A DNA stretch of 64,000 bases from an uncultured Candidatus Poseidoniales archaeon (GTDB lineage: Archaea > Thermoplasmatota > Poseidoniia > Poseidoniales > Thalassarchaeaceae), in the NCBI GenBank assembly GCA_964576865.1, contig CAZNVK010000002.1, positions 9,692-73,691 on the forward strand, written 5' to 3'. Both the position numbers and the translations under genes were made by a program. The notes beneath the pieces were generated by a model. It had not been told where the DNA came from. It ran no database searches and saw only the letters and a program-made list of their open reading frames with translations. Positions 1 through 64,000 of the stretch are shown one piece after another. How positions within the stretch are numbered: the first letter of the stretch is position 1; every line of letters starts with the position of its first letter.

Positions 1-221
1 GGAGATCTGTTCGGGCTATTTCTTCATGGTCGCAGTCGACGAGTCGATGCGACCGACCGAAGTCCCACAATTCACCCCATCAAACGATGAGGAACAGATG
101 CAATGGGACGCAGCGCAGCGCGCGCGAGACGCGATGAGATAATCCTGCAACTGCGAGGAAGACTGCCGCGCTCCGCTGAACCTCAAGTCTCAGAATATCG
201 CAGACTGAGTCCAGATATCGC

Positions 222-605
222 TCAAATGATATGAATCGTGAACGGGTATCTGTACTCCTGCCCAGCCTTGAGAGCCGAGGTAGCATTGATCGCCCAAATC
301 AGGTAGAGGACCCAGTGCACGGCGACGGTCAGACATCCGACCAGAATTATCATCAGAACTCCATGGATAATCGTCGCGATTGTGAAGGTTACCGAAGCGT
401 TCAGAGCGCCCTTCAGATGAGAGGCGAGTAGAGGATCTTCATTGCTAACCACATCAGCCTTAACAAGCCAGATTACCAAAGGCGCTAACCATCCTAAGAA
501 TGGAACCACAAGACAGACGACTGGCCCGAGAATGTGAGAGATCGTTCCGATGCTTCGATCGGGTGCAGGCTGGTTCAACCGAATGACTGGCGGCTTCTCA
601 TCCAT
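222..605 (-). CDS. small integral membrane protein (DUF4870-like topology)
   Basis: ORF 222..638 trimmed to ATG at 605 (MDEKPP). It has three hydrophobic helices (VVCLVVPFLGWLAPLVIWLV, TFTIATIIHGVLMIILVG, VHWVLYLIWAI). Confidence 0.45.
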   Translation of the reverse strand: MDEKPPVIRLNQPAPDRSIGTISHILGPVVCLVVPFLGWLAPLVIWLVKADVVSNEDPLLASHLKGALNASVTFTIATIIHGVLMIILVGCLTVAVHWVLYLIWAINATSALKAGQEYRYPFTIHII

Positions 606-671
606 GAGCCGTGGATACCTCCGTCTTCTTTGAACCAATTGCTCGAACCAGCCGCCGCAAGCGTCGCATTC

Positions 672-1691
672 ATGGCTGGTTCGCCGCCCGCGCGGTCCAT
701 GCCGGTGCTCAATATCGCCTACGTCGGGAGCGAAGACCTCGCGCGGTCGCTGGCAAAATCGAACGATGTGCGGGATATCGAGTCGTACGTGTACAAGGAA
801 ACCCGAGACGGCGAAACCTGCGTACTCTCACTTTTGCGCCCACTTCGTCACCCTGAGCGGTTGCGGCCGTTACTGTCCGTTCTGAATGTGGCTGAGGTCG
901 GCGTCGTCGAAGTCGGCGCCGTCGATGCCGCGCTTGGAGAGGTGCTCGTCGCCTTTGGTGCGGCTGGGATTTCACGCGGCATCGCGATCGTAAATGCGGT
1001 TGAAGGAGGATGGGTTGATCCGGACCAGGTCAAGATGATTCTGACTCAGGCTGGTCTGGGGTCGTGGGCGGTTCACGAAAGTCTGCCCGATGCCCACGAC
1101 TTGCGTGAGGAATTGTATTCCCACATGGATGCTGCTGGTTCGGGAGGCGAGGGTCAGAGCCTCGTGCTCCCTGTGGACCAGCATTTCAATGTCAAAGGGG
1201 TCGGCCTGGTTGCCATCGGCTATGTTCAGGCCGGGGCTGTGAACAAGCACGACGAGGCCCTGATTCTTCCTGCGAATGAGACCGGAGTCGTGCGTTCACT
1301 GCAGGTGATGGATGATGATGTCGAGACCGCCGTGGCCGGTGACCGTGTCGGTGTCGCCCTGCGCAATCTGCGCGAGGAAGCGCTGCACCGTGGATGCATG
1401 ATTGTGCATCCGGGAAGCGAGGCGCTGGTGCGTCACGAGAAGTCGCTTGTCCAGGTGAAGCCAGCGCCCTTCCAGAAGCGGACGATTTCGGTTGATGATG
1501 TGATTCACGCGGCCGTCGATTTGCAATTTGTAGTCGGCCGCGTAACCGCCGTCGACGGTGCGAAGATCAGTGTCGATTGGGAGAGCCCATTGTGGATTCG
1601 AGCAGAGGGCGCACCGTCGGTGCTCATCACTCAACTCGATGCCATGCCGATGCGCATCATGGGATGTGCCTCGAGCATCGAACAAGTCTGA
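672..1691 (+). CDS. EF-Tu/EF-1alpha-like protein with degenerate G domain
   Basis: ORF 534..1691 trimmed to ATG 672 (alternative 699). The EF-Tu domain-2-like segment is LPVDQHFNVKGVGLVAIGYVQAGAV..GDRVGVALRN. The P-loop position reads GSEDLARSLAKS, not GxxxxGKS/T. Confidence 0.5.
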   Translation: MAGSPPARSMPVLNIAYVGSEDLARSLAKSNDVRDIESYVYKETRDGETCVLSLLRPLRHPERLRPLLSVLNVAEVGVVEVGAVDAALGEVLVAFGAAGISRGIAIVNAVEGGWVDPDQVKMILTQAGLGSWAVHESLPDAHDLREELYSHMDAAGSGGEGQSLVLPVDQHFNVKGVGLVAIGYVQAGAVNKHDEALILPANETGVVRSLQVMDDDVETAVAGDRVGVALRNLREEALHRGCMIVHPGSEALVRHEKSLVQVKPAPFQKRTISVDDVIHAAVDLQFVVGRVTAVDGAKISVDWESPLWIRAEGAPSVLITQLDAMPMRIMGCASSIEQV

Positions 1692-1814
1692 ACCAATTGA
1701 TTGCACACCTCCTTCGGAGGTCGCGGCGTTTGTGGCTCGCGCGCGCAAGCGCCGCGCGAGGCCGCTCGGTTGCCCGAGCAGTTATAGCATCGAAGATGCG
1801 CTCGGCGGAGCGGG

Positions 1815-3668
1815 ATGTACTCAGCCGGGCGTAAGGCCCGACTGGATGAAGGAGAGTCGGAACTATTCGATGACCTGAGTCTAGTCGGCGTCAGTGGGAT
1901 GTTTTGCGGCGTTCTTTCCGAGCGTCAGCTAACGTTCGAGAATTGGCAGGGGCATGGAATTCGCATCAATCTCTCAAACATCTCTACACTTCGAAACATC
2001 AACCTCGCGAGGCTTCCAAATGGCTTCTTCACGATGGGGGCCCTCGGGGTTTGGGTGGGTGCAACCATCGTCACTCCACCACTAGGTTGGGGAATCGCTG
2101 GAGTTGGTGCACTCTCCGCCCTCGGTTACTTGACTCTCAAGACTCCTGTGCTCGCCATCGAAACCAATGCTGGTGACAAGCACTTGGTCAGCGGCTCTCA
2201 ATCCGAGCTGCTTCGGCTTTGCATGATGGTTGACCGAGTGATGCATGGAAGTTCGATCGAGGAGGCAAAGGCCGGATTGAAGGCGCTTGAGGAGGAGCGG
2301 GCGCGCCGGATGGCACCCGAGCCGAAGGCTCTGCTCGGTGCGCCCGATTCAATCTCGACCCCTGGCTTAGACCTGTTTGAGGCGGAACCGGTTACTCAGG
2401 TGTTTGCCTCTGTGAGTGCCAGTCCCGCCGCCGCGGCGATTGCGACTGAAGCAGCGGCTCGTATCGCACCGTCGACTACGGTCAGCTCTGTTTCTGCGAT
2501 TGGCGAGGGCGGCATGGTCGCCGCCCTCGAAGCCCACGAACCGCCGAGTTACAACATTCCACCGCCGGTTCGGGCACCTTCCGAACCCGTCGACAATCGC
2601 TCGGCATACGAGAGGGCTTGGGGTCGGGAGGAATCACCCTCGTGGTATCAGGAGAAGGATGGATTGGCTACCAGCGAGAGCCGAATGGATGAGGCCGCAT
2701 CCGATGCCTTGGGTTCTCTGGATCTCTTCCAAGACGGAGGGATCTTCGACGCTCCTGCTGCTTCTCCGGCAACTCCCTCATCACCGACCTACGGCGGGAC
2801 GACTTCGCGCAGCGAATCAGATATGATGGCTGACTTCTCATTATTCGACGATGATTTCGGCGCGACAGATTCGACTCCATCTTACTCGCGTCCAAGTGTG
2901 AATAACGCGCCGACTACCTACTCGCCACCGAGTTCGTATTCGTCTCCTACTTCGACCCCCGCGGTTGCGACCCCTACCCGGCCGGCGTCGAGTTCCCAGA
3001 TGATTCGCGCCGCCCGCTCTCGCCATGGTACACCGCCTACTGCAGCGAATAGTGGATGGGGATTGCCCTCACCGACCGAAGCGGCGGTGCGGGATGAGTG
3101 CAGGCCAGGGTTGGTTAAGACTGCAAAGGCGCACACTGCGTGGCAGTCTGAGACGCAGACTCGCGCGCTGCAAACGCGCGCGAGCGAGGCGGCGGTGGCC
3201 GAGTCCGAGCGCTTCGAGGATGAGTTCCCAGCCGTCTCCAGATTGGCGACGAGCATGAATAGCGGTCGGGTGCGAAATTCGGGGGGCCGACCGAAGAAGC
3301 AGAATTGGCTAGCCTCTCTGCTCGGACCCCCAACCAGCGAGCGCCAGCAAGGGTACGCCGAGGTCTACGGCGATGCCGATGGCTCGGCACATCATGGAGA
3401 TGCCAGTTTCCGTTCAAGCCAACTCCTCCGCCTGCGTTCGGACCAAGACCATCAGGCGGAGATGGTCGGCCGGATGCGGCAAGTCAGTACGGCGCCAGCC
3501 CCCTCCTCAGCTCGAGACGCGCTCGACAATGTGGTGAGCCGCGTCTCGCGCGGCGAGGAAAGAGCACCACGAGCACTCGCCGAATCGAACGAATTACGAT
3601 TCTCACAATTGCGACCCACCACCCAGAAGGGTGATGGTCGACTACCGGGCATTCGTCAGCTCGACTGA
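1815..3668 (+). CDS. membrane-associated protein with long Ser/Pro/Thr/Ala-rich disordered tail
   Basis: 617-aa ORF. The N-terminal ~150 aa has two hydrophobic helices (GALGVWVGATIV, GWGIAGVGALSALGYL). The rest is low complexity (PSSPTYGGTTS, PSSYSSPTSTPAVATPTRP). Confidence 0.5.
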   Translation: MYSAGRKARLDEGESELFDDLSLVGVSGMFCGVLSERQLTFENWQGHGIRINLSNISTLRNINLARLPNGFFTMGALGVWVGATIVTPPLGWGIAGVGALSALGYLTLKTPVLAIETNAGDKHLVSGSQSELLRLCMMVDRVMHGSSIEEAKAGLKALEEERARRMAPEPKALLGAPDSISTPGLDLFEAEPVTQVFASVSASPAAAAIATEAAARIAPSTTVSSVSAIGEGGMVAALEAHEPPSYNIPPPVRAPSEPVDNRSAYERAWGREESPSWYQEKDGLATSESRMDEAASDALGSLDLFQDGGIFDAPAASPATPSSPTYGGTTSRSESDMMADFSLFDDDFGATDSTPSYSRPSVNNAPTTYSPPSSYSSPTSTPAVATPTRPASSSQMIRAARSRHGTPPTAANSGWGLPSPTEAAVRDECRPGLVKTAKAHTAWQSETQTRALQTRASEAAVAESERFEDEFPAVSRLATSMNSGRVRNSGGRPKKQNWLASLLGPPTSERQQGYAEVYGDADGSAHHGDASFRSSQLLRLRSDQDHQAEMVGRMRQVSTAPAPSSARDALDNVVSRVSRGEERAPRALAESNELRFSQLRPTTQKGDGRLPGIRQLD

Positions 3669-3705
3669 ATCGACCTGAACCACCGAGGGCTCAAGAGTGG
3701 TCAAA

Positions 3706-4671
3706 TCACGTGAGCCCGACAATGCGTCGATATCTGTCCACGCGTGCGTGGTAGATTCCGCGATCGACCGAGCCGATACCCGTGATTCCGATGCCACCGA
3801 GGGTGAATGAGGAAGTCACGGTAGCATGAACCAGAGCGTTCCGCATCGCCTCCAAGTCATTGAGGACGCCCTTACGACCGATCAGATAGGCGAGGAGTGA
3901 GCCAGCGAAGGAATCGCCGCATCCAGTCGGGTCAACTATCTTGTCCGTGGGATATGCGGGCAAAGCCAAAGCACCACCCGGCAACATCGCCAGAACCCCG
4001 CCACTGCCGCGCTTGACGATGATGCACCTCGGTCCCGGACCGGCTCCCACACCACCGTGCAAAGCCTCACCGGACATTATCGACTTCATCGCCCGCGGAA
4101 GAATCTCATCCCCAGCAATCGCGCATGCCTCCTGCTCATTGATGACCACGATGTCGACCTTGCGCATCGCCTCGCTCAATGTCTCGAATTCGCTCTCAAT
4201 CCACAACATGAACGTGTCCAGAACGGTCAACTGTGCCCCTGGACATTGATCGAGCACGGCAACCTGCGTAGCAGGGTGCGTGCTCGCACAGAACAGAATC
4301 TCAGGGTCAACCCAGACATCGGGTAGTACCGGTTTGAAATCGGCTAGAACATTCACTTCGGTCGCCAGAGTCTCAACCGACTCCATCGCCCCTTCGTACC
4401 GACCAGACCAACGGAATGTGTCACCCTCGGCCCGAACAACTCCAGCCAGATTCAGCCCAGCCTTCTCAAGTACCATCTGGTCGTAGACGGCGAAATCATC
4501 GCCAACCACCCCGACAAGACCGACCCGAGTCGGTTCTGCATCCATCGTGCGCAGGTGGAATGAGGCCGCCAGCCCGGAATAGACCGCAGCCCCACCGAGC
4601 AGGTCAGAACCGCTCGCCTCTGGAGTCTGGATATCATCGTAGCCAATCGAGCCGACGATCACCATATCCAT
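3706..4671 (-). CDS. PfkB-family carbohydrate kinase (ribokinase-like)
   Basis: Has the C-terminal PfkB signature DPTGCGDSFAG and the N-terminal GSIGYD..GGAA pattern. ATG at 4671. Confidence 0.8.
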   Translation of the reverse strand: MDMVIVGSIGYDDIQTPEASGSDLLGGAAVYSGLAASFHLRTMDAEPTRVGLVGVVGDDFAVYDQMVLEKAGLNLAGVVRAEGDTFRWSGRYEGAMESVETLATEVNVLADFKPVLPDVWVDPEILFCASTHPATQVAVLDQCPGAQLTVLDTFMLWIESEFETLSEAMRKVDIVVINEQEACAIAGDEILPRAMKSIMSGEALHGGVGAGPGPRCIIVKRGSGGVLAMLPGGALALPAYPTDKIVDPTGCGDSFAGSLLAYLIGRKGVLNDLEAMRNALVHATVTSSFTLGGIGITGIGSVDRGIYHARVDRYRRIVGLT

Positions 4672-4680
4672 TCTCTCACC

Positions 4681-6018
4681 TCACTTCAACAGATCCGGGT
4701 GCTCCTCGAGATAGCGAATCGTGACTTCTCGATTGCGGAAATCTTCCTCCGAAAGGATGGCCCGGTGCAGAGGTATCAAGGTCTCGACCCCCAGAATCAT
4801 CGTCTCGCCCAGAGCTGCGTCAAGGCGTCTGACTGCCTCTTCGCGATCGCGGCCCCAGACGATCAATTTGGCTAACAGTGAGTCGAATGATGGCGGCATA
4901 TCGTAACCCGTGTGAGCGTGCGTGTCGACCCTAACCCCAGGTCCCGCAGGCCAATGGCACTCCCACAACCTCCCGGGTGATGGCTCGAGAGTTCGTGGGT
5001 TCTCCGCGTTGAGTCTTGCTTGGATGGCATGGCCCGAGATTTCAATGTCTGACTGGGCCACCGGTAGGCTCTCGCCTGCCGCGACTCTGATGCCCAGCGA
5101 TACGAGGTCGTAACCGGTGATCATCTCGGTCACCGTGTGTTCGACTTGGACGCGTGGGTTGACTTCGAGGAAGTAGAATTCGCCGTGGGCATCGCGCAGG
5201 AATTCGAATGTGGCGAGTCCCTTGTAGCCTACCGCCTTGGCGCCAGCGACAACCTTCGCTCCGATTTCTGCGCGGACCTCTTCTGAGAGCCACGGTCCCT
5301 CCTCGAGGATTTTCTGGTGGCGGCGTTGGATGGAGCAGAATCTCTCGCCGAAGTGGACTGCGTCCGTGCCGTCGCCTAGGACTTGGAATTCGACGTGTTG
5401 GGCGCCCTCGATGAATTTCTCTAGGAAGACTCGGTCGTCGCCGAATGCTGAGAGGGCGCGGCCTTGGCAGAGGTTGAGGGCTGACTCGAATTCGTCGGCT
5501 GATTCGACGACCTGCATGCCGATTCCGCCTCCTCCTGCTGCTGCTTTAATGATGACAGGGAAGCCGATATCGTCGGCGATTGCAGAGGCTTCGGAGGGAT
5601 CGGAGATTGGACCTGGTGAGCCCTTCGCGATTGGGAGTCCAGCGCGGGACATCGATTCGCGAGCGGTGATTTTGTCGCCTAGGACCCGTAGGACTTCGGG
5701 GCTTGGGCCGATGAAGGTGATGCCCTCTTCGGCTAGGCGGTCGGCGAAGATGGGATTCTCTGCGAGGAAGCCGTATCCAGGGTGAACTGCGTCCGCGCCG
5801 ACCTCTTTTGCGGCAGCGATGATGGCCTCGATATCCAGGTAGGATGCCAGTGGGTCGTTGCGGTTGATGAATACCGCTTCATCGGCGAGACGCACGGGCG
5901 TTGTGAGCCTGTCTTCCCGCCCGTGAATCATCACAGCCTCGATGCCGAGGCTGCGCAGCGACCGCAGGATCCTCAGGGCGATTTCTCCCCGATTGGCAAT
6001 CAGCACTCGCCTGAACAT
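4681..6018 (-). CDS. accC: biotin carboxylase (acetyl/propionyl-CoA carboxylase ATP-grasp subunit)
   Basis: MFRRVLIANRGEIALRILR.., HPGYGFLAEN, ATP-grasp core, EVNPRVQVEH. Start trimmed to ATG 6018. No BCCP or carboxyltransferase gene is adjacent. Confidence 0.85.
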   Translation of the reverse strand: MFRRVLIANRGEIALRILRSLRSLGIEAVMIHGREDRLTTPVRLADEAVFINRNDPLASYLDIEAIIAAAKEVGADAVHPGYGFLAENPIFADRLAEEGITFIGPSPEVLRVLGDKITARESMSRAGLPIAKGSPGPISDPSEASAIADDIGFPVIIKAAAGGGGIGMQVVESADEFESALNLCQGRALSAFGDDRVFLEKFIEGAQHVEFQVLGDGTDAVHFGERFCSIQRRHQKILEEGPWLSEEVRAEIGAKVVAGAKAVGYKGLATFEFLRDAHGEFYFLEVNPRVQVEHTVTEMITGYDLVSLGIRVAAGESLPVAQSDIEISGHAIQARLNAENPRTLEPSPGRLWECHWPAGPGVRVDTHAHTGYDMPPSFDSLLAKLIVWGRDREEAVRRLDAALGETMILGVETLIPLHRAILSEEDFRNREVTIRYLEEHPDLLK

Positions 6019-6229
6019 CACCCTTTGGGTGATGCACCCCATCTATCATCCCATCGTGAGAAGACCTCTCGCAGAGTTCGCCGTGGTCGCAGAGGCAGAG
6101 CACACCGCGCGCCCAACCACCGGCCAAGTTGCAGATGCCGTAATTGGAAACCTTGCTCTTACTGAGAATTCAAGCGAATACCGTGACGCCGAGGGTCTGA
6201 CCATTCACTAAGCGAAATTGATGAAAATC

Positions 6230-6279
6230 AGTCGCGAAGCGACTCTGGATGAGCGCAGTCTCGCTCTCGAGAGCGAGAC
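6230..6279 (-). terminator. two stem-loops downstream of the FAD/NADPH reductase gene
   Basis: A perfect 22-bp palindrome GTCTCGCTCTCGAGAGCGAGAC lies at 6258..6279. A hairpin AGTCGC-GAA-GCGACT lies at 6230..6245. A T-rich run follows on the minus strand. Confidence 0.5.
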
Positions 6280-6298
6280 ACATCAGACCTGAGGCGGA

Positions 6299-7576
6299 TC
6301 AATAGACATCTCGGAGGTATCGCTTGTCGGTCTTCATCATCCCGACCTCGACGAATTGCTTGGCCTCGTCGGCGCTCATTCCACCGTGCTCCTCACAGAT
6401 GTCCATGAGCGTCTGATGGACGTCCTTGGCCATGCGCGACTTGTCGCCGCAGACGTAGAAGTAAGCGCCGCCGTCGATCCAGTTCCAGATCTCCTCGCCG
6501 TGCTTGCGCATCAAGTGCTGCACGTACACCTTCTCGGCGCCGTCTCGGCTCCAAGCGAGGTCGTGGCGGTCGAGGACTCCGCGCTCCTTCCAATCATCCA
6601 TCTCATCGCGGTAGTAGTACTCGCCCGCCTCGGTCCAGTCACCGAAGAAGAGCCAATTGCGACCCTTGTCGCCATTGATGTCACGCTGCTGAAGGTAGGC
6701 TCGGAATGGTGCGATTCCAGTGCCTGGACCGACCATGATGCAATCCGTGTCGCCGTCTTCAGGCAGAATGAATGATCGGGTCGGCGACATGAAGACGCCA
6801 ATCTCCGTATCGTTCACCCCGCAGCGGTCGGACATGAATCCGGTGCAAAGCCCCGTTCGGTCACGACCGTGGTGCGAATAGCGCACGATTCCGACAGTCA
6901 GGTGAACGGTGCCCGGCTCATGCTCTGGGCTGCTGGCGATGGAGTAGAGGCGAGGCTTGAGCCGGTCCATTCCATCGACGAGTTGTTGGGCGGTAAATCC
7001 GATGTGGCCGAAGTCGCCGAGCGCATCGATGTAATCTCGCGACCACATGTAATCCTCCATGGAGTCCGCGTCGCCGGTCAAATCGCGCCAAAGCGCCTCG
7101 GCCGGATCGCAAGCCGCACCGATCTCCGCATACCCTTCGGGAACATCCTCGCCTTCTCCCGAGCCAGACCAATCGACCAACAATGCGCCGTCAGCCGTCG
7201 AGACGCGCTGCCGGCGAGAAATCCGAATCTCAATCGGCGAATCGCCGGAGAGCCGGTTGCCGAGGTTCTCGATCCACTTCTTCGAGACTCGATGGATCTC
7301 CAAGTGGTCGGTCAGCGCCTCCCTCAGCGTGGCAGCGCCGAGGTGAGTCTCGACCGTCTCGTCACCCGAGAAGTTAGCAGCTGCCAACAGATCATCGACG
7401 AGTGCTGGGGGACAGCGTGGGATGACGCCTAAGGCATCTCCAGCCTTGTAGGTCAGTCCCGAGTCACCCAAGTCGAAGACGATGTGGCGGGTTTCCTTGC
7501 CCGAACCCTCACCGTTGAGAACGAAATTCTCGGTCAGCTTCGAGGCGTACGGATTCTTCGCACTCCAATCGGACAT
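6299..7576 (-). CDS. CysJ/FNR-like FAD- and NADPH-binding oxidoreductase (no flavodoxin domain)
   Basis: ORF 6299..7945 trimmed to ATG 7576 (MSDWSAKNPY). Motifs are RLYSIASSP, GPGTGIAPFRAY and YVCGD..MAKDV, ending in ..LRDVY as in the diflavin reductase C-terminal half. Confidence 0.75.
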   Translation of the reverse strand: MSDWSAKNPYASKLTENFVLNGEGSGKETRHIVFDLGDSGLTYKAGDALGVIPRCPPALVDDLLAAANFSGDETVETHLGAATLREALTDHLEIHRVSKKWIENLGNRLSGDSPIEIRISRRQRVSTADGALLVDWSGSGEGEDVPEGYAEIGAACDPAEALWRDLTGDADSMEDYMWSRDYIDALGDFGHIGFTAQQLVDGMDRLKPRLYSIASSPEHEPGTVHLTVGIVRYSHHGRDRTGLCTGFMSDRCGVNDTEIGVFMSPTRSFILPEDGDTDCIMVGPGTGIAPFRAYLQQRDINGDKGRNWLFFGDWTEAGEYYYRDEMDDWKERGVLDRHDLAWSRDGAEKVYVQHLMRKHGEEIWNWIDGGAYFYVCGDKSRMAKDVHQTLMDICEEHGGMSADEAKQFVEVGMMKTDKRYLRDVY

Positions 7577-7709
7577 AGCGCCACCAGCGGCCCATCGACC
7601 GGACCTCCGTTTATGAAAGAAGGGGGAGGGGGTGCGCCCGCGTAGCGGGCGTGAAAGTGAAAGTGAACGACCCGAACGACTCAAGTCATGATGGCTGCAT
7701 CCGCAGGTC

Positions 7710-8498
7710 GTGCCGCGCGTGCAGTTCCTCGGGACGGGCAATGCCCACTCTCCTTCGGGTCGGATGCACGCGCTGGCTTGTCTCGATGGCAAGATTCTGG
7801 TAGACGCGCCGCCAACACTGATGCCACAACTACGGCGCGCCGGCATCGATCCGGGTGATATCGAGCATCTGCTGTTCACCCATTGGCATGCCGACCACAT
7901 GTTTGGCTTCCCATTCCTGATGCTCGAGCGCAAATATGTCACCACACCTGAGACTCCACTCTCGGTTCATTGCAGGCCGGGCGGAGCAGAGATTCTGACA
8001 GGCCTGTGCGAGACAGGTTTCCCCGGAAGTCTGCTTGAATTCATCGAGGGTGACGTGGATTGGGACGAGGCGGAGAGCGGCACCCTCGAGGCGACGGGGT
8101 GGAACTACGAGAGATTCCCCGTCAGCCACGTCCCCGCAACCAATCCGCATGGTTACCTTTTGACTCACGAGAGTGGTTTCAGCCTCTTGCACTGCGGGGA
8201 CTCCGGCCCGTGCGAAGGCATCGAATCACGAGCCGCACGGGCTGACGCCATCCTCGTCGAAATGGGCGTTCCCAATTTCGTCAACAGCCCACATCACCAC
8301 ACTCCTAACCAAGTAATCGCCCTGGCCAAGCGCCATCCAAATGCGATGATTCTAGTGACTCACACCTTCGCCGATGGCGAGGAGGGGAGTGGGGGATTCG
8401 CCAAGCCGGAACTCGGTGGGAACATCGTCCAACTCGAGGATGGAGATGAACTCTCCATTACAGAAAATGGAGAGTTTTCTTTGTTAAAAATTGATTAG
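7710..8498 (+). CDS. MBL-fold metallo-hydrolase
   Basis: GTG start. VQFLGTGNA.. N-terminus and HxHxDH motif (THWHADH). Confidence 0.7.
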   Translation: MPRVQFLGTGNAHSPSGRMHALACLDGKILVDAPPTLMPQLRRAGIDPGDIEHLLFTHWHADHMFGFPFLMLERKYVTTPETPLSVHCRPGGAEILTGLCETGFPGSLLEFIEGDVDWDEAESGTLEATGWNYERFPVSHVPATNPHGYLLTHESGFSLLHCGDSGPCEGIESRAARADAILVEMGVPNFVNSPHHHTPNQVIALAKRHPNAMILVTHTFADGEEGSGGFAKPELGGNIVQLEDGDELSITENGEFSLLKID

Positions 8499-8639
8499 AA
8501 AATATAACTTCTATAAATAAGAAGAGGTTCAATATCGGCTTCCAATCAATCGTTCAACTTCGATATTGGGCACGAATCGGGCGGTCCGGACCTGTCCGAT
8601 CCGCCCGTCCCGGCCGCACCTCGGCCAGACCCACAGCGC

Positions 8640-8730
8640 GGCCGGTGAAAAAATTAAACCAGAGTAAAATTGATTTTCGGAAACCGATGTGCTGAATTGT
8701 TATTATCTCCGGTTTCCGACATCGATCAAC
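8640..8730. other. candidate origin core upstream of orc1/cdc6: AT-rich stretch with an inverted GGAAAC-containing 10-mer pair
   Basis: TCGGAAACCG (8677..8686) and CGGTTTCCGA (8710..8719) flank a 23-bp AT-rich spacer. Further AT-rich runs lie at 8481..8525 and 8646..8675. The site is directly upstream of orc1/cdc6. Confidence 0.35.
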
Positions 8731-8900
8731 CTCAATCAATATGTATCACAGAAGATTGTGAATCATCCCATCTTTCAACATGAGTCCGGGAACTTTCATT
8801 ACCTCGAACGCCTTCGTGGGGAATCCGCGTTCGCCGCCGATGACTCAGAGACATCGATGAGGTAGTGGGCATGGATTGGGCAACGGTTGTGTGATAAGAA

Positions 8901-10139
8901 ATGGAGGGAAATATTTTCGAGAAGATTTTGGGACAAGATTCCCTCTTCTTGGATAGAAAGGCCTTCGATCACGCTTTCGAACCGACCTCTCTTCCTCACC
9001 GCGATAGGGAAGTTGAGGCTCTGGTTCGCAACCTTGTCGACGCTCTCAATGGACACATTCCCTCGAACATGTTGCTCTACGGCGTGCCCGGGAGTGGCAA
9101 GACTGTGGTTACCAGATTCGTTCTCGGCCAACTGCGCGAGAAGGGGGAGGAATTGAGCAAGCCCGTGCGCACGTATGAGATAAATTGCCGGCAGATCGAC
9201 ACGCGCTATCGGGTGGTTCAGACTCTTGCAAGTCGGCTGGCTCAGCGTGGGGATGTGCCAATTCCGTTCACCGGTTGGCCGACCGATCGAGTCCTCGAGC
9301 ATCTGGTTGAGAGGATGGATCGCGCTGGAGGGGTTCACATCATCGTTCTGGACGAGATCGACAACCTTGTCGAGCGCGCAGGAGACAATCTACTGTACAA
9401 TCTGACGAGTCTGAATACCATTCTGCAGCGCTCGCGTTGTTGCATCATCGGAATCAGCAATGATCTGCATTTCACTCAATTGCTTGACCCGAGGGTCTCT
9501 GGTCGCTTGGGTCAGGAGGATCTGATCTTCCACCCATACGGAGCGACCGAGATCACGGACATTCTCACCGCACGTGCTGGGACAGGATTGCGTGAGGATG
9601 TCCTAGAGAATGGAGTCATTCAGTTGTGCGCGGCGCTCGCAGCCCAAGAGCACGGCGATGCGCGCCGCGCCCTCGACCTTCTGCGCATCTCGGTCCAGAA
9701 GGCTGAGCAACGCTCGCAGTTGAAGGTCGACCCAAGACATGTGCGTTTGGCGCAGTCACAATTGGAGCACGATCAGGTCACACCGGTGCTGCAGACTTTG
9801 CCGTTGCACCAGAAACTCGTGCTCTTCGCGATCCGAATCAATGAGGATAACGGACTTCGCAATATCTCGACCGGCGAGGTGTACCGAACCTATTCCGACG
9901 CTTGCTTGAACGTCAACGTCGAACCGCTCACACCTCGCCGAATCTCTACCCTGCTCAACGAGCTCGACACGCTCGGCATGATCATGGCACGAAATGTCAG
10001 TAAGGGTCGAGGCGGCCGCAGCAAGCAGGTCAATTCGGCGATTCCGAAGACGATCGATGCAGTCACCACGATGAGCGATGCCGACCCACTCATCGCAGAG
10101 GCTGCTCGCTGCCGCTACCGATTGCAGAGCCATCTGTGA
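8901..10139 (+). CDS. cdc6: Orc1/Cdc6 replication initiator
   Basis: Walker A GVPGSGKT, Walker B IIVLDEID, and a C-terminal winged helix. ATG at 8901. Confidence 0.9.
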   Translation: MEGNIFEKILGQDSLFLDRKAFDHAFEPTSLPHRDREVEALVRNLVDALNGHIPSNMLLYGVPGSGKTVVTRFVLGQLREKGEELSKPVRTYEINCRQIDTRYRVVQTLASRLAQRGDVPIPFTGWPTDRVLEHLVERMDRAGGVHIIVLDEIDNLVERAGDNLLYNLTSLNTILQRSRCCIIGISNDLHFTQLLDPRVSGRLGQEDLIFHPYGATEITDILTARAGTGLREDVLENGVIQLCAALAAQEHGDARRALDLLRISVQKAEQRSQLKVDPRHVRLAQSQLEHDQVTPVLQTLPLHQKLVLFAIRINEDNGLRNISTGEVYRTYSDACLNVNVEPLTPRRISTLLNELDTLGMIMARNVSKGRGGRSKQVNSAIPKTIDAVTTMSDADPLIAEAARCRYRLQSHL

Positions 10140-10147
10140 AATCTCAT

Positions 10148-10276
10148 CACACTCTGAACGGCCAGTTAACCGACTCTGATTGGCCTATGAACCGACTCTG
10201 ATTGGCCTGTGAACCGACTCTGATTGGCCTGTGAACCGACTCTGATTGGATTGGGAATCGACTCTGAACGGCCCAT
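10148..10276 (+). repeat. tandem direct repeats, 22-bp period (GAACCGACTCTGATTGGCCTGT), about 5 to 6 copies
   Basis: Units read directly at 10167, 10189, 10211 (identical to the previous unit), 10233 and 10255, plus a degenerate unit at 10148. The array starts 9 bp after the cdc6 stop. Confidence 0.85.
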
Positions 10277-10335
10277 CAAATCGAGGCCCTTCAGGGCCTC
10301 AACGGTTAAACCGAGTCCACAGGTCGCCGCACCCG

Positions 10336-10866
10336 ATGTCACTCGCTGACAATGACTGGTACTCGGCCCTCACCCGCCCGAGCCGCACGGCTTCGACGGC
10401 GATGCTGCTGCTCGGTGGATGGGTGCTCCTGCTCACCATCGTGAACCTAGTCATCGGTGCATATTCTCCTGGATTCAAGGTTCTGTGGCTCGGATTCCTC
10501 AGCGACGGCGCACTCGGTGGTGTCTACGTGGCTCACGATGGCGTGTCCGTCGTCGCAGACGATATCGTGTTCGGTGTCCTCGGTCTAGCGGTTGCTGGAT
10601 TGGGCTGGTTCGGACTAGGTCAGGCTGTCGAGGGCGGCGCGGTCGCTGCCATCAAGGGCCTGCCGGACTGTCTGAACGGACTTTTCTCGAGTGAGAATGG
10701 CATTCGCAAGACCCTCGCCGACTGGCTCATCGTCGGTGCAATCATCTTCTATCTGGCTTGGTCAATGCAGAACAATACCTGGGTCGACCCCGGTGTCTTC
10801 GCGGTCAGTGTTGCACCGTTCGCATTCGGTGTCGGGCTGAACTTGCTCGACAAGGCCGAAGCGTGA
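10336..10866 (+). CDS. integral membrane protein, function unknown
   Basis: ORF 10246..10866 trimmed to ATG 10336 because the first 30 codons are the tandem repeats. It has 4 to 5 hydrophobic helices. Confidence 0.45.
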   Translation: MSLADNDWYSALTRPSRTASTAMLLLGGWVLLLTIVNLVIGAYSPGFKVLWLGFLSDGALGGVYVAHDGVSVVADDIVFGVLGLAVAGLGWFGLGQAVEGGAVAAIKGLPDCLNGLFSSENGIRKTLADWLIVGAIIFYLAWSMQNNTWVDPGVFAVSVAPFAFGVGLNLLDKAEA

Positions 10867-10931
10867 ACTCGGAAATCGGTACCATCGAACCGGCGCTCAG
10901 CCGGTTCGCAACCAATTCTCTGCGTTATTAC

Positions 10932-11945
10932 TCAAGTGCGGCCCATCGCTGCGAGTAAGTCTCGGCAACGAGCTTTCGAATCGGCGCCGGTCCACCTCAG
11001 CACGACGCCTTTGCCAGGTTGGCCGTAGAGGACGGCGGCACCGAGTGGGGCAAGCGGATGCAGAAGCAGAGGCGCGAGATCCTCTTCCCCTTCGACATCG
11101 ATTATACAACTTCGACCGTGCTCTCGCCACGCGTGCATAGCTGCCTCACAGGCGAGGAATAATTCGGCGCTGAGTTGGCCTGCGGGGTTTGAACAGGTTC
11201 GAACGGCGTCGTAGAGTGAATGGTCGATGGTCGAAGCCTCCGCCCACTCTTCTCGCTTGGTTCGACCATCGATGAGGGCGATGTCGGCTGGACTTCCCAA
11301 ATCCTGCAGAGTCTTGACCGTGACATCGCCGACAGCGATTACAGGGCCGTGGCTTCCGAAAATCTCCTCCAACACGGCCCGCATCGCAACGCTTGGATCA
11401 TCCTCAGGACCCTCGAATAAACGCCCAAATGGATCCTTGAGATTCGATTCAACCTCGCGCGTCATCAAGAGCGAGGCTTGGCCAGCATCGTCGGGGAGGT
11501 AGGCCTCGCCATCTGAATCGATTTCGCCCGCACGCACGCGCGAGCTCGAAATCGGCGCACCATCGTGCGCCGCCACATGCTCGACAACGATCACCTCCAG
11601 CGCGGTCAAGCCATTGGCTGCCCGCGCCGAATTAATCCGCTGACACCCAGCCAGCGTCTCCGGCGTGCATAGAATCGCAGTCGCCGCCTCATGCCAAGGC
11701 GCCGGCCCATCGTCATCCTCGAGCGCATGCACGCTCACCGAGTCAGCCTTCTCGCCCATAGCGGCGAGAAGATTTGCCGAGCGATCGGCCCAAGATTCGA
11801 TCCGCGAATCCTTCGAATTCGCCAAACGATCGCTCGAAATCCACACTTCCAACCGCGCGCACTCAGCTAACCCTCGTTCAATGAGTGCGCGATGCCCAGC
11901 ATGGAAGCGGTCGAAAGTTCCGCCCACCAAGCCCAGTGTGTGCAT
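10932..11945 (-). CDS. fusion of phosphopantetheine adenylyltransferase (archaeal type) and DUF359 (GTP-dependent dephospho-CoA kinase family)
   Basis: The N-terminal half has GGTFDRFHAGH and ISSSRVR (cytidylyltransferase fold). The C-terminal half has AVGDV..IDGRTKR..NPAG..GEEDLA..LYGQPGKGVV, as I recall for DUF359. ATG at 11945 (TTG at 11951). Confidence 0.7.
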   Translation of the reverse strand: MHTLGLVGGTFDRFHAGHRALIERGLAECARLEVWISSDRLANSKDSRIESWADRSANLLAAMGEKADSVSVHALEDDDGPAPWHEAATAILCTPETLAGCQRINSARAANGLTALEVIVVEHVAAHDGAPISSSRVRAGEIDSDGEAYLPDDAGQASLLMTREVESNLKDPFGRLFEGPEDDPSVAMRAVLEEIFGSHGPVIAVGDVTVKTLQDLGSPADIALIDGRTKREEWAEASTIDHSLYDAVRTCSNPAGQLSAELFLACEAAMHAWREHGRSCIIDVEGEEDLAPLLLHPLAPLGAAVLYGQPGKGVVLRWTGADSKARCRDLLAAMGRT

Positions 11946-11981
11946 CGTCAATCAGCCTGAGTGTGAAGTCTTGAGGACTTT

Positions 11982-12301
11982 GGAAAAGGAGTGTGCCCCG
12001 GGGCGTAACGGTGACCTTCATCGCAATGCTCGGGCACCTGACCCACCCCGGGACGTCTGTTGGACTGTGGGGTTGTCCCGTAAGTCATTCCGCTCTCTTC
12101 CGTCGGCGGTCGTCCGGGGACCCATCACAATCCGACCACATGTGTTGCTCCGAAGATCATAGCTCAGCAGCGGCTCACTTCGGTCTTCGACATGCGGCAA
12201 ATCCCGTTCCGTGGTACCGTGGTTCATCCTACTAACTCCGGCTGGGGCTTTCGTCGGCACGGTGTTGCCGGTCGGGCGTCAATTCGTTCCGGGGTCCCTT
12301 C
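11982..12301 (-). ncRNA. rnpB: candidate RNase P RNA (type-A-like); ends approximate
   Basis: This 430-bp GC-rich gap has no credible ORF. On the minus strand I read UUGACGCCC..GGGUCAGG (P2-like, compare E. coli CUGACC/GGUCAG) and the hairpin CGGCA-ACACCG-UGCCG (P3-like). Next come GACGAAAGCCCC (compare GAGGAAAGUCC), GUAGGAUGAA, GGAGCAA and GAAUGACU. The last segment is ACAGACGUCCCGGGGUGGGUC (compare ACAGAACCCGGCUUAUCGGUC). An oligo-U lies at the 3' end (about 11984). Confidence 0.45.
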
Positions 12302-12379
12302 ATGAACCTCTCGGAGAGAGGGGGGGAGGTCAAAACGCGATGTGAAAGTGAAAATTCTAGTTGAAAACGAGCGTTTTGG

Positions 12380-14995
12380 TCAGAATGCTCTGTGATCGCG
12401 CGAGAGGCCTTGGTGCCAGCCGGAACGGCGTAGGATGAGCCTCTCGCTGACGTGTGGGTCGCCGCTCATCGCCATCTCGGCGCTGAGCGGCGGCCAATTC
12501 TCGACCGGCTGAGCCAACCAACCCACGAGTGGATGGGTTCTGCCGGTCGTCGGCGAGCCACCGCTGGTGGCTCGGTCAAGTGAATCCAAAAGATCGAGAA
12601 CGGGGGCTGCACCCTCGGGCAGCGTCCCTCTCTCATGTCGCGCGCGCAAGCGTCGCGCGAGGGCATTTCGAATTTCAAGCGAACATCCGGGATGCACTCG
12701 ATCTCGTAATCCCGGAGCGCTGCTCGCCTCGCCTTTCGGCCGCAGCACAGCTGCGGCCCAAGGAATCGGATTAGCGAATAACCAAACCAGAGCGTCCTCT
12801 TCGGCGAGCAGATTTGTCAACAATTCTGGAGCGAGCAGCGCCCACCAATCGAGAGGAAGCCTCTCAACAATTGCTTCAACCCCTTCGATCTCCATTTGTT
12901 TCCCATCCCGAATGCGCTCGACCAAAAGTGACCAGATTCGCAAATCATGGCTCATAGAAAATTTGCTCGCTCGCCGCAGAACTCCCTGCAAAACTGGCCC
13001 ATATTCAACAGCCGCGGGGCCATCTCCTCGGAACATCCAATCCACCGCCTGCAATGCTTCGAGCGAATCTGCAGGCGGATGAACCAACCATGCTTCCAAG
13101 GCCCAACGAACAAGGTCATTCTGCATTTCATCAGGCAACCAAGCCGCATTGCTCAGCAATTGCGCGGCCACCCAAGAAGCGCCCTCACTCGCTTGAGCCG
13201 GATCGGTCGCCGGCCGCGCCCGCAGAGCAATCTCAGGATCATCTCTCAGCATTCCGCGCAGTTTACCAGCGAAAATTTCGAGCACCCTTACCGGCGCCTC
13301 ATCAGCCACCTGAGCGAGCCTTTCGAGCGGTAAGTAATCCAAATCCAACAGCGCGATCCACTCAGAATCCAACCGCGCACGCAGCCGCTGCCATCGATGC
13401 CATCGCGTGCGCGCAGGCGAAGCAATCCAAGCCGCCAGAGGATAGCTCGCCTCCATCATATTCGACCAATCCTCATTCCCTTCAGGGTATTGTGCAATCG
13501 CAGAATCAAGCATCGAATCACCATCAGTACCGACCTCAGATGCTTCCTCAACCCCAAGCACAACCCAAGGCGAGAGTGCCTCCCCGCCACCAACCACCGA
13601 CTCCGGGCTCATCGGCACAGGGTCGACGAGGCGAACGGGCATGTCCCGCCCGCCTCGAGTTCGCAAACGCAGCCACGGCAGAGGACGTAAGGGGTCGACG
13701 GTCAGTTCGTCGAATATAGCGAGTGAAGAACGAGCGGAGGAAGCGAGAGTCAAGCGCAACGAAGGGTGTGGAATCAACGTCGTCAGCACATCATCGGGAA
13801 GCGTCTCGGGAATCTCCAGAACCAGTGGTGGGCGCTCCTCATCAGATACAGCCCATTCGATCAGAGAAGTAACCGCAATCGGCCCGAGTCCGCGAGTATC
13901 GAGCAAGCGAAGTGTCTTCTCCTCAGTCGAGAAACTCGCCTCCCCCCAATCCTTGCGAAAACGCCGCCATGTCGATTCCTCGGTCCTCACTCTACGCGTG
14001 GATGTCAGCCGTTCTCTGAGACTGTTGAGGCGACGCTTGCGCTCCGACGGGATGAGTCGTGGGTGGGCTCGTCGGATCCAAGCGTCGAGACAAGAAATGG
14101 GATATTCGTGCCCTGCTGCATCGAGACCTCCAAGGTCTGCGATGACCAGGGCATTCGCTCGTGCTGTTCGCAGCAGCATCGAGCGTGGCAATCGCTCCTC
14201 CATGATTGCGCATACTGGATCCTTGGGTCGGATGTCTGGCGATTGCTCGTGGCAGTTGCCTAATGTCCAGCCGCCGCGGTGGTGGCTGGCTTCTGGCAGC
14301 GGCGGGTCTGGTCGGTGGCTCGGGGCTTCGAACCAGATTCCAGGGGCCAGAGCCACCGGGCGATCGGCATCGACGAGGCGAGCGCGGACGATGCCAATCG
14401 TGTGGTTCTCTCCAGCATAAGCCGAGATGCTCTCAGGATCATGGCTCTGAGGGGGTTCTGGGAGCATCTCAAGGGAGCGCAGATCGAACCAGCGCGGTGA
14501 GCGCTCCCTCAGAACCGCCCAAGTCCATAAGACCCCTTCTCTTCCGGTGGAGCCTCCGTCACTAGACAAGACGCGAATTGGGCGGTCGGGAATCAAGACC
14601 AGAGGGCTGTCTATTGGAGCGAGAACCCCTATCAGAAGGTTAGCTCCATCGCGCGCTAGCAGACAGCATTTGTGCGCGGGTGAGGGTAACGGTGTTGCTT
14701 CCATCGCCCGCGCCAACTCATCGGAACGGATCGCTTCCCATCCTGCAGTCGTCAAATGGAGGCGCGCACCGCGGGCTCCGGCGGCTTGGTCACTGGCTAC
14801 CAGTCCATCGTTTCTCATTCGTCGGAGCTCCGCTGAAGCGTGCGGAATTCGCAATCCTGTATCGCGTGCGAGCACGCTGACAGTTTCGCCGCCATCCGTC
14901 ATTCGATCCAAGAGGCGGCGGCGGTGTCCACTCCGAATCCGCCGCAGTCCCTCCAAATCAGCGACAGGACCGCCTGATTGCGGGTCATCCGACAC
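12380..14995 (-). CDS. large (871 aa) orphan protein with N-terminal winged-helix (ArsR/MarR-like) domain
   Basis: GTG start at 14995, preceded by GGGAGGGGG about 6 nt upstream. The N-terminus reads ..VSVLARDTGLRIPHASAELRRMRNDGLVAS..RLHLTTAGW. I recognise no catalytic motif in the remaining ~770 aa. Confidence 0.6.
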   Translation of the reverse strand: MSDDPQSGGPVADLEGLRRIRSGHRRRLLDRMTDGGETVSVLARDTGLRIPHASAELRRMRNDGLVASDQAAGARGARLHLTTAGWEAIRSDELARAMEATPLPSPAHKCCLLARDGANLLIGVLAPIDSPLVLIPDRPIRVLSSDGGSTGREGVLWTWAVLRERSPRWFDLRSLEMLPEPPQSHDPESISAYAGENHTIGIVRARLVDADRPVALAPGIWFEAPSHRPDPPLPEASHHRGGWTLGNCHEQSPDIRPKDPVCAIMEERLPRSMLLRTARANALVIADLGGLDAAGHEYPISCLDAWIRRAHPRLIPSERKRRLNSLRERLTSTRRVRTEESTWRRFRKDWGEASFSTEEKTLRLLDTRGLGPIAVTSLIEWAVSDEERPPLVLEIPETLPDDVLTTLIPHPSLRLTLASSARSSLAIFDELTVDPLRPLPWLRLRTRGGRDMPVRLVDPVPMSPESVVGGGEALSPWVVLGVEEASEVGTDGDSMLDSAIAQYPEGNEDWSNMMEASYPLAAWIASPARTRWHRWQRLRARLDSEWIALLDLDYLPLERLAQVADEAPVRVLEIFAGKLRGMLRDDPEIALRARPATDPAQASEGASWVAAQLLSNAAWLPDEMQNDLVRWALEAWLVHPPADSLEALQAVDWMFRGDGPAAVEYGPVLQGVLRRASKFSMSHDLRIWSLLVERIRDGKQMEIEGVEAIVERLPLDWWALLAPELLTNLLAEEDALVWLFANPIPWAAAVLRPKGEASSAPGLRDRVHPGCSLEIRNALARRLRARHERGTLPEGAAPVLDLLDSLDRATSGGSPTTGRTHPLVGWLAQPVENWPPLSAEMAMSGDPHVSERLILRRSGWHQGLSRDHRAF

Positions 14996-15010
14996 TAAGC
15001 ACCCCCTCCC

Positions 15011-15236
15011 GATTCAATTAGTTAGAGAGTCCTAATTAAATTATGCTATTTCATTACATTTCCTTACAGATTTCTTATGGAAAACATAACAGTTTCATTT
15101 CCACACCGACTTTCTAGATGGAATCTACCGTAATTAGTGCAACAATCTGTAACGAAGAGAGGGTTTGAGTTGCAGAACTGTTATATCAACGCCTGCCGTC
15201 CTGTCGGTAACGGACTCGTAAAGCGGCCGTGATGAC
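15011..15236. other. AT-rich (about 35% G+C) intergenic region with ORB-like core; divergent promoter region and/or origin-like element
   Basis: Hand counts give 20/60 G+C for 15001-15060 and 21/60 for 15061-15120. The minus strand reads GTGGAAATGAAAC (15092..15104). The plus strand reads ATGGAAAAC (15077..15085). The minus strand reads GGAAATGTAATGAAA (15049..15063). Confidence 0.4.
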
Positions 15237-15254
15237 TTGGAGGATGGAACGAAG

Positions 15255-15530
15255 ATGAACTCGCAGAACCTGCGTGAACTGATTCGAAACTACCTATCAG
15301 AGCGGCCGCGGAACACCATCGAGATCTCGACCTGGCTATCCCGCCGGATCGACCCACAGAACAGCCCGGCGGATATCACGAGCATCCTAGAATCGGATGA
15401 GAAGATAATGCGTATCGGTACTGTTCGCAAGAGCGGCATGCGCCGCTCAGAATCCCCAGTATCGGAATGGGCATCGAGCGATTGGGTCGAGCATCACGAG
15501 AGGAAAAAGTCCGAAAGAAAGGAGAGCTGA
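15255..15530 (+). CDS. small winged-helix-like protein (91 aa)
   Basis: ATG 15255 is preceded by GGAGG (15239..15243). It is paralogous to the next gene (LRELIRNYLSERPRNTIEISTWL / LRQKIKKFLNERGEANTTEILEHV). Confidence 0.55.
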   Translation: MNSQNLRELIRNYLSERPRNTIEISTWLSRRIDPQNSPADITSILESDEKIMRIGTVRKSGMRRSESPVSEWASSDWVEHHERKKSERKES

Positions 15531-15532
15531 AC

Positions 15533-15787
15533 ATGCGCACAACAAGACTACGACAGAAGATTAAGAAATTCCTGAACGAGAGGGGCGAAGCCAATACTAC
15601 TGAGATCCTCGAACACGTCAATTCCACAATGCGCCACGGCACAACTCCACAACAGCTCGGCAATGTGCTCTCCAAGGACAAGGACATCCTCAAGGTTGCA
15701 ACGACCAAGCGTGGCGGCGCTCTCTCCGGCCGCTACGAGATCTGTGTCTGGACTCTGCGACCCGGTGTGCTCGACGGCGAGAATTAA
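15533..15787 (+). CDS. small winged-helix-like protein (84 aa), tandem paralog
   Basis: ATG 15533 lies 2 nt after the upstream stop and is preceded by AAGGAGAG. The ORF 15467..15787 was trimmed. Confidence 0.55.
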   Translation: MRTTRLRQKIKKFLNERGEANTTEILEHVNSTMRHGTTPQQLGNVLSKDKDILKVATTKRGGALSGRYEICVWTLRPGVLDGEN

Positions 15788-15820
15788 GCGGATTGAATCT
15801 GCCACAGAGTGAGAGTATAT

Positions 15821-15847
15821 CCTCCCACAACGCTCACGACGAACGCC
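15821..15847 (+). repeat. solo or degenerate left arm of the CCTCCCACAACG hairpin repeat family
   Basis: CCTCCCACAACGCTCACGACGAACGCC lies 34 bp after the stop of the + gene. No matching right arm is seen. Confidence 0.5.
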
Positions 15848-16019
15848 AAGATTGAGGGGCGTGGTAACTCTGTATTGGACCACTCTTACATTGAAATCGA
15901 TAGCCACTGAATCGAGATGATTGCCGCGGCGAGGTCTGACTTTCAGCTGCGCGGGAGTGCATTCAATCGCCGCGAAGCGGCTCCACTGAGCGCAGTCGCG
16001 CCCTAGAGGGTGCGACAGA

Positions 16020-17039
16020 TCAGGCCGAAGGCGCTTCGAGTTCTGTTGACCAATCGCCGGTTCGAGCGAGGCTATTCATTGCGGCTCGATGAGCGAAGGC
16101 ACCTTGGCTATCCTCATTCGAGCCGCTGGCCCAGGTCTGCAATGCGTGCGCGAGCAGGGCTCGCCCGTAGGAATACGAGAGTTGCCATGGGTGGTCGACG
16201 GCCATGCCATTCATCAGATTGAGATGGGCCGTCGCATCCTCATCCGATTGACCTCCAGAGAGGAATACGATTCCAGGGAGGTCGTGCGGGACGTGGTTGG
16301 TAAGGCAATCAACGGTCATCTGGGCGGCTTGTTCACGGCTGCCTTGGTCAGCGCAAGCCTTGCCGGGTAGAACCATGTTCGGCTTGAGCAGAGCACCGGG
16401 GATGTGGACGCCCTGAATCTCGCAGGCGGCAAAGGTTGCATCTAGGATTCTCGCGGTGACATCGTAGCAGGTCTGAGCGTCGTGGTCGCCATCCATCAGA
16501 ACCTCGGGTTCGATAATCGGAACCAGACCTTGCTCTTGACAGATCGCTGCGTATCGAGCGAGGGCATGGGCATTGGTTGAGATATTGGCCTCGCTCGGCA
16601 TTCCATCTCCGATTCGGATGACTGCTCGCCACTTAGCGAAGCGTGCGCCCATTGAGAAGTACTCCGCGCAGCGCTCGCGAAGACCATCGAGACCCTCGGT
16701 GATCTTCTCGCCAGCGTGACCGGCGAGTTCCTTGGCGCCGGTATCGACCTTGATTCCAGGGTGGACGCCTCGGCTGGCTAGGTATTCTGGAATCGGCGTG
16801 CCATCATCCATAGTCTGCCGAATGGTCTCATCGAAGAGGATGACACCGCTGATGGCCGACTCGTAGCCGCCGGTGGCGAAGATGTTCGAGCGATAGGCTC
16901 GCCGAGTCTCTGGAGATGGCTCTACACCGACGGCCTTGAGCCGATTTGACATCGTTCCATTACTCTCGTCGGCGGCGAGGATTCCTCTCCCCGGAGATAC
17001 CAATTCACGCGCTGTTTGTTCGAGTAGTTCAGTGTCCAT
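16020..17039 (-). CDS. fba: fructose-bisphosphate aldolase, class I (classical type)
   Basis: Trimmed to ATG 17039 (MDTELLEQTARELVSPGRGILAADES..). Class I FBA signature. Confidence 0.85.
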   Translation of the reverse strand: MDTELLEQTARELVSPGRGILAADESNGTMSNRLKAVGVEPSPETRRAYRSNIFATGGYESAISGVILFDETIRQTMDDGTPIPEYLASRGVHPGIKVDTGAKELAGHAGEKITEGLDGLRERCAEYFSMGARFAKWRAVIRIGDGMPSEANISTNAHALARYAAICQEQGLVPIIEPEVLMDGDHDAQTCYDVTARILDATFAACEIQGVHIPGALLKPNMVLPGKACADQGSREQAAQMTVDCLTNHVPHDLPGIVFLSGGQSDEDATAHLNLMNGMAVDHPWQLSYSYGRALLAHALQTWASGSNEDSQGAFAHRAAMNSLARTGDWSTELEAPSA

Positions 17040-17108
17040 CTTCGAACCCCGAACTGACGTGCGGGGTTCGGGAGATGAAGGCTTTGCCCTCAAATTGTGA
17101 TTTCGCCC

Positions 17109-18062
17109 TTAGGCCGAGCGGATATTGTCGACAAATCTGTGGGCTCCGCTGGCCACGTCAATGACCTCGGATTGGACGGAATAACGACCATCTGAGAGTT
17201 GCTCGACACCGAAAGTTCGGCCCGGGCAGACGCCCGTGCCGATGAATACAGCATCCTCGCTCGCGCACAATTCGTCTCGGTCCCAGAGGCGCTCGATGTC
17301 TCCATCGATCATCTTCTCCGCGCGCTCGCGATGTCCCTCATTCTTGAACACGAGGCGCCCTTCGAATGGGGCGCCGAGACCGCGCAGCGCGGTTGCTGTG
17401 ATGACGCCTTCCGGCGCTGCGCCGATTCCCATTAGCATGTCGATTTCTGAGTTTGGGTCGGCCGCGTTGAGCGCTGCTGCGACGTCACCATCGCCGATGA
17501 GAACTACGTTCACATCGTGCGCACGTAATTCGGCAATCAGCTTCTCATGCCTCGGCCTATCCATCACGACGATATTGAGTTCGGATTCCTTCTTGCCAAG
17601 AGCCGAGGCCGCAGCCTCGACATTGTACGAAGTCGAAGCGTCGAGGCTGATCACACCATCCAGCTCGGCTGGCCCCGCAATCTTGTTCATGTAGCAATCC
17701 GGCGCATGCAGCAATTTCCCACGCGGGGCTGCAGCCAATACCGCCATCGCGTTCGGCAAATCCTTTGCAACGTGATTGGTACACTCGAGTGGGTCGACCG
17801 CGATATCGATAGATGGCGCGCCTGCGACCCCTTGCATCGAGCCCAGCGGCTCACCGATCCAAAGCATCGGCGCATCGTCGCGCTCACCCTCGCCGATGGC
17901 AACCCTACCATCGAATGGCACGCCATCGAAGACGGCGCGCATGGCTTCGACAGCCGCGCCGTCAGCCGCTTTCCCATCACCCTTCCCGCGCCAAGCGGAT
18001 GCTGCAATCGCAGCTGCTTCGGTCGCGGCGAGGAAGTGGCCCTCCAAATCGATGGTTGCCAT
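17109..18062 (-). CDS. glpX: fructose-1,6-bisphosphatase class II (GlpX family)
   Basis: Full-length GlpX-like (AAIAASAWRGKGDGKAADGAAV.., IGEGERDDAP, DPLECTN). Confidence 0.85.
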   Translation of the reverse strand: MATIDLEGHFLAATEAAAIAASAWRGKGDGKAADGAAVEAMRAVFDGVPFDGRVAIGEGERDDAPMLWIGEPLGSMQGVAGAPSIDIAVDPLECTNHVAKDLPNAMAVLAAAPRGKLLHAPDCYMNKIAGPAELDGVISLDASTSYNVEAAASALGKKESELNIVVMDRPRHEKLIAELRAHDVNVVLIGDGDVAAALNAADPNSEIDMLMGIGAAPEGVITATALRGLGAPFEGRLVFKNEGHRERAEKMIDGDIERLWDRDELCASEDAVFIGTGVCPGRTFGVEQLSDGRYSVQSEVIDVASGAHRFVDNIRSA

Positions 18063-18119
18063 GACCGCCGCGAATAGCGTTCAGCATTCAATCATACGGG
18101 TCGCCCGCGCTCGCCCAAC

Positions 18120-18581
18120 TCAGCGATTTCGTGGCTCGCCCTTGCTCTTCCTCAGCACCCGAACCCCATCGATCTGCGCGCTCGGATATTGCCCATCAGC
18201 ATCCTTCTCAACCGATTTGAGCATATCCCAAGCGCAAAGCAGTCCAGCGTTCACCCCACAAAGAGCCTCCATCTCAACCCCAGTCGTCCAGTGCGTGCGA
18301 ACGCTAACAGTGCAACGAAGCCCAGCGTCTTCAACCGCCCAATCAACGGTACAACCTTCGATCGGAATCGGATGACAATGCGGCAACATGCGCGGCGTCT
18401 CTTTCACCGCCTGAATCGCCGCAACGGTCGAAGCCTCGCGAACATCACCCTTCGGCGAGCGCCCATTAGCGACGACATCGAGGCTCGCCGCAGTCAACCG
18501 CAGCAATCCAGTCGCCACCGCTTCGCGAGCGACGACCGGCTTCGAACCAACATCGATTATCCCCGTGAAAGAATCCTCCAT
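18120..18581 (-). CDS. moaC: cyclic pyranopterin monophosphate synthase MoaC
   Basis: 153 aa, MoaC-like throughout (..VGSKPVVAREA.., ..HCHPIPIE.., VEMEALCGVNAGLL). Confidence 0.85.
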   Translation of the reverse strand: MEDSFTGIIDVGSKPVVAREAVATGLLRLTAASLDVVANGRSPKGDVREASTVAAIQAVKETPRMLPHCHPIPIEGCTVDWAVEDAGLRCTVSVRTHWTTGVEMEALCGVNAGLLCAWDMLKSVEKDADGQYPSAQIDGVRVLRKSKGEPRNR

Positions 18582-18632
18582 GACCTTGCCCCGGGAGGAC
18601 GGAGAAGTACCACACTAATCACAGGCTCGCAC

Positions 18633-18953
18633 ATGAGCCCAAGCGTGGAAATCGAGCAATCCGCTGAAATACTCGATGGAAAATTGACCAACGTGGCCGA
18701 AGCATTCCGCGACAAGGCGACTCCCGGAGTCGTTCCTCAACTCGAGTCTGGCGTGGATCACGACCGGCCGAAATCCGAAGGACAAAAATTGCAGGTGATC
18801 GGCGATTTGTGCGTCGGTTGCTCTTACTGCTTGATGGCTTGCAAGGACGATGCCCTAATTGTGGAAGGACTCTGTGAGGTCATCGAGAAAAACTGCACGG
18901 ACTGCCTACGCTGCCTCCTCTGGTGCCCTACCGGTGCCCTCGTCTATGCTTGA
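18633..18953 (+). CDS. 2x[4Fe-4S] ferredoxin-domain protein
   Basis: ORF 18189..18953 trimmed to ATG 18633 because the upstream part is antisense to moaC. Cluster motifs are CVGCSYCLMAC and CTDCLRCLLWCP. Confidence 0.65.
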   Translation: MSPSVEIEQSAEILDGKLTNVAEAFRDKATPGVVPQLESGVDHDRPKSEGQKLQVIGDLCVGCSYCLMACKDDALIVEGLCEVIEKNCTDCLRCLLWCPTGALVYA

Positions 18954-18967
18954 GTGGTGGTGCAGGG

Positions 18968-20305
18968 ATGGGAAAGCCGAAGGCAATGGTGATTGGGGCT
19001 GGAGTCGGTGGGTTATCATCCGCTGCGAAGATGGCTCAGTCTGGCGAATTTGAGGTGAGCGTCTTCGAGCGGATGTCTTTTGCCGGTGGGCGTTTTACTC
19101 AGCATGATCACGATGGATATCAGATTCCCACCGGCGCGGTTCACATGGTTCCGCATGGCAAAAAGGGTCCATTTGCGGACTTGATTTTGGGTTCGCGGGC
19201 CAAGGGTGGGTTGGACCTTGGTAGGCATGGGGTGGACTTTCTGCCGACGAGCCATTTTGCTTGTCAGCTCAAGGATGGGAAATTTCAGGCGGCGAATTCG
19301 GTCTATGGGGTTCTACCTTGGTTTTCGGCGAAGGATACGCTGAATCTTCCGGGGCTGTTGGCGAAGGGGGCCAAGCAGCCTTGGGGGGATGAGACCGAGG
19401 ATGGGCGGACTTTTTTGGAGCGGAAGTTCAGCTCTGAGTTCATCGATTTTCTCGATGCTTTCTCGAATTTTGCGATTAGTTTGCGATTCGACCAGATGCC
19501 TGCTTCAACGGTTGTTCGGATGTTGCAGAATTCGTTTTGGTCTGACCGGCCTCATGTCCCGAAAGGGGGTTGTAAGGGAGTTATCGATGGGTTGCGCGCG
19601 GATTTACGGGAGAATGGTGCGCGCGTCAAATTGAGTCATGAGGTGACTGAGATTTTGCCTGGGTCGGCTGAGGAGTCGACGAAGGAGCATCGCTTCTGCG
19701 TCGGGGTGCGCCGACGTGGGCGTGATGAGGCTAGTTGGGTCGGCGCGGATTCGATTGTGCATAATGGCGGCCACCCGAATTTGCTGAAGGCGCTGTCAGA
19801 TGATTTCGAGGTGGCCGAGGGCGTGCGCGAGCAGGTTCGTGATACGCAGGCTGTTGGTGGGATTGGATTCTGCTTCGCGCTCGATGATGACATTCCTGTT
19901 CGCAGCAGTGGGGTTACCATGCTTCCCAGTCTCGAGCGGGTCGGAGGCTTCGTGATTCCGACCTTCTCCGACCCGAGCCTCGCGCCCGAGGGTAAGCATC
20001 TGATGATCACTCACCAATTCGTGCCGGATGCTTCTGTGAAGTCCGAGATTTCGAAGGGGCGCGAGGATCTCTACGAGGCAATTCCTTGGTTGGCGGACCA
20101 CGGCGAGGAATTGTGCGTACACACCTACCATCGGAATTGGCCGTGCAACCGGGCTCCGCAGGGGGCAGAATTGCCGATGGATGTAGGCGTCGAAGGTATC
20201 CGCTGCGTCGGCGACGGTGTGAAAGGCCACGGTTGGATGATGGTCGAGGGAATCGCTTCGAATGTGCCGCACGCCGTCGATCAAGTCACGGCTTCGATGC
20301 GCTGA
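18968..20305 (+). CDS. FAD-dependent oxidoreductase, phytoene-desaturase (CrtI)-like family
   Basis: ATG 18968. Dinucleotide fold AMVIGAGVGGLSSAAKMAQSG..V.VFE....GGR. Confidence 0.65.
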   Translation: MGKPKAMVIGAGVGGLSSAAKMAQSGEFEVSVFERMSFAGGRFTQHDHDGYQIPTGAVHMVPHGKKGPFADLILGSRAKGGLDLGRHGVDFLPTSHFACQLKDGKFQAANSVYGVLPWFSAKDTLNLPGLLAKGAKQPWGDETEDGRTFLERKFSSEFIDFLDAFSNFAISLRFDQMPASTVVRMLQNSFWSDRPHVPKGGCKGVIDGLRADLRENGARVKLSHEVTEILPGSAEESTKEHRFCVGVRRRGRDEASWVGADSIVHNGGHPNLLKALSDDFEVAEGVREQVRDTQAVGGIGFCFALDDDIPVRSSGVTMLPSLERVGGFVIPTFSDPSLAPEGKHLMITHQFVPDASVKSEISKGREDLYEAIPWLADHGEELCVHTYHRNWPCNRAPQGAELPMDVGVEGIRCVGDGVKGHGWMMVEGIASNVPHAVDQVTASMR

Positions 20306-20327
20306 GTCTGCCGGCGCACATTGCTAT

Positions 20328-20750
20328 TCAGCCCAATCCTGCCTTCCAAAGTTCTCCGTCGGCGCGGACTTCCTTCTTCCAAAGCGGGGCTTGGGCCTTG
20401 AGTTCGGCAATGAGCCAGGCACAGGCCTCGAATCCTTCGGCTCGATGCGGACTGCCGACGTGAATGCAGACGATGGGTTCGGCCGGCAACACGATTCCGG
20501 TACGGTGAGCCATCACCACCGATGAGACTCCGAAGCGCTCGACCGCTTCGATCGCGAGTCCATTGAGCACACTTGGCAACTTCTCTTCCCAAGCGTCGAA
20601 TTCGAGGCGTTCGACCTCAACGCCATCATCTTCACCCCTAGTCAGACCGACGAATGAGACCACGCTTCCACAGCCCTCCGGGTCCACAAGACCTCGAAGG
20701 ACCTCAGGGTCGAGGGCCTCCGCCTCGACCCTGACCACGATGCGAGCCAC
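20328..20750 (-). CDS. moaE: molybdopterin synthase catalytic subunit MoaE
   Basis: GTG start. MoaE-like (GSVVSFVGLTR.., VMAHRTG.., HRAEGFEACAWLIAELKAQAPLWKKE). Confidence 0.8.
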   Translation of the reverse strand: MARIVVRVEAEALDPEVLRGLVDPEGCGSVVSFVGLTRGEDDGVEVERLEFDAWEEKLPSVLNGLAIEAVERFGVSSVVMAHRTGIVLPAEPIVCIHVGSPHRAEGFEACAWLIAELKAQAPLWKKEVRADGELWKAGLG

Positions 20751-20795
20751 GAATCTCCATCGATGCCCAGCGCTTCAATGCCTCGCTGCACCTCG

Positions 20796-22067
20796 ATGAC
20801 TCTCGACACAACCTTTCAAACACAACCTCAGGCTCGCCGCCTCGTGACCCGTCGAATCGACATCCTCGGAGCCGGACTCTCCGGACTCTCCGCCGCGATC
20901 ATCCTCGCGCGCGAAGGATACGATGTCCACGTCCACGAAATTCGCAAGGACTCCGGAGCGCGCTTCGACGGAGATTTCCAAGGCATCGAGAATTGGACCA
21001 GCGAGACAGATTTCTTCGACGAAATGCGAGGCTGGGGCCTCGACCCTGATGAGTTCAAGTCCGATGGATTCGGAATCATCGACCTCATCCATCCCGACGA
21101 CGCGATCACTCACCCGAAAACCGACGGGATCGCCTTCCGCGTCGTCGAGCGCGGCACCGATGAGCACTGCATCGATCAGGGATTCAAGCGCATGGCAATC
21201 GCCGCCGGCGCCAATATCCACTACGAGACGCGCAAGGACCCGAGCGAATGCGACATCATCGCCGCAGGCCCCAAGGAATCCAGTGCCGTCGCATTCGGTG
21301 AAATCTTCCACACCGACCACGAGAATATCGTCGCCTTCCAACTGAACGACAAGCTCGCCCCAGGCGCCTATTCCTACCTCATCATCATCGACGGCGTCGG
21401 CCTCATCTGCACCTGTCTCTGGCGCCAACAGAAGAAGTCCGGCCGCTACCTCAACGAGACCATCGCTTGGTATGAGCAGCACTACGAACTCAACCGCCAA
21501 CCCATCAAGCGCGTCGGGGGCAAGGGCGACTTCGCCCTTCCAGACCACTACATCCACGAAGGCCGCCACTACGTAGGCGAAGCAGGCGGCCTGCAGGATT
21601 TCATGTGGGGCTTCGGAATGCGCTACGCCATCACCAGCGGGGTGCTGGCCGCCCAATCGATTATGGGAGGGACAGACTACCAGAAACAAGTCCGCAGTCG
21701 CCTTGTTCCGCTCGTTCGAGCCAGCGCGATTAACCGCTTCCTGATGAATAGATTCGGAGATCGTGGATTCAAGATGGTTGCGCGCTATTGGATGCGCGAC
21801 CAAGCGCGCAAGGGAGACGGGCTGGCCTTCATGAAATGGGTCTACCAGCCCGGACTGTTGCGCCGAGCACTCTGGCCATTCGTACGCATCGGGATGCTCC
21901 GGCGCAAACAGCTGAAAGACGGCCGAATGGTTTCTCGAATGCCCTTCCGAAAGCCGCTCTCCCGCGACGTTTGGGAACCGAGTCAAGCAGCCGAGGAGAT
22001 AGGGCAGCAGTGGAAGTCCATCCAGCGTGGAGGAGGAGGCGTTTCCTTCTCCGAAACCGATGCATGA
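20796..22067 (+). CDS. FAD-dependent oxidoreductase (geranylgeranyl-reductase-like)
   Basis: Trimmed to ATG 20796. Has IDILGAGLSGLSAAIILAREGYDVHVHE and ..GEAGG.. motifs. Confidence 0.6.
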   Translation: MTLDTTFQTQPQARRLVTRRIDILGAGLSGLSAAIILAREGYDVHVHEIRKDSGARFDGDFQGIENWTSETDFFDEMRGWGLDPDEFKSDGFGIIDLIHPDDAITHPKTDGIAFRVVERGTDEHCIDQGFKRMAIAAGANIHYETRKDPSECDIIAAGPKESSAVAFGEIFHTDHENIVAFQLNDKLAPGAYSYLIIIDGVGLICTCLWRQQKKSGRYLNETIAWYEQHYELNRQPIKRVGGKGDFALPDHYIHEGRHYVGEAGGLQDFMWGFGMRYAITSGVLAAQSIMGGTDYQKQVRSRLVPLVRASAINRFLMNRFGDRGFKMVARYWMRDQARKGDGLAFMKWVYQPGLLRRALWPFVRIGMLRRKQLKDGRMVSRMPFRKPLSRDVWEPSQAAEEIGQQWKSIQRGGGGVSFSETDA

Positions 22068-22141
22068 GCCGAGGTTTTCCCGTCTCGTAACCCTCCATTC
22101 GCACCCGTGTGATTCATAATCCGACCCTCGGTGGCCGCGCT

Positions 22142-22999
22142 ATGACCTCATGGCCTGAACTTGAGCCAATGCCAAACCGCCTCGTCAATTACGGCGTTAC
22201 CGAGAATGGAATCGCTATCATCGAACTCGCCTCCAATTCAGCGGGCGCTCCCCTCGAAGGAGACGAGGTCGGCCCGAACACCTACACTCACGAAATGATG
22301 CGCGACATCGACACGGCGGTCGTCAAGGCGCGCTTCGACGATGATGTCAGCGTCATTCTGATCACCGGCAATGGACACAAGTTCTTCTCTGCCGGTGCAT
22401 CAATCCAGATGCTAAACTCGGTTACTCCCGGCTTCAAGTACAATTTCTGCCTACACGCGAATGAGACTCTCAGCCGCCTTGAGCAGACCCCCAAGCTCGT
22501 CATCTGCGCCATCAACGGTCACGCTGTCGGCGGCGGCCTAGAGATCGCAATGGCTTGCGACATCCGCATCGCCCGCAAGGACAGCGGCAAGTGTGGCCTC
22601 CCCGAGATCAACCTCGGCGTTCTCGCTGGAACCGGTGGAACCGCTCGCCTAACCCGCCTCATCGGTAAGGCTCGCGCCCTCGAATACATGGTCAGCGGAG
22701 AGTTGATGGCATTCGAGAAGGCCAAGGAAATGGACCTCATCAACGATGTTTGGGATGGGTCCCTCGAGGACTTCCGTCAGGACATCCTCGACTACGCCAG
22801 CCAGTACTGCCTACCATACAAGGCAACCATGGCAGTTGGCAACATCAAGCGCTCATGTCAGTCTGGACCTGAGATGCCATTCGAATACCACCTCGCGCTT
22901 GAGCGCGAGTTGCAGGCGGCGCTCTTCAACAGCGCTGACGCAAAGGAAGGCATCGCCGCATACGTTGAGCGCCGGACCCCTCGCTTCGAAGGCCGCTGA
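22142..22999 (+). CDS. enoyl-CoA hydratase/isomerase (crotonase) family protein
   Basis: Has FFSAGASI.. and INGHAVGGGLEIAMACDIRIA. ATG 22142. Confidence 0.8.
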   Translation: MTSWPELEPMPNRLVNYGVTENGIAIIELASNSAGAPLEGDEVGPNTYTHEMMRDIDTAVVKARFDDDVSVILITGNGHKFFSAGASIQMLNSVTPGFKYNFCLHANETLSRLEQTPKLVICAINGHAVGGGLEIAMACDIRIARKDSGKCGLPEINLGVLAGTGGTARLTRLIGKARALEYMVSGELMAFEKAKEMDLINDVWDGSLEDFRQDILDYASQYCLPYKATMAVGNIKRSCQSGPEMPFEYHLALERELQAALFNSADAKEGIAAYVERRTPRFEGR

Positions 23000-23031
23000 A
23001 CTCGGAAAACATCAGGCTCGATGAGCCTGAC

Positions 23032-23045
23032 CCGAACCCGTTCGG
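23032..23045. promoter_or_regulatory. palindromic site CCGAAC-CC-GTTCGG
   Basis: Read directly. It ends 37 bp upstream of the GTG start at 23082. Confidence 0.5.
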
Positions 23046-23081
23046 CTTCTGCTTCATTCAAGTGTAACCGCGCGCTGAATC

Positions 23082-23576
23082 GTGAGTGAGTGGACGTTAA
23101 CCACCTTCCTACACATGGGTGCGGCGGCGACATGGATCGGGTCAATGGGAGTCTACGCCTTTCTTATCGCACCTTATGCGAAAAAGCGGTTCGATGAGGC
23201 CGAATATATCCACTTCCTCAACGACATCGGACTACGATTCCGTCGACTGAGTTGGTTCTGTCTTGCTGTAATCGCCGTGACCGGAGCCAGACTGGCAGAC
23301 CTCATCTCAGGTTGGGAGGCATTTACTACAGCCTATGGGCACACAATGCCTCCAGCGAGCACGATTGCTTGGAAGATGTTGCTCGGTGTAACTTTGGTAA
23401 TCGTTGTCGCTTACCATGATTTTAGAGCCGGGCCGAAGGCGATTGCGTCCTTCCTTGAGCAACCGGACTCACCAGAGACCAGACGCCTTCGAAAAATTGC
23501 CACGAATCACGCCAGAATGATGATGTTACTCTCGATCATCATTTTCTATCTCGGAGTTTCGGTGCTCCGAGGTTGA
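23082..23576 (+). CDS. membrane protein, possibly CopD-like (copper handling)
   Basis: GTG start. Four helices, with N-terminal FLHMGAAATWIGSMGVY resembling the H..aaa.W.G pattern of CopD-type domains. The assignment is weak. Confidence 0.4.
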   Translation: MSEWTLTTFLHMGAAATWIGSMGVYAFLIAPYAKKRFDEAEYIHFLNDIGLRFRRLSWFCLAVIAVTGARLADLISGWEAFTTAYGHTMPPASTIAWKMLLGVTLVIVVAYHDFRAGPKAIASFLEQPDSPETRRLRKIATNHARMMMLLSIIIFYLGVSVLRG

Positions 23577-23577
23577 A

Positions 23578-24036
23578 TCAACAGAAATCTGAATCTCGAA
23601 GTCTTACTCCTAGCGATTCACCATTGACGATTGCAATTCCGTAATCATACAATTCAGAATTCCACCGTTCATCGAATTGGTGCCGTTCTGGCCAGATAAC
23701 CTTGACATCGCCATACCATTGCATCCGCTGTGATAGTGACGGGACGAAGGACCATACATCCTCCACGCCGAACAGCGCGATGACTGAAATATCCGCATCG
23801 ACATCCTCAATCGAGCTCGAAACTGTCTTCCCTTTGATTCGTTTATCCTCACGTGCGCACAGTGGACATACGAACCTGACTGAATCGCCACGCTGCATCA
23901 ATCGGTCTGCTACAAATTGAGAGGGGTGTCCTATCTCGTGGTCTGCACAGACGAATAACCAATTGTGTTGTTTCAAAGCCCAAGCAGCTGCCTCACCGCG
24001 GTTAGCGTTCCTCAAGGTGTGTAAATCGAGTTCCAT
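23578..24036 (-). CDS. hypothetical protein
   Basis: ORF 23578..24117 trimmed to ATG 24036 (MELDLHTL..). It has a CPLC motif and low G+C. No family recognised. Confidence 0.35.
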   Translation of the reverse strand: MELDLHTLRNANRGEAAAWALKQHNWLFVCADHEIGHPSQFVADRLMQRGDSVRFVCPLCAREDKRIKGKTVSSSIEDVDADISVIALFGVEDVWSFVPSLSQRMQWYGDVKVIWPERHQFDERWNSELYDYGIAIVNGESLGVRLRDSDFC

Positions 24037-24072
24037 GAACGGAATGAGTTCTGCGCGAATCTCAACCTTCCC

Positions 24073-24086
24073 CCGAACATGTCCGA
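24073..24086. promoter_or_regulatory. palindrome-family site CCGAAC-AT-GTCCGA, with a second half-site CCATTC-AT-GTTCGG at 24114..24127
   Basis: Read directly. Both lie in the gap upstream of ATG 24176. Confidence 0.4.
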
Positions 24087-24175
24087 AGCAGCAAATCGGT
24101 GCACTCTGCCACACCATTCATGTTCGGGTCATACCCTATCACATCCCTTCCTTCCCGTTGGATTGAGGTGAAAGG

Positions 24176-25978
24176 ATGAACCTGAACCAATTGATGAAAA
24201 ACAGAACACAGACCGCAATGCTGCTCGCATTATTGATGGTAACAGCTCCGCTTCTGGCAGGCTGTGTCGGAGGTAGCGACCTGTCTTGTGGAGAAGGAAC
24301 AGAACGACTAGGAGACGAGTGCGTTGTCGACGACTCCGAGCCTGTATGGCAAGGAGAATGGAAGGAATTCAATGTCGAGGCCGCACAATGGGATTTCATC
24401 CCGAGTGAGATAATCGTGAACGAGGGCGACCACGTTCGAATCACCTTCACCTCGACGATGGATGAGCAGGATCAGTATTTGCTCCATTCATTCTCTCTGA
24501 ACGCGTACGATATCGCTGTCGACTTGCCTGTCGGTGAATCTGTAACGGTTGAGTTCGTCGCTGACCAAGTCGGCGAGTTCGGCTACGACTGCTCGGTCTT
24601 TTGTGGAGACCGACACAACGACATGCTCGGGACGGTGATCGTCAACCCCGCTGGCGGTCAGGTCGTCGAGGCTGCTCCAACAATTGGAAACACCACTGCA
24701 TTGGAGATTAGCACCCAAATTTACGACACCACGACATCACCTGGTGGCACACCTGGATGGGTAAACGGAGATTTGATGATAGTCATCGAGCGTGAAGCCG
24801 AAGCAGTCGTGGTTGTTGATACATCGACCGACGAGATTGTCGGCCGTATTCACGGCTTGGGATATCAGCCTCACACCGTGGTATTCGACGAAGAGGCACG
24901 TTACGGTTACCTAATCAGCCGAGGAGGATGGTTCTCGAAAATCGACCTTGATGACCTATCAGTACCTGCATACATCAAGGTCGGTGAATCAAGTAGAGGA
25001 ACCGCTCTATCTTCTAATGGCAACTGGATTGCTGTCACGAATTACGAACCTTCGTCCTTCGTAATTGTCAACGCCCACACGATGGATATCGCCATGGAAT
25101 ACCAAATTCCGGTCCCATGGGTAGACGGTGAACCCCAGTTCTCTCGAGCTGCTAGTGCACTCGACACCGCAAATGGATACATCTTCGTGGCGATGAAGGA
25201 TCTGGGTGAGATTTGGGTCATCGACGCAGATGAGACACGATGGAGCGAGAGCCCATTCCCAGTCGTAAAGGTGTTCAACCACCAAGGTGGAATGCTCCAC
25301 GACGCATTCATCACCCCTGACGGACAGTACTACATTCTGGCTAGCCAAACCAGCCATCAGATGGCTGTTATCGACGCCGTCAATCTAGAGGAAGTTGCTC
25401 TTGTTGAGGTCGGGTTGAAGCCTCACCCAGGCCCAGGAGCGGTCTGGGCTGACTACATTTTCACCCCAAGTATTGGTGAGGGAAAACTCAACATCATCGA
25501 TTCAAGAACTTGGTCGAACGAGTTCGAGTTGCCAATCGGTGGTCCAGCGCTTTTCACAAGAACCTACGAGTTCGGTGACCCCACTACCGATGAGGAGTGG
25601 GAGAAGGACCCAGCCAACCTGCAGTATCCATACATCTGGTGGGACACAGTTCTCTCGACCGATATGGAGGAGAACAAAGAGGTCTACGTCCTCGACGCCC
25701 GTGAGCTCTATGTCCCAGGAGCGACCGATGATAGCATCGCTGCGACCGTCTGGACGCTGAAAGACAACGATTGTGAAGGTCGTACGCTGCACCCCGAATT
25801 CAGCCACGATGGAACCAAGGTGTATGTCTCGTGCTGGGCCGAGGAGGGATTCCTGTTGATCTACGAGTCGACGCCTGGTGCTGATGGCGAGTTCGACCTG
25901 CTCGGAAAGATCGAAGGAATCGCCAATCCGACTGGAACCTTCGGTGTCGGACTAAGGTCCGAGGAGATTGGAGTCTGA
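24176..25978 (+). CDS. lipoprotein: N-terminal CuA-type cupredoxin domain fused to cytochrome-cd1 (NirS d1-domain)-like beta-propeller
   Basis: Lipobox LLAGC. The CuA ligand pattern is HSF-x32-CSVFCGDRHNDM (H-x34-C-x3-C-G-x2-H-x2-M). Propeller segments match NirS from memory: GYQPHTVVFDEEARYGYL, MLHDAFITPDGQYY, KPHPGPGAVW, HPEFSHDGTKVYVSCW and NPTGTFGV. Confidence 0.7.
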   Translation: MNLNQLMKNRTQTAMLLALLMVTAPLLAGCVGGSDLSCGEGTERLGDECVVDDSEPVWQGEWKEFNVEAAQWDFIPSEIIVNEGDHVRITFTSTMDEQDQYLLHSFSLNAYDIAVDLPVGESVTVEFVADQVGEFGYDCSVFCGDRHNDMLGTVIVNPAGGQVVEAAPTIGNTTALEISTQIYDTTTSPGGTPGWVNGDLMIVIEREAEAVVVVDTSTDEIVGRIHGLGYQPHTVVFDEEARYGYLISRGGWFSKIDLDDLSVPAYIKVGESSRGTALSSNGNWIAVTNYEPSSFVIVNAHTMDIAMEYQIPVPWVDGEPQFSRAASALDTANGYIFVAMKDLGEIWVIDADETRWSESPFPVVKVFNHQGGMLHDAFITPDGQYYILASQTSHQMAVIDAVNLEEVALVEVGLKPHPGPGAVWADYIFTPSIGEGKLNIIDSRTWSNEFELPIGGPALFTRTYEFGDPTTDEEWEKDPANLQYPYIWWDTVLSTDMEENKEVYVLDARELYVPGATDDSIAATVWTLKDNDCEGRTLHPEFSHDGTKVYVSCWAEEGFLLIYESTPGADGEFDLLGKIEGIANPTGTFGVGLRSEEIGV

Positions 25979-25988
25979 TTATCGTAAG

Positions 25989-26030
25989 CCGTTGGGGGGC
26001 GACCAGCCCCCCAACGGCCCCCCATTTTTT
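25989..26030 (+). terminator. stem-loop plus T-run
   Basis: CCGTTGGGGGGC-GACCA-GCCCCCCAACGG (12-bp stem) is followed by CCCCCCATTTTTT. Confidence 0.6.
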
Positions 26031-26043
26031 GGAGTTGAACTCT

Positions 26044-26466
26044 ATGAAAATACCACTTAACGTCGAGAGGATGATGGATACAGACGTTATCAAATTGAGT
26101 GGAAATACTAACGTGACTCAAGCCATGGAATCGATGCACGAAGCCGGTGTATGGTCTGTCATCGTCACTCTGGATGGAGAACCCAGAGGCGTTGTCACCG
26201 AACGCGACCTACTCCGTAGATGCTTCAGACCGAAGCAGAATCCAGACTTTGTTCTCCTGAGGGAGATTATGAGTTATCCATTGGTGACTATCGACCGTGA
26301 TCTGCCCGTCGGCTCTGCCCTCAATCTGCTTCTCGCCGACGAGATTAGACGAATCTACGTCATCAATGCCGAGGGCAATATAATCGGCAGAGTGACACAG
26401 ACGGGTTGCCTCGAGGCTACTCTCAATCTGATTCTCGGAATGCAAAGTACGTTCGAACAGATCTAG
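26044..26466 (+). CDS. CBS-domain pair protein
   Basis: ATG 26044 (the TTG at 26029 sits inside the terminator T-run). Two CBS-like units (..VIKLSGNTNVTQAMESM....VIV.., ..PLVTIDRDLPVGSALNLL..IRRIYVIN). Confidence 0.65.
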   Translation: MKIPLNVERMMDTDVIKLSGNTNVTQAMESMHEAGVWSVIVTLDGEPRGVVTERDLLRRCFRPKQNPDFVLLREIMSYPLVTIDRDLPVGSALNLLLADEIRRIYVINAEGNIIGRVTQTGCLEATLNLILGMQSTFEQI

Positions 26467-26500
26467 ATCGACCTGACGCCGCGAGAGAATCCTGTCAAGT

Positions 26501-27082
26501 TCAGAACCCACACCAGATTCGTTCTTCCATAGACTCGATTAGTTCCGAATCGATATGCCAGAACCCAATCCACTCGCCATCAACCATACGTCCTTCGTAA
26601 GCTTCAACTCTCGATTCTGAGGTTAAACTGCCTGAATGGTATTCAATATCGCCAGAGGTGAATCCTCGGACGATAAAGACGACTCCATCGGACTCAAGAT
26701 CTAGAATCGAATCATCTCCACTCGAGCCGAAAACTCCCTCGATTTGGAAATTTCCAATTTCATCAACCGTGGCGATGAATCCATCTCTACCACCACGGTT
26801 GGTTTGGTTCTCGAATCCAGGAGAAGCAGACTCCCAAGTCCCTGCGATGTGAAGAGACCCCTCGATCAATACCACATCGCTGATCGTAGTCTTCCCCTCT
26901 CGTGATTCAGATGGATTTCGCGCGAGGTCAAGAGACTCCAGTGTCGATATCTGCTCCAGGGTCAGATCGGCAGAGGTCACTCCAGCCGACTCAGAACCTC
27001 CTCCAAGCAGAATCATTGGGGACATCGCCAAGAGGATCGCCAAGGCGAATGGCGCAGATACAAGAAGCAGCTTGTTTTCCAT
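26501..27082 (-). CDS. secreted beta-propeller-repeat-like protein
   Basis: Trimmed to ATG 27082 (MENKLLLVSAPFALAILLAMSP signal). Has GGRDGFIATVD and GSSGDD repeat-like motifs. Confidence 0.45.
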   Translation of the reverse strand: MENKLLLVSAPFALAILLAMSPMILLGGGSESAGVTSADLTLEQISTLESLDLARNPSESREGKTTISDVVLIEGSLHIAGTWESASPGFENQTNRGGRDGFIATVDEIGNFQIEGVFGSSGDDSILDLESDGVVFIVRGFTSGDIEYHSGSLTSESRVEAYEGRMVDGEWIGFWHIDSELIESMEERIWCGF

Positions 27083-27120
27083 CTTGGAAGGCCTGACTTG
27101 ATGGATTTCCAATAATTCGC

Positions 27121-27134
27121 CCGAACATGTTCGT
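27121..27134. promoter_or_regulatory. palindromic site CCGAAC-AT-GTTCGt (distal, upstream of a TTTTATT box)
   Basis: Read directly. It lies in the divergent gap 27083..27224. Confidence 0.5.
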
Positions 27135-27172
27135 AATCACTCTTGATTTTATTCTCGATGTTTCTAACAACA

Positions 27173-27186
27173 CCGAATCTGTTCGG
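27173..27186. promoter_or_regulatory. palindromic site CCGAAT-CT-GTTCGG (proximal)
   Basis: Read directly. It ends 39 bp upstream of the coxC ATG 27225. Confidence 0.5.
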
Positions 27187-27224
27187 GTCTCAGGTAATGG
27201 TGCTCGCAGCACTCGCCGGTTCAG

Positions 27225-28013
27225 ATGAACGATTTGAACGCACTACTCCACCATGATTCAAATGGCCAGGTTCACAACAGTCTAGCACCTCTAATCGTAG
27301 CCCTCGCCGTTACACTCTGCTTAGGTGGGTTGCTCATCTGGCCCCTCGCGATTCTCGGCTTACCACTGTTGATTCTGGGGATCAGAACTTGGCTCGCAGA
27401 GGAGGTCGAATTTTGGCCAAAAAGAGAATCGCAAACAGATTTCGAGGTTTGGGGAGACGCGTCTTGGGCGATGCTATGGATCATCATAACGGAGACCATA
27501 GTGTTCTCCGCATTCTTCGCCTACTGGTTCTGGACTCGTTGGCACACCGTGAACTGGTCGGGCGCTGTTGGTGGATCGTGGCCAGCTACAGGGGTCGACC
27601 ATGACTTGTTCTTGGTTGGGATCAACACCATCCTGTTGATCTCTTCTGGATTCACAGCACATCGAGCCTTGGAAGCACACGATCGAGATGACCTCAACTC
27701 CTCGTCCAAATTCCTCGTTGCAACAATCCTTCTCGGAACCGCGTTCCTCGCGATACAGGCATACGAGTATCTACATGCGGGATTCGTCTGGAGTGACCAT
27801 CCCTACGGCACCGCATTCTTTGCACTGACTGGCCTACACGGTCTACACGTTCTGGTTGGCTTGGTCATGCTCGCCGTGGTTCTTTTGCTGATGAAAACGG
27901 ATCGTTTTCCTCGTGCACGTCACGATGGTTTTCGAGCGATTACCAATTATTGGCACTTCGTTGACGCCGTCTGGATTATCCTGTTCTTCGTTGTCTACTT
28001 GGAGGTGATTTGA
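27225..28013 (+). CDS. coxC: cytochrome c oxidase subunit III
   Basis: Multi-TM, with ..FFALTGLHGLHVLVG.. and ..YWHFVDAVWI.. signatures. Confidence 0.85.
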   Translation: MNDLNALLHHDSNGQVHNSLAPLIVALAVTLCLGGLLIWPLAILGLPLLILGIRTWLAEEVEFWPKRESQTDFEVWGDASWAMLWIIITETIVFSAFFAYWFWTRWHTVNWSGAVGGSWPATGVDHDLFLVGINTILLISSGFTAHRALEAHDRDDLNSSSKFLVATILLGTAFLAIQAYEYLHAGFVWSDHPYGTAFFALTGLHGLHVLVGLVMLAVVLLLMKTDRFPRARHDGFRAITNYWHFVDAVWIILFFVVYLEVI

Positions 28014-28756
28014 TGCGATTCAACAAGACCCAACTCGGGCTCATCATCGGTTCCATATTGGTTTTGATGATGACGTTCGCATCCATCTTCAACTGGTTCC
28101 GAGGACTCGGTGGCAGTGGCGCTCACGCAGAGGTTTACGACGAGCTGTTTACTCTGTATTGGGTGCTTGGAAGCATAATCGGGATAATCGTTTACGCCTG
28201 GTTCGTCTACTTGCTCGTCGGTTCCTTCGGCGATGATGCCGGCGAGCCGATGGAGATTGGCGCAGCACCAGTGATTCGAGGCTCAAACAAGGGTGCGGTC
28301 ACCATTTCGGTAGTGATAATGGTCTTCCTGCTCGTTCTCTCGGACACTACATTCGATTCGATCGACTTTTTTGAGAAGCACGAGGAACATACTACCGAAG
28401 ACTCGTTCACAATTGCAGTGACTGGATACCAGTACTATTGGGATTATCAGTATCCGAATGGTAAGAGCATCAACAGCGCCAGCGGTGAGGCACTGAAGAT
28501 TCCCGTCGATGTTCCTGTTGTCTTCGAAGTCACCGCTGGTGACGTCTTCCATTCCTTCGCACTCCCCGACCATCGCATCAAGATCGATGCGATTCCTGGT
28601 CGTGTGAATGAAGGGTGGATACTTGCCGATGAGATTGGCATGTTCCCTGTTCGCTGCGCGGAGCTTTGCGGAGATGAACACGCAATCATGGTTGGTGAAA
28701 TCGAAGTCATGACAGTGGAAGACTTCGATGCTTGGTATGAGGAGGTGGAAGTTTGA
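28013..28756 (+). CDS. coxB: cytochrome c oxidase subunit II (CuA)
   Basis: The ATG overlaps the coxC stop (TGATG). Two N-terminal TMs. CuA motif HSFALP...CAELCGDEHAIM. Confidence 0.85.
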   Translation: MRFNKTQLGLIIGSILVLMMTFASIFNWFRGLGGSGAHAEVYDELFTLYWVLGSIIGIIVYAWFVYLLVGSFGDDAGEPMEIGAAPVIRGSNKGAVTISVVIMVFLLVLSDTTFDSIDFFEKHEEHTTEDSFTIAVTGYQYYWDYQYPNGKSINSASGEALKIPVDVPVVFEVTAGDVFHSFALPDHRIKIDAIPGRVNEGWILADEIGMFPVRCAELCGDEHAIMVGEIEVMTVEDFDAWYEEVEV

Positions 28757-31014
28757 TCGGTTCGAAGAAGAAAATCAGTACAAGCAAGGCTCTGTCCATA
28801 CTCGTCATCAGTTCACTGCTGCTCATCGCAACACCACAATTCGCAGCACTTCCGGGTGGAATCTCAGGGCCATCCGTTGGAGCTGGATGTAATTGTCATG
28901 GGGCGGTTGCCAGCGATGATGTCACAATTATCTTGGAGGGATTGCCGGATGAGTTCATCGCTGGTGAGACGTACCTTGTAAACATCTCATTCGAGGGTGG
29001 GCCCGAAGCAAGTGGAGAGAATTATGGTGGATTCAATCTAGCCGCATCTCGAGGCACTTTCACTGTGCTCGATAACTCCATCCAAATCATGGATGGCGCT
29101 GTGACACACAGCGAATCGGGTAATGACCAAAGGTCCTGGCAAGTTGAGTGGACAGCACCATCTTCTGACAAGGTGAGTTCTCAATTCACCCTGCTCGTTA
29201 ATTCCGTCAATGGTGATGGCTACGCCACTAGCGATGACAAGTGGAATCGCCTCGATTTCTCTGTCCAAGGTCAGAACGCAGGCTCTGGTTCGATTATGGA
29301 CATCGCCGACCCCGCTTGGTTGATCATCGTCGGCGCATTGATTGGTACGATTCTGGCTGTGGTCTATGCACTATATCGAAAGCCCAATTTCGGTCGCAAG
29401 GAGTTGATGCATTGGCTGACGACTACAAACCACAAGGATATCGGTCTGCTCTACCTGTGGACGACGATTCTGTTCTCGATGATCGGACTGGCTCTCTCAG
29501 TCCTAATTCGTCTACAGCTCGTCGTGCCTGACAATGATTTCATGACTGGAGATCTGTTCAACCAAGCAGTCACGATGCATGGCGCCGTGATGGTGCTATT
29601 CGCGATCTCGCCGATGTCATTCGCCTTCGCGAATTACATCGTTCCACTACAAATCGGCGCCCGCGACATGGCCTTCCCACGGCTGAACGCCTTGTCATTC
29701 TGGACACTTCTTCTGGGAGGATTGGTTGCAGCGTCGGGCTTCTTTTTCGATGGAGCGGCTGATGTCGGCTGGACATTCTACTCGCCGCTCACCAGCATCG
29801 AGTACAGCCCAGGATCAGGTGTATCACTTGCTGGTGCTGGACTAGTCCTTCTCATCATCTCGGTGACAGCCTCGACGGTGAATTTCCTCGTCACAATCTC
29901 GAATCACCGAGTTCCGAGCATGAGGATGTGGGACATGCCCATGTACACCTGGAACGTTCTGTTCACCGTTATCCTCATGCTCGTTGTCTTCCCTGCACTT
30001 CTGGCCGCCGTCCTGATGCTCGTAGGTGACAGAGTCTTCGGCACTATGTTCTTCGATCCCAGCATCGATGGAACTACCTGGTGGCTTCACATCTTCTGGT
30101 TCTTCGGCCACCCCGAGGTCTACATCGTTCTGCTTCCTGGACTCGGGATGGCGATGGAGATCGTCCCTACCTTTGTGCGTAAGCATCTCTACGGTCGCAA
30201 GACCATCATCTACGCTTTGATGATCGCCTCAGTCCTCAGTGTATTGGTCTGGGCTCACCACATGTTCATCACAGGAATCGACCCACTATTCCGCAAGATA
30301 GAGACCATCGGCACCGAACTCATCTCGGTGCCGTTCGCGCTCATCTATCTGAGCCTGCTCGCAACTTTCCACAAATCCAAACCAGATTTCACGAAGTTGC
30401 CACTCGTCTTCGTCATGGGTGCAGTTGGGATATTCCTAGTTGGTGGAATCACAGGAGTATATCTCGCCAGCGTGGCTATGGACGTACAATTACGAGGCAC
30501 ATACTTCATCGTCGCTCACTTCCACTACACACTCGGCGCGGTGGCTGTGATGACCCTCGGCGGAATCTACTACTGGTATCCCAAGATGTTCGGGAGGATG
30601 CTCGATGAACGGTTGGGATGGTGGCATTTCTGGACTACATTCCTAGGAATCAATCTGACATTCATCCCTCTATTCGGCTTGTGGGACATGCCCCGCCGAA
30701 TATACGTCTATCAGGTCGAGGCGGGATGGGCTGACCAGCACCTCTGGGCAACCATCGGCTCCCTCGTGGTCTTTATTGGTCAGGTTATCTTCTTCTGGAA
30801 TTTCATCCGCAGCCTCAAGCACGGCGAAGAGGCTGGCGACGACCCCTGGGGAGGACACACCTTTGAGTGGTTGACGAGCTCCCCTCCGCCCGCACACAAT
30901 TGGGACAATCTACCAATGATGTCAGGTTGTATCGATTGTGGTAATTGTGACTGTTCGAAGGAAATCGGTGGTAGATGCTCAAGCTGCGAGAAGACCTTGA
31001 ATATCCCTGCGTGA
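28753..31014 (+). CDS. coxA: cytochrome c oxidase subunit I with extra N-terminal secreted reeler-like GCxCHG domain and C-terminal Cys-rich tail
   Basis: The TTG start overlaps the coxB stop (TTGA) and has GGAGGTGG 5 nt upstream. The subunit I core has WFFGHPEVY and AHHMF. The first ~190 aa are a signal plus a non-oxidase domain. The last 32 aa carry 6 Cys. Confidence 0.85.
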   Translation: MIGSKKKISTSKALSILVISSLLLIATPQFAALPGGISGPSVGAGCNCHGAVASDDVTIILEGLPDEFIAGETYLVNISFEGGPEASGENYGGFNLAASRGTFTVLDNSIQIMDGAVTHSESGNDQRSWQVEWTAPSSDKVSSQFTLLVNSVNGDGYATSDDKWNRLDFSVQGQNAGSGSIMDIADPAWLIIVGALIGTILAVVYALYRKPNFGRKELMHWLTTTNHKDIGLLYLWTTILFSMIGLALSVLIRLQLVVPDNDFMTGDLFNQAVTMHGAVMVLFAISPMSFAFANYIVPLQIGARDMAFPRLNALSFWTLLLGGLVAASGFFFDGAADVGWTFYSPLTSIEYSPGSGVSLAGAGLVLLIISVTASTVNFLVTISNHRVPSMRMWDMPMYTWNVLFTVILMLVVFPALLAAVLMLVGDRVFGTMFFDPSIDGTTWWLHIFWFFGHPEVYIVLLPGLGMAMEIVPTFVRKHLYGRKTIIYALMIASVLSVLVWAHHMFITGIDPLFRKIETIGTELISVPFALIYLSLLATFHKSKPDFTKLPLVFVMGAVGIFLVGGITGVYLASVAMDVQLRGTYFIVAHFHYTLGAVAVMTLGGIYYWYPKMFGRMLDERLGWWHFWTTFLGINLTFIPLFGLWDMPRRIYVYQVEAGWADQHLWATIGSLVVFIGQVIFFWNFIRSLKHGEEAGDDPWGGHTFEWLTSSPPPAHNWDNLPMMSGCIDCGNCDCSKEIGGRCSSCEKTLNIPA

Positions 31015-31024
31015 AGGGGCGCTT

Positions 31025-31573
31025 ATGCAGGACGATCGCTGGGCATGGCTCATCGCTCTGTTCTGCGCCCTGCTGATAGCCTTCGCTCCCTCGGCTGTCG
31101 CGGATGACCACGATGAGGACGAGGATGAACACGATGACGAAGGCAGGGAGAACGAATTGGAGGATGCTGGCGAGACTGTTGGTGAGATCTCTGCCTGGTT
31201 GCTGGGTTTGACTCTGGCGTACTTCGGATGGAAAAGGGTCCTGCCGCCGATTCGAAAGCGATTGAAGGCGTCCGAACAGAAGGACCAACTCAAACGATTG
31301 AACTCATGGAACAAGCGTGCCATTCCCATCCACACTCTCCTCGGGACTGCGGCTCTGATTACCGGATTCATTCACGGATTGATGATGGACGAATCGCATC
31401 CAACCCTGTGGATCGCCCTCTTCCTCATGGGCGTTCTATCCGTGTCAGGTAGTCTGATGCGATGGAAATGGCCGCCTCGTGAAGTCAAGAGAGGTGCCCG
31501 ATTGCTACACATGCAGAGGCTGATATCGCTCGTGGTCGTGGCGCTCCTCTTCGTAGGTCACGAGATGGTCTGA
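31025..31573 (+). CDS. membrane protein: signal, Asp/Glu/His-rich segment, 4 TM helices with 4 His (cytochrome-b-like)
   Basis: DDHDEDEDEHDDEGRENELED, then helices carrying IPIHTLLG, FIHGL, LLHMQ and VGHE. Confidence 0.5.
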   Translation: MQDDRWAWLIALFCALLIAFAPSAVADDHDEDEDEHDDEGRENELEDAGETVGEISAWLLGLTLAYFGWKRVLPPIRKRLKASEQKDQLKRLNSWNKRAIPIHTLLGTAALITGFIHGLMMDESHPTLWIALFLMGVLSVSGSLMRWKWPPREVKRGARLLHMQRLISLVVVALLFVGHEMV

Positions 31574-31610
31574 AAGCCGGAATCTACCAAATAATCGGCA
31601 TTACACTCAA

Positions 31611-31626
31611 CCCGAACATGTTCGGG
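31611..31626. promoter_or_regulatory. perfect 16-bp palindrome CCCGAACATGTTCGGG, with a half-site CCTGCT-AT-GTTCGG at 31651..31664
   Basis: Read directly. The ATG at 31618 lies inside the palindrome, so I place the CDS start downstream. Confidence 0.55.
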
Positions 31627-31671
31627 GCGAGTGATATTGTGCTTACTTTGCCTGCTATGTTCGGGGGTCAG

Positions 31672-32355
31672 ATGCGAGCAAGACTAACTCCTCCATCCGG
31701 TGGCTTCTTGGCGAAGGGGTCCGTCATTTCACTACTGATCATTCTCCTTCTGGCTCCCACTTCATTCGCATTTCCTACAGGCATCTCTGGTTCATCGGTT
31801 GACCTAGGTTGTATGTGCCATGGTGACGCGACCACCGACGAGTCGGTCGAGATCCAGTTACTCGGTCTGCCCGAAGTCTGGGATGTCGGAGTTGCCTATG
31901 AACTGACTCTGCAGGTGAGCTCGGCTGTCCCTGAGAATGGAGAAACAACAGCTGGATTCAATCTGCGAGCGACCGCAGGTATTCTAGTTGCGATTGACAC
32001 CTCTGTCCAATTATTGGATGGTGAATTGACCCATACCGAAGCAGGCAACTCTCAAAGGTCCTGGGATTTCATCTGGACGGCCCCCTCGAAGGCTAGTCCA
32101 AGGGTCGGATTCAAAGCCTTCGTCAATACTGTCGATGGAGATGGAACCGCTGATTCTGAGGACCGGTGGAACTCCTTCGAGACGCAGGCCAATGGACCCG
32201 CAGCGGTTTGGACGGGTACTGATTCTCCTCCCGTTTGGAAATCCATGCTTCTGGGTCTCTTCCTCGCAGCGATTGTAGTAAACATCCTCCCTCATGGTGG
32301 TGGAGCAGCTGAGATTCGCGGCAAGAGAAGCCAGATCTCAGAAGGCGAGGAATGA
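31672..32355 (+). CDS. secreted, C-terminally anchored paralog of the CoxA N-terminal GCxCHG (reeler-like) domain
   Basis: Start trimmed to ATG 31672 (MRARLTPPSG.. signal). It aligns by eye with CoxA residues ~30-190: GISGxSV..GCxCHG, GLP, GFNLxA, THxExGNxQRSW..WTAPS, VNxVxGDG..WN. C-terminal TM LLGLFLAAIVVNIL. Confidence 0.55.
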   Translation: MRARLTPPSGGFLAKGSVISLLIILLLAPTSFAFPTGISGSSVDLGCMCHGDATTDESVEIQLLGLPEVWDVGVAYELTLQVSSAVPENGETTAGFNLRATAGILVAIDTSVQLLDGELTHTEAGNSQRSWDFIWTAPSKASPRVGFKAFVNTVDGDGTADSEDRWNSFETQANGPAAVWTGTDSPPVWKSMLLGLFLAAIVVNILPHGGGAAEIRGKRSQISEGEE

Positions 32356-32396
32356 ATATGGGAAGTGTACCAAGCATGGTCCGGAGAAAGGTCGAC

Positions 32397-33050
32397 ATGC
32401 AGCACCTCCTGATTTCAATCCGTCTTCCTGAGGGGCATTGGGCTGGGGATTTAACTCGGTCTAATCCAGGCGTATCAATTCGAGTTGACGAACATATGGC
32501 CCTTCCCGAAGGCCGAGGTCTCAGCACTATCGTTGTAGCTGGAAATGGCATGGATCGCTTCGTTAGCGACCTCGAAGCTCACGACGGAATGGAGGGAGCA
32601 GCCATTTTCGAAGAGCATGAGGACACGATCGAAATGAGTGTTACAATCGCACGTCACGGTGGAGGATTCCTTCGCCCACTAATCAGAGCCGAAGTGACGC
32701 CACAGACACCTTTCACTGTCAGGGATGGTTGGGTTGAATGGGAGTTTGTAACCGACCACGAGCACGTCAAGAAGTTAGTGAAGGGGCTCAAAGAGTCCGA
32801 ACTCCCACACAGAATCCACTCACTCTCAAAGGAATCGACTTCTCGCCTATTGACGGTAAGACAACGCGAGGTCTTCGACCTAGCTGTATCTGAGGGATAT
32901 TATGACAATCCACGTCGCATCACTCTGACCGCGCTCGCAGAGAAGGCGGGCGTCTCCAAATCAACACTCTGTGAGATGATTCACCTCATCGAGAAGAACA
33001 TCATCGATGAATTTGCAGATTCCGTAAGGAGGCAGAGTCCAAGAGACTGA
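32397..33050 (+). CDS. HTH_10 (bacterio-opsin-activator-type) transcription regulator
   Basis: C-terminal LTVRQREVFDLAVSEGYYDNPRRITLTALAEKAGVSKSTLCEMIHLIEKNI. Trimmed to ATG 32397. Confidence 0.7.
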   Translation: MQHLLISIRLPEGHWAGDLTRSNPGVSIRVDEHMALPEGRGLSTIVVAGNGMDRFVSDLEAHDGMEGAAIFEEHEDTIEMSVTIARHGGGFLRPLIRAEVTPQTPFTVRDGWVEWEFVTDHEHVKKLVKGLKESELPHRIHSLSKESTSRLLTVRQREVFDLAVSEGYYDNPRRITLTALAEKAGVSKSTLCEMIHLIEKNIIDEFADSVRRQSPRD

Positions 33051-33101
33051 ACTACAGGCTACAAAGTAGCCTTTGATAAGCAGAACTGATTCGGTGAGAA
33101 T

Positions 33102-34244
33102 ATGGCAGAGACAGAGATCGTACAGGACTACTCCCCGAACTTCGAGGCGTGGATTCAGGATTTCAGCGAATGGCAGACTCGAATCGGTTTCGACCCATCT
33201 TGGTTGGGCGATTACCGATTCGACATCAAATTCGATTGGGACACCGCTGGAACCCAAATCGAATTTGGCGATTTTGAGGGCATGCCAAAGTGGCAGCGCC
33301 GCATGCAAATTCCACAACAAAACATCCGTGACGCGATTATCTCGATGGTCAGCGTGCAGGGCGACACCGAGTTCGCCAGCGTCGAGCAGCAGAACCACTT
33401 GCTGGCGACCGCACCGACCGAGTACGACCGCAAGTCAGCCCTGCGAATCATGTGCGAAGAGCAGCGCCACGGATGGCAGATGGCCTACCTGCTGTGCACC
33501 TACTTCGGCGAGCACGGAGTCCGCGAGGCTGCAAAGTTGCTCGAGCGTAACGCGCAGGAAGGAACTCGCATCCTCGGTTCCTTCAACGCACCCATCGACC
33601 ACTGGCTCGATTTCTTCTGCTTCACCCACTTCATCGACCGCGACGGCAAGTACCAACTGAAGATGCTCAGCACATCTTCCTTCCAGCCGCTCGCCGCCTC
33701 GATGGGCCCGATGCTGAAGGAGGAATCCTTCCACTTGGGAACCGGAGCCAACGGACTGCGCCGAATCGTCAAGCAGGGAGTAATCCCATGCGCTCTCCTT
33801 CAGAAGTACCTCAACAAGTGGGTCAGCACAGGACTCGACCTCTTCGGCACCGATGATTCGACATCGGCCCAGTGGGCCTATGTCTACGGAGTCAAGGGCC
33901 GCTACGACGAGCGCGAATCCGCTGAGGCGGCTGACCGTGAACACCTCAACGAAGCCAGCCGAGAACTCTACTTCGAGGAATTGCGCGACGAGATGGTCCG
34001 CATCTCCAAGGCGCGCAAAGAAGGCGAGCCGGAGTTGTTCATTCCATCTGACAAGTTCAACCGCGGCATCGGAAAATACGCTGGAAAGCGATACACGATC
34101 GAAGGCAACCCGTTTGAGGGGTCCGAGGAAGAGTGGAACGCTTACCTTGACGAGGTTCTCCCGACCGACGAGGACGAGGACCGTCTGATGAACGAATACA
34201 TGCAGCAAGAATGGATCCAATACCGCGAGTGGAAGGGCAACTGA
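33102..34244 (+). CDS. di-iron (ferritin-like) oxygenase of the BoxB / PaaA family
   Basis: VQGDTEFASVEQQNHL..APTEYD, MCEEQRHGWQMAYLL, FIDRDGKYQL and MLKEESFHLGTG parallel benzoyl-CoA epoxidase BoxB as I recall it. It is shorter (380 aa). Confidence 0.6.
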   Translation: MAETEIVQDYSPNFEAWIQDFSEWQTRIGFDPSWLGDYRFDIKFDWDTAGTQIEFGDFEGMPKWQRRMQIPQQNIRDAIISMVSVQGDTEFASVEQQNHLLATAPTEYDRKSALRIMCEEQRHGWQMAYLLCTYFGEHGVREAAKLLERNAQEGTRILGSFNAPIDHWLDFFCFTHFIDRDGKYQLKMLSTSSFQPLAASMGPMLKEESFHLGTGANGLRRIVKQGVIPCALLQKYLNKWVSTGLDLFGTDDSTSAQWAYVYGVKGRYDERESAEAADREHLNEASRELYFEELRDEMVRISKARKEGEPELFIPSDKFNRGIGKYAGKRYTIEGNPFEGSEEEWNAYLDEVLPTDEDEDRLMNEYMQQEWIQYREWKGN

Positions 34245-34258
34245 CCGCGGGTGATTCG

Positions 34259-34822
34259 ATGCAACATTTGGCACTACTTGCATTCAACAAAGAGCGCTGC
34301 AAGCCGTTTTTTGACCGGCTGACCGAGCTTTTCCACGAGCACCACCACTCCGAGGCGCAAGACGCCGAGGGCTACGAAGAACTGCTTTACCGCGTTCACC
34401 GACCTTATTCGAACGACATGCTAGACATGGTCGATTCTTGGATGGGACTCGAGAAGCGCGATTGGAGAGAGGAGACCACGCGCGAGGTCAAACTCGCAAT
34501 GTACGCGATTCGCTACCCCGACACGCTACTGCTCGACTCCTTCACGCCCAACGCCCGCTCGGACATAGTTCGCCTCTCCGCCTACCTCCACTTCACCCAA
34601 CACACCTACGCAATTTGGGACGAGGATACGCGGACGGGACTGGCTAAGTTAGGGATTGAAATTCCAGCGACCGAGGTCGCTGACCCCTTCATTTACGGCG
34701 CTTATGTCTCGGCGATTGAATTGCTCAAGGATGTGGCTCCGTTCACTTGTTTCCTTGAGCACGATGTTCCGCGGCAGCGCTTGTTCCAGGCTGCTCTTGC
34801 CGCTTATGGAAGAGAAAAGTAA
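34259..34822 (+). CDS. hypothetical protein
   Basis: ATG 34259, just after the upstream stop. No family recognised. Confidence 0.4.
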   Translation: MQHLALLAFNKERCKPFFDRLTELFHEHHHSEAQDAEGYEELLYRVHRPYSNDMLDMVDSWMGLEKRDWREETTREVKLAMYAIRYPDTLLLDSFTPNARSDIVRLSAYLHFTQHTYAIWDEDTRTGLAKLGIEIPATEVADPFIYGAYVSAIELLKDVAPFTCFLEHDVPRQRLFQAALAAYGREK

Positions 34823-34824
34823 GG

Positions 34825-34894
34825 TCTCCCACAACGCTCGCAACGCTCACGATGATGAACAGCCCGTGGCGTTCGTAGTGTTCGCTGTGGGAGG
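34825..34894 (+). repeat. hairpin repeat family copy (diverged)
   Basis: TCTCCCACAACGCTCGCAACGCTCAC...GTTCGTAGTGTTCGCTGTGGGAGG lies between convergent genes. Confidence 0.75.
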
Positions 34895-34902
34895 TTTCAG
34901 TT

Positions 34903-35247
34903 TCAATCGGTTGTGTAACCGATTGTGGCTGATTCGTCATTGGATGACATGACGTAGAGTGATTTCAGATTGACACCGGAATTTCCGAGGCCTCGCGCGA
35001 AGCCGGCGAGGGCTCCCGGGCGGTGGTCGAGTTTTGCGCTCTTGAGGTCGGAAATGGTGTACTCCGCCCCTATCCCGTCGAGGGCTGCGATGGTCCCTGC
35101 GTGGTTATCGGTTAGGATCGCTGCAGAGGCTGACCCGTCGCCGATGGCGACGATGGCGAGGATGTTGACTCCTTCTTTGGCTATTGCATCACAGTGATCT
35201 GCCAATGCGCCCGGCTCGTCGTTCATCACTATCCTGAATTCCTTCAT
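34903..35247 (-). CDS. ACT-domain protein
   Basis: Two ACT-like units (IVMNDEPGALADHCDAIAKEGVNILAI; LDHRPGALAGFARGLGNSGVNL). ATG 35247 (TTG 35277). Confidence 0.55.
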   Translation of the reverse strand: MKEFRIVMNDEPGALADHCDAIAKEGVNILAIVAIGDGSASAAILTDNHAGTIAALDGIGAEYTISDLKSAKLDHRPGALAGFARGLGNSGVNLKSLYVMSSNDESATIGYTTD

Positions 35248-35336
35248 GACGAGCGATTGAAGGTGTTTCGCCTTCAATCCTTCGCAGGTGGATCTGGAGG
35301 GAACGGCTATGGCGCTGTTGCCGGTGGCGAGGTTCG

Positions 35337-36227
35337 ATGGATGTGCGTGTGGTCGCTGTCATCGGCGCCGGTACGATGGGTGCTGGAATCGCTCAGGTTT
35401 GCGCCCAAGTCGGATGGGAGACTCGTTTATTCGATGCTTTTCCCGAGGGCTTGGCCAAGGGCATGTATGCAATCGATGCCTTCTGGGACAAGGGGATTGC
35501 GCGAAGTAAGACGACCGCTGAGCAGAAGGCTGAGTGGTCGGGCAATCTGACTGCCGTAGCCGATATGGGCGAGGCGGTCGGCGGCGCTGATTTGGTGATT
35601 GAGGCCGTGCCCGAAATCATGGATTTGAAGCAGAAGATTTTCCGCGATTTGGAAGCGCTCGCGCCGGCTCATGCAGTGCTTGCGACGAATACTTCGGGGC
35701 TTCCTATCGGCGCGATTGCAGCGGCTACCGGGTGCGCCGACCGAGTGATTGGAATGCACTTTTTCAATCCGGTTCCAATCATGAAATTGCTTGAAATCGT
35801 TCGTCACGATGCTTGCTCGGATGAAACCGTAGCAGCCGCTCAGTCCATCGGTTCTGCGATGGGCAAGGAGACGATTCTGGTTCGTGACGTCCCCGGATTT
35901 GCGACAAGCAGGCTCGGGGTCGTGCTTGGAAATGAGGCGATTCGGATGCTCGCTGACGGAGTTGCCAGCGCATCCGATATCGACACGGCGATGCGTCTTG
36001 GATACAGGCACCCGATGGGACCGTTGGAGTTGACCGACTTGGTCGGTTTAGACGTTCGCCGTGACATTCTGAATAATCTGGCTGAGGCTTTTGGCGACGA
36101 TGCATATCGGCCTCAGCCTCTGTTGGAGGCCTTGGTTGCCGAGGGCAGTTTGGGTAAGAAATCGGGGAAGGGGATCTACGATTGGTCGAGCGGTGAGAAG
36201 GTCGAGCGAGACGATTTCCCATTGTGA
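35337..36227 (+). CDS. hbd: 3-hydroxyacyl-CoA (3-hydroxybutyryl-CoA) dehydrogenase
   Basis: VAVIGAGTMGAGIAQV.., HFFNPVP, full-length similarity. Confidence 0.85.
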   Translation: MDVRVVAVIGAGTMGAGIAQVCAQVGWETRLFDAFPEGLAKGMYAIDAFWDKGIARSKTTAEQKAEWSGNLTAVADMGEAVGGADLVIEAVPEIMDLKQKIFRDLEALAPAHAVLATNTSGLPIGAIAAATGCADRVIGMHFFNPVPIMKLLEIVRHDACSDETVAAAQSIGSAMGKETILVRDVPGFATSRLGVVLGNEAIRMLADGVASASDIDTAMRLGYRHPMGPLELTDLVGLDVRRDILNNLAEAFGDDAYRPQPLLEALVAEGSLGKKSGKGIYDWSSGEKVERDDFPL

Positions 36228-36239
36228 GGAGGGAGCGGT

Positions 36240-36512
36240 TTGTCGATTCCACTCTGGGTCGAAGTTATCGGTGTCGCAGCCGGTTTTTTGGGTGTAATCG
36301 CTTGGTTTCCACAAATTCGCAAAGTCTGGTCTGAAGGAAAACACGAGGGAATTTCACTGCCAACATTCGCCTTGGTATCGCTTTCTCTGAGCCTGTGGTT
36401 GATCTACGGCTTGGTCATCAAGTCCGTGGCAATGACGCTGGCCAATATCGCTGCACTGTCCTGCATCATCGCCATCATCGTCGGCGTGATTCGACTACGC
36501 GGTTTTGATTGA
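36240..36512 (+). CDS. SemiSWEET / PQ-loop family transporter
   Basis: 90 aa, 3 TMs, PQ motif (AWFPQIRKVW). TTG start. Confidence 0.65.
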   Translation: MSIPLWVEVIGVAAGFLGVIAWFPQIRKVWSEGKHEGISLPTFALVSLSLSLWLIYGLVIKSVAMTLANIAALSCIIAIIVGVIRLRGFD

Positions 36513-36513
36513 A

Positions 36514-37311
36514 TCACTCTTCTTCAGAGCGCCCAAAGGTGGGCGCTCGCTTCTCAAGGAAAGCCGAGACTCCTTCTTGGAAATCCGGCGTCAAACTCGC
36601 CGAGGTGATGAGTGCCTTCTCGAACTCGAGTTGAGTCTCCATGAATGTCGAGGTCGAGGCATCGAGCAATTGCTTGGTTCCCTGCTTGCTCGCCTCAGCC
36701 CACGCGCCCCACTTTGCTGCTACCTCGATGGCGCGAGGCAGGAGTTCTTCGGCGTCGACAACCTCGTCAACAGCCCCATATTCGAGGGCCTGCGCGCCAG
36801 TCCAAGTCTGGTTATCGAAGAAGAATCGGCGCGCCCGCTGATTCCCAACCAGGCGCGGCAGCAACCAAGTCGAGCCGCCATCAGGAGACAATCCAAGCGA
36901 AAAGAAGGCAGCAGCCAGCCGCGCCTCGGGCACGCAAACTCGGTAATCCGCACAAAGAGCGAGTCCGAGTCCACCACCAGCAGCAGCACCGTTCATCGCC
37001 GCAACAAAAACCGTCGATGAACGCCTCAACCGCAATTCAAGCGGATGCAAAACACCGGTCAACTCACCAACCAAATCGCCGACCGTACCATCATCAATCG
37101 TGTCGGCGAACTCATCGATATCAGCACCGGTACAGAAGAATCGACCCGTCCCCGTCAGAACGATCGCCTTGCAAGACGGGTCGTCCAATAAGCCACCCAA
37201 CACAGCTGAAATCTCGTGTATCGAATCGCGAGAGAAGGCATTTCGAGCAGCAGCCTCGGACAGTGTGACCACAGCGACCCCACCGTCGTGACGCCCTACC
37301 TCGATACCCAT
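36514..37311 (-). CDS. enoyl-CoA hydratase/isomerase family protein
   Basis: FCTGADI.., AAMNGAAAGGGLGLALCADYR. Confidence 0.8.
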   Translation of the reverse strand: MGIEVGRHDGGVAVVTLSEAAARNAFSRDSIHEISAVLGGLLDDPSCKAIVLTGTGRFFCTGADIDEFADTIDDGTVGDLVGELTGVLHPLELRLRRSSTVFVAAMNGAAAGGGLGLALCADYRVCVPEARLAAAFFSLGLSPDGGSTWLLPRLVGNQRARRFFFDNQTWTGAQALEYGAVDEVVDAEELLPRAIEVAAKWGAWAEASKQGTKQLLDASTSTFMETQLEFEKALITSASLTPDFQEGVSAFLEKRAPTFGRSEEE

Positions 37312-37379
37312 GACCCCCCAGCAAAGACTCCACTTTTAGTCTGCATGAATCTGATAAGTCGCCCCGCGTTGCCCCACCC

Positions 37380-38798
37380 ATGCACGCGCGACACAGTATC
37401 TACATCGATGGAAAATGGGTCGCCGCAAGCGGCGAAGGAACGATTGATGTCATCAACCCAGCAACCGAGCAGTCCATCGGTTCTGTGCCGGTTGGAAGCG
37501 AGGCGGATGTCGACGCCGCAGTAGCCGCAGCGCGCACAGCATTCGCAAGTTGGTCACAATCCTCAATCGAGGAGAGACAGGGATATCTGAACGCGATTTC
37601 AGGCGCTATTAAGGAGCGCGGCGAAGAGATCGCCCAACTGATTACCGCAGAGGTCGGAACGCCGATCAATTACTCGCGAATGGCTATGGTCGGAACCCCA
37701 AGAGTCGTCTCGCGCTCGTACGCGAAGATGCTCGACGAATTCGAGTGGGAAGAAGAGGTTCGCAACTCGCTGATTGTCAAGGAGCCAATCGGTGTTGTCG
37801 GCATGATTACGCCGTGGAATTTCCCGCTTCACCAGATAATCGGCAAGGTCGCCCCCGCCCTCGCTGCAGGTTGCACAATGGTCCTCAAACCCTCGAAAGA
37901 GGCCCCGCTCAACGCCTTCATCCTTGCAGACATAATTCACGAAATTGGGCTGCCCGCGGGCGTGTTCAATCTGGTTTCAGGCCACGGCCGCGAGATCGGC
38001 GAGACACTCGCCGCACACCCCGAAGTCGATTGTGTGAGTTTCACAGGATCGACGGCCGCAGGTGTCAGCGTATCGAAGGCGGCCGCACCAACCGTCAAGC
38101 GCGTCACCCTCGAACTCGGTGGAAAGAGCGCGAACATCATTCTCGATGACGCGGACTTCAAGCGAGCAGCAAGCGCTTCAGTACACGCTTGCTTCTCGAA
38201 CACGGGCCAGGAGTGCTCAGCTCTGACCCGTCTCCTCGTGCCCGAGTCACACGCTGAAGAAATCATCGAAATGGTCGCCGCAAAGGTCGCAGGATATCGA
38301 GTCGGCGACCCATTAGACGAATCGAACCGGTGCGGTCCGGTGGCGAGTAAGAAGCAACAGGAGACCGTTCAGCATTACATTTCAACAGCCATCGAAGAAG
38401 GTGCGAATCTGCTCGCTGGAGGAGTGGGAAGTCCCGAAGGATTGGAGTCAGGATACTACGTCCGACCAACCGCTTTTTCAGGCGTGACTTCCGAAATGAC
38501 GCTATTCCGTGAAGAGGTCTTTGGGCCGGTCTTGGCAGTCACGACATATTCGAGTGAGGAAGAAGCAATCGCACTGGCAAATGACTCCGAATACGGGCTT
38601 TCTGGCGGCGTTTGGTCGGGTGACGAAGCACGGGCCATGCGCGTTGCTCGGGCACTGCGAACAGGGCAGGTCAGCATTAATGGTGGCGCGTTCAATATCA
38701 GCGCCCCCTTCGGCGGCTACAAGTTGTCTGGGAATGGACGAGAACTCGGTGTTCACGGGCTTGAAGAGTTCCTCGAAATCAAGGCAATTCAGCGCTGA
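37380..38798 (+). CDS. NAD(P)-dependent aldehyde dehydrogenase
   Basis: ITPWNFP, LELGGKSA, FSNTGQECSA (catalytic Cys), EEVFGPV. Confidence 0.85.
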   Translation: MHARHSIYIDGKWVAASGEGTIDVINPATEQSIGSVPVGSEADVDAAVAAARTAFASWSQSSIEERQGYLNAISGAIKERGEEIAQLITAEVGTPINYSRMAMVGTPRVVSRSYAKMLDEFEWEEEVRNSLIVKEPIGVVGMITPWNFPLHQIIGKVAPALAAGCTMVLKPSKEAPLNAFILADIIHEIGLPAGVFNLVSGHGREIGETLAAHPEVDCVSFTGSTAAGVSVSKAAAPTVKRVTLELGGKSANIILDDADFKRAASASVHACFSNTGQECSALTRLLVPESHAEEIIEMVAAKVAGYRVGDPLDESNRCGPVASKKQQETVQHYISTAIEEGANLLAGGVGSPEGLESGYYVRPTAFSGVTSEMTLFREEVFGPVLAVTTYSSEEEAIALANDSEYGLSGGVWSGDEARAMRVARALRTGQVSINGGAFNISAPFGGYKLSGNGRELGVHGLEEFLEIKAIQR

Positions 38799-38819
38799 GG
38801 GAGCCGCGGTGGTGAGAAA

Positions 38820-39401
38820 ATGGTCGGCAGATTGCTGATCATTTGTGGGGCTAGTGGGGTCGGCAAGTCGACGCTTACTGCGAGGCTTGCCGCCTCGCTC
38901 GAATTCGATAAGGTGGTCTCGACCGACACGATTCGTGAGACTTTGCGAACTACTCTGTCGGTCGAGGAGTCGCCCGCCTTGCACCGTTCCTCATTTCAGC
39001 CGGGCGGGTCAGGCGCGATCGAGGATTGGGCGGCGACGATTGCGCCACTGTGCGAGGCGATTGATGCGGTCATCGCGCGCGAGATGAAGCGAGGTGGAGA
39101 CCTCTTGCTCGAAGGCGTCCACCTCTCGCCCTCATTCGGCATGATCGACGCTTGGCGAGCCGCTGGAGGAACTGCACTCGGCGTCGTCATGCACGTCGAA
39201 GACCCAGAGGAGCACGTTCGAATGATTGCGGCTCGGCGCAAGCATAACGGGCGCCCGGTCAGGCATTATCTCGACCACATCGAGCGCATCCGTGCCATCC
39301 AATCCGAGATGCTACGACTCGCTGAGAACTCCGGTTGGCTAACCCTAGACGTCACCCAAGCTGATGATCCGGTCGGAGAAATCGAGGTATCCATTAGCTG
39401 A
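38820..39401 (+). CDS. P-loop kinase, 2-phosphoglycerate-kinase-like
   Basis: ICGASGVGKSTLTARLAASLEFDKVVSTDTIRETLR matches the 2PGK family N-terminus as I recall it. Confidence 0.55.
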   Translation: MVGRLLIICGASGVGKSTLTARLAASLEFDKVVSTDTIRETLRTTLSVEESPALHRSSFQPGGSGAIEDWAATIAPLCEAIDAVIAREMKRGGDLLLEGVHLSPSFGMIDAWRAAGGTALGVVMHVEDPEEHVRMIAARRKHNGRPVRHYLDHIERIRAIQSEMLRLAENSGWLTLDVTQADDPVGEIEVSIS

Positions 39402-39486
39402 ACACATAACCACTGAGAACTCTGAGCCAAACCGAGATTCTCCTGCCGAACCAAGCCATAAATAGGTCGCGAGTCTAGCGATTTCC

Positions 39487-39762
39487 ATGGACGATGCTCA
39501 AAGAGAGGAGTTAGCCAACAATCTTGTAAATATTGGAAAGAAAATGGACTCGTTAACCTACCGAATTCGTGCCTATCTCAACCCGAGAGTTTTCTTGTTT
39601 CTTGCTCTATTTCTCTACTCAATCGCTATTCTGAATGCCATTGATGAAAATTTCTCAGGTGATGTTCTCTTCTTTTCTCATCTCTGGGCTGTCGCGGGGA
39701 CCGTTTGCCTGATCTTACACTGGATGATGAATCGTGGATGGATTCAGCCCGCGGATCCTTGA
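39487..39762 (+). CDS. small membrane protein
   Basis: 91 aa, two hydrophobic helices. Lower G+C than the neighbours. Confidence 0.35.
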   Translation: MDDAQREELANNLVNIGKKMDSLTYRIRAYLNPRVFLFLALFLYSIAILNAIDENFSGDVLFFSHLWAVAGTVCLILHWMMNRGWIQPADP

Positions 39763-39826
39763 TCTCCGCTCACCCAAATCGAAGCAGCAATTTCCTAAAC
39801 TAACGCAAGGGTACCCTATGACTCGG

Positions 39827-40663
39827 TCAGTTGCCTTTCCACTCAGCATCCTTGCGCTCGAGGAAAGCCTGCACACCGATCTCCTTGTCCTCGGTATCGA
39901 AGAGCGCAACGAATTCCGAGCGCTCGGCCAAAATTCCCTCGCTCAATCCAAGGTCGAGCGCCGCGCGCACAGCCCGCTTACCGACCTTAGCGGTGTAGGG
40001 CGACTTGCGCGCAATCGTCTCAGCGAGTGCCATCGTCACCTCTTGCAATTCTTCGGGCTCGCACACCGAATTGACTAGGCCGAGCCGGTGTGCGTCATCT
40101 GCACCGAGCATTTCCCCAGTCAGCACCATTTCCATCGCTTTGCCGTAGCCGAGAATCGAGCAGAGTCGTTGGGTTCCCCCGCCCCCCGGGATGAGTCCGA
40201 GATTGATTTCGGGAGTGCCGAACTTCGCACGCGAACTCGCCACACGCAGGTCACAAGACAGGGCTAACTCGGTCCCCCCACCCAAGGCGTAGCCATCGAC
40301 CATCGCTATGGTTGGCTTCGATAGATTCCAGACTCGCTCCCAGGCATTATTCTCGAAGAATGGTCGGACATCGTCCGAATTCTTGCCTGCGAACTCGGAG
40401 ATGTCCGCGCCGGCTGCGAATGCTGCCGGCTTGGGTCGCTTGCCTTCGGGTGCCGGCGGCGGAGCGGCTCCCTTGATGACGACAACTCGCACGTCGTCGT
40501 TGGATTCCGCATCACTGCAAGCCTGTTTGAGGGCTTCGTGGGATGCGGCGTTGAGTGCGTTGAGTTTGTCTGGGCGGTTCAGCGTCCAGACCGAGATGAC
40601 TCCGCCGGCCGGGCTGGAACCTTCGACTGGGATGTTTTCGACCAGCAGGACTTCTTCGCTCAT
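39827..40663 (-). CDS. enoyl-CoA hydratase (crotonase)
   Basis: FAAGADISEF, AMVDGYALGGGTELALSCDLRVA, PEINLGLIPGGGGTQRL. Confidence 0.85.
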   Translation of the reverse strand: MSEEVLLVENIPVEGSSPAGGVISVWTLNRPDKLNALNAASHEALKQACSDAESNDDVRVVVIKGAAPPPAPEGKRPKPAAFAAGADISEFAGKNSDDVRPFFENNAWERVWNLSKPTIAMVDGYALGGGTELALSCDLRVASSRAKFGTPEINLGLIPGGGGTQRLCSILGYGKAMEMVLTGEMLGADDAHRLGLVNSVCEPEELQEVTMALAETIARKSPYTAKVGKRAVRAALDLGLSEGILAERSEFVALFDTEDKEIGVQAFLERKDAEWKGN

Positions 40664-40699
40664 GGCTCGGCCAGTGGCGCTCGCCGCTTGAAGATACGC

Positions 40700-41677
40700 T
40701 CACTGAGGAGGTGGGGGTGGCGGCATCCCCGGCATTCCTGGCGGAGGTGGGAAATCGCCCGGCGGAGGCAGAGGTGGCATCCCCGGTGGAGCCGGCACTG
40801 CGGGGTCAACTATCGCTGGTGGCGCCGGTGCTTCGGCCTGCTTCTCAGGCACCTGTAGAGGAGTTCGCAACTTGAGTATGCGTGATTCGTCAATGCGCAC
40901 GTAGGAGACGCCGAGCGGAGTCGAATCATCGGGATTCTCCGGCTCGTCGATAACGGTCAAACCATGATCTGGACGGTTCAGCAGAGCACCGAGGTCCTCA
41001 CCGTCCTCCAATTCAGTCCACATTCGGACCTTAGCCGCGCGCCGCTCGGCAAGCGCCATTCGGCGGCGGCGCTCAATCCGCCCGCGGATTTCAGCCCGCT
41101 TGACGCGGCGCTCCTCGACATAAGTCTCGATCTCAGACTCCATCTGCGATTGAGCATCCTGCGAGACGACGAGGCGCTGTGCAACATTCTCGCCATCACC
41201 AGCGACTGGCGGCGGCAGCGGCGCCGCTGGCGCTGGCATTGGTGGTGGAGCAGGTACACCATCAGGTGCTGGCATTGGCGGAGCGGCCGGCATTCCTGGC
41301 AGTGGAGGGGGAGCGGGTACCCCAGGCATCGGCGGCGCTGGCATTGCAGGCGGTGCAGGCGCCGCAGGCGCAGCGACGCGCCCTCGACTGCGTCGAATCT
41401 TCTCATCGCGCTTGTCGCTGACACTGTCGAGTTCAACCACCGGAGCCGGCAGATCATCCTCCTCCGGCTCCTCATCATCCTCCAGCGTTACACTCGGTAC
41501 CTTCGGAGGCTTTGGCATAGGTTGACGACCAGAGAAAACGTAGATGGCCAAAAAGGCGAGAAGGACCGTTCCAGAAGCGATTTGCATTCCAGTTGTCATC
41601 CCGCCCTGAAAGACGAGAAAAAGCGGCGTTCCGACGGCCAAAAGCGTCAGCAGCAGCAGTCGCGTGTACGAAACCAT
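40700..41677 (-). CDS. membrane-anchored proline-rich protein
   Basis: ATG 41677 (GTG 41698). Two N-terminal TMs. Two poly-proline tracts (PAPPMPGVPAPPPLPGMPAAPPMPAP.. and C-terminal PPGMPPLPPPGDFPPPPGMPGMPPPPPPQ) flank a charged helical segment. Confidence 0.5.
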   Translation of the reverse strand: MVSYTRLLLLTLLAVGTPLFLVFQGGMTTGMQIASGTVLLAFLAIYVFSGRQPMPKPPKVPSVTLEDDEEPEEDDLPAPVVELDSVSDKRDEKIRRSRGRVAAPAAPAPPAMPAPPMPGVPAPPPLPGMPAAPPMPAPDGVPAPPPMPAPAAPLPPPVAGDGENVAQRLVVSQDAQSQMESEIETYVEERRVKRAEIRGRIERRRRMALAERRAAKVRMWTELEDGEDLGALLNRPDHGLTVIDEPENPDDSTPLGVSYVRIDESRILKLRTPLQVPEKQAEAPAPPAIVDPAVPAPPGMPPLPPPGDFPPPPGMPGMPPPPPPQ

Positions 41678-41714
41678 GCGGAGTCCTCCGGTCGCCACAA
41701 TGGCTTGTCTCTAT

Positions 41715-42338
41715 TCACCTTGACGGGGCGCTGAGAAGGCTCGCAAGTAGGTTCATCGCCTTCGTTCGGTGGGAAATTTGGTTCTTCACCTCAGGTCCGA
41801 GTTCTCCGAACGTGCGCTCGTTTGGGGTGCTCGCATGGGAAGCGATGGTCGGTAAATCTGGGATGAAAATTGGGTCGTATCCAAAGCCGTGGCTGCCGCG
41901 GGGTTGGGTAGCGATTTTGCCGCGGCAGACGCCGTCCGACTGCCAGTGGTGATCACCGTTGGACAGGATTGCGACCGCGCGATATTCTGCTCCACGGTCG
42001 CCCGCTTGATTGACTCGTTCGATAATGCCGGTGAGACCGAGTTGGCGCTCGATATCTGCTGATTCTGCGCCGGGCCATTCGGGGAAGGCGTCGAGGAAGA
42101 TGCCGGAATCCTCGACGAGGATCGCGCTCCCCTCGTGTTCTGTTCCTTTGATGAGCGCGAGGGCTTGGGTGATTTTTGCTTGGGCGACGGCCGCGAGCCC
42201 GAGATGTTTGGGTTCGTCGAACTCGGGGCGCTGGCCGTCGATAACGAGGCCCTCGACAGAGTGTCCGAGAGGCTCGAGCACTTGGCGGGCCTCGGTGATT
42301 TTGTTTTGGTTGCCTGTGGCGAAGAGGATGCGCATCAT
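41715..42338 (-). CDS. rdgB: non-canonical purine NTP pyrophosphatase (RdgB/HAM1)
   Basis: ILFATGNQNKITEA.., ..FGYDPIF... Confidence 0.85.
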   Translation of the reverse strand: MMRILFATGNQNKITEARQVLEPLGHSVEGLVIDGQRPEFDEPKHLGLAAVAQAKITQALALIKGTEHEGSAILVEDSGIFLDAFPEWPGAESADIERQLGLTGIIERVNQAGDRGAEYRAVAILSNGDHHWQSDGVCRGKIATQPRGSHGFGYDPIFIPDLPTIASHASTPNERTFGELGPEVKNQISHRTKAMNLLASLLSAPSR

Positions 42339-42344
42339 CTCGCC

Positions 42345-43004
42345 TCAGGCATGGTATCTGACGCGGCCGCGGATGGCGTCAAAGCGTTCGACGACCTCGG
42401 CCGCGGTCGGACTCGTTCCCGAGTCCGCGGCGCGGTATCCCTCGAGCATTGTGTCAACCGCGCCGTCCAATGTGTGATGGCTGGCGGTGAGGCACTCGTT
42501 GAGCACCTGCAGGTCGAGGCCGAGTTGTTCGATTTCAGGTGCGATGCGCGCGAGGCCGAAATCGATGAGGCTCAATTCTCCGGCCTCGTCGATCATCACA
42601 TTGTGTGTAGTTAGGTCGCCGTGGGCGACCTCGGCTTCGTGCAGCCGACGAATCAAACCGCCGAAGCCGCGAACCGCTTCCAATCCGGCCGCTCCATCCT
42701 GCAAAGCCTCGTAGAGTGGCCGACCATCGATGCGCGAAAGCAGCATCCAACCATCCTCCGCATCGACATCCAGCAAAGCAGGCGAAGGAAATCCAATTCC
42801 TTGCAAGCGCGCCAGAATCCGCGCCTCAGCCGACAATCTCTGGCGCGTCAACTTCCGGTCGAGCGAAGGGTGCCGATAGGCTCGCGGTTCGCGCTTTTTT
42901 AGCACGGCGGAACGGCCCATCCATGACCCCGCCGTCGCTGTCGCTTCAGCCCCGATGTGGAGGACCTTCTCCACCTTCCACATCGGTATCCGCTCCTCAG
43001 CCAT
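42345..43004 (-). CDS. bud32: Kae1-associated kinase Bud32
   Basis: ORF trimmed to ATG 43004. GAEATA.., HGDLTTHNVMI, IDFGLA. Confidence 0.75.
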   Translation of the reverse strand: MAEERIPMWKVEKVLHIGAEATATAGSWMGRSAVLKKREPRAYRHPSLDRKLTRQRLSAEARILARLQGIGFPSPALLDVDAEDGWMLLSRIDGRPLYEALQDGAAGLEAVRGFGGLIRRLHEAEVAHGDLTTHNVMIDEAGELSLIDFGLARIAPEIEQLGLDLQVLNECLTASHHTLDGAVDTMLEGYRAADSGTSPTAAEVVERFDAIRGRVRYHA

Positions 43005-43062
43005 ACCCCGCCGAGATGAGATGCCTTGAAAGCGGTTGCACCGGAGGCAGCAGCGAGCACAG

Positions 43063-44148
43063 ATGACGATGCAGATGCCATCGGTCCCTCTTCCACGCGG
43101 CTCGCTGCAGCCGAAGGAGTACTCAGCCGAAGAAATCGAGGCGGAAGCAATCCGTCTACAGCAAGTCATCCGGCAGGGGAGTCTTTGGGACCTTGAGACC
43201 TGCCGAACAATCGCTCCACTGACGCTTGAAATCAACGAGCTCAAGCGCGCTAATGATGTGTTCTTGATCGCGCATTCCTACCAGACTCCAGACATCGTTT
43301 ACGGGGTCGCCGACGAGGTTTCGGACAGTTATTCCCTCTCCAAGGCCGCACGGGATGCTCTGCAACAGACCATACTTTTCTCCAGTGTTCGATTCATGGC
43401 TGAGACAGCGAAGATCGTCAGCCCGCACAAGACGGTGCTGCATCCATCTCCTGAAGCGGGCTGTTCCCTATCTGACAGCATTACTGCCGTGGATGTGCGC
43501 GAACTGAAGGAGCGCTATCCGGGGGTTCCGGTCGCCTGCTACATCAACACGAGCGCTGAGGTCAAGGCTGAGGTGGATGTGTGCGTGACGAGTTCCAATT
43601 TCTTGGGGATTTGCGAGAAGTTGCCTGGTGACCGGCTGATTTTTGTTCCCGACCGGCTGATGGGTAAGCATCTGACCGAGCATCTAGCCGGTCGGAAAGA
43701 AGTCATCAATTATGATGGCGAGTGCTATGTTCACGCCACTTTCACCGGTGAGAAAATACGCTCGTGGCGTGAGAGATCAGCCTCGCAGGGCATTGAATTA
43801 ACGGTGTTGAGCCATCCCGAGTGCGATGCTGATGTCATCGCCGAGAGCGATGTTGTGGGCAGCAGTGAGAAGTTGATGGAAGAGGCCTTGCGTTTGGGTG
43901 AGGAAGGCAAGCCCGACATCATGCTGATCACCGAGTGCGGCACGGCTGACAGGGTTCGCGCTGAGTCGGATTCTGAGTTGAATCTGATTGGCACCTGTGT
44001 GATGTGCCGCTACATGAAAATGACACAACTCGAGGATATTCTGCAAGCGCTGCGAGAGCCGCGTCCGGACCAAATCATCGAGTTGGACGCGGACATCATC
44101 GAGCGAGCCCAGCGAAGTCTCTCCGAGATGTTCAGGCTCGCTGAGTAA
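43063..44148 (+). CDS. nadA: quinolinate synthase
   Basis: ATG 43063 (TTG 43036). IAHSYQ.., VCYINTSAEVKA.., SHPEC.., ECGTADR; NadA-like throughout. Confidence 0.8.
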   Translation: MTMQMPSVPLPRGSLQPKEYSAEEIEAEAIRLQQVIRQGSLWDLETCRTIAPLTLEINELKRANDVFLIAHSYQTPDIVYGVADEVSDSYSLSKAARDALQQTILFSSVRFMAETAKIVSPHKTVLHPSPEAGCSLSDSITAVDVRELKERYPGVPVACYINTSAEVKAEVDVCVTSSNFLGICEKLPGDRLIFVPDRLMGKHLTEHLAGRKEVINYDGECYVHATFTGEKIRSWRERSASQGIELTVLSHPECDADVIAESDVVGSSEKLMEEALRLGEEGKPDIMLITECGTADRVRAESDSELNLIGTCVMCRYMKMTQLEDILQALREPRPDQIIELDADIIERAQRSLSEMFRLAE

Positions 44149-44176
44149 GCGAATTGAATCCGCGTCGTAACGCGCT

Positions 44177-46324
44177 TCAGATACCGTTCTCATCTTCCCG
44201 GCGGATTGGCCCACGGGCATCCGCCGCGGTCTGGAATGCGTACAGAACCATCAGAGGAATCAGCAGAACGATTGCCGATTGTAGGACGACCGATGAGTAG
44301 GGCTCGAAAGTCTCCTCAAGTGCGTGCATGCGAATCTCGACATTTTCCTCCTCGTTGCTCTCAATCCATGCTACTGTCGATTGCAACACCTGAGGATTCG
44401 ACTGGTCGACATCGTCGTCTATGGTCAATTGTACCGTCCGATTCTCTTCGATATCGTGTAGGAAAACATCGCGAGCGGTCAGCAGGTCTTCGGGTTCTGT
44501 GGTCGGGTCGAAGCGAGGAATCTGCAGGAAGGCAACCCGACCGTTAGCGATACTCGGAGATGAGGCCGGCCAAACTGGGTCTGAGAGCAGCAATTGCGAG
44601 CCGCTTGCTGAGTCGATGAGAATCACGCGGTTAACCGGTCCGACATCGACAACTGCGACAATCCAATGGCCGTCCATCGAAAGTTCGACCACACTCGAAG
44701 ACGAGTAATTCACCTCGATTCCGAAGACGTCTTCGAGGTGCTCGTCAATCAACTCATCCTCATTCCCGTCGATTTCGATTCGCAGGCTGAGTTGAGTAGA
44801 GAGCGAGATGATATCAACAACAGGCCCATCGACAGAGTTCATCGCCGAAGCGATCAGATTGCCAGCCGCGGCAATCGCTGTGAATGATCCAACAGGCGAT
44901 GGTAGATCGTCGATTAGATGGCCGCTCCTATCACGATAGACGATACCCTCCTCATAGACCATAGCTATCACCGGACCACCTGAGGCATCCTCAGCAAGGA
45001 AAACGTCTACAATCCCACTCGATTCCTGATCCGTTGCCTCGCTTGTCCACAAAGAATCGAACCCCTGATCTCCATTCGGATAAGCCCAGAATTGAATCTT
45101 GTACGAATCGAAGAGAACCAATCCTCCTTCCGATGCTGAAATCTGCGGAGCTGAAGTCCATCCGCCCTCGCCGGCTTCAATCGTCGAAATCGCCTGAGAC
45201 TCGCGAGAATCCGAATTCGTCGCGATGACATCATACGACATATCCTCGTTCTCCTGAATGCTCACAAGCCACTCACCAGAACCCGCCGCATCGGTTGGCC
45301 ATTCGACTCCTTCAACCGGGAAATCTTGGTGTGTGGCATCCCACAAGAGAACCGTTGAGGTTCCGAGCAGTATAGCGATAATCGCAGCGGCAGTCTGCGT
45401 GCTCGAAGGCTCTTGAATCGGCTTCAACACCTCCTTGACAGAACGCCATAGAGTCCTAATCCAAGCCTTTGGGTCGTGCAAAATTCGTGCCAGCCGACGC
45501 GTAAACAACCGCTCATCGGCAAAGCGCCAGAACGGCTCGTGAGTCTTTTCAGAGAGTCGAGACGCCAAAGTAGCAACGAGAATCCCTCCGATGATATCCA
45601 CTACCCAGTGAATCCCCAGATACAAAATCGTGAATCCAGTCAACCACATGAATACGACAAGAGCCCCTCGGAACTTCTGCCAACGCCCATCCTCATCCCA
45701 GCGTAAATAGGTCAACCAGACCGCGAACGGCAGACCGATGTGCAGACTAGGCATGCCGTTCGTAAAAGGGTCAATCCGCGTGAACCAATTGTGAATCACC
45801 GGCGTCAAATCGTAGGCGATCGTCTCCATCGCCGGAATGTGATCGCCGGTCACGCGGACGTTGAAAAATAGATAGAACGGAATCGCCAAAACATAGACCC
45901 AGAACATCGAGAGAGATACTCTGTCGGCCATGTGGCGGTCGTCGAAGTAGATGGGGTAGACGAAGGAGGCGAAGGTGGCGGTCATGAATCCCATGACGTA
46001 GAAGTGAGTCAAGCCGATTGACAACCAGTCATTCTGGAAGGCTTCCTGAATCCATAGGACGATATCACCCTCAACAGCGTAAACATACGGGGTCATGTCG
46101 AGCTGTGTATTCGCCATCAAAATTCGATCGAGTTGGTCGAGCAGATCCTTCCACAGATAGACCGAGAAAACCACGATCATGTGAGCCCAGTAACGCCTGA
46201 ACATGTCGACGAAAGCCTGGATGCGAATCTTCGCCCAAGGCGGCTTCATCAGCGGCATCAGGGCGACCGAGAGCAGAATCGCTCCCATCAGCCAAGAGAT
46301 GTAGATGCCCGAGCCGACTGCCAT
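44177..46324 (-). CDS. fusion of PAP2-superfamily (Aur1/IPC-synthase-like) membrane domain and extracytoplasmic beta-propeller-like domain with C-terminal TM
   Basis: The N-terminal 6 to 7 TMs carry MPSLH and IHWVVDIIGG (PSxH / HxxxD). The C-terminal ~420 aa are beta-rich and end in LLIPLMVLYAF. Confidence 0.55.
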   Translation of the reverse strand: MAVGSGIYISWLMGAILLSVALMPLMKPPWAKIRIQAFVDMFRRYWAHMIVVFSVYLWKDLLDQLDRILMANTQLDMTPYVYAVEGDIVLWIQEAFQNDWLSIGLTHFYVMGFMTATFASFVYPIYFDDRHMADRVSLSMFWVYVLAIPFYLFFNVRVTGDHIPAMETIAYDLTPVIHNWFTRIDPFTNGMPSLHIGLPFAVWLTYLRWDEDGRWQKFRGALVVFMWLTGFTILYLGIHWVVDIIGGILVATLASRLSEKTHEPFWRFADERLFTRRLARILHDPKAWIRTLWRSVKEVLKPIQEPSSTQTAAAIIAILLGTSTVLLWDATHQDFPVEGVEWPTDAAGSGEWLVSIQENEDMSYDVIATNSDSRESQAISTIEAGEGGWTSAPQISASEGGLVLFDSYKIQFWAYPNGDQGFDSLWTSEATDQESSGIVDVFLAEDASGGPVIAMVYEEGIVYRDRSGHLIDDLPSPVGSFTAIAAAGNLIASAMNSVDGPVVDIISLSTQLSLRIEIDGNEDELIDEHLEDVFGIEVNYSSSSVVELSMDGHWIVAVVDVGPVNRVILIDSASGSQLLLSDPVWPASSPSIANGRVAFLQIPRFDPTTEPEDLLTARDVFLHDIEENRTVQLTIDDDVDQSNPQVLQSTVAWIESNEEENVEIRMHALEETFEPYSSVVLQSAIVLLIPLMVLYAFQTAADARGPIRREDENGI

Positions 46325-46477
46325 GCTGTGCCCTGCTCCCCTGTCTTACCGGGGTTGACTGTGCGTCAAGAATGCAACCCCGCTGGATTTGGGGGTGGTT
46401 TCGATAAGGTTGGGAGTGCTGGTTGGCGGGAAATTGTCCGAATCTGTAAGATTCGGACGTTTGGCAGTTGAGGACTC

Positions 46478-47521
46478 TCAGGAGATTCGGACGGACGGGC
46501 TGCTGCTGCCGTCGAGTTCCGCGAGGACGTTGGTGACTACCGCGTCGAAGGCGGCTGCTGTTGGCCCGTCAGGTTCGGCGATGATGCGGTGAACACCGTC
46601 ATCGCCGCCGCGCACGATTCCTGGGTCGAATGGGAGTGCGCCGAGGAATGGAACTTCGAGTTCGGTGGCGGCGGCTGCGCCGCCGCCGGACTTGAAGACG
46701 TCGAGGGTCAGAGACCATGCTCCGTCGGAGTCGGTCTGCGCTTCAAGCGGGGTTCCGGTTGGACCGATGACGCTGACCGTCGTGTTGGGTTCTGCAGAGC
46801 CACGGATGGTGTATCCGCTCATGTTCTCGACGACGCCAAGGCAGGGCAGCGAGATGGTCTTGGCGAAGTTGATCGACTTGCGGGAGTCGAGCAAAGCAAC
46901 GTCTTGCGGAGTGGTGACGATAACCACACCGTCGATTCCGGGAAGCGCTTGAGAGACGGTGAGCGGCTCGTCGCTTGTGCCCGGCGGGAAGTCGATGATG
47001 AGGGCGTCGAGTTCGCCCCAAGCGACGTCACCGATGAATTGCTGGATTGCACCGAGTTTGATCGGACCGCGCCAGATGACCGGCTTGTCTGGATCTTCGA
47101 TTAGGAAAGCCATCGAGATGACCTTCAATCCGTGCGGACCAATCGCTGGGAAAATCTGCCCGTCTTCGACGTGCAAGTCGGCATCTTCGATGCCGAGCAT
47201 CTTGGGTACATTCGGGCCTGTGATATCGATGTCCATCAGGCCGACTTTCTTGCCTTGTCGAGCGAGGGAAAGAGCGAGACCGACCGAAACGGTTGACTTG
47301 CCCACACCGCCCTTTCCGGAGAGAACCATCACCTTGTGCTTGATCTCCTCGTCGAGTTGTGTCATGCGCATCTTGCGGCGCATCTGCGCGTAGGCCTGCT
47401 CCATCTGCGCCTTCTGCTCGGGAGATGCCGGTGCCTCTGCTGGTGCACCCTGTGGCTGGGGCTGGTCCTCAGCCATCGGCAAGCCGCCGCCCGGGTGGTG
47501 GGAGATAGGTGAGTCTGACAT
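46478..47521 (-). CDS. Mrp/NBP35 (ApbC) family Fe-S cluster carrier ATPase
   Basis: ORF trimmed to ATG 47521 because the upstream codons translate the hairpin repeat (alternative ATG 47476). VLSGKGGVGKST. About 40 aa (YTIRGSAEPNTTVSVIGPTG..SLTLD) are inserted near the C-terminus. Confidence 0.8.
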   Translation of the reverse strand: MSDSPISHHPGGGLPMAEDQPQPQGAPAEAPASPEQKAQMEQAYAQMRRKMRMTQLDEEIKHKVMVLSGKGGVGKSTVSVGLALSLARQGKKVGLMDIDITGPNVPKMLGIEDADLHVEDGQIFPAIGPHGLKVISMAFLIEDPDKPVIWRGPIKLGAIQQFIGDVAWGELDALIIDFPPGTSDEPLTVSQALPGIDGVVIVTTPQDVALLDSRKSINFAKTISLPCLGVVENMSGYTIRGSAEPNTTVSVIGPTGTPLEAQTDSDGAWSLTLDVFKSGGGAAAATELEVPFLGALPFDPGIVRGGDDGVHRIIAEPDGPTAAAFDAVVTNVLAELDGSSSPSVRIS

Positions 47522-47574
47522 CGATTTACGAGGCGCGGTGAGGCCTACTTCAAGCCTGCGTGGGAGAATGTGTG

Positions 47575-47644
47575 CCTCCCACAACGCTCGCAACGCTCGC
47601 CACGAAGAAAGGCCCGTTGTGTGCTTGGTGTTCGTTGTGGGAGG
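47575..47644 (+). repeat. hairpin repeat family copy (short-loop form)
   Basis: CCTCCCACAACGCTCGCAACGCTCGCCACGAAG-AAAGG-CCCGTTGTGTGCTTGGTGTTCGTTGTGGGAGG lies in the divergent gap between the Mrp gene and the arsC-like gene. Confidence 0.8.
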
Positions 47645-47735
47645 AAAAACAAGAGACGTCATGGACGAGAGTCAGCCCTTTGGGCTGTCTCTAGATGGTG
47701 CTTGGTTCAAGTAGGCTGGCTGCCCATAGCCGGTC

Positions 47736-48113
47736 ATGCGACTCTTCTTCGTCTGCGTCGGGAATACCTGCCGCAGCCAAATGGCCGAGGCCTTGGCTCG
47801 CCACCTCGGCCACGAAGCGGCCTCGGCTGGAACCCATCCGGGAGGCTCTGTCGCGGCGAATTCCATCGCCGTTCTCGAAGAGATTGGCGTGTCGACCGAG
47901 GGTTTGACTCCTAAGTCGATCGACGAGGTTCGCGCAGAGGGTTGGGACATGATTATCAGCATGGGTTGTGGAGTTCATTGTCCAGCTCTGCCCATCGCTG
48001 AGGATTGGGGTTTGGACGACCCGGTCGGCGGGCCAATCGAAGTCTACCGAGAGACTCGCGATGTCATCATCGCCAACCTCGAGAGACTCGCTGCTGAACA
48101 GACCGACGCTTAG
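47736..48113 (+). CDS. low-molecular-weight phosphatase family protein / ArsC-type arsenate reductase
   Basis: CX5R loop FVCVGNTCRSQMAE. A second Cys pair lies in MGCGVHCP. Confidence 0.7.
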   Translation: MRLFFVCVGNTCRSQMAEALARHLGHEAASAGTHPGGSVAANSIAVLEEIGVSTEGLTPKSIDEVRAEGWDMIISMGCGVHCPALPIAEDWGLDDPVGGPIEVYRETRDVIIANLERLAAEQTDA

Positions 48114-48142
48114 AAAAAGGCGGCGAGGTTGGCGTGGCCCAC

Positions 48143-48217
48143 TGCGAGCGTAGTGTAGCGGTTATCACCGAGCGTTGCCAACGCTTGAACCCGGGTTCAA
48201 ATCCCGGCGCTCGCACC
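48143..48217 (+). tRNA. tRNA-Gly(GCC), CCA encoded
   Basis: Hand-folded. Acceptor GCGAGCG/CGCTCGC, anticodon arm GAGCG-TTGCCAA-CGCTT, T arm CCGGG-TTCAAAT-CCCGG, discriminator A, then CCA. A TTAGAAAAAGG box lies about 30 nt upstream. Confidence 0.85.
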
Positions 48218-48411
48218 AAATCTTCAATCGATTTGAGTCCGATTTGGTGCGACCGCTGGCTGTTCAGACATGCTGATGCTGCGCATCTGCCCACATCGGT
48301 TCCAACAAGTCTGAACATCCCTGCGCTCGTCCTCAAACATGCATTCACTGGGCATCTGGCCAATTCGATTCAACCTAGTTTGAGGACCCGGCACTCGTGA
48401 TTGAAATTGAA

Positions 48412-50781
48412 TCAACGGCGGCGGTACTGGTCGATTTGTTCATCGGTCCAGCCGGCCTCTCGAAGTTGGTCATCGGTGAACATAGCGATGGGACTTGGTG
48501 GCTCGAAATGGTGCGAATGATCCTGCGCCCATTGGCCTGAGTTTTCCTTCTTGGGCTGCGCTCTTGTCAGCAGGAAAGCACCGCCGCCGAGGAGTCCCAG
48601 TAGGAGTATGATTACGAAGACGCTTAGGGCCATATCACCAGTCGTTTGCCACAGCGCGAAGTTAGGGTAAACGTCGGCATTGTCGCCGACGCCATCTCCG
48701 TCGGAATCGGCCCATTCATTCGGGTCGAGAGGGAATTCATCGAAGCCGTCCGCCCACCCATCATCGTCGGTGTCACGCTTCAGAGGATTCGTCCCAGCGG
48801 CGAACTCGGCTAGGTCGCTCAGACCGTCGCCGTCATCGTCGGCATCTGCATTATTGCCGATGCCGTCCCCATCGGAATCGGTGTCCTCATTCGGGTCATC
48901 TGGGAAGGCATCCTCGTCATTGATGACCCCGTCTCCATCCTTGTCAGGATCCATGTCATCACAGATACCATCACCATCGAAATCGGATGGTGTGATCGAG
49001 GCGTCGTCAGCGTCTCCGTCACAAGTTTCCTCAGCTAAATCTGACCAACCGTCACCATCGTCGTCAGTATCCGCATTATCGCCGATTCCATCGCCATCGG
49101 TATCGAACCACTCGCTGGAATCGCGCGGGAAGGCGTCGACGCTATCGGACCACTTGTCGCCATCGTCATCGGTGTCGACAGCGTCGCACAGCGAGTCGCC
49201 ATCGAGGTCCTCGGGTTGACTCGCTGCATCCAGAGGATCAGTCCCACATTCGCCTTCTTTCTGGTCGACCCAGCCGTCGTCATCGTCGTCTGGGTCGCCA
49301 TTATTGCCGATGCCATCCCCATCGGAATCGACCCACTCCTGCTCATCGAGAGGGAAGGCATCGACTTCATCCAGCCATCCATCATTGTCATCATCCGTAT
49401 CCTTGGCATCGCATTCGGAGTCCCTATCGGTATCGAGAGGTTGTGAGAAGCCAGTCATGTGGTCAGAGCCGCACTCCTGCTCGTAGACATCGGAGAAGCC
49501 ATCGTTATCGTCGTCGAGGTCAGCATTGTCGCCAATCGAGTCCTCATCGTTGTCATTCCACTCGCTCGCGTCGCGCGGGAAGTCGTCGATGACATCGTTC
49601 CAACCATCGTTATCATCGTCTTGATCGAGACCATCGCACTCACCATCACCATCGAAGTCAGAGGGATAGGAATTCGCGTCGAATTGGTCCGTCACACAGG
49701 TCCACTCGTCATCGTCGGACCAGCCGTCGTTATCGTCGTCTGGGTCAGCGTTATCGCCGATGCCATCCCCATCGAAATCACTGCACTCCGATGGGTCGTC
49801 CGGGAATTCATCCTCCTCATCCGGACAACCATCTCCATCGGCATCTGGCACACCACCGCCCTGTGAACTCCACATCGTCATCGGAACAAGGTCGGTGGCA
49901 TTCTGAGCATCATAGTAGAATCCAGCCATGCCGCCCCACTCGGTGTAGAGTTGGACTGCGAGTAGCTCATTTTGACCATCTGTGACATTGCGGACCTCTA
50001 CCTGCAGAACCGACAAGGTGGTCGGACCGCTGGTCGAGGAGGAATCAGCCTGATTGTAACCGTCAAACTCCAGCGACAATTCTTGGATCCCCTCGAATGA
50101 GATGTTCTCAAACCAGTGATCAGAGCCTGAACCCTCTTCCCGACTACCGTTATCCTTGAGGTCGACCCAAGTGTAATCCTCCCAATTCTCCGATGACTCA
50201 GTGAATTGGGTCCCAACCGTCATCGAACTAGAGGCACCGGTCTCCCACCACTCACTGGTTTCGTTTCTCCAGAACCGTCCCTCATCGTCATCTCCCCAAG
50301 TTCCCATATCGATGTAGTAATCCTCGAAGTAGCGGTAATCCATCTCCCGCCAATCTCCCCCTATTGCTCGCCGGAGTTCCATGTCCTCGGTGAAATCGTT
50401 CTCAATCGAGATACCATAAGCGTCCGCGTAGGCTGTGAAATGCATTCCATAGCGGAACTCTCGGACGTGGCATTGCCCGCTGAAATCTCCGATAGTGCAG
50501 GCCTCGTCCGCCTGATACCAGTAACCTGTGTCGCTGCGAACAGAGTGAATCACCACGCGATTCCAGAAGCCACCACTCTCCAATTCCTCCTTGAAAAATT
50601 GCGACCATTGCTGAGCGTCGAGTTTCGAGTAATCGCCGTCGACGTGTGGCCAAGTCAGGTCGACTGTGATGCTTCGCGGCTGGTTCGTTGCCTCGCCATC
50701 TGCTGGCGCGGCAGCGATTATTGGGCTGGCGAGCGCGGTCAACATGAGGGCGGCGAAGAGGGCTGCGCTGCTTCTGTTCAC
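48412..50781 (-). CDS. surface protein with more than 10 thrombospondin-type-3-like Ca-binding repeats and C-terminal TM anchor
   Basis: GTG start and signal peptide. Repeated DSDGDGIGDNADxDDDNDGWSD units. C-terminal LSVFVIILLLGLLGGGAFLL plus a cytoplasmic tail. Confidence 0.75.
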   Translation of the reverse strand: MNRSSAALFAALMLTALASPIIAAAPADGEATNQPRSITVDLTWPHVDGDYSKLDAQQWSQFFKEELESGGFWNRVVIHSVRSDTGYWYQADEACTIGDFSGQCHVREFRYGMHFTAYADAYGISIENDFTEDMELRRAIGGDWREMDYRYFEDYYIDMGTWGDDDEGRFWRNETSEWWETGASSSMTVGTQFTESSENWEDYTWVDLKDNGSREEGSGSDHWFENISFEGIQELSLEFDGYNQADSSSTSGPTTLSVLQVEVRNVTDGQNELLAVQLYTEWGGMAGFYYDAQNATDLVPMTMWSSQGGGVPDADGDGCPDEEDEFPDDPSECSDFDGDGIGDNADPDDDNDGWSDDDEWTCVTDQFDANSYPSDFDGDGECDGLDQDDDNDGWNDVIDDFPRDASEWNDNDEDSIGDNADLDDDNDGFSDVYEQECGSDHMTGFSQPLDTDRDSECDAKDTDDDNDGWLDEVDAFPLDEQEWVDSDGDGIGNNGDPDDDDDGWVDQKEGECGTDPLDAASQPEDLDGDSLCDAVDTDDDGDKWSDSVDAFPRDSSEWFDTDGDGIGDNADTDDDGDGWSDLAEETCDGDADDASITPSDFDGDGICDDMDPDKDGDGVINDEDAFPDDPNEDTDSDGDGIGNNADADDDGDGLSDLAEFAAGTNPLKRDTDDDGWADGFDEFPLDPNEWADSDGDGVGDNADVYPNFALWQTTGDMALSVFVIILLLGLLGGGAFLLTRAQPKKENSGQWAQDHSHHFEPPSPIAMFTDDQLREAGWTDEQIDQYRRR

Positions 50782-50842
50782 GCTGGCTCAGCGACGGCCG
50801 TGTGCTAAGGAGATTCTGCCGTCACGATGCGCTGGCGCATCG

Positions 50843-53800
50843 TCATTCGAGATCTGCATTTCGCAGCGTCAGAACCACCGCGGTTGCTGCGAGCGCAAGT
50901 AGGATTAGCAGCGCGAAGAGGATGAGAGAAGTGGCATTGTCTGCGAGCCAACTGGAGCCGCTGCCGCCCTCGTCCTGCTCATCGATGAGTTCGACCGAGT
51001 GAATCTGTTCTCCTTCGGGCGTCATCGCCTGGTAGATATCCGAGGCGCGCACGAGGAAGTTCATTTCTCCCGAGGTCAAGGTCGCTCGCACACCTATCGT
51101 GGTAGTGAAGACGCCATCTCCTGCAACTCGGTCCCCATCCTCGCCCTCATCGTTGAGCAATAGCCAAGACTCCGATTGGCCGATCGGCGCGAGTCTGCCC
51201 ATCTTGACCTGCGCCGATGATACACCATCAGGATCATCGATGACCGCCTCGATGGTGTATGTCTTCTGTCCGGATTTTGGGATCTCGACGAATTGAGTCC
51301 ATTCTCCCTCGTCGTGGAATGAAACATTGTGAACCGCCGGTGCCTCGTTGAGAACCTCGATTACGGCACCGGCATCGATTAGTGCACTGGCCCCATCCTC
51401 ATCAGCGACTTGCACAGGGATAGTGCGCTGTCCGGGCGCCAAGGAATCGGGCAGTACGAACTGCCCAACCCAGCGCCCGCTCTCATCATCGAGTGCCAGA
51501 GGGACCAATTCCCCACCCGCACTCAACAGACTGATGGCCACCGAAGCCACGCCATGGCCATCCTCAACGCGCAGACTCGCCTCGATTGTATCCCCGCGAT
51601 ATGCGAAGTCGGGCGAGTACTCGCGCGAAATAATCCGCGGCGCAGCATTAGTCACCTCAAGCGCCGCCGTAACCTCAACATCAGTCCACAAATCATCCAT
51701 CTTCACAGGAACGTCGGCGAGACCGTGCTCGAGCCCATCGTGCACGATCCTCGCCGTCCAAACGGAATCGTGAATCACCGCATCCCCGTTCAACCCCGCA
51801 TCCGACAAAGTCACGATTCCAAGCCCAAATTCAGTCAAATCGACCGCGACGCCGACAACATCCGTATCCACGTCGTCGACGGTCGCCTCGAGGTGCGCGA
51901 CCCCACCCTCAGTGAACAGCGCACCCTCGCGGAACCAAAGACTCAGCAAAGCAGGAGGTGTGTTGCCCGCGGAAGTGATGACCGAGGGATAGAGGACGCG
52001 TTGGAGCGTTTGGTGTTCGACGACCGTGACCAATTGGGAGCCATTTTCGCCTTCGAGGGGAAGCCCAAATTCGATTTCACGATGAACTTCATGCAGCAAT
52101 CCCGCGAGGATTCCCTCATTGATTACCGAACCGTATGCAGTGAAATTCTCGCGCTCGAACGTGTCAATCCAGTCGGCCAACTCGACCTCGTGTCCGTCGG
52201 CCATTCCCATGCGGATTCCAGTGATTTTGACCACCGGTCCATTTTCGCTAATCGAAAAGGTATCGCCGATTCGTAACTCATCGGGAACGACACCAACTTC
52301 TCGGAAGCCTGAGACGTTCATGTCGCCATCGTAACTCGGTCGGTCAGGTTCACGCTGAATGGGGGACCTCTCCGGGTACTCGTTGGTATTGTTTCCATCG
52401 TCTTCGACGTAGAGGTAGCGGATGGTTCGGTTCTCCCAGTCTGTCTGGGGAACCGTGTACTCGAATGTGAGATTGTGTTCGGCTTCAATCTCTTGGCTTA
52501 TCGGGCCGATCGGCGTACCTGAGATGTTGAACCAGAATTCGTTTCGCATTACGTCGACTTCGAATTTCTCGCCGGTTGCATTTTCTTGCACCTTCGATTC
52601 CTCGATCCAGCGAACCATTCCGAATGAGCCGCTGGCGTCTCCGGAATAATCGCCGTCGACGATGATTCTGTTTTGGACTACCTCGCCGCCGAGTGTCTCG
52701 ATGTGCAGGTCGGGAATTGTGCCGTTGACCTGCACCTGCCATTGGCTATCTTGGACTAGGAAGCCGAACTCGCCTTCGCCCTTGATTTTCAGCGATTGGT
52801 CCGTGCGCACTCCGTCGAGCCATTTCTCGCGCATGCGAAATTCGTCGAGTTCGAAGGTGAATGATTCCTGAGGCGATTGCATTCGAATGCTCATGTTGGC
52901 TTCGATTTGAGTGTCAGAGAGGCGGCGAACGCCGTCTTCATCCCAGGTCTCCAAGTAGAAGACGGAGAGTTCGCCGAAAGCGCCTCCACTGCTATTGTTC
53001 GAGCCACCATTGTACGACATCTGGCCGGTGGCTTCGAGTACGAGACGCTCTGTTAGTACGCCATTTTCCCAATCGCGAAGCAGGTAGGCTTGGTGGACGT
53101 TGGCTTCGATGTCAACATTCTCACCGTCGGCTCCTCGTTGGAAGATGAGCGCGCCAGAGCCGCGCATTTCGAAGATCTGGCGCGTGATTTCAGTTCCTTC
53201 GTAGGTCTCGTTCATCCACATCCGGTCGAGTTCGAGGTGGAGGTAGACGTGGTCAGTGCCGGTATCGGCATCGAGCACGAGGGTGCCATTTCCGAGCTCG
53301 GAGGAGGTGAGGGTCTCACCCATTCGCTTCTGCCAGCCGCGGCCCTCGAAGTGTAGGCTGGAGCCACCTGTGCCGTCGTTTTCGAGCGACCACGTGGTCT
53401 CTCGAGTGATCTCGTGGTCGGCCGTCGGCTGGTTCCACATGGTCATCTCCAGCGAGCGTGAGCAGGTCGCCTCCGCTGTTCTCACCTCGACGTAGACCTC
53501 ATCGAGGAATTCCGGCGCATCGGGGAGGATTAGATCAATCTCACCACCCGCCACGTGGTACGACGCATTTGCCTCGGTGGCGATCACGCTACCTTCGCGT
53601 ATGTGTTGCACATCGATGGTCACGGCGCTAGGCGATGTCCCATTGTCGAACTCGGGTTCGAAGGTGACCTTGTAGCGATGGAGGAAATTATTCATCCATA
53701 CATCCCAATCAGAATATCCATCGCGATAATCGACGAGTATCTCACAGGTGCGTTCCGGCTCTCCCTCATCCGCGATGGCAAAGCCGCTCATCGGAGCCAG

Positions 53801-53920
53801 CAGCATCAGAGTCAGCATCAGGGCTGCAGAATAGCGACCGCGCACGCTCCCACCCTGTCTCGCTGTGGTTTGAAGACTACCCCGCCGCGTTCGGGGTCGA
53901 GCAAGTAATCCGAAAGTCAT
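50843..53920 (-). CDS. very large (1025 aa) secreted surface protein with C-terminal TM anchor
   Basis: Signal (ALMLTLMLLAPMSGFAIA), beta-rich acidic sequence, Ig-like C-terminal repeats, and the anchor LILFALLILLALAATAVVLTL. Confidence 0.6.
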   Translation of the reverse strand: MTFGLLARPRTRRGSLQTTARQGGSVRGRYSAALMLTLMLLAPMSGFAIADEGEPERTCEILVDYRDGYSDWDVWMNNFLHRYKVTFEPEFDNGTSPSAVTIDVQHIREGSVIATEANASYHVAGGEIDLILPDAPEFLDEVYVEVRTAEATCSRSLEMTMWNQPTADHEITRETTWSLENDGTGGSSLHFEGRGWQKRMGETLTSSELGNGTLVLDADTGTDHVYLHLELDRMWMNETYEGTEITRQIFEMRGSGALIFQRGADGENVDIEANVHQAYLLRDWENGVLTERLVLEATGQMSYNGGSNNSSGGAFGELSVFYLETWDEDGVRRLSDTQIEANMSIRMQSPQESFTFELDEFRMREKWLDGVRTDQSLKIKGEGEFGFLVQDSQWQVQVNGTIPDLHIETLGGEVVQNRIIVDGDYSGDASGSFGMVRWIEESKVQENATGEKFEVDVMRNEFWFNISGTPIGPISQEIEAEHNLTFEYTVPQTDWENRTIRYLYVEDDGNNTNEYPERSPIQREPDRPSYDGDMNVSGFREVGVVPDELRIGDTFSISENGPVVKITGIRMGMADGHEVELADWIDTFERENFTAYGSVINEGILAGLLHEVHREIEFGLPLEGENGSQLVTVVEHQTLQRVLYPSVITSAGNTPPALLSLWFREGALFTEGGVAHLEATVDDVDTDVVGVAVDLTEFGLGIVTLSDAGLNGDAVIHDSVWTARIVHDGLEHGLADVPVKMDDLWTDVEVTAALEVTNAAPRIISREYSPDFAYRGDTIEASLRVEDGHGVASVAISLLSAGGELVPLALDDESGRWVGQFVLPDSLAPGQRTIPVQVADEDGASALIDAGAVIEVLNEAPAVHNVSFHDEGEWTQFVEIPKSGQKTYTIEAVIDDPDGVSSAQVKMGRLAPIGQSESWLLLNDEGEDGDRVAGDGVFTTTIGVRATLTSGEMNFLVRASDIYQAMTPEGEQIHSVELIDEQDEGGSGSSWLADNATSLILFALLILLALAATAVVLTLRNADLE

Positions 53921-53983
53921 TGAATACGACCGCCAAAGGCGGTCGAATCATCAATCTCAATTCGAGGGCGAGGTTCTGCCGAA

Positions 53984-54409
53984 TCAGAAGAGTGGCTCTT
54001 CCCAATCGTCTTCCTCATCCTCATCCGTCATGCGCTCGCGCCACAACGAAGTAGGAACATCATCGTAGATTCCAGCATAAGGATCCTCATCTTCAGCCGA
54101 CTTCGCATCTTCGGTCATCGCTCGGCGGGCGAACTCGCGCGCGTCTGCCTTGAACTTCCAATAGTGAATCCGCCATTCGCGCCCATCCCAAAGCGTAGTC
54201 TCCTCAGACTCTGTAGTCAGGAGGTCGTAGTCCTGGAGTTGGTAGAACAGGTTGCGGTCCGTTGGTTCGAGGGCGTTGTCGATGATACGGTTGGAGAAGC
54301 CGAAGAAACCGAGGGCGTGCTCGGCGATTGACTCTGCGACGATGACCTCCATCTCGACGTCGACCTTGCGGCGAATCGCTTGTGTCAACTCTGCTAGCGT
54401 CATACCCAT
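53984..54409 (-). CDS. hypothetical acidic cytoplasmic protein
   Basis: 141 aa with an acidic C-terminus (DEDEEDDWEEPLF). No family recognised. Confidence 0.45.
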   Translation of the reverse strand: MGMTLAELTQAIRRKVDVEMEVIVAESIAEHALGFFGFSNRIIDNALEPTDRNLFYQLQDYDLLTTESEETTLWDGREWRIHYWKFKADAREFARRAMTEDAKSAEDEDPYAGIYDDVPTSLWRERMTDEDEEDDWEEPLF

Positions 54410-54598
54410 CGCATCCGTCCCCCGTGATAGAATATAGCAGCCCGTTCTATATCAACAATCGCTCGATTGATTCACGAATCCTTTGGATTCGGTGCGAAAA
54501 TTGACTCTTGATGCGGCGTTTGGCTGCGCGCCGTGGGAGCATTGGCTCGGCTCCGCTCCCCCGAAGCGGTTAATCGAAACGGGACTCGCCACGTCTTC

Positions 54599-55540
54599 AT
54601 GGACGGTGGTTCTGAGGTTGCGGACGACCTCCCCCGGCGGGCCACTTTTCTGGGTCTGGATGAGGCTGATGAGGGTCCATGGGATGTGGCGATTTTGCCG
54701 GTCCCCTACGAGATGACGACCAGCTGGGGCGAGGGGACCGAACTGGGACCTGCGGCGGCTATTGAGGCCAGTTCGCAGGTCGAATTGTATGATCCATTGC
54801 TCGATTCGGAATTGCCGTGTGGTCTCGCGTTTCACACCGCGAGCGCTTGGGGCTCAGATGCTGGAACTCTACGCGAGCAATTGGATTCGATTCGTGATTA
54901 TCTCAAACCTTGGTTCGATGGTGCGGCATTCCCGCTGGTTCTCGGTGGAGAACATGGGATTCTGCCGCCATTGGTCGAGGCTCTTGCCGGTCACCCCGCT
55001 ATCGCTGGTGACCTATCTCGCCTGACTATTGTGCAAGTCGACGCTCACGCCGACCTGCGAGATTCGCTGAATGGTGAGCGCTTCAGTCACGGCACCGCTG
55101 CGCGGCGTGCGCTGGATGCCGGAGTTGGCAATCTCTTGCAGATTGGCATCCGCGCGCTATGCCGCGATGAAGCGGAATTCGCCACGGCCGATGACCGCGT
55201 CGAGACTTTTTACGCGCGCGACCTCTTCAGTCCGTGCGATGGACAAGCGGGTTGGGAAGCCCTGCTCGCGCGCATCGAAGAATTGTCTGGGCCCGTCTGG
55301 CTGACCTTCGATATCGACGGGCTCGACGGCGCTCTCGTCCCTGACACTGGCACACCAGTTCCAGGTGGACTCACCCATTGGGGTTCGGTCGAAATAATCG
55401 AGCGGCTCTTCGCCAGCAAAGCCCAAGTCATCGGCGCAGACGTCAACGAAATCGCACCGGGTGAAGACCGCCTAACCCAATTCAACGCGGCTCTAATCGC
55501 AACCAAGATCATCGCCGCCCACATCGCCTCGCGCACCTGA
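54599..55540 (+). CDS. speB: agmatinase / ureohydrolase family
   Basis: Trimmed to ATG 54599. GGEHG, DAHADLRD, DIDGLD metal-ligand motifs. Confidence 0.8.
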   Translation: MDGGSEVADDLPRRATFLGLDEADEGPWDVAILPVPYEMTTSWGEGTELGPAAAIEASSQVELYDPLLDSELPCGLAFHTASAWGSDAGTLREQLDSIRDYLKPWFDGAAFPLVLGGEHGILPPLVEALAGHPAIAGDLSRLTIVQVDAHADLRDSLNGERFSHGTAARRALDAGVGNLLQIGIRALCRDEAEFATADDRVETFYARDLFSPCDGQAGWEALLARIEELSGPVWLTFDIDGLDGALVPDTGTPVPGGLTHWGSVEIIERLFASKAQVIGADVNEIAPGEDRLTQFNAALIATKIIAAHIASRT

Positions 55541-55542
55541 AG

Positions 55543-55775
55543 TAAGCCTCCCACAACGCTCGCAAGTAAGCCTCCCACAACGCTCGCAACGCTCGCCACG
55601 AAGAGAAGCAACCTCGAGTAGTTAGAACCATCACAAGTGATGCCCGTTGTGTTCGTGGTGTTCGTTGTGGGAGGAAAAAAACCTCGCAACGCTCGCCACG
55701 AAGAGAAGGCTTGTCGAGAGAAGGAGAACTATCACAAGTGACGCCCGTTGTGTTCGTAGTGTTCGTTGTGGGAGG
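55543..55775 (+). repeat. tandem cluster of the hairpin repeat family (duplicated left arm plus two long-loop units)
   Basis: GTAAGCCTCCCACAACGCTCGCAA occurs twice. Unit 1 ends at ..GTTGTGGGAGG 55674 and unit 2 at 55775. Both are followed by an A-run. Confidence 0.85.
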
Positions 55776-55840
55776 AAAAACCCGCACTCGTGGCACACCG
55801 CAAGCGAACCCTTGAATCCGAACACCCACCGAGCGGCGCC

Positions 55841-57196
55841 ATGCGCCGCTCAGCAGCAGTCCTCATGGTAGCAACCTTGCTAGCGGTCGCAGCATCACCA
55901 GCAGCCCCGCTAGCAACAGCCCAAGTCGGCCAACCAGACATCATCCAAGAGCATTGGTACCACTCCTACGCAACCCTAACACTCGACGTCAATGAGTGGG
56001 CCGACGACCATCCAGACGTAGTCAACCTGCTCTCAATCGGCCAAACAGAAATGGGCAGAAATCTCTGGATGCTGCAAATCTCAGACTGGAGCCAGCAAAC
56101 AAAACCCGACGGTACAGCCAAGGACGTGGTCTACATCGATGGAGGTCACCACGGGAACGAGCACCTCGGAACGGAGCTCGCCTTCCTAGTCGCGGACTTT
56201 TACATCGAGGGTTGGGCGAACGGAGAACAGGAGGTAATCGACGTTTTGGCAACGACCGAATTGCACATTCTGATTATGCTAAACGCTGACGGAAATGACT
56301 TCGATACGCGCTGGAATATCAACCAAGTTGACCTCAATCGAAACTACGATCATTACTGGAATACATGCCCGACGACGCAACCGGGAAGCAGCGCTTTCAG
56401 CGAGTCGGAAACGCGCTCGAATTCGATTTACATGAACGAGGTCGTACCTCACGCTGACCTCTATATCACAATGCACACGGGGGTCTGGATCATGCTCTAT
56501 CCGTGGGGCAAATGGCCGGAGCAACCGAGTGACTGGGAGCTATTCCACGGCATCCGAGACGAGGTTCACGCGAACATCTCGGACATCCCGATTCGCAACG
56601 CAAACCAAGGCTTGTACCCGAATTGCGGGACCAGTCGTGACTACGGTTACGGGGTCATGGGCTACCCCACCTTCACCTTCGAAACCGACGATGAACAATT
56701 CCTTCTGGGCACGGTCGAACCGCTCTCTGAGAGGCTCGGTGAGGAGTTGGATGTCATGCGCTATCTGATCTCCAATGTGTGGTATTGGCGTGCTCGCCTG
56801 GTGGTTGATGAGGTCGAGATTCGCGGGGATGAGGTCGAAGTTTCTGTGCGTAATCTCGGGCGGGCGAGCACCTCGAATGCCACTTTGCATTATTCGGATT
56901 CGGCTGGTGAGATGCTGTGGCATTCGGCTATGTTTGGAGTCAATGCGACTAATGAGACGAGCGTTATGCTAGATGCGACTAATCTGACGCTCGTCGATGA
57001 TGGCGTTTGGTCGATTCACTATCAGAAGCGGGTTATCGATTCATCGCAATGGGTCGAGGAGCCGATCGATGCCGAGGTGGTCTCGGTGAGTTCGGCATCG
57101 GACGGCTTCCTACCCGCGCCTGGGCTACTGATTCACCTCCTCGCTCTGCTCGGTGCGGCTCTTGCAAGGCGCGAAAAATCTGCAGTCAAGGCTTGA
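55841..57196 (+). CDS. M14-family zinc carboxypeptidase, secreted, C-terminal hydrophobic anchor
   Basis: Trimmed to ATG 55841 (signal MRRSAAVLMVATLLAVAAS). HHGNEHLG (HxxE). C-terminal LPAPGLLIHLLALLGAALARRE is loosely PGF-CTERM-like. Confidence 0.8.
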   Translation: MRRSAAVLMVATLLAVAASPAAPLATAQVGQPDIIQEHWYHSYATLTLDVNEWADDHPDVVNLLSIGQTEMGRNLWMLQISDWSQQTKPDGTAKDVVYIDGGHHGNEHLGTELAFLVADFYIEGWANGEQEVIDVLATTELHILIMLNADGNDFDTRWNINQVDLNRNYDHYWNTCPTTQPGSSAFSESETRSNSIYMNEVVPHADLYITMHTGVWIMLYPWGKWPEQPSDWELFHGIRDEVHANISDIPIRNANQGLYPNCGTSRDYGYGVMGYPTFTFETDDEQFLLGTVEPLSERLGEELDVMRYLISNVWYWRARLVVDEVEIRGDEVEVSVRNLGRASTSNATLHYSDSAGEMLWHSAMFGVNATNETSVMLDATNLTLVDDGVWSIHYQKRVIDSSQWVEEPIDAEVVSVSSASDGFLPAPGLLIHLLALLGAALARREKSAVKA

Positions 57197-57284
57197 ATTG
57201 TTGGCAGGCTGATTAATAAAGTCAGGCTGAAATCAAGGATTTCGATAGAGATTCTTTGTATATCCGAACTTTATCGCCCGCCCC

Positions 57285-58790
57285 ATGCAGGCAACGACCG
57301 GCAATTTTGAGAGGACTGGCGACATCATGATCATCCCCGTATTCACGGGTGTGGAGAAGGCTCCGAACAATACCACGGTCGGACTCAGCCGCGGCGCGGC
57401 AATCGCTGTCAAGGCCGCCGCGACAGGCGATGCTATGACCGGCAAAGCCGGCAATGTTCTCGAAGTCTGGACCAAGGGTTGCACCGTATTCTTCGTCGGC
57501 GTCGGCGACAAGGATAGCCTAACCCACAAGGGTGCGCGCGACGCCGGAGCAAAGTGCCTCGCAAAACTCTCCAAAGACCTAGGCACAGACATCGTAGTCC
57601 GCTTCACCTCTGGCTGGAGCCCTGCCAATATGGCAGCCTTCGCCGAAGGCATGATTCTGCGCGATTATGCCTTCGACAAGTACCTCTCCAAAGACGAAGA
57701 CGATTCAGACAAGGGAGAGTGGTCGCTCGAGTGCCAAGCCCACGAGCGCCACCTCGACGCGCTCGCCACAGCCGTCGAAAAATCAGCATCAATCGCCACA
57801 GGCGTCCACCTCGCGCGCGACCTAGCAAACGAACCCGCCAACCGTCTGTACCCGGAGGAGTTCGGGCGCAGGGCCTTGGAATGGGCAGAGGGTAAGGCGA
57901 ATGTCGAGGTCGAGGTTTGGGATTATGAGCGACTTCAGAAGGAGAATATGCAGGGTGTAATCGCTGTCGGAAAGGGCAGTATTCGCAAGCCTTGCATGGT
58001 ATTTTTCCGCCTCAATCCGGATGCTCAGAAGGACGAGCAAGTGCCTTGTATCGTTGGGAAGGGAATCACTTTCGACACCGGTGGAATCTCCATCAAACCG
58101 AGTGCTGGGATGTGGGACATGAAGTTCGATATGCATGGTTCTGCTACCGTTTTCGGGCTCTTCCAGGCGCTTTGGGCGAGCGGATATTCGGGGCGCGTCA
58201 ATGGAATTACTTGCATGGCTGAGAACATGCCGAGCGCCGAGGCTTACCGCCCGGGAGACGTCATCGATACCTACTCCGGCAAGACCATCGAAGTGCTCAA
58301 CACCGACGCAGAGGGCCGCAACGTCCTCGCCGACGGGTTGTGGAAGTCTGGTGAATTGAATCCGTCTTACATCGTCGACCTCGCAACGCTCACCGGAGCG
58401 TGCGTGGTCGCGCTCGGTCACGAAGCGTCTGGCTTGTGGTCGAATGATGGCGAGCTGAGTGACCGTATCCACGAAGCGGGCAAGGCTGAGGATGAGATCG
58501 CTTGGCAGATGCCACTTCTGCCCGCCTTCGAGAAGGAGATGACCCGCTCGAAGATTGCTGATGTTTGCAATTTGGGTAAGGGGCGCTGGGGTGGCGCATG
58601 TACCGCTGCTGCCTTCCTCAAGCAATTCGTGCCCGAGCGCGAGGGTGAGGATGGTGAGAAGTCACAGATTCCGTGGGCTCACTTGGATATCGCTGGGACT
58701 GCTTGGGGCGCAGATACCAATGCCTGTGTCGGGCACGGTGGAACTGGTGTGCATGTACGCACGCTTCACCGACTGATCACATCCGAGTGA
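57285..58790 (+). CDS. pepA: leucyl aminopeptidase (M17)
   Basis: NTDAEGR signature, GKGITFDTGG. Confidence 0.85.
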   Translation: MQATTGNFERTGDIMIIPVFTGVEKAPNNTTVGLSRGAAIAVKAAATGDAMTGKAGNVLEVWTKGCTVFFVGVGDKDSLTHKGARDAGAKCLAKLSKDLGTDIVVRFTSGWSPANMAAFAEGMILRDYAFDKYLSKDEDDSDKGEWSLECQAHERHLDALATAVEKSASIATGVHLARDLANEPANRLYPEEFGRRALEWAEGKANVEVEVWDYERLQKENMQGVIAVGKGSIRKPCMVFFRLNPDAQKDEQVPCIVGKGITFDTGGISIKPSAGMWDMKFDMHGSATVFGLFQALWASGYSGRVNGITCMAENMPSAEAYRPGDVIDTYSGKTIEVLNTDAEGRNVLADGLWKSGELNPSYIVDLATLTGACVVALGHEASGLWSNDGELSDRIHEAGKAEDEIAWQMPLLPAFEKEMTRSKIADVCNLGKGRWGGACTAAAFLKQFVPEREGEDGEKSQIPWAHLDIAGTAWGADTNACVGHGGTGVHVRTLHRLITSE

Positions 58791-58799
58791 AGCGACCGC

Positions 58800-58925
58800 T
58801 AATCGAATCTCCCCCAACGCTCGCAACAGAGCCTACCACAAGGGTGGCAACAGAGCCTCCCACAACGCTCGCAACGCTCGCCACGAAGGGCTGAACGTTG
58901 TGTTCGTAGTGTTCGTTGTGGGAGG
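58800..58925 (+). repeat. hairpin repeat family copy with partial upstream left-arm duplication
   Basis: ..CGCTCGCAACAGAGCCT.. occurs twice, then CCTCCCACAACGCTCGCAACGCTCGCCACGAAG-GGCTGAA-CGTTGTGTTCGTAGTGTTCGTTGTGGGAGG (58857..58925). It lies between convergent pepA and dnaK. Confidence 0.85.
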
Positions 58926-58944
58926 TACTGAGATCGATTGAAGT

Positions 58945-60843
58945 TCAATCGGATTCTTCGTCGGAATCGACGACTTCGAAGTCAGCCTCGACGACTCCGT
59001 CCTCATCGGCTGAATCGCCAGCAGCCGCATCGTTAGCGGCTTGCTGCTCGGCCATCTCTGCTGCGGCTGCCTCATACAACTTGGTCGAGACCGCGTGCAT
59101 TGCCTGCTCCAACTCACCCATGGTGGCTTGGATTGCAGCCTCATCGAGGTCATCGAAATCGATCGGCTGGTCATCCTTCATGATGAGAGCCTCGAGGGCG
59201 TCGAGCTTCTCGTGGACTGGAGCGGTGTCCTCATCGCTGAGTTTCTCGCCGGACTCCTCGAGCATCTTGCGGGTTTGGTAGACGATTCCGTCAGCCTGGT
59301 TGCGAAGGTCGACGCGTGCCTTGCGGCGCTTGTCTTCCTCAGCGAATTCCTCGGCCTCGGCGATCTTCGACTGAATCTCGTCCTCGGAAAGTGAGGTCTG
59401 GCTCTCGATCTTGATCGACTGCTCAGTTCCTGTTCCGAGGTCCTTTGCTGACACGTTGACGATTCCGTTCGCGTCGATATCGAAGGTGACCTCGATCTGT
59501 GGGATTCCGCGTGGCGCGGCTGGGATTCCCATCAAGTGGAAGCGCCCGAGCGTGCTGTTGTCCTTTGCGAACTCACGCTCGCCCTGCAGGACGTGAACCT
59601 CGACTGCAGGCTGATTGTCGGATGCGGTCGAGAAGACCTCCGAGCGGCGGCTAGGGATGGTTGTGTTACGCTCAATCATCATGGTGGTGACGCCGCCGAG
59701 AGTCTCGATTCCGAGAGTCAATGGTGTTACATCGAGGAGCAGTACATCGGTCACGCCCTCGTCGCCGACGATGATTCCGGCTTGTAGCGCGGCGCCGACA
59801 GCAACGGCTTCGTCGGGGTTGACACCCTTGAACGGAGCCTTGCCGACCTCCTTCTCGATAGCCGTCTGGACGGCTGGAACGCGGGTTGAACCTCCGACGA
59901 GGATGACCTTGTCGACCTCGCCCTTCGAGACGCCTGCATCCTTCATCGCACGGCGGGTCGGAGCCATGGTGCGCTCGACCAACTTGGCGATGAGTTCCTC
60001 GAACTTGGCCCGTGAAAGGCTCAGGTCGAGGTGCTCGGGCTGTCCGTCACGCATGGTGATGAACGGGAGATTGATCTGAGTAGTTCCGGTTCCGGACAGC
60101 TCGATCTTCGCCTTCTCAGCAGCTTCACGCAGGCGACTCATCGCCTGCATATCGCCCGAGAGGTCGATTCCTGTCGACTTCTTGAATTTGGAAGTAATCC
60201 ACTCGATGACGACCTCGTCGAAGTCGTCTCCACCGAGGCGATTGTCACCGCTGGTGGCCTTGACCTCGATCTGAGGCTGGCCATCGACGAGGTAGATTTC
60301 TAGAATCGAGACGTCGAAGGTACCGCCGCCCAAATCGTAGACGAGGATTGTCTGATCTTCTTCTTTGTCGACGCCGTACGCAAGCGCAGCCGCGGTCGGC
60401 TCGTTGATGATGCGGAGAACTTCGAGACCAGCGATGCGTCCAGCATCGCGGGTTGCAGTTCTCTGAGCATCGGTGAAGTAAGCCGGGCAGGTGATTACAG
60501 CCTGCTTGACCTCCTGCCCGAGATATGCCTCAGCATCGGCCTTGAGCTTCTGTAGAATGAAGGCCGAGACCTCCTGAGGTGTGTACGAATCGTCGCCGAT
60601 CGCTTGCGTCCAATCGCTTCCCATCTCACGCTTCACAGACATGATTGTGCGATCGGAATTGGTGACCGCCTGTCGCTTTGCAGTGATTCCGACCAGGCGG
60701 TCGCCATCCTTCGTGAATGCAACGACCGAGGGCGTTGTTCGGCTGCCTTCAGAATTCGGTATGACGACTGCTTGACCGCCCTCGAGGGTCGCTACACAGC
60801 TATTCGTTGTTCCAAGATCTATTCCAATTACAGGTGTGCTCAT
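58945..60843 (-). CDS. dnaK: chaperone DnaK (Hsp70)
   Basis: Trimmed to ATG 60843 ([15 protein letters not shown]). DLGGGTFD. Full-length Hsp70. Confidence 0.95.
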
Positions 60844-60863
60844 TTTTCTCACTCCAATCAGTT

Positions 60864-61511
60864 TCACTCACTTTCGTCGGCAGATGTTACCGCCGGATCG
60901 ATGTCGAATTTGACATCGAGAATGCCATTGTTTAGGTCCCATTCGACGATATTTTCCGCAGAATGAGGAAGGGTATAGCGCTTCAGTGGGCGCATTTGTG
61001 TGGTTTTCATCAGTTGCAGAATTTCTCCGCCACCGCTGAGATTGAGTTCGACTTCAGAGGGTTCAAGATCGGTGAATCGCGAGACATCGACAGTGATGCA
61101 CATGCGATCTTCGTGGATGAAAATGTCTTCCAGAGGCAGTTGATTTTGCGACTCATCGGGTTCGTCGCTCTCCTCGTCAACCTCGATTTCGGGTGCTTCC
61201 TCAACGGAAGGGCCACCCTCGAATTGAACCTTGATTCCCATATTGCGGAACATCTCTGCCATTCCGCCCGGACCGTTCAGCATGGATTCCATCTGCTTGC
61301 GGAATTCCTCGGGGTCAACGTCGGTTCCCATGCGGATTTCAGACGAAGCCATCTGGTCCGGGTCGATTCCCATTTCTTCGAACTGCTCGCGGACTTGGCG
61401 AAGCATATTCTGGAGCAGTTCGATATCGATTGGCATCCCCATATCGGAGAACATCTTGGCCATCTGCTCGAGGAGTCTCTCCTCGAATTCGTCTCTCTCC
61501 GATGGGCTCAT
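60864..61511 (-). CDS. acidic protein with C-terminal Hsp20/alpha-crystallin-like domain
   Basis: ORF 60864..62102 trimmed to ATG 61511 because the upstream part overlaps the thermosome gene. The C-terminus [45 protein letters not shown] has an ACD-like pattern. There is no GrpE signature. Confidence 0.55.
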
Positions 61512-61737
61512 GATACCACTACTCAACTTGAGGTTGTATAGTCCGAACAGTGGGCCATATTTGAATCGAACGGTGGATGGAACACTCGCGCGCGTGGGCG
61601 TGGGTGCGTGTGAGGCGGGTGTGCGCGCGCTGCGAAATGGGGCGCTGCGGGCTTGTTGGGATGCTCTTCTCGTGAGGTTATAGCGGCTGGACGGGCTTAG
61701 CATCGCATTCAAATCGGGCCGGTCGGTCGGCTGGCTC

Positions 61738-63333
61738 ATGGTCGAGTCAGATGCGGATGTCGCACTCGAGGACACCGACCGAATCGAGGGCCGCTCGGCT
61801 TTGGTGAATAACACGAAGGCGGCCCTCGCTCTTGCCGGCGCGGTGCGGTCAACTCTCGGTCCGCGCGGCTCTGACAAGATGCTCGTCGACGAGCACGGCG
61901 AGGTCATCGTGACCAACGATGGTGTGACGGTTTTAGAGACGGCGAAGGTGGAGCATCCAACGGCAAATTTGCTGATTGCGACGAGCTCTGCCCAGGACAG
62001 AATCGCTCGTGACGGGACGACAACTTCGGTCCTTCTCACCGCTGAATTGCTCCGAAACTCGCTCGAACTCTCACGCATTGGAGTGCATCCAACTCTGATC
62101 ATGAACGGATATCGCCTCGCGGCTGAGGAGTCGCTGACTCAACTCGATGAGATTTCTCGCCAGGCGAGTGAAGAAGAATTGCGGGCAACCATCGGAACCA
62201 CTCTGGCCGGCAAGGTCGACACCGCTCTTGCAGAGACCATGACAACGATTGCACTCGATGCTGCCCGCGCACTCGCGGACGAGGAAGGCGGCGATGATCT
62301 GGAGCGCGTGCGCGTCAAGAGAACGCAGATGGCCGACGGCGCTGCGGCTCAATCCGAGGTAGTTCACGGACTGGTATTACGTAAGCAGCGCCTCGATTTC
62401 ACAACCGATGCGAGCAGCGATGGTGGACGCATCGCAATCATCGATGGCGGGTTGGAGACGAGGGAACTCGAACTCGAAGCGCAAATCGAAGTTCGCAGCA
62501 CCGGCGTATTGGCTGGATTCCAAGAGCGCAAGCGAGAGAAGTTGGCCGCACAAGTCGAATCGTTGAGCGCACAAGGAATCGATTTGCTATGCGTGCGCGA
62601 CGGAATCGCCGACGAAGCCGAGCCTCTGCTCAAGGCTGCTGGCATCACGGCTTACCGACGCTTCGAGCGGGTCGACCTCGAGCGTCTATCGGTTCTCACA
62701 GGAGCCAAGATGGTACGCCACGCCAACAGAATCACTGCCGAAGACGTGGGAACCTACACCTCGCGCTCAGAAGAGAAAATCGAGAGCGCGTGGCACATGA
62801 GAATCGATGGCGAGGGAGTAGCTATGACCGCTTTACTGCGCGGCACAACCCCCGCCATGCGCGAAGAGGTCAGCCGCGCTTTCGACGACGCCCTCGGCGT
62901 CGCTTTCCGACTGGTCAGAGAACCTGGGATCCTACCAGGCGGTGGCGGAACTCAGATTCACTTAGCCCGCCACCTACGCGCATTCGCAACCACGCAGAAA
63001 GGGCGCGAACAACTCGCTATCGAGGGCTTCGCGGACGCACTCGAAGTCATCCCGCGAGCCCTCGCAGAAAACGCCGGCCTCGACCCGATCGACGAAATCC
63101 TCGCACTCTCAGCCGCCCAAGCAAAATCCGGCGCATGGGTAGGCCTCGACGCGATGAGCGGCGAGAAGGCCGACATGGCCGAGGCGGGCATCAACGACCC
63201 ACTATTCGTCGCCCGCCAAGCACTCACCGGAGCAACAGAAGCCGCGATCTCAGTCCTCAGAATCGATGATGTGCTCTGGGCTCAGGCGGAGCCCGAAACC
63301 CCCGATTGGTCGAATCAAATCGATGACTCGTGA
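61738..63333 (+). CDS. ths: thermosome (group II chaperonin) subunit
   Basis: LGPRGSDKML, VTNDGVTVL, RDGTTTSVLL, GGGTQI. Confidence 0.9.
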   Translation: MVESDADVALEDTDRIEGRSALVNNTKAALALAGAVRSTLGPRGSDKMLVDEHGEVIVTNDGVTVLETAKVEHPTANLLIATSSAQDRIARDGTTTSVLLTAELLRNSLELSRIGVHPTLIMNGYRLAAEESLTQLDEISRQASEEELRATIGTTLAGKVDTALAETMTTIALDAARALADEEGGDDLERVRVKRTQMADGAAAQSEVVHGLVLRKQRLDFTTDASSDGGRIAIIDGGLETRELELEAQIEVRSTGVLAGFQERKREKLAAQVESLSAQGIDLLCVRDGIADEAEPLLKAAGITAYRRFERVDLERLSVLTGAKMVRHANRITAEDVGTYTSRSEEKIESAWHMRIDGEGVAMTALLRGTTPAMREEVSRAFDDALGVAFRLVREPGILPGGGGTQIHLARHLRAFATTQKGREQLAIEGFADALEVIPRALAENAGLDPIDEILALSAAQAKSGAWVGLDAMSGEKADMAEAGINDPLFVARQALTGATEAAISVLRIDDVLWAQAEPETPDWSNQIDDS

Positions 63334-63340
63334 GATATAC

Positions 63341-63457
63341 CGCTCGCAACAGAGCCTCCCACAACGCTCGCAACGCTCGCCACGGAGAGAGGAGACGTGC
63401 GAGGGAGAACAGGAACCCAAGTGAACCCGTTGTGTTCGTAGTGTTCGTTGTGGGAGG
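63341..63457 (+). repeat. hairpin repeat family copy (long-loop form)
   Basis: CGCTCGCAACAGAGCCTCCCACAACGCTCGCAACGCTCGCCACGGAG...CAAGTGAACCCGTTGTGTTCGTAGTGTTCGTTGTGGGAGG lies between the convergent thermosome and epimerase genes. Confidence 0.85.
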
Positions 63458-63493
63458 TTTCTGCGTTCTCAGCGTTCGCTGCGAGAGGCTAAC

Positions 63494-64000
63494 TCAACGA
63501 GAAGCACGAAGCCCGGTTATCATCGCATCACACATCGCATCAAGGCCAAACTCGGCCTCCCAACCCCAGTCACGTCGCGCATCCGAATCATCAACAGAAT
63601 CCGGCCATGAATCAGCATATTCCTGCCGAACATCCGGAACAAAATCGCAAGTAAAACCCGGCACGCGCGCCCCAACAGCCTCACCCAATTCAGCCGCAGT
63701 AAACGAACACCCAGAGATGTTGTAGCCGCCGCGCGCCGCCCCGATTGCCTCAACAGGCGCATCCATCAAGGCAATAGTCGCACGAATCGCATCATCCATG
63801 TACATCATCGGCAAGCGTGTATCCCCGCGAACGAAGCAATCGTAGTGGCCATTTTCGAGAGCGTGGTGGAAGATTTCGACGGCGTAATCTGTCGTGCCAC
63901 CGCCAGCCGGAGCCTTGTAGGAGACCAGCCCAGGGTAGCGAATTCCGCGCACGTCAACGCCGTACTGCTTCCAATAATTCATCGCCAAACGCTCCCCCGT
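63494..64000 (-). CDS. NAD-dependent epimerase/dehydratase family protein (L-threonine-3-dehydrogenase-like), N-terminus outside the window
   Basis: The C-terminal half of an extended SDR (..YPGLVSYKAPAGGGTTDYAVEIF.., ..MMYMDDAI..). The reading frame stays open to the window edge. Confidence 0.6.
   Translation of the reverse strand, partial: TGERLAMNYWKQYGVDVRGIRYPGLVSYKAPAGGGTTDYAVEIFHHALENGHYDCFVRGDTRLPMMYMDDAIRATIALMDAPVEAIGAARGGYNISGCSFTAAELGEAVGARVPGFTCDFVPDVRQEYADSWPDSVDDSDARRDWGWEAEFGLDAMCDAMITGLRASR

Follow-up and report, generated by a model that had tools for sequence, protein, structure and literature searches.

Nitrite reductases are generally taught as two unrelated kinds, the copper enzymes (NirK) and the heme cd1 enzymes (NirS), and the latter are also known to reduce O2 and hydroxylamine. 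CuA, for its part, is the site of electron entry in NosZ and in cytochrome oxidase. The replacement of a heme c subunit by a CuA cupredoxin within an N-oxide reductase has a precedent in the CuA-type NO reductases, i.e., CuANOR of Bacillus and subunit II of eNOR (Table A4, PMC8756737). For propellers of the heme d1 type, diagnostic motifs have been published: motif VI reads LHD in NirS, PyD in the case of NirF and LDD in that of NirN; for motif VII, the reading is PHpGpG in NirS, and Pro never stands at its third position in NirN or NirF (Pold et al., 2024, Fig. S1 legend). A NirS-like clade of halophilic archaea that lacks a cytochrome c domain was left out of that study (Pold et al., 2024), whereas genomes with haloarchaeal genes of the same kind, here called CuA-d1 for the fusion of a CuA cupredoxin with a heme-d1-type propeller, have been counted as nirS carriers (PMC11052009), Natrinema J7-2 being one of them (Table 6). 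Gene surveys are inconsistent on the CuA-d1 genes, which are nirS in one, excluded in another, and missed in a haloarchaeal census that reports NirK only.

The CuA-d1 gene described here lies in a window, i.e., the whole stretch of DNA analysed, of 64,000 nucleotides from an uncultured Candidatus Poseidoniales archaeon, and belongs to an MGII-type locus. The gene is complete (24176..25978, forward strand; ORF listing) and codes for a 600-aa fusion lipoprotein identical to the database protein P0001; the cluster of that protein at 90% comprises 8 members, and some of these are present on up to 31 contigs. A Sec-type signal peptide can be read from the sequence at 24176..24265 (+); this leader, MNLNQLMKNRTQTAMLLALLMVTAPLLAGC, carries at its end the lipobox L27-A28-G29-C30 (LAGC), and a lipid anchor on the outer face is predicted. 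The signal-peptide region is disordered and of low confidence in the AlphaFold2 model of the protein. It is followed by a hairpin linker, Cys38-x10-Cys49 (CGEGTERLGDEC; 24287..24322, +), which is kept in the MGII orthologs. Two other proteins, MGII NirK and a cupredoxin protein of 200 aa, have this leader and hairpin linker too.

The CuA-type cupredoxin domain (residues ~60-158; 24353..24649, +) has been identified by Pfam, NCBIfam and PDB sequence matches. The first-pass annotation, made from the letters alone, had read a lipobox followed by the full binuclear CuA ligand spacing, and this reading has been confirmed as H104-x34-C139-x3-C143-x3-H147-x2-M150, with an equal spacing by direct count in the neighbouring CoxB (HSFALP...CAELCGDEHAIM). 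In Pfam, Cupredoxin_1 reaches 28.2 bits (cutoff 27) and COX2 stays at 19.1 bits, under its cutoff of 22. The best NCBIfam matches of the domain are the CuA domains of NosZ (L-NosZ, E=7e-22), and CoxB models match as well; among PDB sequences, the matches are the CuA domains of ba3 oxidase and of NosZ. The domain is modelled as a beta-sandwich with a pLDDT of 80-91, and judging from its ligand set it would hold two coppers. An inter-domain linker follows (residues 159-194; 24650..24757, +), whose length varies among orthologs and whose pLDDT falls below 50 at residues 161-173 and 187-190. As had been claimed at first sight, there is no heme-c domain: CxxCH occurs nowhere in the protein, and the cytochrome c hallmark of NirS (CxxCH plus a Met ligand, motifs I and II) is therefore absent. 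The CuA cupredoxin stands where NirS has its N-terminal cytochrome c domain.

The remainder of the protein is an eight-bladed beta-propeller of the heme-d1 type (residues 195-600; 24758..25975, +), as supported by Pfam, PDB alignments and fold search. The Pfam family Cytochrom_D1 (PF02239) matches residues 198-591 with E=2.6e-46 and covers profile positions 4-365 of 368. The AlphaFold2 model (pLDDT 81.5, pTM 0.78) retrieves from the PDB 30 top matches that are all d1 propellers of NirN, NirS or NirF (E from 3.5e-27 to 1.5e-24), and the next in rank is a generic YVTN propeller at 1.3e-16. The d1 propeller first proposed from its motifs is thus borne out, and all the strings then quoted, GYQPHTVVF, MLHDAF, KPHPGPGAVW, HPEFSHDGTKVYVSCW and NPTGTFGV, are present. 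The reference histidines of NirS are H182, H327 and H369 in P. aeruginosa and H200, H345 and H388 in P. pantotrophus. In the alignment with the latter (1aof), H233 corresponds to the proximal H200, H375 (MLHDAF) to the distal H345, and H417 (KPHPGPG) to the distal H388; the second distal His, which had been believed missing, is therefore in place. Arg206, Arg249 and Arg274 are the carboxylate-binding arginines, and these three residues, H233, H375 and H417 are invariant across the family. A generic YVTN propeller is ruled out by profile coverage, fold ranking and pocket residues, and a NosZ-like reading by the fact that similarity to NosZ is confined to the CuA part.

The assignment of the propeller within the d1 group is given by motifs and not by overall similarity. 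In profile comparisons, its own PHPGPG branch scores 274 bits, NirF 170, canonical NirS 125 and Pseudomonas-type NirN 101, and the PDB sequence ranking runs from NirF (8.6e-29) through NirN (1.4e-25) to NirS (1.2e-13); by overall sequence similarity, the propeller appears about equally distant from characterised NirS, NirF and Pseudomonas-type NirN. Motifs VI (MLHDAF) and VII (KPHPGPG) are both in the NirS version, in agreement with the initial label of a "NirS d1-type" propeller and with the published motifs (Pold et al., 2024), and the Arg of the NirS PHPGRG is replaced by Pro. A NirN-type label was given at first, since the closest proteobacterial relative is the gene at the nirN position of the nirCFDLGHJE cluster of Arhodomonas; this label was withdrawn, as both the Arhodomonas gene and the window protein show the NirS motif versions (Pold et al., 2024). 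The protein departs from NirN, which is recognised by LDD, a PHxG motif whose third position is not Pro, a cytochrome c domain and a place in a d1 synthesis operon; from NirF, recognised by PyD, PHLEG, the lack of a redox domain and a non-Arg residue at the Arg274 position; and from NosZ, in which an N-terminal seven-bladed CuZ propeller precedes a C-terminal CuA domain.

CuA-d1 proteins form a family, most of it archaeal, with members in Poseidoniales, Halobacteria, Asgard archaea, Thermofilaceae and Desulfurococcales. The window protein has the features that define it, namely an export signal with lipobox, a collinear CuA domain and PHPG-type propeller, and an insertion before the first His that is common to the CuA modules of the d1 fusions. 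CuA ligands and heme pocket are kept in all of the ~45 full-length members examined, the ligands having been compared in 11 aligned orthologs and about 30 haloarchaeal ones. The orthologs of Natrinema longum and Halobiforma lacisalsi are collinear with the window protein (33% identity over 553 aa, E=8e-76); haloarchaeal orthologs bear Tat signals with a lipobox, as opposed to the Sec leader of the MGII protein. At all 39 tabulated propeller positions, the pocket signature is identical in the MGII, Heimdall-type (P0008) and Thermofilaceae-type (P0010) proteins, and its core is common to MGII-type and haloarchaeal proteins. In a neighbour-joining tree, every CuA module that is fused to a d1 propeller falls into a single group, whose sister is the CuA of NosZ; this tree and that of the propellers carry no support values and are rough guides, by which a single origin of the CuA module is suggested. 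In the closest relatives of the propeller (P0013, P0025, P0041 and others), this N-terminal position is taken by a cytochrome c domain, and more distant relatives have a cytochrome b5 or multicopper-oxidase module; the N-terminal part thus behaves like an electron-transfer unit that can be exchanged.

The first-pass annotation knew of no such architecture, yet proteins of this kind are in databases already. About 30 haloarchaeal clusters, among them those of cultured Natrinema, Halobiforma, Natronomonas and Salinilacihabitans, are entered there with the label "cytochrome D1 domain-containing protein," "hydroxylamine reductase" or K15864 nirS. On the other hand, the CuA domain in place of heme c appears to be the undescribed part: in literature that included few subscription journals, the fusion was not found described under CuA and heme d1, under cupredoxin and NirN or NirS, or under Poseidoniales and nitrite reductase. 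In the literature covered, neither biochemistry nor a characterised member was found for the CuA-d1 family, and no characterised member was found for the whole PHPGPG branch, including the cytochrome c forms (NirS clades 4 and 5). The outcomes named beforehand as contrary to the first-pass reading were not fully encountered, the propeller being not generic and the CuA ligands being kept in about 45 full-length orthologs. Among MGII the gene is rare (2 GTDB species representatives).

With a probability of about 0.5, CuA-d1 is a terminal reductase of the cd1 (NirS) lineage, lipid-anchored on the outer face, in which CuA replaces heme c as electron entry and the reaction is most likely nitrite to NO. 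CuA would be reduced by a small copper protein or by a quinol-linked CuA partner; CuA would then hand on single electrons to a d1-type heme, which His233 and the three arginines would hold in the propeller, and the His375/His417 pair would protonate the bound substrate, most likely nitrite, to give NO. With CuA in the place of heme c, cd1 chemistry might become possible for archaea that have no system for cytochrome c maturation. Genomic context favours such a reductase over heme handling of the NirN/NirF kind. In Thermofilaceae-type loci, two genes lie directly downstream, one for a membrane protein that joins CuA with a NapH/NosH-like part and one for a further small CuA protein, and these putative partners count for the model as a possible dedicated electron supply. 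In Natrinema longum and Halobiforma lacisalsi, the ortholog is the first gene of a cluster with two Cytochrom_D1-like propellers, a NirJ ortholog (39.5% identity to Arhodomonas NirJ, E=1e-77) and HemA, and in Halobiforma it is also the divergent neighbour of SCO1 and an eNOR-type NO reductase with GHGTQQ. Another example is the cytochrome c sister form of Chloroflexota, which is found in respiratory clusters and adjoins an eNOR (GHPAQQ). In a scan of metagenomes, nearly all the loci found were of the cytochrome c or canonical nir kind, and one further MGII locus, L027, was added.

In the window, the order of CuA and then d1 beside a heme-copper oxidase, as first described, has proved correct: coxC-coxB-coxA (27225..31014, +) encode an A-type heme-copper O2 reductase according to Pfam, NCBIfam and the active-site motif, the Tyr of GHPEVY being present in CoxA. 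An aa3 cox operon lies 0.7-5.5 kb from the CuA-d1 gene in five of the six MGII-type loci (window, L009, L010, L007 and L027); it is a linked neighbour and a candidate partner at most. A CopD-like membrane protein (23082..23576, +; Pfam CopD 36 bits, cutoff 32.1) is a possible copper-handling neighbour, and its gene keeps the same position in L009. In two of the six MGII loci, the NirK gene directly adjoins the CuA-d1 gene. This adjacency and the nearby cox operon count in favour of the terminal-reductase model.

Several points weigh against the nitrite-reductase model. MGII are aerobic heterotrophs of the surface ocean, and this ecology, together with the rarity of the gene among them, speaks against it; the loss of the NirS-specific Arg (PHPGRG to Pro) also seems to weigh against it, and the lack of d1-synthesis genes near the MGII gene and a possible redundancy with NirK might count likewise. 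A second nitrite reductase beside NirK might be redundant, and the substrate could for that reason differ from nitrite. It is thus possible, if somewhat unlikely, that the same path from CuA to a d1-type heme serves O2 (as an auxiliary oxidase or scavenger), NO or hydroxylamine, working alongside NirK. This would agree with the joint presence of NirK and CuA-d1 in at least 21 haloarchaeal genomes, with the direct adjacency of both genes in two MGII genomes, and with NirK genes in L029, L036 and L050, where they lie close to sister forms of the cytochrome c type. It would also agree with the linkage of the MGII gene to an O2-reducing aa3 oxidase and not to a NOR, with the Arg-to-Pro change, and with the side activities of cd1 enzymes on O2 and hydroxylamine, "hydroxylamine reductase" being among the database names. 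On the other hand, His375/His417, LHD and PHPGPG are those that serve nitrite protonation in NirS, and the genes of Halobiforma and Chloroflexota neighbour an NO reductase, the expected consumer of the product of a nitrite reductase. Moreover, NirK and NirS coexist in some organisms (Pold et al.).

A bolder and rather unlikely proposal is that CuA-d1 represents a distinct, unrecognised class of respiratory N-oxide (or O2) reductase, combining copper entry of the NosZ type with heme-d1 chemistry, which arose once and spread among cytochrome-c-poor archaea. Because CuA-d1 proteins systematically accompany NirK, their reaction may differ from the textbook conversion of nitrite to NO and could be, for example, a turnover of NO or hydroxylamine coupled to the oxidase. 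If true, MGII, which are among the ocean's most abundant archaea, would take a part in the cycling of NO and nitrite in oxic water that has not been accounted for.

It is less probable still that the MGII protein works without heme d1, either with another tetrapyrrole (a sirohaem-pathway intermediate or one of protoheme type) or after drift to an electron-carrier or non-catalytic role. Cofactor supply is the relevant evidence. Neither tblastn nor Pfam annotation of the rest of the window revealed homologs of NirDL, NirGH, NirJ, NirE or HemA within the 64 kb, as had been remarked from the beginning, and they are equally absent, with the accessory propellers, from the window and the other five MGII loci. 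Across the MGII, Asgard and Thermoproteota loci, the 10 kb on either side of the gene contain no d1-synthesis gene; about 20 kb were inspected around each gene, and synthesis genes may lie elsewhere in the genome. The accessory propellers of haloarchaea were not detected outside haloarchaea in a search that depends on shared 5-residue words. A scan of all loci for the radical-SAM motif CxxxCxxC returned only Arhodomonas NirJ, HemN and one ORF of the window (42345-43169, -), which was rejected as a candidate, since tblastn gives it no similarity to NirJ and genes with better support overlap it. With the Sec leader of the MGII protein, cofactor insertion would have to take place outside the cell, which also speaks for a protein without heme d1. 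Against this stands the pocket: all 39 tabulated positions are the same as in P0008 and P0010, with a core shared by the NirJ-adjacent haloarchaeal proteins, and because it is conserved over 33-93% overall identity, the same carboxylate-rich cofactor is probably bound throughout.

Finally, an enzyme of tetrapyrrole tailoring or heme handling like NirN (dihydro-heme d1 dehydrogenase) or NirF, in which the tetrapyrrole of the propeller would be the substrate and CuA the electron sink, is very improbable: NirF and NirN do rank before NirS among PDB sequence matches, NirF also scores above NirS by profile, the electron acceptor of NirN is its cytochrome c domain, NirF needs the cytochrome NirC and the closest proteobacterial relative sits at a nirN position, but both diagnostic motifs are of the NirS version, no client NirS or d1 operon lies near the gene in MGII, Asgard or Thermoproteota loci, a biosynthetic step of low flux would not be expected to have dedicated respiratory-type partners (CuA-NapH-like protein, eNOR, cox, NirK), and CuA-d1 is the only possible end user of the cofactor in the haloarchaeal cluster.

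If the terminal-reductase reading is true, CuA with heme d1 would be a third cofactor combination among nitrite reductases, and the family would show clearly how electron-entry domains (heme c, CuA, b5 and multicopper oxidase) are swapped as modules on one catalytic propeller, and would offer an explanation of how cytochrome-c-poor archaea could run cd1 chemistry. Cultured haloarchaea that have both the gene and an apparent cofactor-synthesis cluster are tractable models. In MGII, the linkage to NirK and to the terminal oxidase is a hint that NO or nitrite is handled in the oxic ocean by the minority of lineages with the gene.

Compared with known systems, CuA-d1 shares with NirS (P. aeruginosa, P. 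pantotrophus; 1nir, 1aof) the eight-bladed d1 propeller, the proximal and both distal histidines, the three carboxylate-binding arginines, the LHD and PHPG motifs, the extracytoplasmic location and an N-terminal one-electron redox domain. In contrast, NirS has a CxxCH cytochrome c and PHPGRG where CuA-d1 has a CuA cupredoxin, PHPGPG and a lipid anchor; identity is about 21-22% by structural alignment, CuA-d1 stands on a separate deep branch, and its window has no nir accessory operon. The NirS-like clade of halophilic archaea (Pold et al., 2024; Natrinema pellirubrum) has the same two domains, CuA ligands and heme pocket, and its CuA modules group with those of MGII. It differs by its Tat signal and its cluster of NirJ, HemA and two propellers, whereas in MGII the leader is of the Sec type, and the gene lies beside cox and sometimes NirK, away from any such cluster. 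The nearest relatives of the propeller (274 bits) are the PHPGPG cytochrome c-d1 proteins, i.e., NirS clades 4 and 5 (Calidifontibacillus erzurumensis, Levilinea) and the "C1-C2-NirS" of Chloroflexi (Schwartz et al., 2022). Their pocket signature is identical in several (e.g., P0013) and differs at 3-4 of 39 positions in P0041 and Arhodomonas, and they bear one or two cytochrome c domains; in the few cupredoxin-bearing Chloroflexi forms, a plastocyanin-type domain is added to the cytochromes, whereas in CuA-d1 the CuA domain replaces them. NirN and NirF (6rtd, 6tv2), which act in heme d1 maturation, have the same propeller fold and give the best PDB sequence matches, and NirF is also a lipoprotein in some bacteria; however, LDD, PHLGSG and a cytochrome c domain mark NirN, and NirF shows PyD and PHLEG, with no equivalent of Arg274. 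The catalytic subunit of CuANOR and eNOR is unrelated, being a membrane-integral heme-copper protein. NosZ, finally, has the most similar CuA domain and likewise joins CuA to a catalytic beta-propeller, but in reversed order, with fold-search E-values ~12 orders of magnitude weaker than those of the d1 propellers and with a seven-bladed propeller that binds the CuZ cluster instead of heme.

The ORF at 24176-25978 (+) encodes an acidic protein of 600 aa, whose Sec-type leader ends in a lipobox (LLAGC, Cys30) and is followed by a Cys38-x10-Cys49 hairpin. The cupredoxin domain (residues ~60-158) contains a complete CuA ligand set, H104-x34-C139-x3-C143-x3-H147-x2-M150, with the spacing found in CoxB, encoded 2 kb downstream. 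Direct reading of the ORF thus agrees with the first-pass annotation on the lipobox, the ligands and their CoxB-like spacing, and also on the lack of a heme-c domain, as CxxCH occurs nowhere in the 600 aa. In Pfam, the N-terminal domain scored over threshold for Cupredoxin_1 and slightly under it for COX2; its best NCBIfam match was to NosZ CuA domains (L-NosZ, E=7e-22), and its PDB sequence matches include the CuA domains of NosZ and ba3-oxidase. The Pfam Cytochrom_D1 profile aligns with residues 198-591 over nearly its full length (362 of 368 positions, E=2.6e-46). When an AlphaFold2 model made with 11 orthologs (pLDDT 81.5, pTM 0.78) was used in a PDB fold search, the best 30 matches were all NirN, NirS or NirF propellers (E 3.5e-27 to 1.5e-24), and the next was a generic YVTN propeller (1.3e-16). 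The propeller is d1-type and not generic, as had been proposed, and the CuA plus d1-type architecture is therefore real, far beyond chance.

Residue equivalences, counted along the HMMER alignment with Paracoccus pantotrophus cd1 (1aof), place His233 at the proximal ligand position (His200) and pair His375 (MLHDAF) with His345 and His417 (KPHPGPG) with His388; in P. aeruginosa NirS the equivalent residues are His182, His327 and His369. The protein thus has both distal histidines, and the earlier statement that the second was missing is wrong. The heme-carboxylate-binding arginines (R206, R249, R274) are likewise conserved. This pocket signature is identical at 39 of 39 tabulated propeller positions among the Poseidoniales (MGII), Heimdall-type and Thermofilaceae-type proteins, and its core is common to the haloarchaeal proteins too, which argues for the same kind of predicted cofactor across MGII and the other archaeal members.

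By raw sequence, the closest solved structures are NirF and NirN. A NirN-type label had been prompted by a very similar gene that takes the place of nirN in the Arhodomonas nirCFDLGHJE cluster, and was withdrawn because of published motif criteria, according to which LHD marks NirS, PyD NirF and LDD NirN, while PHpGpG marks NirS, its third-position Pro never occurring in NirN/NirF (Pold et al., 2024, Fig. S1 legend). The NirS versions of both motifs are found in the window protein, in the whole CuA-d1 family and in the Arhodomonas gene. The latter, a cytochrome c-d1 gene, closes the Arhodomonas aquaeolei nirC-F-DL-GH-J-E cluster (L024 3243-11095) at the usual nirN position; since it carries LHD and PHPGPG, annotating 'nirN' by position may be unsafe. 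Among subfamily profiles, the window's propeller scored 274 bits with a cytochrome c 'PHPGPG' group, 170 with NirF, 125 with canonical NirS and 101 with Pseudomonas-type NirN. The first group includes Calidifontibacillus erzurumensis and Anaerolineae-type proteins, named NirS clades 4 and 5 by Pold et al. These scores, together with the motifs, place the CuA-d1 protein on a deep NirS-like branch whose active site is of the NirS type; no member of this branch was found to have been characterised biochemically.

Word-indexed plus exhaustive profile searches recovered about 45 full-length proteins that share this collinear domain arrangement, from Poseidoniales (also in a TARA Oceans DCM sample), Heimdall- and Thorarchaeota, Thermofilaceae, Desulfurococcales and Halobacteria, the last with about 30 clusters, some of them from cultured Natrinema, Halobiforma, Natronomonas, Halovenus and Salinilacihabitans. 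In all of these proteins the five CuA ligands and the PHPG histidine are retained, so that the loss of ligands in orthologs that would have counted against the first-pass annotation was not seen. The window and Natrinema longum proteins align over both domains (33% identity, 553 aa, E=8e-76). In a neighbour-joining tree without support values, the CuA modules of all d1 fusions form one group, sister to NosZ CuA, and they have in common an insertion preceding the first His ligand, absent from the CoxB, eNOR subunit II and NapH-linked CuA proteins compared; both features point to a fusion that arose once. The nearest propeller relatives bear other N-terminal redox modules, namely cytochrome c (for example P0013, P0025 and P0041), cytochrome b5 or a two-domain multicopper oxidase, and for this reason the N-terminal part appears to act as a swappable module for electron transfer, attached to a conserved, putatively catalytic propeller. 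Close relatives with PHTGPGA or PHPGPGA among the representative-library matches (P0022, P0024, P0027, P0028, P0031-P0034) are fused to cytochrome b5, at times with Ig or DUF4215, or to the two-domain multicopper oxidase; their sequences come from Logan assemblies only.

The strongest evidence in the family for a predicted d1-type cofactor and N-oxide respiration is a conserved cluster seen in two complete genomes, those of Natrinema longum and Halobiforma lacisalsi. There, the CuA-d1 gene is followed (L107 11869-16673; L108 11925-17012, respectively) by two Cytochrom_D1-like propellers of ~385 aa each without signal peptides, a radical-SAM/SPASM protein with 37-41% identity (E 1e-75 to 1e-90) to the bacterial NirJ of true nir operons, and a glutamyl-tRNA reductase (HemA). 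These downstream genes look like a candidate for an archaeal pathway, so far undescribed, that would yield a d1-type heme; a search relying on shared 5-residue words detected the accessory propellers only in haloarchaea, and there only in the same genera. Upstream of the cluster, H. lacisalsi has divergently oriented genes for SCO1 and for an eNOR (GHGTQQ) whose CuA subunit is 183 aa long (L108 6168-9585, -). Another eNOR-type enzyme (GHPAQQ), in which Gln replaces the active-site Tyr, the eNOR signature tabulated in PMC8756737, is found in Chloroflexota on one side of the cytochrome c sister form, with cytochrome b, Rieske and multiheme cytochrome genes on the other. Genes of this kind adjoin d1 propeller genes in Chloroflexota L020-L022 and L036, and occur also in many canonical nir loci of metagenome contigs (L055, L063, L082, L087, L104). 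In the Thermofilaceae type, the CuA-d1 gene is followed by a small ORF, a polytopic CuA plus NapH/NosH-like (Fer4_5) protein and a small CuA protein (L008 11894-14118; L110 4002-6734; L111 3214-5904), which may form a quinol-to-CuA electron relay. The last two proteins have 642 aa (in L110) and 140 aa, and a hemerythrin gene lies 5' of the cluster.

In Poseidoniales, coxCBA lies 0.7-5.5 kb from the CuA-d1 gene in five of six loci (window, L009, L010, L007, L027), rearrangements notwithstanding, and the GHPEVY motif of the window CoxA identifies it as a predicted O2 reductase. The CoxA N-terminus (28753-29400) is an extracytoplasmic 'choice-of-anchor V' domain of ~170 aa (NF041895, E=1.3e-26) that contains GCNCHG, a CxCH motif; a separately encoded paralog with GCMCHG follows shortly downstream (31618-32355). 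Both copies are kept beside cox in L007, L009 and L010, and the motif may give the oxidase an additional site for metal binding or redox chemistry. Between coxA and the gene of this paralog, a 182-aa membrane protein (31025-31573), conserved in L009, has an acidic His-rich stretch, DDHDEDEDEHDDEGRE, and may have a role in metal handling. A CopD-like membrane protein two genes 5' of the CuA-d1 gene (23082-23576; 72% identity in L009) could be a copper source for CuA assembly. MoaC and MoaE, for molybdopterin synthesis, are encoded upstream (18120-18581 and 20328-20750, both -), and an HTH_10 regulator (32352-33050, +) ends the cox cluster; such regulators flank the haloarchaeal clusters (L107, L108) as well. 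In two other MGII loci (L007 12131-14222; L109 8217-9740), the CuA-d1 gene directly adjoins a genuine NirK with an N-terminal plastocyanin domain (L007, TIGR02376 352.8 bits vs cutoff 296.3; L109, 48.6% identical to it). One lipobox and Cys-x10-Cys leader is common to NirK, the CuA-d1 protein and a third, 200-aa cupredoxin protein, suggesting that the three are paralogs, all of them copper redox proteins anchored at the surface.

Our preferred reading, given a probability of about 0.5, is that the CuA-d1 protein would be a surface-anchored terminal reductase. CuA, where electrons enter NosZ and cytochrome oxidase, would be its electron entry point; electrons would move from there to a d1-type heme, at which the His375/His417 pair would protonate the substrate, the most likely reaction being nitrite to NO. 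The same wiring might instead serve O2, NO or hydroxylamine, the main, though less probable, alternative, in line with the joint presence of NirK and the CuA-d1 protein in at least 21 haloarchaeal genomes, the adjacent NirK of two MGII genomes, and the MGII gene having an O2 reductase and not a NOR as its neighbour. As for cofactor supply, the 64-kb window contains no tetrapyrrole-synthesis, nir, nor or nos genes, in keeping with the first-pass annotation on heme d1, and the MGII, Asgard and Thermoproteota loci scanned have none within 10 kb of the CuA-d1 gene; in the same scan, by contrast, many canonical nir loci hold nirDL, nirGH, nirJ and nirE beside the propeller gene. With its Sec leader, the MGII protein would need to acquire any heme outside the cell. 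For MGII, another cofactor or a degenerated function is unlikely, the shared pocket arguing for one kind of cofactor. A NirN/NirF-like maturation role, recalling the closest solved structures, is more doubtful still, as the diagnostic motifs are those of NirS, no client enzyme was found and the partner proteins are of respiratory type.

The CuA-d1 family is thus real and coherent, with a predicted function; the gene is rare in MGII, and the cultured haloarchaea carrying it are experimentally tractable systems. The architecture had been regarded as unfamiliar, but its sequences were already public, auto-labelled 'cytochrome D1 domain-containing protein', 'hydroxylamine reductase' or K15864 nirS; what stands is that, within an incomplete literature coverage, no paper was found on the CuA domain, on the linked cluster of NirJ, HemA and eNOR or on the family's wider spread in archaea. 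Published handling of these genes is inconsistent: haloarchaeal ones were counted as nirS in one survey (PMC11052009), one haloarchaeal census reported NirK alone, and Pold et al. excluded them as 'NirS-like' without cytochrome c, reporting no evidence for cd1 NirS. Finally, the di-cytochrome NirS of Chloroflexi, with plastocyanin-type cupredoxins added (Schwartz et al.), is an arrangement unlike that of CuA-d1.

What the first reader, a model, noticed from the sequence alone, without database searches (positions are those of the whole stretch)
28753..29330. Heme-copper oxidase subunit I carries an N-terminal secreted ~170-aa domain with an invariant G-C-x-C-H-G motif (reeler-like)
CoxA starts at a TTG overlapping the coxB stop, with GGAGGTGG upstream. 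It encodes a signal/TM, then a beta-rich domain, and only then the 12-TM oxidase core.

The motifs of the extra domain are GISGPSVGAGCNCHG, GGFNLAASRG, VTHSESGNDQRSWQVEWTAPS and VNSVNGDG..WN. From memory these resemble the reeler domain pattern (C..M.P.HG ... F.GF.l.A ... TH ... W.AP). In eukaryotes that domain is found in reeler-DOMON-cytochrome b561 ferric reductases.

CxCH is one residue too short for a canonical c-heme site. The Cys-x-Cys-His triad is more likely a copper, iron or non-covalent heme ligand set, or a disulfide plus His. A redox or metal domain covalently tethered to subunit I on the outer face would be an unusual way to feed electrons or copper to the oxidase.
Basis: partly seen in the sequence, partly recalled or inferred. 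Interest (0 to 1): 0.7.

Follow-up and report, generated by a model that had tools for sequence, protein, structure and literature searches.

The report
Oxidase subunit I with built-in reeler-fold redox domain
In marine group II archaea, the main subunit of the oxygen-reducing respiratory enzyme carries an extra outward-facing domain with a conserved Cys-x-Cys-His site; the same domain is also encoded at the head of the Rieske/cytochrome b operons, which have no cytochrome c1, so it is probably an undescribed electron-carrying module.

Summary
ORF 28753-31014 (+) encodes one 753-aa protein. It has a Sec-type signal peptide, a ~140-aa beta-sandwich domain, an extra TM helix, and then a complete A-type heme-copper oxidase subunit I.

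The fusion is not an artefact. It recurs in more than 90 protein clusters (40-89% identity) and in 50 Poseidoniales/Thermoplasmatota genome loci, in two paralogous cox operon types.

The domain is NCBIfam "choice-of-anchor V" (93 bits against a cut-off of 42). It passes the Pfam Reeler threshold when scanned alone. Its AlphaFold model (pLDDT 91) has the F-spondin reeler domain as its top eight PDB matches.

C46, C48, H49 and H119 are invariant. In the wider family only "CH" is fixed and the upstream Cys spacing varies.

The decisive context is that stand-alone copies of the domain are the first gene of Rieske-cytochrome b operons in at least four lineages, including 63 of 63 MGIIa loci. That is the position where a c1-type subunit gene would be expected (my inference). 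Other copies lie next to Sco or are fused to plastocyanin-like or b561-like modules.

Best reading: a built-in electron-entry domain, analogous to the cytochrome c of caa3 oxidases. The cofactor (copper or heme) is unresolved, and I found no literature on this.

The parts
28741..28748 (+). Shine-Dalgarno-like GGAGGTGG upstream of the coxA start
   Evidence: Sequence read directly.
28753..31014 (+). Fusion gene: signal peptide, reeler-fold (choice-of-anchor V) domain, extra TM helix, then heme-copper oxidase subunit I
   Evidence: ORF. Pfam COX1 scores 424 bits over aa 229-671, and NF041895 scores 93.4 bits over aa 23-166. Full-length homologs of 704-774 aa cover 93-99% of the query.
28753..28848 (+). 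Sec-type signal peptide (aa 1-32; Lys-rich n-region, hydrophobic core, PQFAA/LPGG)
   Evidence: Hydropathy profile and N-termini of homologs. There is no consistent twin-arginine motif among relatives.
28849..29262 (+). Reeler-fold beta-sandwich domain (aa 33-170)
   Evidence: AF2 model with pLDDT 91.4. The Foldseek PDB top hits are 2zou, 3coo and 2zot. Pfam Reeler scores 23.6 bits on the isolated domain.
28888..28899 (+). Cys46-Asn-Cys48-His49 (tgt aat tgt cat), the invariant motif
29107..29109 (+). His119 (T-H-S/T), the second invariant histidine and a candidate fourth ligand
   Evidence: Invariant in alignments A1 and A3.
29287..29379 (+). Extra transmembrane helix TM0 (aa 179-209). It carries the chain from the outside back to the cytoplasmic N-terminus of the oxidase core.
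   Evidence: Hydropathy profile. The helix is conserved in all fusions in the alignment.
29437..30765 (+). Oxidase core (Pfam COX1). It contains the GHPEVY, AHHMF and VAHFHY ligand motifs.
   Evidence: and the translation.
28010..28756 (+). coxB (subunit II) with an intact CuA motif: H-x34-CAELCGDEHAIM
   Evidence: Pfam COX2 and TIGR02866 at 160 bits, above its cut-off. The motif was read from the translation.
27225..28013 (+). coxC (subunit III)
   Evidence: Pfam COX3 at 120 bits.
31025..31573 (+). 182-aa membrane protein with an acidic N-terminus and four invariant TM histidines (H103, H117, H162, H179). It is a candidate di-heme b-type cytochrome, but it is present beside the fusion only in this lineage.
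   Evidence: Alignment A2. BLASTP against the DUF4079 region of P0217 gives E=3e-5. Five of 14 family members give sub-threshold Ni_hydr_CYTB hits. Among the genome loci it was found only in the window and L012.
31618..32355 (+). Stand-alone paralog of the same domain (CMCH) with a C-terminal TM anchor
   Evidence: NF041895 at 87.3 bits. A stand-alone copy is conserved downstream of type-1 cox operons in L005, L012-L015 and L023.
32352..33050 (+). HTH_10-type regulator that closes the conserved type-1 cox cluster
   Evidence: Pfam annotation of the orthologous gene in L005/L006. phmmer with the window protein finds the ortholog at the end of the cluster in L005/L006, L012-L018 and L023.

Best explanation
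The N-terminal extension of CoxA is an outward-facing electron-transfer domain built into the terminal oxidase.

Topology. It is exported co-translationally by Sec and folds as a reeler-type beta-sandwich. An extra TM helix holds it on the outer face next to the CuA domain of CoxB.

Proposed site. C46, C48, H49 and H119 form a redox-cofactor site. I favour copper (about 45%), because two Cys plus two His are the core ligand set of a CuA or type-1 centre. Covalently or axially bound heme is second (about 30%).

Proposed pathway. The same domain, as a stand-alone membrane-anchored protein, is a subunit of the Rieske/cytochrome b complex and does the job of cytochrome c1. Electrons would then flow in this order:
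1. Quinol to the Rieske centre.
2. Rieske centre to the domain on the bc complex.
3. From there, directly or through small blue copper proteins, to the domain on CoxA.
4. Then to CuA, heme a, and heme a3-CuB.

The arrangement is functionally like the fused cytochrome c of caa3 oxidases. It differs in using another fold and cofactor and in sitting on subunit I.

Shown: the fusion, the fold, the conservation and the gene contexts.

Inferred: cofactor binding, redox activity and the order of electron transfer.
For: 1. The fusion is conserved in two paralogous cox operon types and in 50 genome loci. One MAG (BH15) has both fused types plus two stand-alone copies, one beside Sco (L023, L041, L024).

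2. C46, C48, H49 and H119 are invariant at 45% mean identity.

3. Stand-alone family members pass NF041895 at 75-106 bits. They are the first gene of operons ordered domain, small TM protein (DUF7318), Rieske, cytochrome b N, cytochrome b C. This holds in L095, L096, Thermoplasmatota L065 and Poseidoniaceae L073/L076/L089. It also holds in 63 of 63 MGIIa metagenome loci with enough upstream flank. In L098 the operon is flanked by unrelated genes.

4. MGII is reported to have cytochrome b and Rieske but no canonical bc1 (PMC6336850).

5. Other fusions pair the domain with redox modules: plastocyanin/halocyanin-like in P0149, and DUF4079 with faint prokaryotic b561 similarity in P0217.

6. A 4-His membrane protein related to DUF4079 lies directly downstream in the window.

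7. Bona fide Sco genes (CxxxC...H; Pfam 75-85 bits) lie directly upstream of stand-alone copies in 7 loci and close type-2 cox operons. This fits copper loading of a Cys/His site.

8. Archaeal precedent: the Sulfolobales cbsAB/soxNL cluster has a non-cytochrome-c 'c1 analog' (CbsA) and a hydrophobic protein beside the Rieske protein and cytochrome b (PMC5461723).
Against: - No cofactor has been demonstrated, and no tool here can do so.
- No model coordinates were available. I could therefore check neither the clustering of C46/C48/H49/H119 nor the distance to CuA.
- The domain is also fused to a secreted Endonuclease I (L082, L090) and to plain Ig-like spacers with cell-surface anchors. Those fusions need no redox role.
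- Eukaryotic reeler domains are usually regarded as adhesion modules.
- The bc-operon evidence comes from stand-alone paralogs, not from the fused copy, and was not seen for the window's own MGIIb lineage.
- CxCH is not a known heme-c site, and Thermoplasmatota largely lack the CCM system (PMC4429474). Equally, no copper protein with this motif or fold is known.
- The 182-aa His-rich neighbour is lineage-specific.
Confidence: 0.5

Rival explanations
1. Built-in copper chaperone. The Cys-x-Cys-His site binds Cu(I) on the outer face and hands it to CuB in subunit I or CuA in subunit II during assembly. It would work with Sco and replace the missing Cox11/PCuAC.
For: - Sco genes are adjacent to stand-alone copies in 7 loci and sit at the end of type-2 cox operons.
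- No Cox11 or PCuAC family appears in the Pfam annotation of the cox clusters examined, L005-L008.
- Cys/His ligands and a membrane-tethered beta-sandwich resemble Cox11, which has a CFCF motif (my own knowledge).
- The domain is fused to the two kinds of copper protein seen here, COX1 and a plastocyanin-like domain.
Against: - A copper chaperone has no obvious place as the first gene of Rieske/cytochrome b operons, since those complexes contain no copper.
- A permanent 1:1 fusion kept in two oxidase paralogs suits a catalytic-cycle role better than a single-use one.
- There is no sequence relation to Cox11, PCuAC or Sco.
- The Endonuclease I fusion is unexplained by this reading too.
Confidence: 0.17
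2. Non-redox structural or docking module. The reeler-fold domain would be a general surface module for adhesion, oligomerisation, supercomplex pairing of the bc complex with the oxidase, or anchoring in the space under the S-layer. The Cys/His residues would then form a structural Zn site, or a CxC disulfide plus His.
For: - It is a 'choice-of-anchor' family found with many passenger domains and anchors: CARDB, Big_7, fn3, PGF-CTERM-like tails and Endonuclease I.
- Eukaryotic reeler domains are described as adhesion modules of unknown function.
- Foldseek neighbours beyond the reeler domain are cohesins, pilins and Ig-like domains.
- Several stand-alone copies sit next to large surface proteins, with no redox genes in the annotated flanks.
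Against: - Repeated, independent association with respiratory modules is far more than expected for a generic surface domain. The partners are COX1 (twice), Rieske/cytochrome b operons in four lineages, Sco, a cupredoxin and a b561-like module.
- Two Cys and two His that stay invariant in an otherwise fast-evolving domain point to a ligand site.
- The 'CH' pair is kept even where the Cys spacing changes or one Cys is lost. That is not what a simple disulfide predicts.
Confidence: 0.2
3. Annotation or assembly artefact. On this reading the true coxA starts at the internal Met (…ELMHWLTTTNHKD…), and the upstream domain is a separate gene joined by a frameshift or a lost stop codon.
For: - An in-frame ATG exists just before the canonical CoxA N-terminus.
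- Stand-alone versions of the domain with their own C-terminal TM helix exist.
- Unfused COX1 relatives of 504-528 aa at 56-64% identity exist.
Against: - The same continuous reading frame is found in more than 90 distinct protein clusters at 40-89% identity, from several assemblers and sources. It is also found in 50 genome loci, in two operon types.
- The topology is self-consistent: domain outside, TM0, then the N-terminus of the core inside.
Confidence: 0.01

Closest known systems
caa3-type heme-copper oxidases (cytochrome c domain fused to subunit II)
   Same: A terminal A-type oxidase carries its own extracytoplasmic electron-entry domain next to CuA, and membrane-anchored free copies of the same carrier exist in the cell (own knowledge of the family).
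   Different: Here the extra domain is on the N-terminus of subunit I behind an added TM helix. It has a reeler beta-sandwich fold, not a class I cytochrome c fold. It carries CxCH rather than CxxCH.
Sulfolobales CbsA of the cbsAB/soxNL 'bc1-analogous' cluster
   Same: An archaeal Rieske/cytochrome b operon that lacks cytochrome c1. It encodes a different protein regarded as a 'c1 analog' together with a small hydrophobic protein (PMC5461723). This parallels the order domain, DUF7318, Rieske, cytochrome b found here.
   Different: Homology between CbsA and this domain was not tested because no CbsA sequence was at hand. CbsA is a b-type cytochrome. It is not known to be fused to an oxidase subunit.
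Eukaryotic Reeler-DOMON-cytochrome b561 proteins (FRRS1/SDR2, Drosophila CG8399)
   Same: They share the fold family, on the Pfam Reeler and Foldseek evidence. They also share the association of an extracellular reeler domain with a transmembrane b-type cytochrome. Compare P0217 (domain, Big_7 repeats, DUF4079) and the 4-His neighbour gene in the window. [quoted passage not shown]
   Different: The archaeal proteins have no DOMON domain. The eukaryotic consensus lacks the Cys-x-Cys-His motif (recalled, not tested). The partner here is a heme-copper oxidase or a Rieske/cytochrome b complex, not an ascorbate-dependent b561.
Cytochrome f / cytochrome c1
   Same: Same operon position and same topology: signal peptide, extracytoplasmic domain with a Cys...Cys-His site near the mature N-terminus, and a C-terminal TM anchor. 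Cytochrome f is also a beta-sandwich (own knowledge).
   Different: Neither cytochrome f nor c1 appears among the top 50 Foldseek PDB hits. The motif spacing is 1 (or 4 to 8) rather than 2. Heme attachment is unproven, and the CCM system is unknown in the lineage.
Cox11 / PCuAC / Sco copper chaperones
   Same: Membrane-tethered extracytoplasmic beta-rich domains with Cys/His/Met sites that serve heme-copper oxidases. Gene adjacency to Sco mirrors bacterial Sco-PCuAC pairs.
   Different: No sequence or fold match to those families. The bc-operon membership does not fit a chaperone.

Membership tests
NCBIfam NF041895 choice-of-anchor V domain | Score above the curated cut-off (42 bits) over the whole 150-position model | tested here: met
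   93.4 bits, aa 23-166 matching model positions 2-146. The paralog scores 87.3 bits, and the bc-operon copies score 75-106 bits.
Pfam PF02014 Reeler domain | Score above the gathering threshold (21 bits) | tested here: inconclusive
   19.6 bits in the full-length protein, below threshold. 23.6 bits for the isolated domain, above threshold. Eighteen of 39 relatives hit Reeler at E<=1. Only model positions 29-119 are aligned, so the N-terminal motif region is not covered.
Reeler fold (structural) | Beta-sandwich that superposes best on solved reeler domains | tested here: met
   AF2 model pLDDT 91.4. The top eight Foldseek PDB hits are F-spondin reeler domains (2zou, 3coo, 2zot), at E 3e-7 to 1e-5, TM about 0.5 and 22-25% identity.
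Heme-copper oxidase subunit I, A-type | COX1 profile match, with the heme a / a3 / CuB histidines and the His-Tyr motif GHPEVY | tested here: met
   PF00115 at 424 bits over aa 229-671. TIGR02891 scores 564 bits, below its equivalog cut-off of 670. The motifs GHPEVY, AHHMF and VAHFHY were read in the translation.
c-type cytochrome | CxxCH heme-attachment motif | tested here: not met
   The window protein and all 86 genome ORFs have CxCH. Only 2 of the 147 newly returned top representatives have CxxCH.
c-type cytochrome | Host encodes a cytochrome c maturation system (CCM or CCS) | tested here: inconclusive
   No WWD-motif protein was found in the window or in the first 91 fetched loci, which are centred on the domain's own genes and cox clusters. 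That is only a small part of any genome. The literature reports Cytc in only two single-cell Thermoplasmatales genomes.
Cupredoxin / CuA centre | Cupredoxin profile match and the canonical ligand spacing (H...C-x3-C-x3-H-x2-M, or C-xn-H-xn-M) | tested here: not met
   No cupredoxin family hit for the domain, and no cupredoxin among the top Foldseek hits. Only the ligand inventory (2 Cys + 2 His) resembles CuA.
Cox11 / PCuAC copper chaperones | Profile match to the Cox11/CtaG or PCuAC families | tested here: not met
   No such hit in the Pfam or NCBIfam scans at E<=1.
Rieske-type [2Fe-2S] domain (motif box II, CPCHG) | Box I (C-x-H-x-G-C) plus box II (C-x-x-H), and Tat export | tested here: not met
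   The domain has only two Cys, no box I, and a Lys-rich Sec-type signal with no consistent twin-arginine. The resemblance of G-C-x-C-H-G to box II is treated as coincidental.
Subunit of a Rieske/cytochrome b complex (cytochrome c1 analog) | Co-operonic with the Rieske protein and cytochrome b across lineages, and co-purifying with the complex | tested here: inconclusive
   The operon criterion is met for stand-alone paralogs in four lineages and in 63 of 63 MGIIa loci. It was not shown for the window's own lineage. Physical association cannot be tested with these tools.

The most novel reading that the evidence does not exclude
The reeler-fold Cys-Xn-Cys-His domain is a new class of respiratory redox protein. 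In Poseidoniales, among the most abundant planktonic archaea, and in related Thermoplasmatota it would replace both cytochrome c1 (as a subunit of the Rieske/cytochrome b complex) and cytochrome c (as a domain fused to oxidase subunit I). Its cofactor would be a previously unseen copper or heme site. By homology this would also assign a redox or metal-site role to the so far function-less Reeler domain of eukaryotic Reeler-DOMON-b561 ferric reductases.
Probability: 0.4. Interest if true: 0.9.

Novelty: new variant of a known kind. Interest (0 to 1): 0.76.

Why it matters
- **An open question becomes testable.** MGII/Poseidoniales dominate surface-ocean archaeal communities and are uncultured. 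Their respiratory chain has been described as having cytochrome b and Rieske proteins but no canonical complex III (PMC6336850). A concrete candidate for the missing carrier can now be tested. It is present both in the bc operon and inside the oxidase polypeptide.
- **A new cofactor site may be involved.** If the domain is redox-active, it adds a new fold and a new metal or heme site to the short list of proteins that connect quinol oxidation to oxygen reduction.
- **It may explain a large unassigned family.** The family has thousands of 50%-identity clusters without a function. It would also give a first functional lead for the eukaryotic Reeler domain in b561 ferric reductases.
- **It corrects annotation.** These proteins are currently labelled only "cbb3-type cytochrome c oxidase subunit I" or "hypothetical".

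Tried and rejected
1. **Frameshift or misassembly.** Rejected by the breadth of the fusion.

2. **Fe-S cluster.** G-C-x-C-H-G looks like Rieske box II (CPCHG). Rejected because the domain has only two Cys, no box I and a Sec-type signal, and no extracytoplasmic Fe-S assembly is known.

3. **Sequence search of the domain profile against PDB.** No hit even at E<=10.

4. **Foldseek against viral structures.** Only generic Ig-like hits, not informative.

5. **Genome scan with the 39-sequence alignment.** It failed for lack of a conserved stretch. A 10-sequence alignment worked, but the 80 loci kept were all Poseidoniales or Thermoplasmatota. Taxonomic breadth outside these archaea could therefore not be measured.

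6. **AF2 model of the 182-aa His-rich neighbour.** Too poor (pLDDT 65) for a fold search.

7. **Source names for the Cx2-8CH variants.** The sources give none, so their taxa remain unknown.

8. **Literature searches.** Searches for 'choice-of-anchor V', 'CXCH', 'reeler domain' with heme or copper, 'DUF4079', and MGII with Rieske returned nothing that describes this domain's function or the fusion.

9. **Search for cytochrome c maturation genes.** No WWD motif in the window or the first 91 fetched loci, but this is not genome-wide and so is inconclusive.

10. **Contexts of several stand-alone copies** (L001, L009, L010, L092-L094, L097). They are housekeeping or surface-protein neighbourhoods and were uninformative.


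Full report
**1. The observation**

The ORF at 28753-31014 (+) encodes 753 aa. Its TTG start overlaps the TGA stop of coxB in the sequence TTGA, and GGAGGTGG lies five bases upstream.

The product has these parts:
- A Lys-rich, hydrophobic Sec-type signal ending in PQFAA/LPGG.
- A beta-rich domain of about 140 aa.
- A short Gly/Ser linker.
- An additional hydrophobic helix at aa 179-209.
- The canonical CoxA N-terminus (…WLTTTNHKDIG…) and a full Pfam COX1 match at aa 229-671, 424 bits.

The extra helix makes the topology consistent. The domain is outside and the start of the oxidase core is inside. The core keeps the GHPEVY, AHHMF and VAHFHY ligand motifs, and CoxB keeps a complete CuA motif. 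This is therefore a CuA-containing A-type oxidase.

**2. The fusion is real and old**

A search with the full protein returned dozens of clusters of 704-774 aa. They cover 93-99% of the query at 40-89% identity. Where the sources name them, they are Thalassarchaeaceae, Poseidoniaceae, Poseidoniia or Euryarchaeota. Every full-length one has CxCH at aa 25-50.

In one-genome-per-species contigs, 50 loci carry the fusion. It occurs in two different operon types:
- **Type 1, as in the window.** The order is CuA-cupredoxin/beta-propeller protein, CBS, COX3, COX2, fusion, sometimes the 182-aa protein, a stand-alone copy of the domain, then HTH_10. Some genes are missing or placed elsewhere in individual loci.
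- **Type 2.** The order is sometimes a plastocyanin-like gene, CtaA and CtaB, then COX2, fusion, COX3, COX4, and in most loci Sco.

One MAG (BH15) has both fused types plus two stand-alone copies, one downstream of its type-1 operon and one beside Sco (L023, L041, L024). Unfused COX1 relatives at 56-64% identity also exist. The extension is therefore a lineage trait, not a universal one.

**3. What the domain is**

- It passes NCBIfam NF041895, "choice-of-anchor V", at 93.4 bits against a cut-off of 42.
- Against Pfam Reeler it scores 19.6 bits inside the full protein and 23.6 bits alone. The threshold is 21 bits. Eighteen of 39 relatives also hit Reeler.
- An AlphaFold2 model built on 39 sequences has pLDDT 91.4.
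- Its eight best Foldseek PDB matches are all the F-spondin reeler domain, at E 3e-7 to 1e-5 and TM about 0.5.
- A sequence profile finds nothing in the PDB.

The family is large. It has 3669 50%-identity clusters at E<=1e-3 and 819 at E<=1e-10. I found no paper on its function. [quoted passage not shown]

**4. The conserved site**

In 39 non-redundant domains, at 45% mean column identity, the invariant residues include G45, C46, C48, H49 and a second histidine, H119. These two Cys are the only ones in the window domain.

Of the 147 representatives newly returned among the 150 best, 137 have CxCH and 2 have CxxCH. The remaining 8 include CGGxGCH (Cx4CH), Cx6CH, Cx8CH and one with a single Cys (…GATCH…). 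All align at the same position. The constant feature is "Cys-His" preceded by a second Cys at variable distance, together with H119.

- **For heme c.** This is formally the logic of heme-c sites. However, the dominant spacing of one residue is not a known heme-attachment motif. Spacing that drifts within one family is more typical of metal-binding loops. The signal peptides are Sec-type. Thermoplasmatota are reported to be almost devoid of c-type cytochromes and the CCM system.
- **For copper.** Two Cys plus two His is also the core ligand set of a CuA or type-1 copper centre.
- **For Fe-S.** The likeness to Rieske box II (CPCHG) was rejected. There is no box I, there are too few Cys, and there is no Tat signal.

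**5. Context that bears on function**

Stand-alone family members are the first gene of Rieske/cytochrome b operons.

- In L095 the order is domain (Cx6CH), a DUF7318 TM segment fused to a Rieske protein (Tat signal, CTHLCC…CPCH), cytochrome b N, then cytochrome b C.
- In L096 the order is domain (single CH), DUF7318, Rieske, cytochrome b, cytochrome b C with Fer4, then CCG. This operon lies next to nuo and tatCA genes.
- The same order is found in Thermoplasmatota L065 and in Poseidoniaceae L073, L076 and L089.
- An independent scan seeded with cytochrome b, not with the domain, returned 80 MGIIa metagenome loci. All 63 with enough upstream sequence carry the domain gene upstream on the same strand.
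- In L098 the five-gene operon is flanked by unrelated genes.
- These proteins all pass NF041895 at 75-106 bits.

MGII have been described as having cytochrome b and Rieske proteins but no canonical bc1. The Sulfolobales cbsAB/soxNL cluster is a precedent for an archaeal bc analog with a non-c-type "c1 analog" and a hydrophobic partner.

**6. Further associations**

- P0149 is domain, three CARDB repeats, then a plastocyanin/halocyanin-like domain.
- P0217 is domain, five Big_7 repeats, then DUF4079, with faint prokaryotic b561 similarity.
- The window's 182-aa neighbour aligns to the DUF4079 region of P0217 at E=3e-5. It has four invariant TM histidines, two of them 14 residues apart on one helix. 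It is found beside the fusion only in the window and L012.
- True Sco proteins (CxxxC…H; Pfam 75-85 bits) sit directly upstream of stand-alone copies in seven loci and at the end of type-2 operons.

Two observations point the other way. L082 and L090 fuse the domain to a secreted Endonuclease I. Several stand-alone copies also lie in uninformative neighbourhoods.

**7. Interpretation**

The best-supported reading, at about 0.5, is that this is a respiratory electron-transfer domain. As a free, anchored protein it serves the Rieske/cytochrome b complex in place of cytochrome c1. Fused to CoxA, it is a built-in electron-entry site next to CuA, like the cytochrome c of caa3 oxidases but on another subunit and with another fold.

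Copper is my preferred cofactor. The reasons are Sco adjacency, Sec export, variable ligand spacing and a lineage poor in c-type cytochromes. Heme is second, because of the CXnCH logic and a topology like that of cytochrome f.

The rivals are:
- A Cox11/PCuAC-like copper chaperone, at about 0.17. It is favoured by Sco adjacency and disfavoured by the bc operons.
- A non-redox docking or adhesion module with a structural Zn site or disulfide, at about 0.2. It is favoured by the nuclease and Ig-spacer fusions and disfavoured by the repeated respiratory associations and the invariant "CH".
- An artefact, at 0.01 or less.

None of the cofactor or electron-transfer steps is shown. They are inferences from conservation and gene context.

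**8. Limits**

- No model coordinates were available. The spatial clustering of the four residues and the distance to CuA could not be checked.
- The bc-operon link was seen for paralogs in MGIIa and three other lineages, not for the window's MGIIb lineage.
- Whole-genome absence of cytochrome c maturation genes could not be tested.
- The literature search covers open-access papers and bioRxiv only.

**9. Verdict**

The finding is confirmed as an observation, and the reeler assignment holds. The functional idea, a redox domain feeding the oxidase, gains substantial support from contexts outside the window. It is a new variant of a known design, an oxidase with a fused electron-entry domain, built from an uncharacterised domain family. 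There is a realistic chance that the domain is a new class of redox protein.

Noticed in passing
window 24176-25978 (+): A 600-aa protein with an N-terminal cupredoxin carrying a CuA-type motif (H…CSVFCGDRHNDM), followed by a beta-propeller. Pfam Cytochrom_D1 hits at 2.6e-46. The CuA part resembles NosZ and L-NosZ but scores far below their cut-offs. It is conserved upstream of type-1 cox operons (L012, L014-L018) and downstream of the fusion gene in L005. It may be an electron donor or an uncharacterised oxidoreductase.
   Followed up: partly
window 30928-30987 (+), CoxA aa 726-745: A cytoplasmic C-terminal Cys-rich tail, CIDCGNCDC…CSSC. It is found only in the closest relatives (P0020 and P0021 with 6 Cys, P0030 and P0037 with 3) and is absent from the other fusions. 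It may be a lineage-specific metal-binding tail.
   Followed up: partly
window 31025-31573 (+): A 182-aa membrane protein with an Asp/Glu/His-rich outer N-terminus and four invariant TM histidines. It is related to the DUF4079 region of P0217 and looks like a small di-heme cytochrome b. Among the fetched loci it lies beside the oxidase only in the window and L012.
   Followed up: partly
L078:9971-11602, L041:9881-11272 and similar type-2 operon loci: The Sco proteins here are 380-540 aa long. They carry a large insert with repeats such as SQYGHY..GG.EAP.D..WYW.L..WN and a Cys-rich EGF-like piece (CSGHGW.MG…HCMCDDGY.WD). Only the SCO1/AhpC part has a Pfam match.
   Followed up: no
L073:8928-11747, L098:7877-10693, L096:10429-12326: In these Rieske/cytochrome b operons the cytochrome b C-terminal subunit is fused to, or followed by, a 4Fe-4S ferredoxin domain and HdrD-like CCG domains. 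In MGIIa there is also a large extracellular insert. This is an unusual complex III architecture.
   Followed up: partly
L082:5890-7131, L090:5890-7464: The same reeler-fold CxCH domain is fused to a secreted Endonuclease I in L082 (Pfam Endonuclease_1 at 2.5e-28). L090 carries a similarly long domain-bearing ORF at the same coordinates. The electron-transfer model does not explain this partner.
   Followed up: partly
L019, L021, L027, L028, L029 (e.g. L028:8006-8923, minus strand): An FTR1-family iron permease (142 bits) lies 1.5-2.5 kb from the stand-alone domain gene in MGIIb genomes. A transferrin-like ABC binding protein is nearby in L001. This may simply be conserved synteny among close relatives.
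   Followed up: no
L083:5926-9651: The domain, COX1 and COX3 lie in one open reading frame in one Poseidoniaceae MAG. This is either a further fusion or a sequencing frameshift.
   Followed up: no
L031:5018-5773 (-) and 5905-6588 (+): Two divergently oriented stand-alone copies of the domain gene lie side by side.
   Followed up: no

Follow-up and report, generated by a model that had tools for sequence, protein, structure and literature searches.

The window analysed here is a stretch of 64,000 nucleotides (64 kb) from an uncultured Candidatus Poseidoniales archaeon (GCA_964576865.1, CAZNVK010000002.1:9692-73691). It is archaeal chromosomal DNA of about 57% GC with very short intergenic spacers, and the neighbours of the features described below are housekeeping genes such as those for agmatinase/arginase, an M14 peptidase, M17 leucyl aminopeptidase, DnaK, the thermosome, Mrp/NUBPL and an ACT-domain protein, among others. 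The product of the thermosome gene (61738-63333) is 92% and 90% identical to proteins of two uncultured Poseidoniales (Marine Group II) MAGs and about 82% identical to Thalassarchaeaceae MAG proteins; the host belongs to Marine Group II of the archaea (Poseidoniales, MGIIb). A probable replication origin lies at about 8.4-8.9 kb, where orc1/cdc6 (8901-10139) is preceded by a dip to 43-49% GC (8400-8900). Scattered between these genes is a repeat family, F1, with six copies of 70-104 nt and one solo left arm, all of them on the plus strand and all intergenic.

The family had originally been predicted as a set of dispersed imperfect hairpins, and it is real, since clamp counts, a covariance model and independent assemblies agree. 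The 12-mer CCTCCCACAACG, which forms the clamp of the stem, occurs 13 times in the window with at most one mismatch against 0.36 expected, and none of 100 shuffles of the window reached, or came near, that number. A covariance model of the kind that had been proposed was made from the alignment of the window copies and scanned over the whole window with filters off; it recovered exactly six full or near-full copies, all on the plus strand, at 88-97 bits (54 bits for a truncated one), and beyond these nothing above 15 bits. Three are short forms of 70 nt, of which 34825-34894 (88.1 bits) fills the gap between two convergent stop codons, 47575-47644 (95.5 bits) lies in a divergent (5'-5') intergenic region and 58856-58925 (96.8 bits) separates the M17 leucyl aminopeptidase gene from the convergent DnaK gene. 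The long forms lie at 55571-55674 (104 nt, 92.5 bits, followed by A7), at 55682-55775 (54.1 bits, with the left arm truncated to CCTCGCAACGCTCGCC) and at 63355-63457 (103 nt, 89.9 bits), the last in the place where a sister species has a gene for a GxxExxY protein. The predicted solo left arm, CCTCCCACAACGCTCACGACGAACGCC at 15821-15847, is equally genuine; it occupies a convergent gap, 34 nt past the stop of a DUF3860 gene, and the scan of the window with the F1 model found no partner right arm for it. We give practically no credence to the possibility that the repeat is an artefact of assembly or binning confined to this contig: the same gene-to-repeat junctions are present in independent Logan contigs of four runs (SRR8146441, SRR31802807, SRR31802808, and SRR24302422), which speaks against duplication during assembly, and orthologous copies occur in the ENA scaffolds of the sister species. 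The Logan contigs stop inside the repeat, as is to be expected of multicopy DNA in short-read assemblies. No presence/absence polymorphism was seen among strains of the window species, all Logan contigs showing the same junctions.

The alignments bear out the pairing scheme first proposed for the F1 stem, in which a perfect 12-bp clamp is followed by 3-bp blocks split by fixed mismatches and two positions are G-T; beyond the clamp the pairing continues imperfectly for about 20 nt. The arms are indeed built from 9-nt units, but they are better described as CCTCC plus three subrepeats per side than as two half-repeats per arm. The left-arm subrepeats are CACAACGCT, CGCAACGCT and CGCCACGAA, and those of the right arm, read as reverse complement, are CACAACGAA, CACTACGAA and CACAACGGG. 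The conserved mismatches are the variable last 2-3 nt of each subrepeat and arise because the arms pair at their motif cores and differ at variable spacer nucleotides, in keeping with the earlier remark that their conservation suggests sequence-specific recognition and not a plain stem. The loop measures about 10 nt in short copies and about 45 nt in long ones, and the long-form loops are homologous to one another. The copies are too alike for covariation; the one divergent copy carries uncompensated changes, and a mismatch in the clamp of the 34825 copy has no compensating change. At the 3' side the copies are flanked by A5-7 (three copies), TTTC (two) or TACTG (one).

Extra 24-nt units, each made of a 5-nt leader (CAGAG or GTAAG) and the initial 19 nt of a left arm up to GCAA, are found 5' of three F1 copies, at 55547, 58809/58832 and 63341. 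On the plus strand, 55547-55570 holds the partial left arm CCTCCCACAACGCTCGCAA with the GTAAG leader of the next unit, and 58809-58855 holds two degenerate left-arm units, CTCCCCCAACGCTCGCAA-CAGAG and CCTACCACAAGGGTGGCAA-CAGAG. A degenerate extra left arm is also present at the gene-bearing F1 copy, hereafter the master, and at the sister's orthologue of the 34825 copy. What had been taken as one element at 63341-63457 is F1 from 63355 to 63457, and 63341-63350 belongs to a second family, F2. The simplest reading of the tandem pair at 55547-55775 is that of a single copy (55547-55565 and 55682-55775) split by insertion of 55566-55682. GTAAG and an A-run flank the inner copy as they do the outer one, and CTCGCAA is repeated at both junctions of this nested pair; no other candidate for a target-site duplication appeared, as the flanks of the six F1 copies have no direct repeat in common. 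The units at 58809-58855 have no matching leftovers on the right side, and no single model fits all of the extra-unit anatomy.

The uniform orientation that had been noted holds within the window, that is, for only five to six independent loci, all of them to the right of the probable origin, and this strand bias (p ~0.03-0.06) is only suggestive; the F2 copies in the relative L005 are of mixed orientation. Both strands fold about equally (z -2.8 to -5.7), therefore folding does not single out the plus-strand RNA, for which the G-T positions had been thought to indicate a preference. Most copies do lie 3' of genes as described, three full copies and the solo arm between convergent stop codons and the tandem pair between two plus-strand genes. 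The 47575 copy departs from this pattern, since it lies between the 5' ends of the Mrp/NUBPL gene (minus strand) and a low-molecular-weight phosphatase gene (plus strand). As suspected, the repeats also inflate real ORFs: the 394-aa Mrp ORF given by ORF finders and gene callers runs through the 47575 copy; its conserved domain starts at residue 107, and better start codons follow the repeat. The "phantom" peptides translated from the repeats, when concatenated, had no match at E<=10 in a protein search, and gene callers do not report such ORFs.

Four of about 13 convergent gaps are occupied versus two of about 42 others (hypergeometric p ~0.02, computed by hand on a rough gene map). This excess, together with hairpins that fold well (z -3 to -5.7), would be expected if the repeats served the host, for instance as a REP-like stabiliser of mRNA 3' ends, as a bidirectional terminator or insulator, or as a protein-binding site, and if a GxxExxY gene had merely landed inside one of them. 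The 47575 copy, upstream of both its neighbours, is difficult to reconcile with such a function, as are the uncompensated clamp mismatch at 34825 and the lack, in most copies, of a T-run after the hairpin on either transcribed strand. The narrower proposal of an RNA 3'-end structure is not supported, given the position of the 47575 copy and the equal folding of the two strands, the missing T-run after the hairpin on the transcribing strand (three copies are followed by A5-7), and the existence of relatives without any spacer at three of the sites. Other candidates were tried and rejected. Only a tRNA in the window reaches the gathering score of an Rfam family, and the single MIR2109 match, with 36 bits where the cut-off is 100, is a chance hairpin. 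A C/D-box sRNA was dismissed since a GATGATGA-like box was seen, by eye, in the 34825 copy only, CRISPR since the spacing is not regular, origin-recognition boxes since the copies spread over 48 kb at a distance from orc1/cdc6, and an intrinsic-terminator-like element since there is no pattern of hairpin plus U-run and the 47575 copy is 5' of both neighbours.

The gene order of the window from 52 to 64 kb is kept in the relatives L004-L016. In L004 and L006-L016 the thermosome gene touches the gene that follows or overlaps with it, in L004 and L014 the stops of the aminopeptidase and DnaK genes are adjacent with no spacer, and after the arginase gene the window exceeds L005, L014 and L015 by about 230 nt, as much as the tandem pair occupies. 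These more distant relatives lack the spacer at three sites, and the F1 copies are therefore lineage-specific insertions into otherwise minimal intergenic spacers; that relatives need no spacer at the same sites also argues against a host function. The F1 family is private to this lineage in the GTDB, JGI and IMG/VR collections: an exact search for the 21-mer CCCACAACGCTCGCAACGCTC, common to five window copies, found no match in 185,579 GTDB species genomes, JGI metagenomes or IMG/VR. The F1 model found no copy in 182 kb of relatives.

The sister species, reached through the protein clusters of the window, is represented by the ENA scaffolds ROBB21 (one of 1.68 Mb), which are syntenic with the window from 24 to 64 kb. 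It carries F1 orthologues at the 34825 site (L124 10596-10665, 92.9 bits) and at the 47575 site (L019 471-540, 90.6 bits), therefore both insertions predate the split from the sister, and the activity of the family may be old or rare. The conservation of these two copies is a point in favour of a host function. At the other three sites the sister holds F2, a related but distinct family, so that at three sites relatives have no copy or a different one, and two sites are common to the window and the sister. The replacement of F1 and F2 by each other at three orthologous sites could be gene conversion and not transposition.

The F2 arms are CCTCTCGCGGAGCACGC... and ...GCGTTCGCTGCGAGAGG, with a subterminal GAGCACGCTGCCCGCCCACCACCC. 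In the sister, 3' of the thermosome gene, F2 ends enclose a 130-aa gene (P0046) whose product belongs to PF13366/PDDEXK_3 and scores 126 bits against the NCBIfam model TIGR04256, "GxxExxY protein" (cut-off 35). This gene is found at a single locus across 19 contigs, including the 1.68-Mb scaffold, with F2 arms on both sides. The window keeps the outermost F2 termini at the same site, on the plus strand, with the F1 copy 63355-63457 between them: a remnant of the left terminus, CCGCTCGCAA at 63341-63350, has the same position as the left end of the sister's gene-bearing element, and a right arm, CTGCGTTCTCAGCGTTCGCTGCGAGAGG at 63461-63490, is identical to the right arm of that element in L019. 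A further F2 left half, CCTCTCGCAGAGTTCGCC...GAGCACACCGCGCGCCCAACCACC, lies on the plus strand at 6065-6125. In the aminopeptidase-DnaK gap the sister has an F2 copy of 118 nt that aligns over about 65 nt and about 45 nt to the two ends of the gene-bearing element, and by this alignment it reads plainly as an internal-deletion derivative of it.

Each short copy could, on such observations, be the remains of a separate gene-bearing insertion from which the gene was later deleted between the arms, with no mobilisation in trans. Where the sister has a gene, at the thermosome site, the same F2 termini enclose only a short copy in the window; the short F2 copy has cleanly lost its interior, and subrepeated arms would favour deletion. 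However, the loops of the long forms at 55.6 kb and 63.4 kb are mutually homologous and have no significant similarity to the interior of the master, therefore the gene-less form was copied as such; furthermore, all three short copies are exactly 70 nt. We therefore regard separate decay in place as an unlikely origin of the short copies.

The closest homologue of the sister's GxxExxY protein is P0047, with 71% amino acid identity, all others being at most 61% identical; the few other homologues in the search that carry organism names are bacterial. P0047 is encoded in Logan contigs from five runs, and three of these runs (SRR24302422, SRR31802807, and SRR31802808) also hold the exact proteins of the window. 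In the master contigs (L029-L032, L133-L135), CCTCCCACAACGCTCGCAACGCTCAC is followed by 50 nt and then by the ATG of a 137-aa GxxExxY gene, the TAG stop of which lies inside the right arm CGTTCGTAGTGTTCGTTGTGGGAGG (...CCCGTGGCGTTCGTAGTGTTCGTTGTGGGAGG). Both arms measure 30 nt and are matched by the F1 model, and they are 73% complementary; the unit spans 506 bp (L029 1144-1649), and P0047 is found at a single locus in 7/7 contigs, bracketed by F1 arms. The search for a cognate nuclease gene that had been suggested was thus successful, on another contig, and the gene between these same arms encodes a GxxExxY protein of the PD-(D/E)XK class and not a RAYT. Co-occurrence in three runs, together with the private 21-mer, leads us to infer that window and master contig come from one genome; between them they give six F1 copies and one master in 64 kb plus about 11 kb of the organism. 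No GxxExxY gene was found within the 64-kb window, and no gene-less F1 copy in the 11 kb around the master. A Y1 transposase was found neither in the window ORFs scanned nor in the sister-species annotation that covers the rest, and the loci read contain no transposase gene near the repeats or the GxxExxY genes. The 34825 copy has the private variants of the master, CTCAC in its left and GTGGCG in its right arm, and its CCCGTGGCGTTCG also matches the master. The genes that flank the master, for an aldo-keto reductase and GCD14, are 6 nt apart in a further relative. With 42-43% GC versus 55-57% for the host, the GxxExxY gene looks foreign.

The whole 506-bp master unit is homologous to the sister's gene-bearing F2 unit, and the short and the gene-bearing copies have homologous ends. 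About 40 nt just before the ATG are nearly identical in the two units and fold into a hairpin in which the start codon is buried (-23.4 kcal/mol, z -5.8). Such a conserved sequestering hairpin would suit a reading in which the arms form, in cis, an RNA panhandle of the GxxExxY transcript that is processed like the stem of a 23S rRNA intervening sequence (IVS), with some other machinery dispersing the copies; the Coxiella IVS is a selfish element of similar size with a small ORF (PMC4990558). We hold this to be highly improbable, as no locus showed an rRNA context, no transposase is encoded nearby, and the tandem 7-9-nt motifs with conserved non-pairing positions look more like an array of protein-binding sites. 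A search of Rfam with 16 GxxExxY loci at E<=0.1 gave no relevant match.

The bracketed proteins match TIGR04256 and PF13366 and have the PD-(D/E)XK nuclease fold, and the catalytic motif D...ExK (D70, E80, K82) is invariant in 20 homologues; the gene looks intact. The AlphaFold (AF2) model (pLDDT 90.7) is a minimal restriction-endonuclease-like core similar to Cas4 and lambda exonuclease. The nearest solved structures, Cas4 SSO0001 and lambda exonuclease, reach a TM-score of only about 0.44 and are generic PD-(D/E)XK neighbours that give no mechanistic clue. A sequence search of the PDB found no homologue, and PADLOC and PHROGs gave nothing beyond weak Cas4-like matches. In a survey of PD-(D/E)XK proteins, PF13366 is listed as "Unknown" and falls in mixed bacterial and archaeal clades (PMC3424549). 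TIGR04256/PF13366 comprises thousands of genes with no assigned function, in bacteria and some archaea. In a paper found by our literature search, GxxExxY is mentioned only in passing, and the search found no described function. The search found no report of nuclease or mobilising activity for any GxxExxY protein, no account of GxxExxY genes paired with such repeats, and no such element described for Marine Group II archaea. The PD-(D/E)XK fold alone does not catalyse strand transfer.

The pairing of this gene with inverted arrays extends well beyond Marine Group II. The GxxExxY gene of a Rhodohalobacter genome is flanked by TTAACCGCAGAGTCACAAAG on one side and CTCTGAGTCTCTGCGGTTAA on the other. 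We retrieved 80 diverse metagenomic loci with a GxxExxY gene, mostly with bacteria as their nearest named relatives, and the 68 with enough flank were scored for the best inverted match between the 220 nt upstream and the region from -30 to +110 nt around the 3' end of the gene, with same-sized mock genes elsewhere in the same loci as controls. The median score was 34 versus 17 in the controls (Mann-Whitney p = 2.6e-24); 58 of the 68 loci exceeded the 95th percentile of the controls and 50 exceeded their maximum. The arms at these loci are tandem 7-nt cores (CGCAAAG, CGCAGAG, CACGAAG and similar), spaced at 8-12 nt and often CTC-initial, and the density of cores within 130 nt of GxxExxY genes is 8-fold that found elsewhere (23/kb vs. 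2.9/kb). The arrays of F1 (CCTCC, CACAACGCT, CGCAACGCT, CGCCACGAA) and F2 (CCTCTCGCAGCGAACGCTGAGAACGCAG) have exactly this design. An architecture of gene plus inverted arrays is thus general for GxxExxY genes in the metagenomic loci sampled. Extra gene-less arm pairs lie beside the gene in L059, L094 and L058. In 74 loci the arrays point inward in 34, outward in nine and both ways in seven, are one-sided under a strict pattern in 20, and are absent in four. The outward arrays are not predicted by a simple TIR-transposon model; inward and outward arrays would form the same panhandle, which is a point for the RNA panhandle discussed above. Family-matched arms bracket the gene in two species and in most of the 68 metagenomic loci, therefore their association is not a chance landing, and we consider it very unlikely that the repeats are hairpins with a host function into which the gene happened to fall.

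It is therefore probable that the F1 repeats are gene-less, internally deleted, MITE/REPIN-like derivatives of a selfish element of about 0.5 kb that carries a GxxExxY nuclease gene. In this respect the original prediction of a dispersed family of REP/MITE type is supported by lineage-specific insertions that share their arms with a gene-bearing element. Points that weigh against the derivation are the lack of a consistent target-site duplication, the uniform junctions among strains of the species, the small number of copies (six in 64 kb), the age of the 34825 and 47575 insertions, the mutual replacement of F1 and F2, and the outward arrays at some metagenomic loci. That the GxxExxY nuclease is itself what mobilises the F1 repeats has, in our estimate, roughly an even chance of being correct. 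The nuclease would recognise the subrepeat arrays in a sequence-specific manner, and such recognition would explain the conserved mismatches; it would cut at or near the arrays, and copying might follow by host repair, in a manner resembling homing or gene conversion, or by a cut-and-paste route. Gene-less copies may be its substrates in trans, in the way proposed for RAYTs and REPINs, and the copies would survive mostly between the 3' ends of genes, presumably because insertions there are harmless. A broader reading, which we offer tentatively and judge to fall slightly short of an even chance, is that GxxExxY proteins are the nucleases of widespread, undescribed miniature mobile elements that move between domains and spawn REPIN-like gene-less hairpins. 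Each element would then consist of a PD-(D/E)XK gene of about 125 aa within inverted arrays of CGCAAAG-like heptamers, and the family in the window would be the first archaeal example.

If correct, this would provide the first functional context for PF13366, a large family of unknown function, and would place a second enzyme class, beside the RAYTs, in the partnerships of nuclease and hairpin repeat that shape prokaryotic intergenic DNA. Marine Group II archaea, which are abundant in the ocean and uncultured, would also gain a repeat family and a candidate gene cognate to it. On the practical side, the F1 repeats break short-read assemblies and inflate ORF calls, as in the case of the 394-aa Mrp ORF.

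The closest analogue in logic is the REP/REPIN-RAYT system (PMC3116915, PMC3337134, PMC5581495). Both have short, extragenic, imperfect palindromes dispersed in the genome, a cognate gene at a single locus bracketed by the repeats of its own family, and lineage-specific families with related subfamilies side by side, here F1 and F2. However, the cognate protein here is a PD-(D/E)XK protein of about 130 aa (GxxExxY) and not a Y1/HUH tyrosine transposase, the F1 arms are arrays of 7-9-nt subrepeats, the host is archaeal, and the GxxExxY gene (42% vs. 57% GC) looks acquired rather than long domesticated, unlike RAYT genes. REP families are of high copy number, with tens to hundreds of copies per genome; the DNA read here gives six F1 copies and one master, and the breaks in the Logan contigs indicate multicopy DNA. 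The hallmark of REPs is a palindrome of 20-40 bp with a GTAG or CGTC tag at one end (PMC3733652). F1 units lack such a tag; they are 70-104 nt long with CCTCC at both ends, and GTAG occurs only inside the right arm, where one copy has GTGG. MITEs derived from insertion sequences are known in archaea, in Sulfolobus, Halobacterium and Haloquadratum (reviewed in PMC10969869), and F1 copies resemble them in being small, non-coding, bounded by inverted repeats, intergenic, and internal-deletion derivatives of a longer element with the same ends. They differ from MITEs in that the parent (L029 1144-1649) encodes only a 137-aa PD-(D/E)XK protein and no recognised transposase, in that no target-site duplication was found, and in that their ends are subrepeat arrays. 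The IVS of Coxiella 23S rRNA with its S23p ORF (PMC4990558) is comparable as a selfish unit of about 0.4-0.5 kb with a small ORF in an inverted-repeat stem. The F1 element differs from it in lying outside rRNA, in encoding another protein family and in having dispersed gene-less copies.

Small proteins with a restriction-endonuclease fold serve the spread of mobile elements in PD-(D/E)XK homing endonuclease genes and as TnsA of Tn7. Homing endonuclease genes have no repeat arrays at both ends and no MITE-like copies, and TnsA acts with a DDE partner, TnsB, which is absent at the GxxExxY element. Cleavage by the GxxExxY protein followed by host repair would be the most plausible route by which the element spreads.

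The relative BH13, whose thermosome is 90% identical, carries its own arms of the type of F2, the second family related to the F1 hairpin repeats of the window (CCTCTCGCAGAGAGCGC...GAGCACGCTGCCCGCCCGCCACCC; contig L005, 7098-7184, 11596-11810 and 14560, in mixed orientation), at matching intergenic sites, and therefore the family member that fills one of these gaps differs from lineage to lineage. One F1 copy of the window (47575-47644; MTSLVFPPTTNTKHTTGLSSWRALRALWEA...) is read through by the longest Mrp/NUBPL ORF, of 394 aa (46478-47662, minus strand), and gene calling on a sister-species scaffold (L020, 1-558) gives the same 394-aa product. Since its conserved domain begins only at residue 107, the N-terminus is probably an artefact that stems from the repeat.

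The window also contains repeats of a third family, F3, in which two GC hairpins follow one another with GCGCTCA between them (e.g., GTCGCGAAGCGAC ... GTCTCGCTCTCGAGAGCGAGAC). Its copies (window 6234-6296 and 15970-16033; BH13 contig L005, about 11610-11670) show compensatory differences and lie immediately 3′ of a gene, in the same orientation as that gene, and the copy at 6234-6296 is followed by ATTTTC on the transcribed strand. F3 may act like a terminator, or it may be one more mobile hairpin. An Rfam scan of the window gave a single match at gathering score, a plus-strand tRNA gene (48144-48215).

The region 8400-10273 of the window is a probable chromosomal replication origin. It contains an orc1/cdc6 gene (8901-10139, plus strand), a dip in GC content to 43-49% upstream of it (8400-8900), and about six tandem 22-nt repeats (ACTCTGATTGGCCTGTGAACCG) after it (10129-10273). 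Elsewhere, a 789-aa ORF (48412-50781, minus strand) contains five to six internal repeats of 225 nt (75 aa) that are rich in Asp codons, and has one Pfam match, to a bacterial TSP3 repeat (thrombospondin type 3-like, calcium-binding); its product is probably secreted or located on the cell surface.

The master F1 element, in which a small gene of the PD-(D/E)XK nuclease fold (GxxExxY) lies between F1 arms, adjoins the gene of a predicted 125-aa membrane protein, P0166 (L029, 1695-2072, minus strand), which has a GC content like that of the host, no Pfam match and a singleton cluster, and is missing in a relative whose flanking genes are 6 nt apart. Although the GxxExxY proteins of the two archaeal elements are only 71% identical, the 40 nt before and across their start codon are near-identical (L029, 1195-1236; sister-species scaffold L019, about 16455-16500, minus strand). 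A 14-bp hairpin buries the AUG there (−23.4 kcal/mol, z −5.8), which suggests that the nuclease is under tight translational control.

Among the metagenomic GxxExxY loci, the flanking arrays of CGCAAAG-like heptamers point outward rather than inward in nine of 74: their CTC end adjoins the gene, and the layout reads CTTTGCG... gene ...CGCAAAG. Loci with unusual array layouts include L063, L073, L100, L061, L075, L103 and L051, and in L059 and L094 the gene is flanked on both sides by complete arm pairs. Neither the outward arrays nor the double arm pairs are accounted for by a simple terminal-inverted-repeat element.
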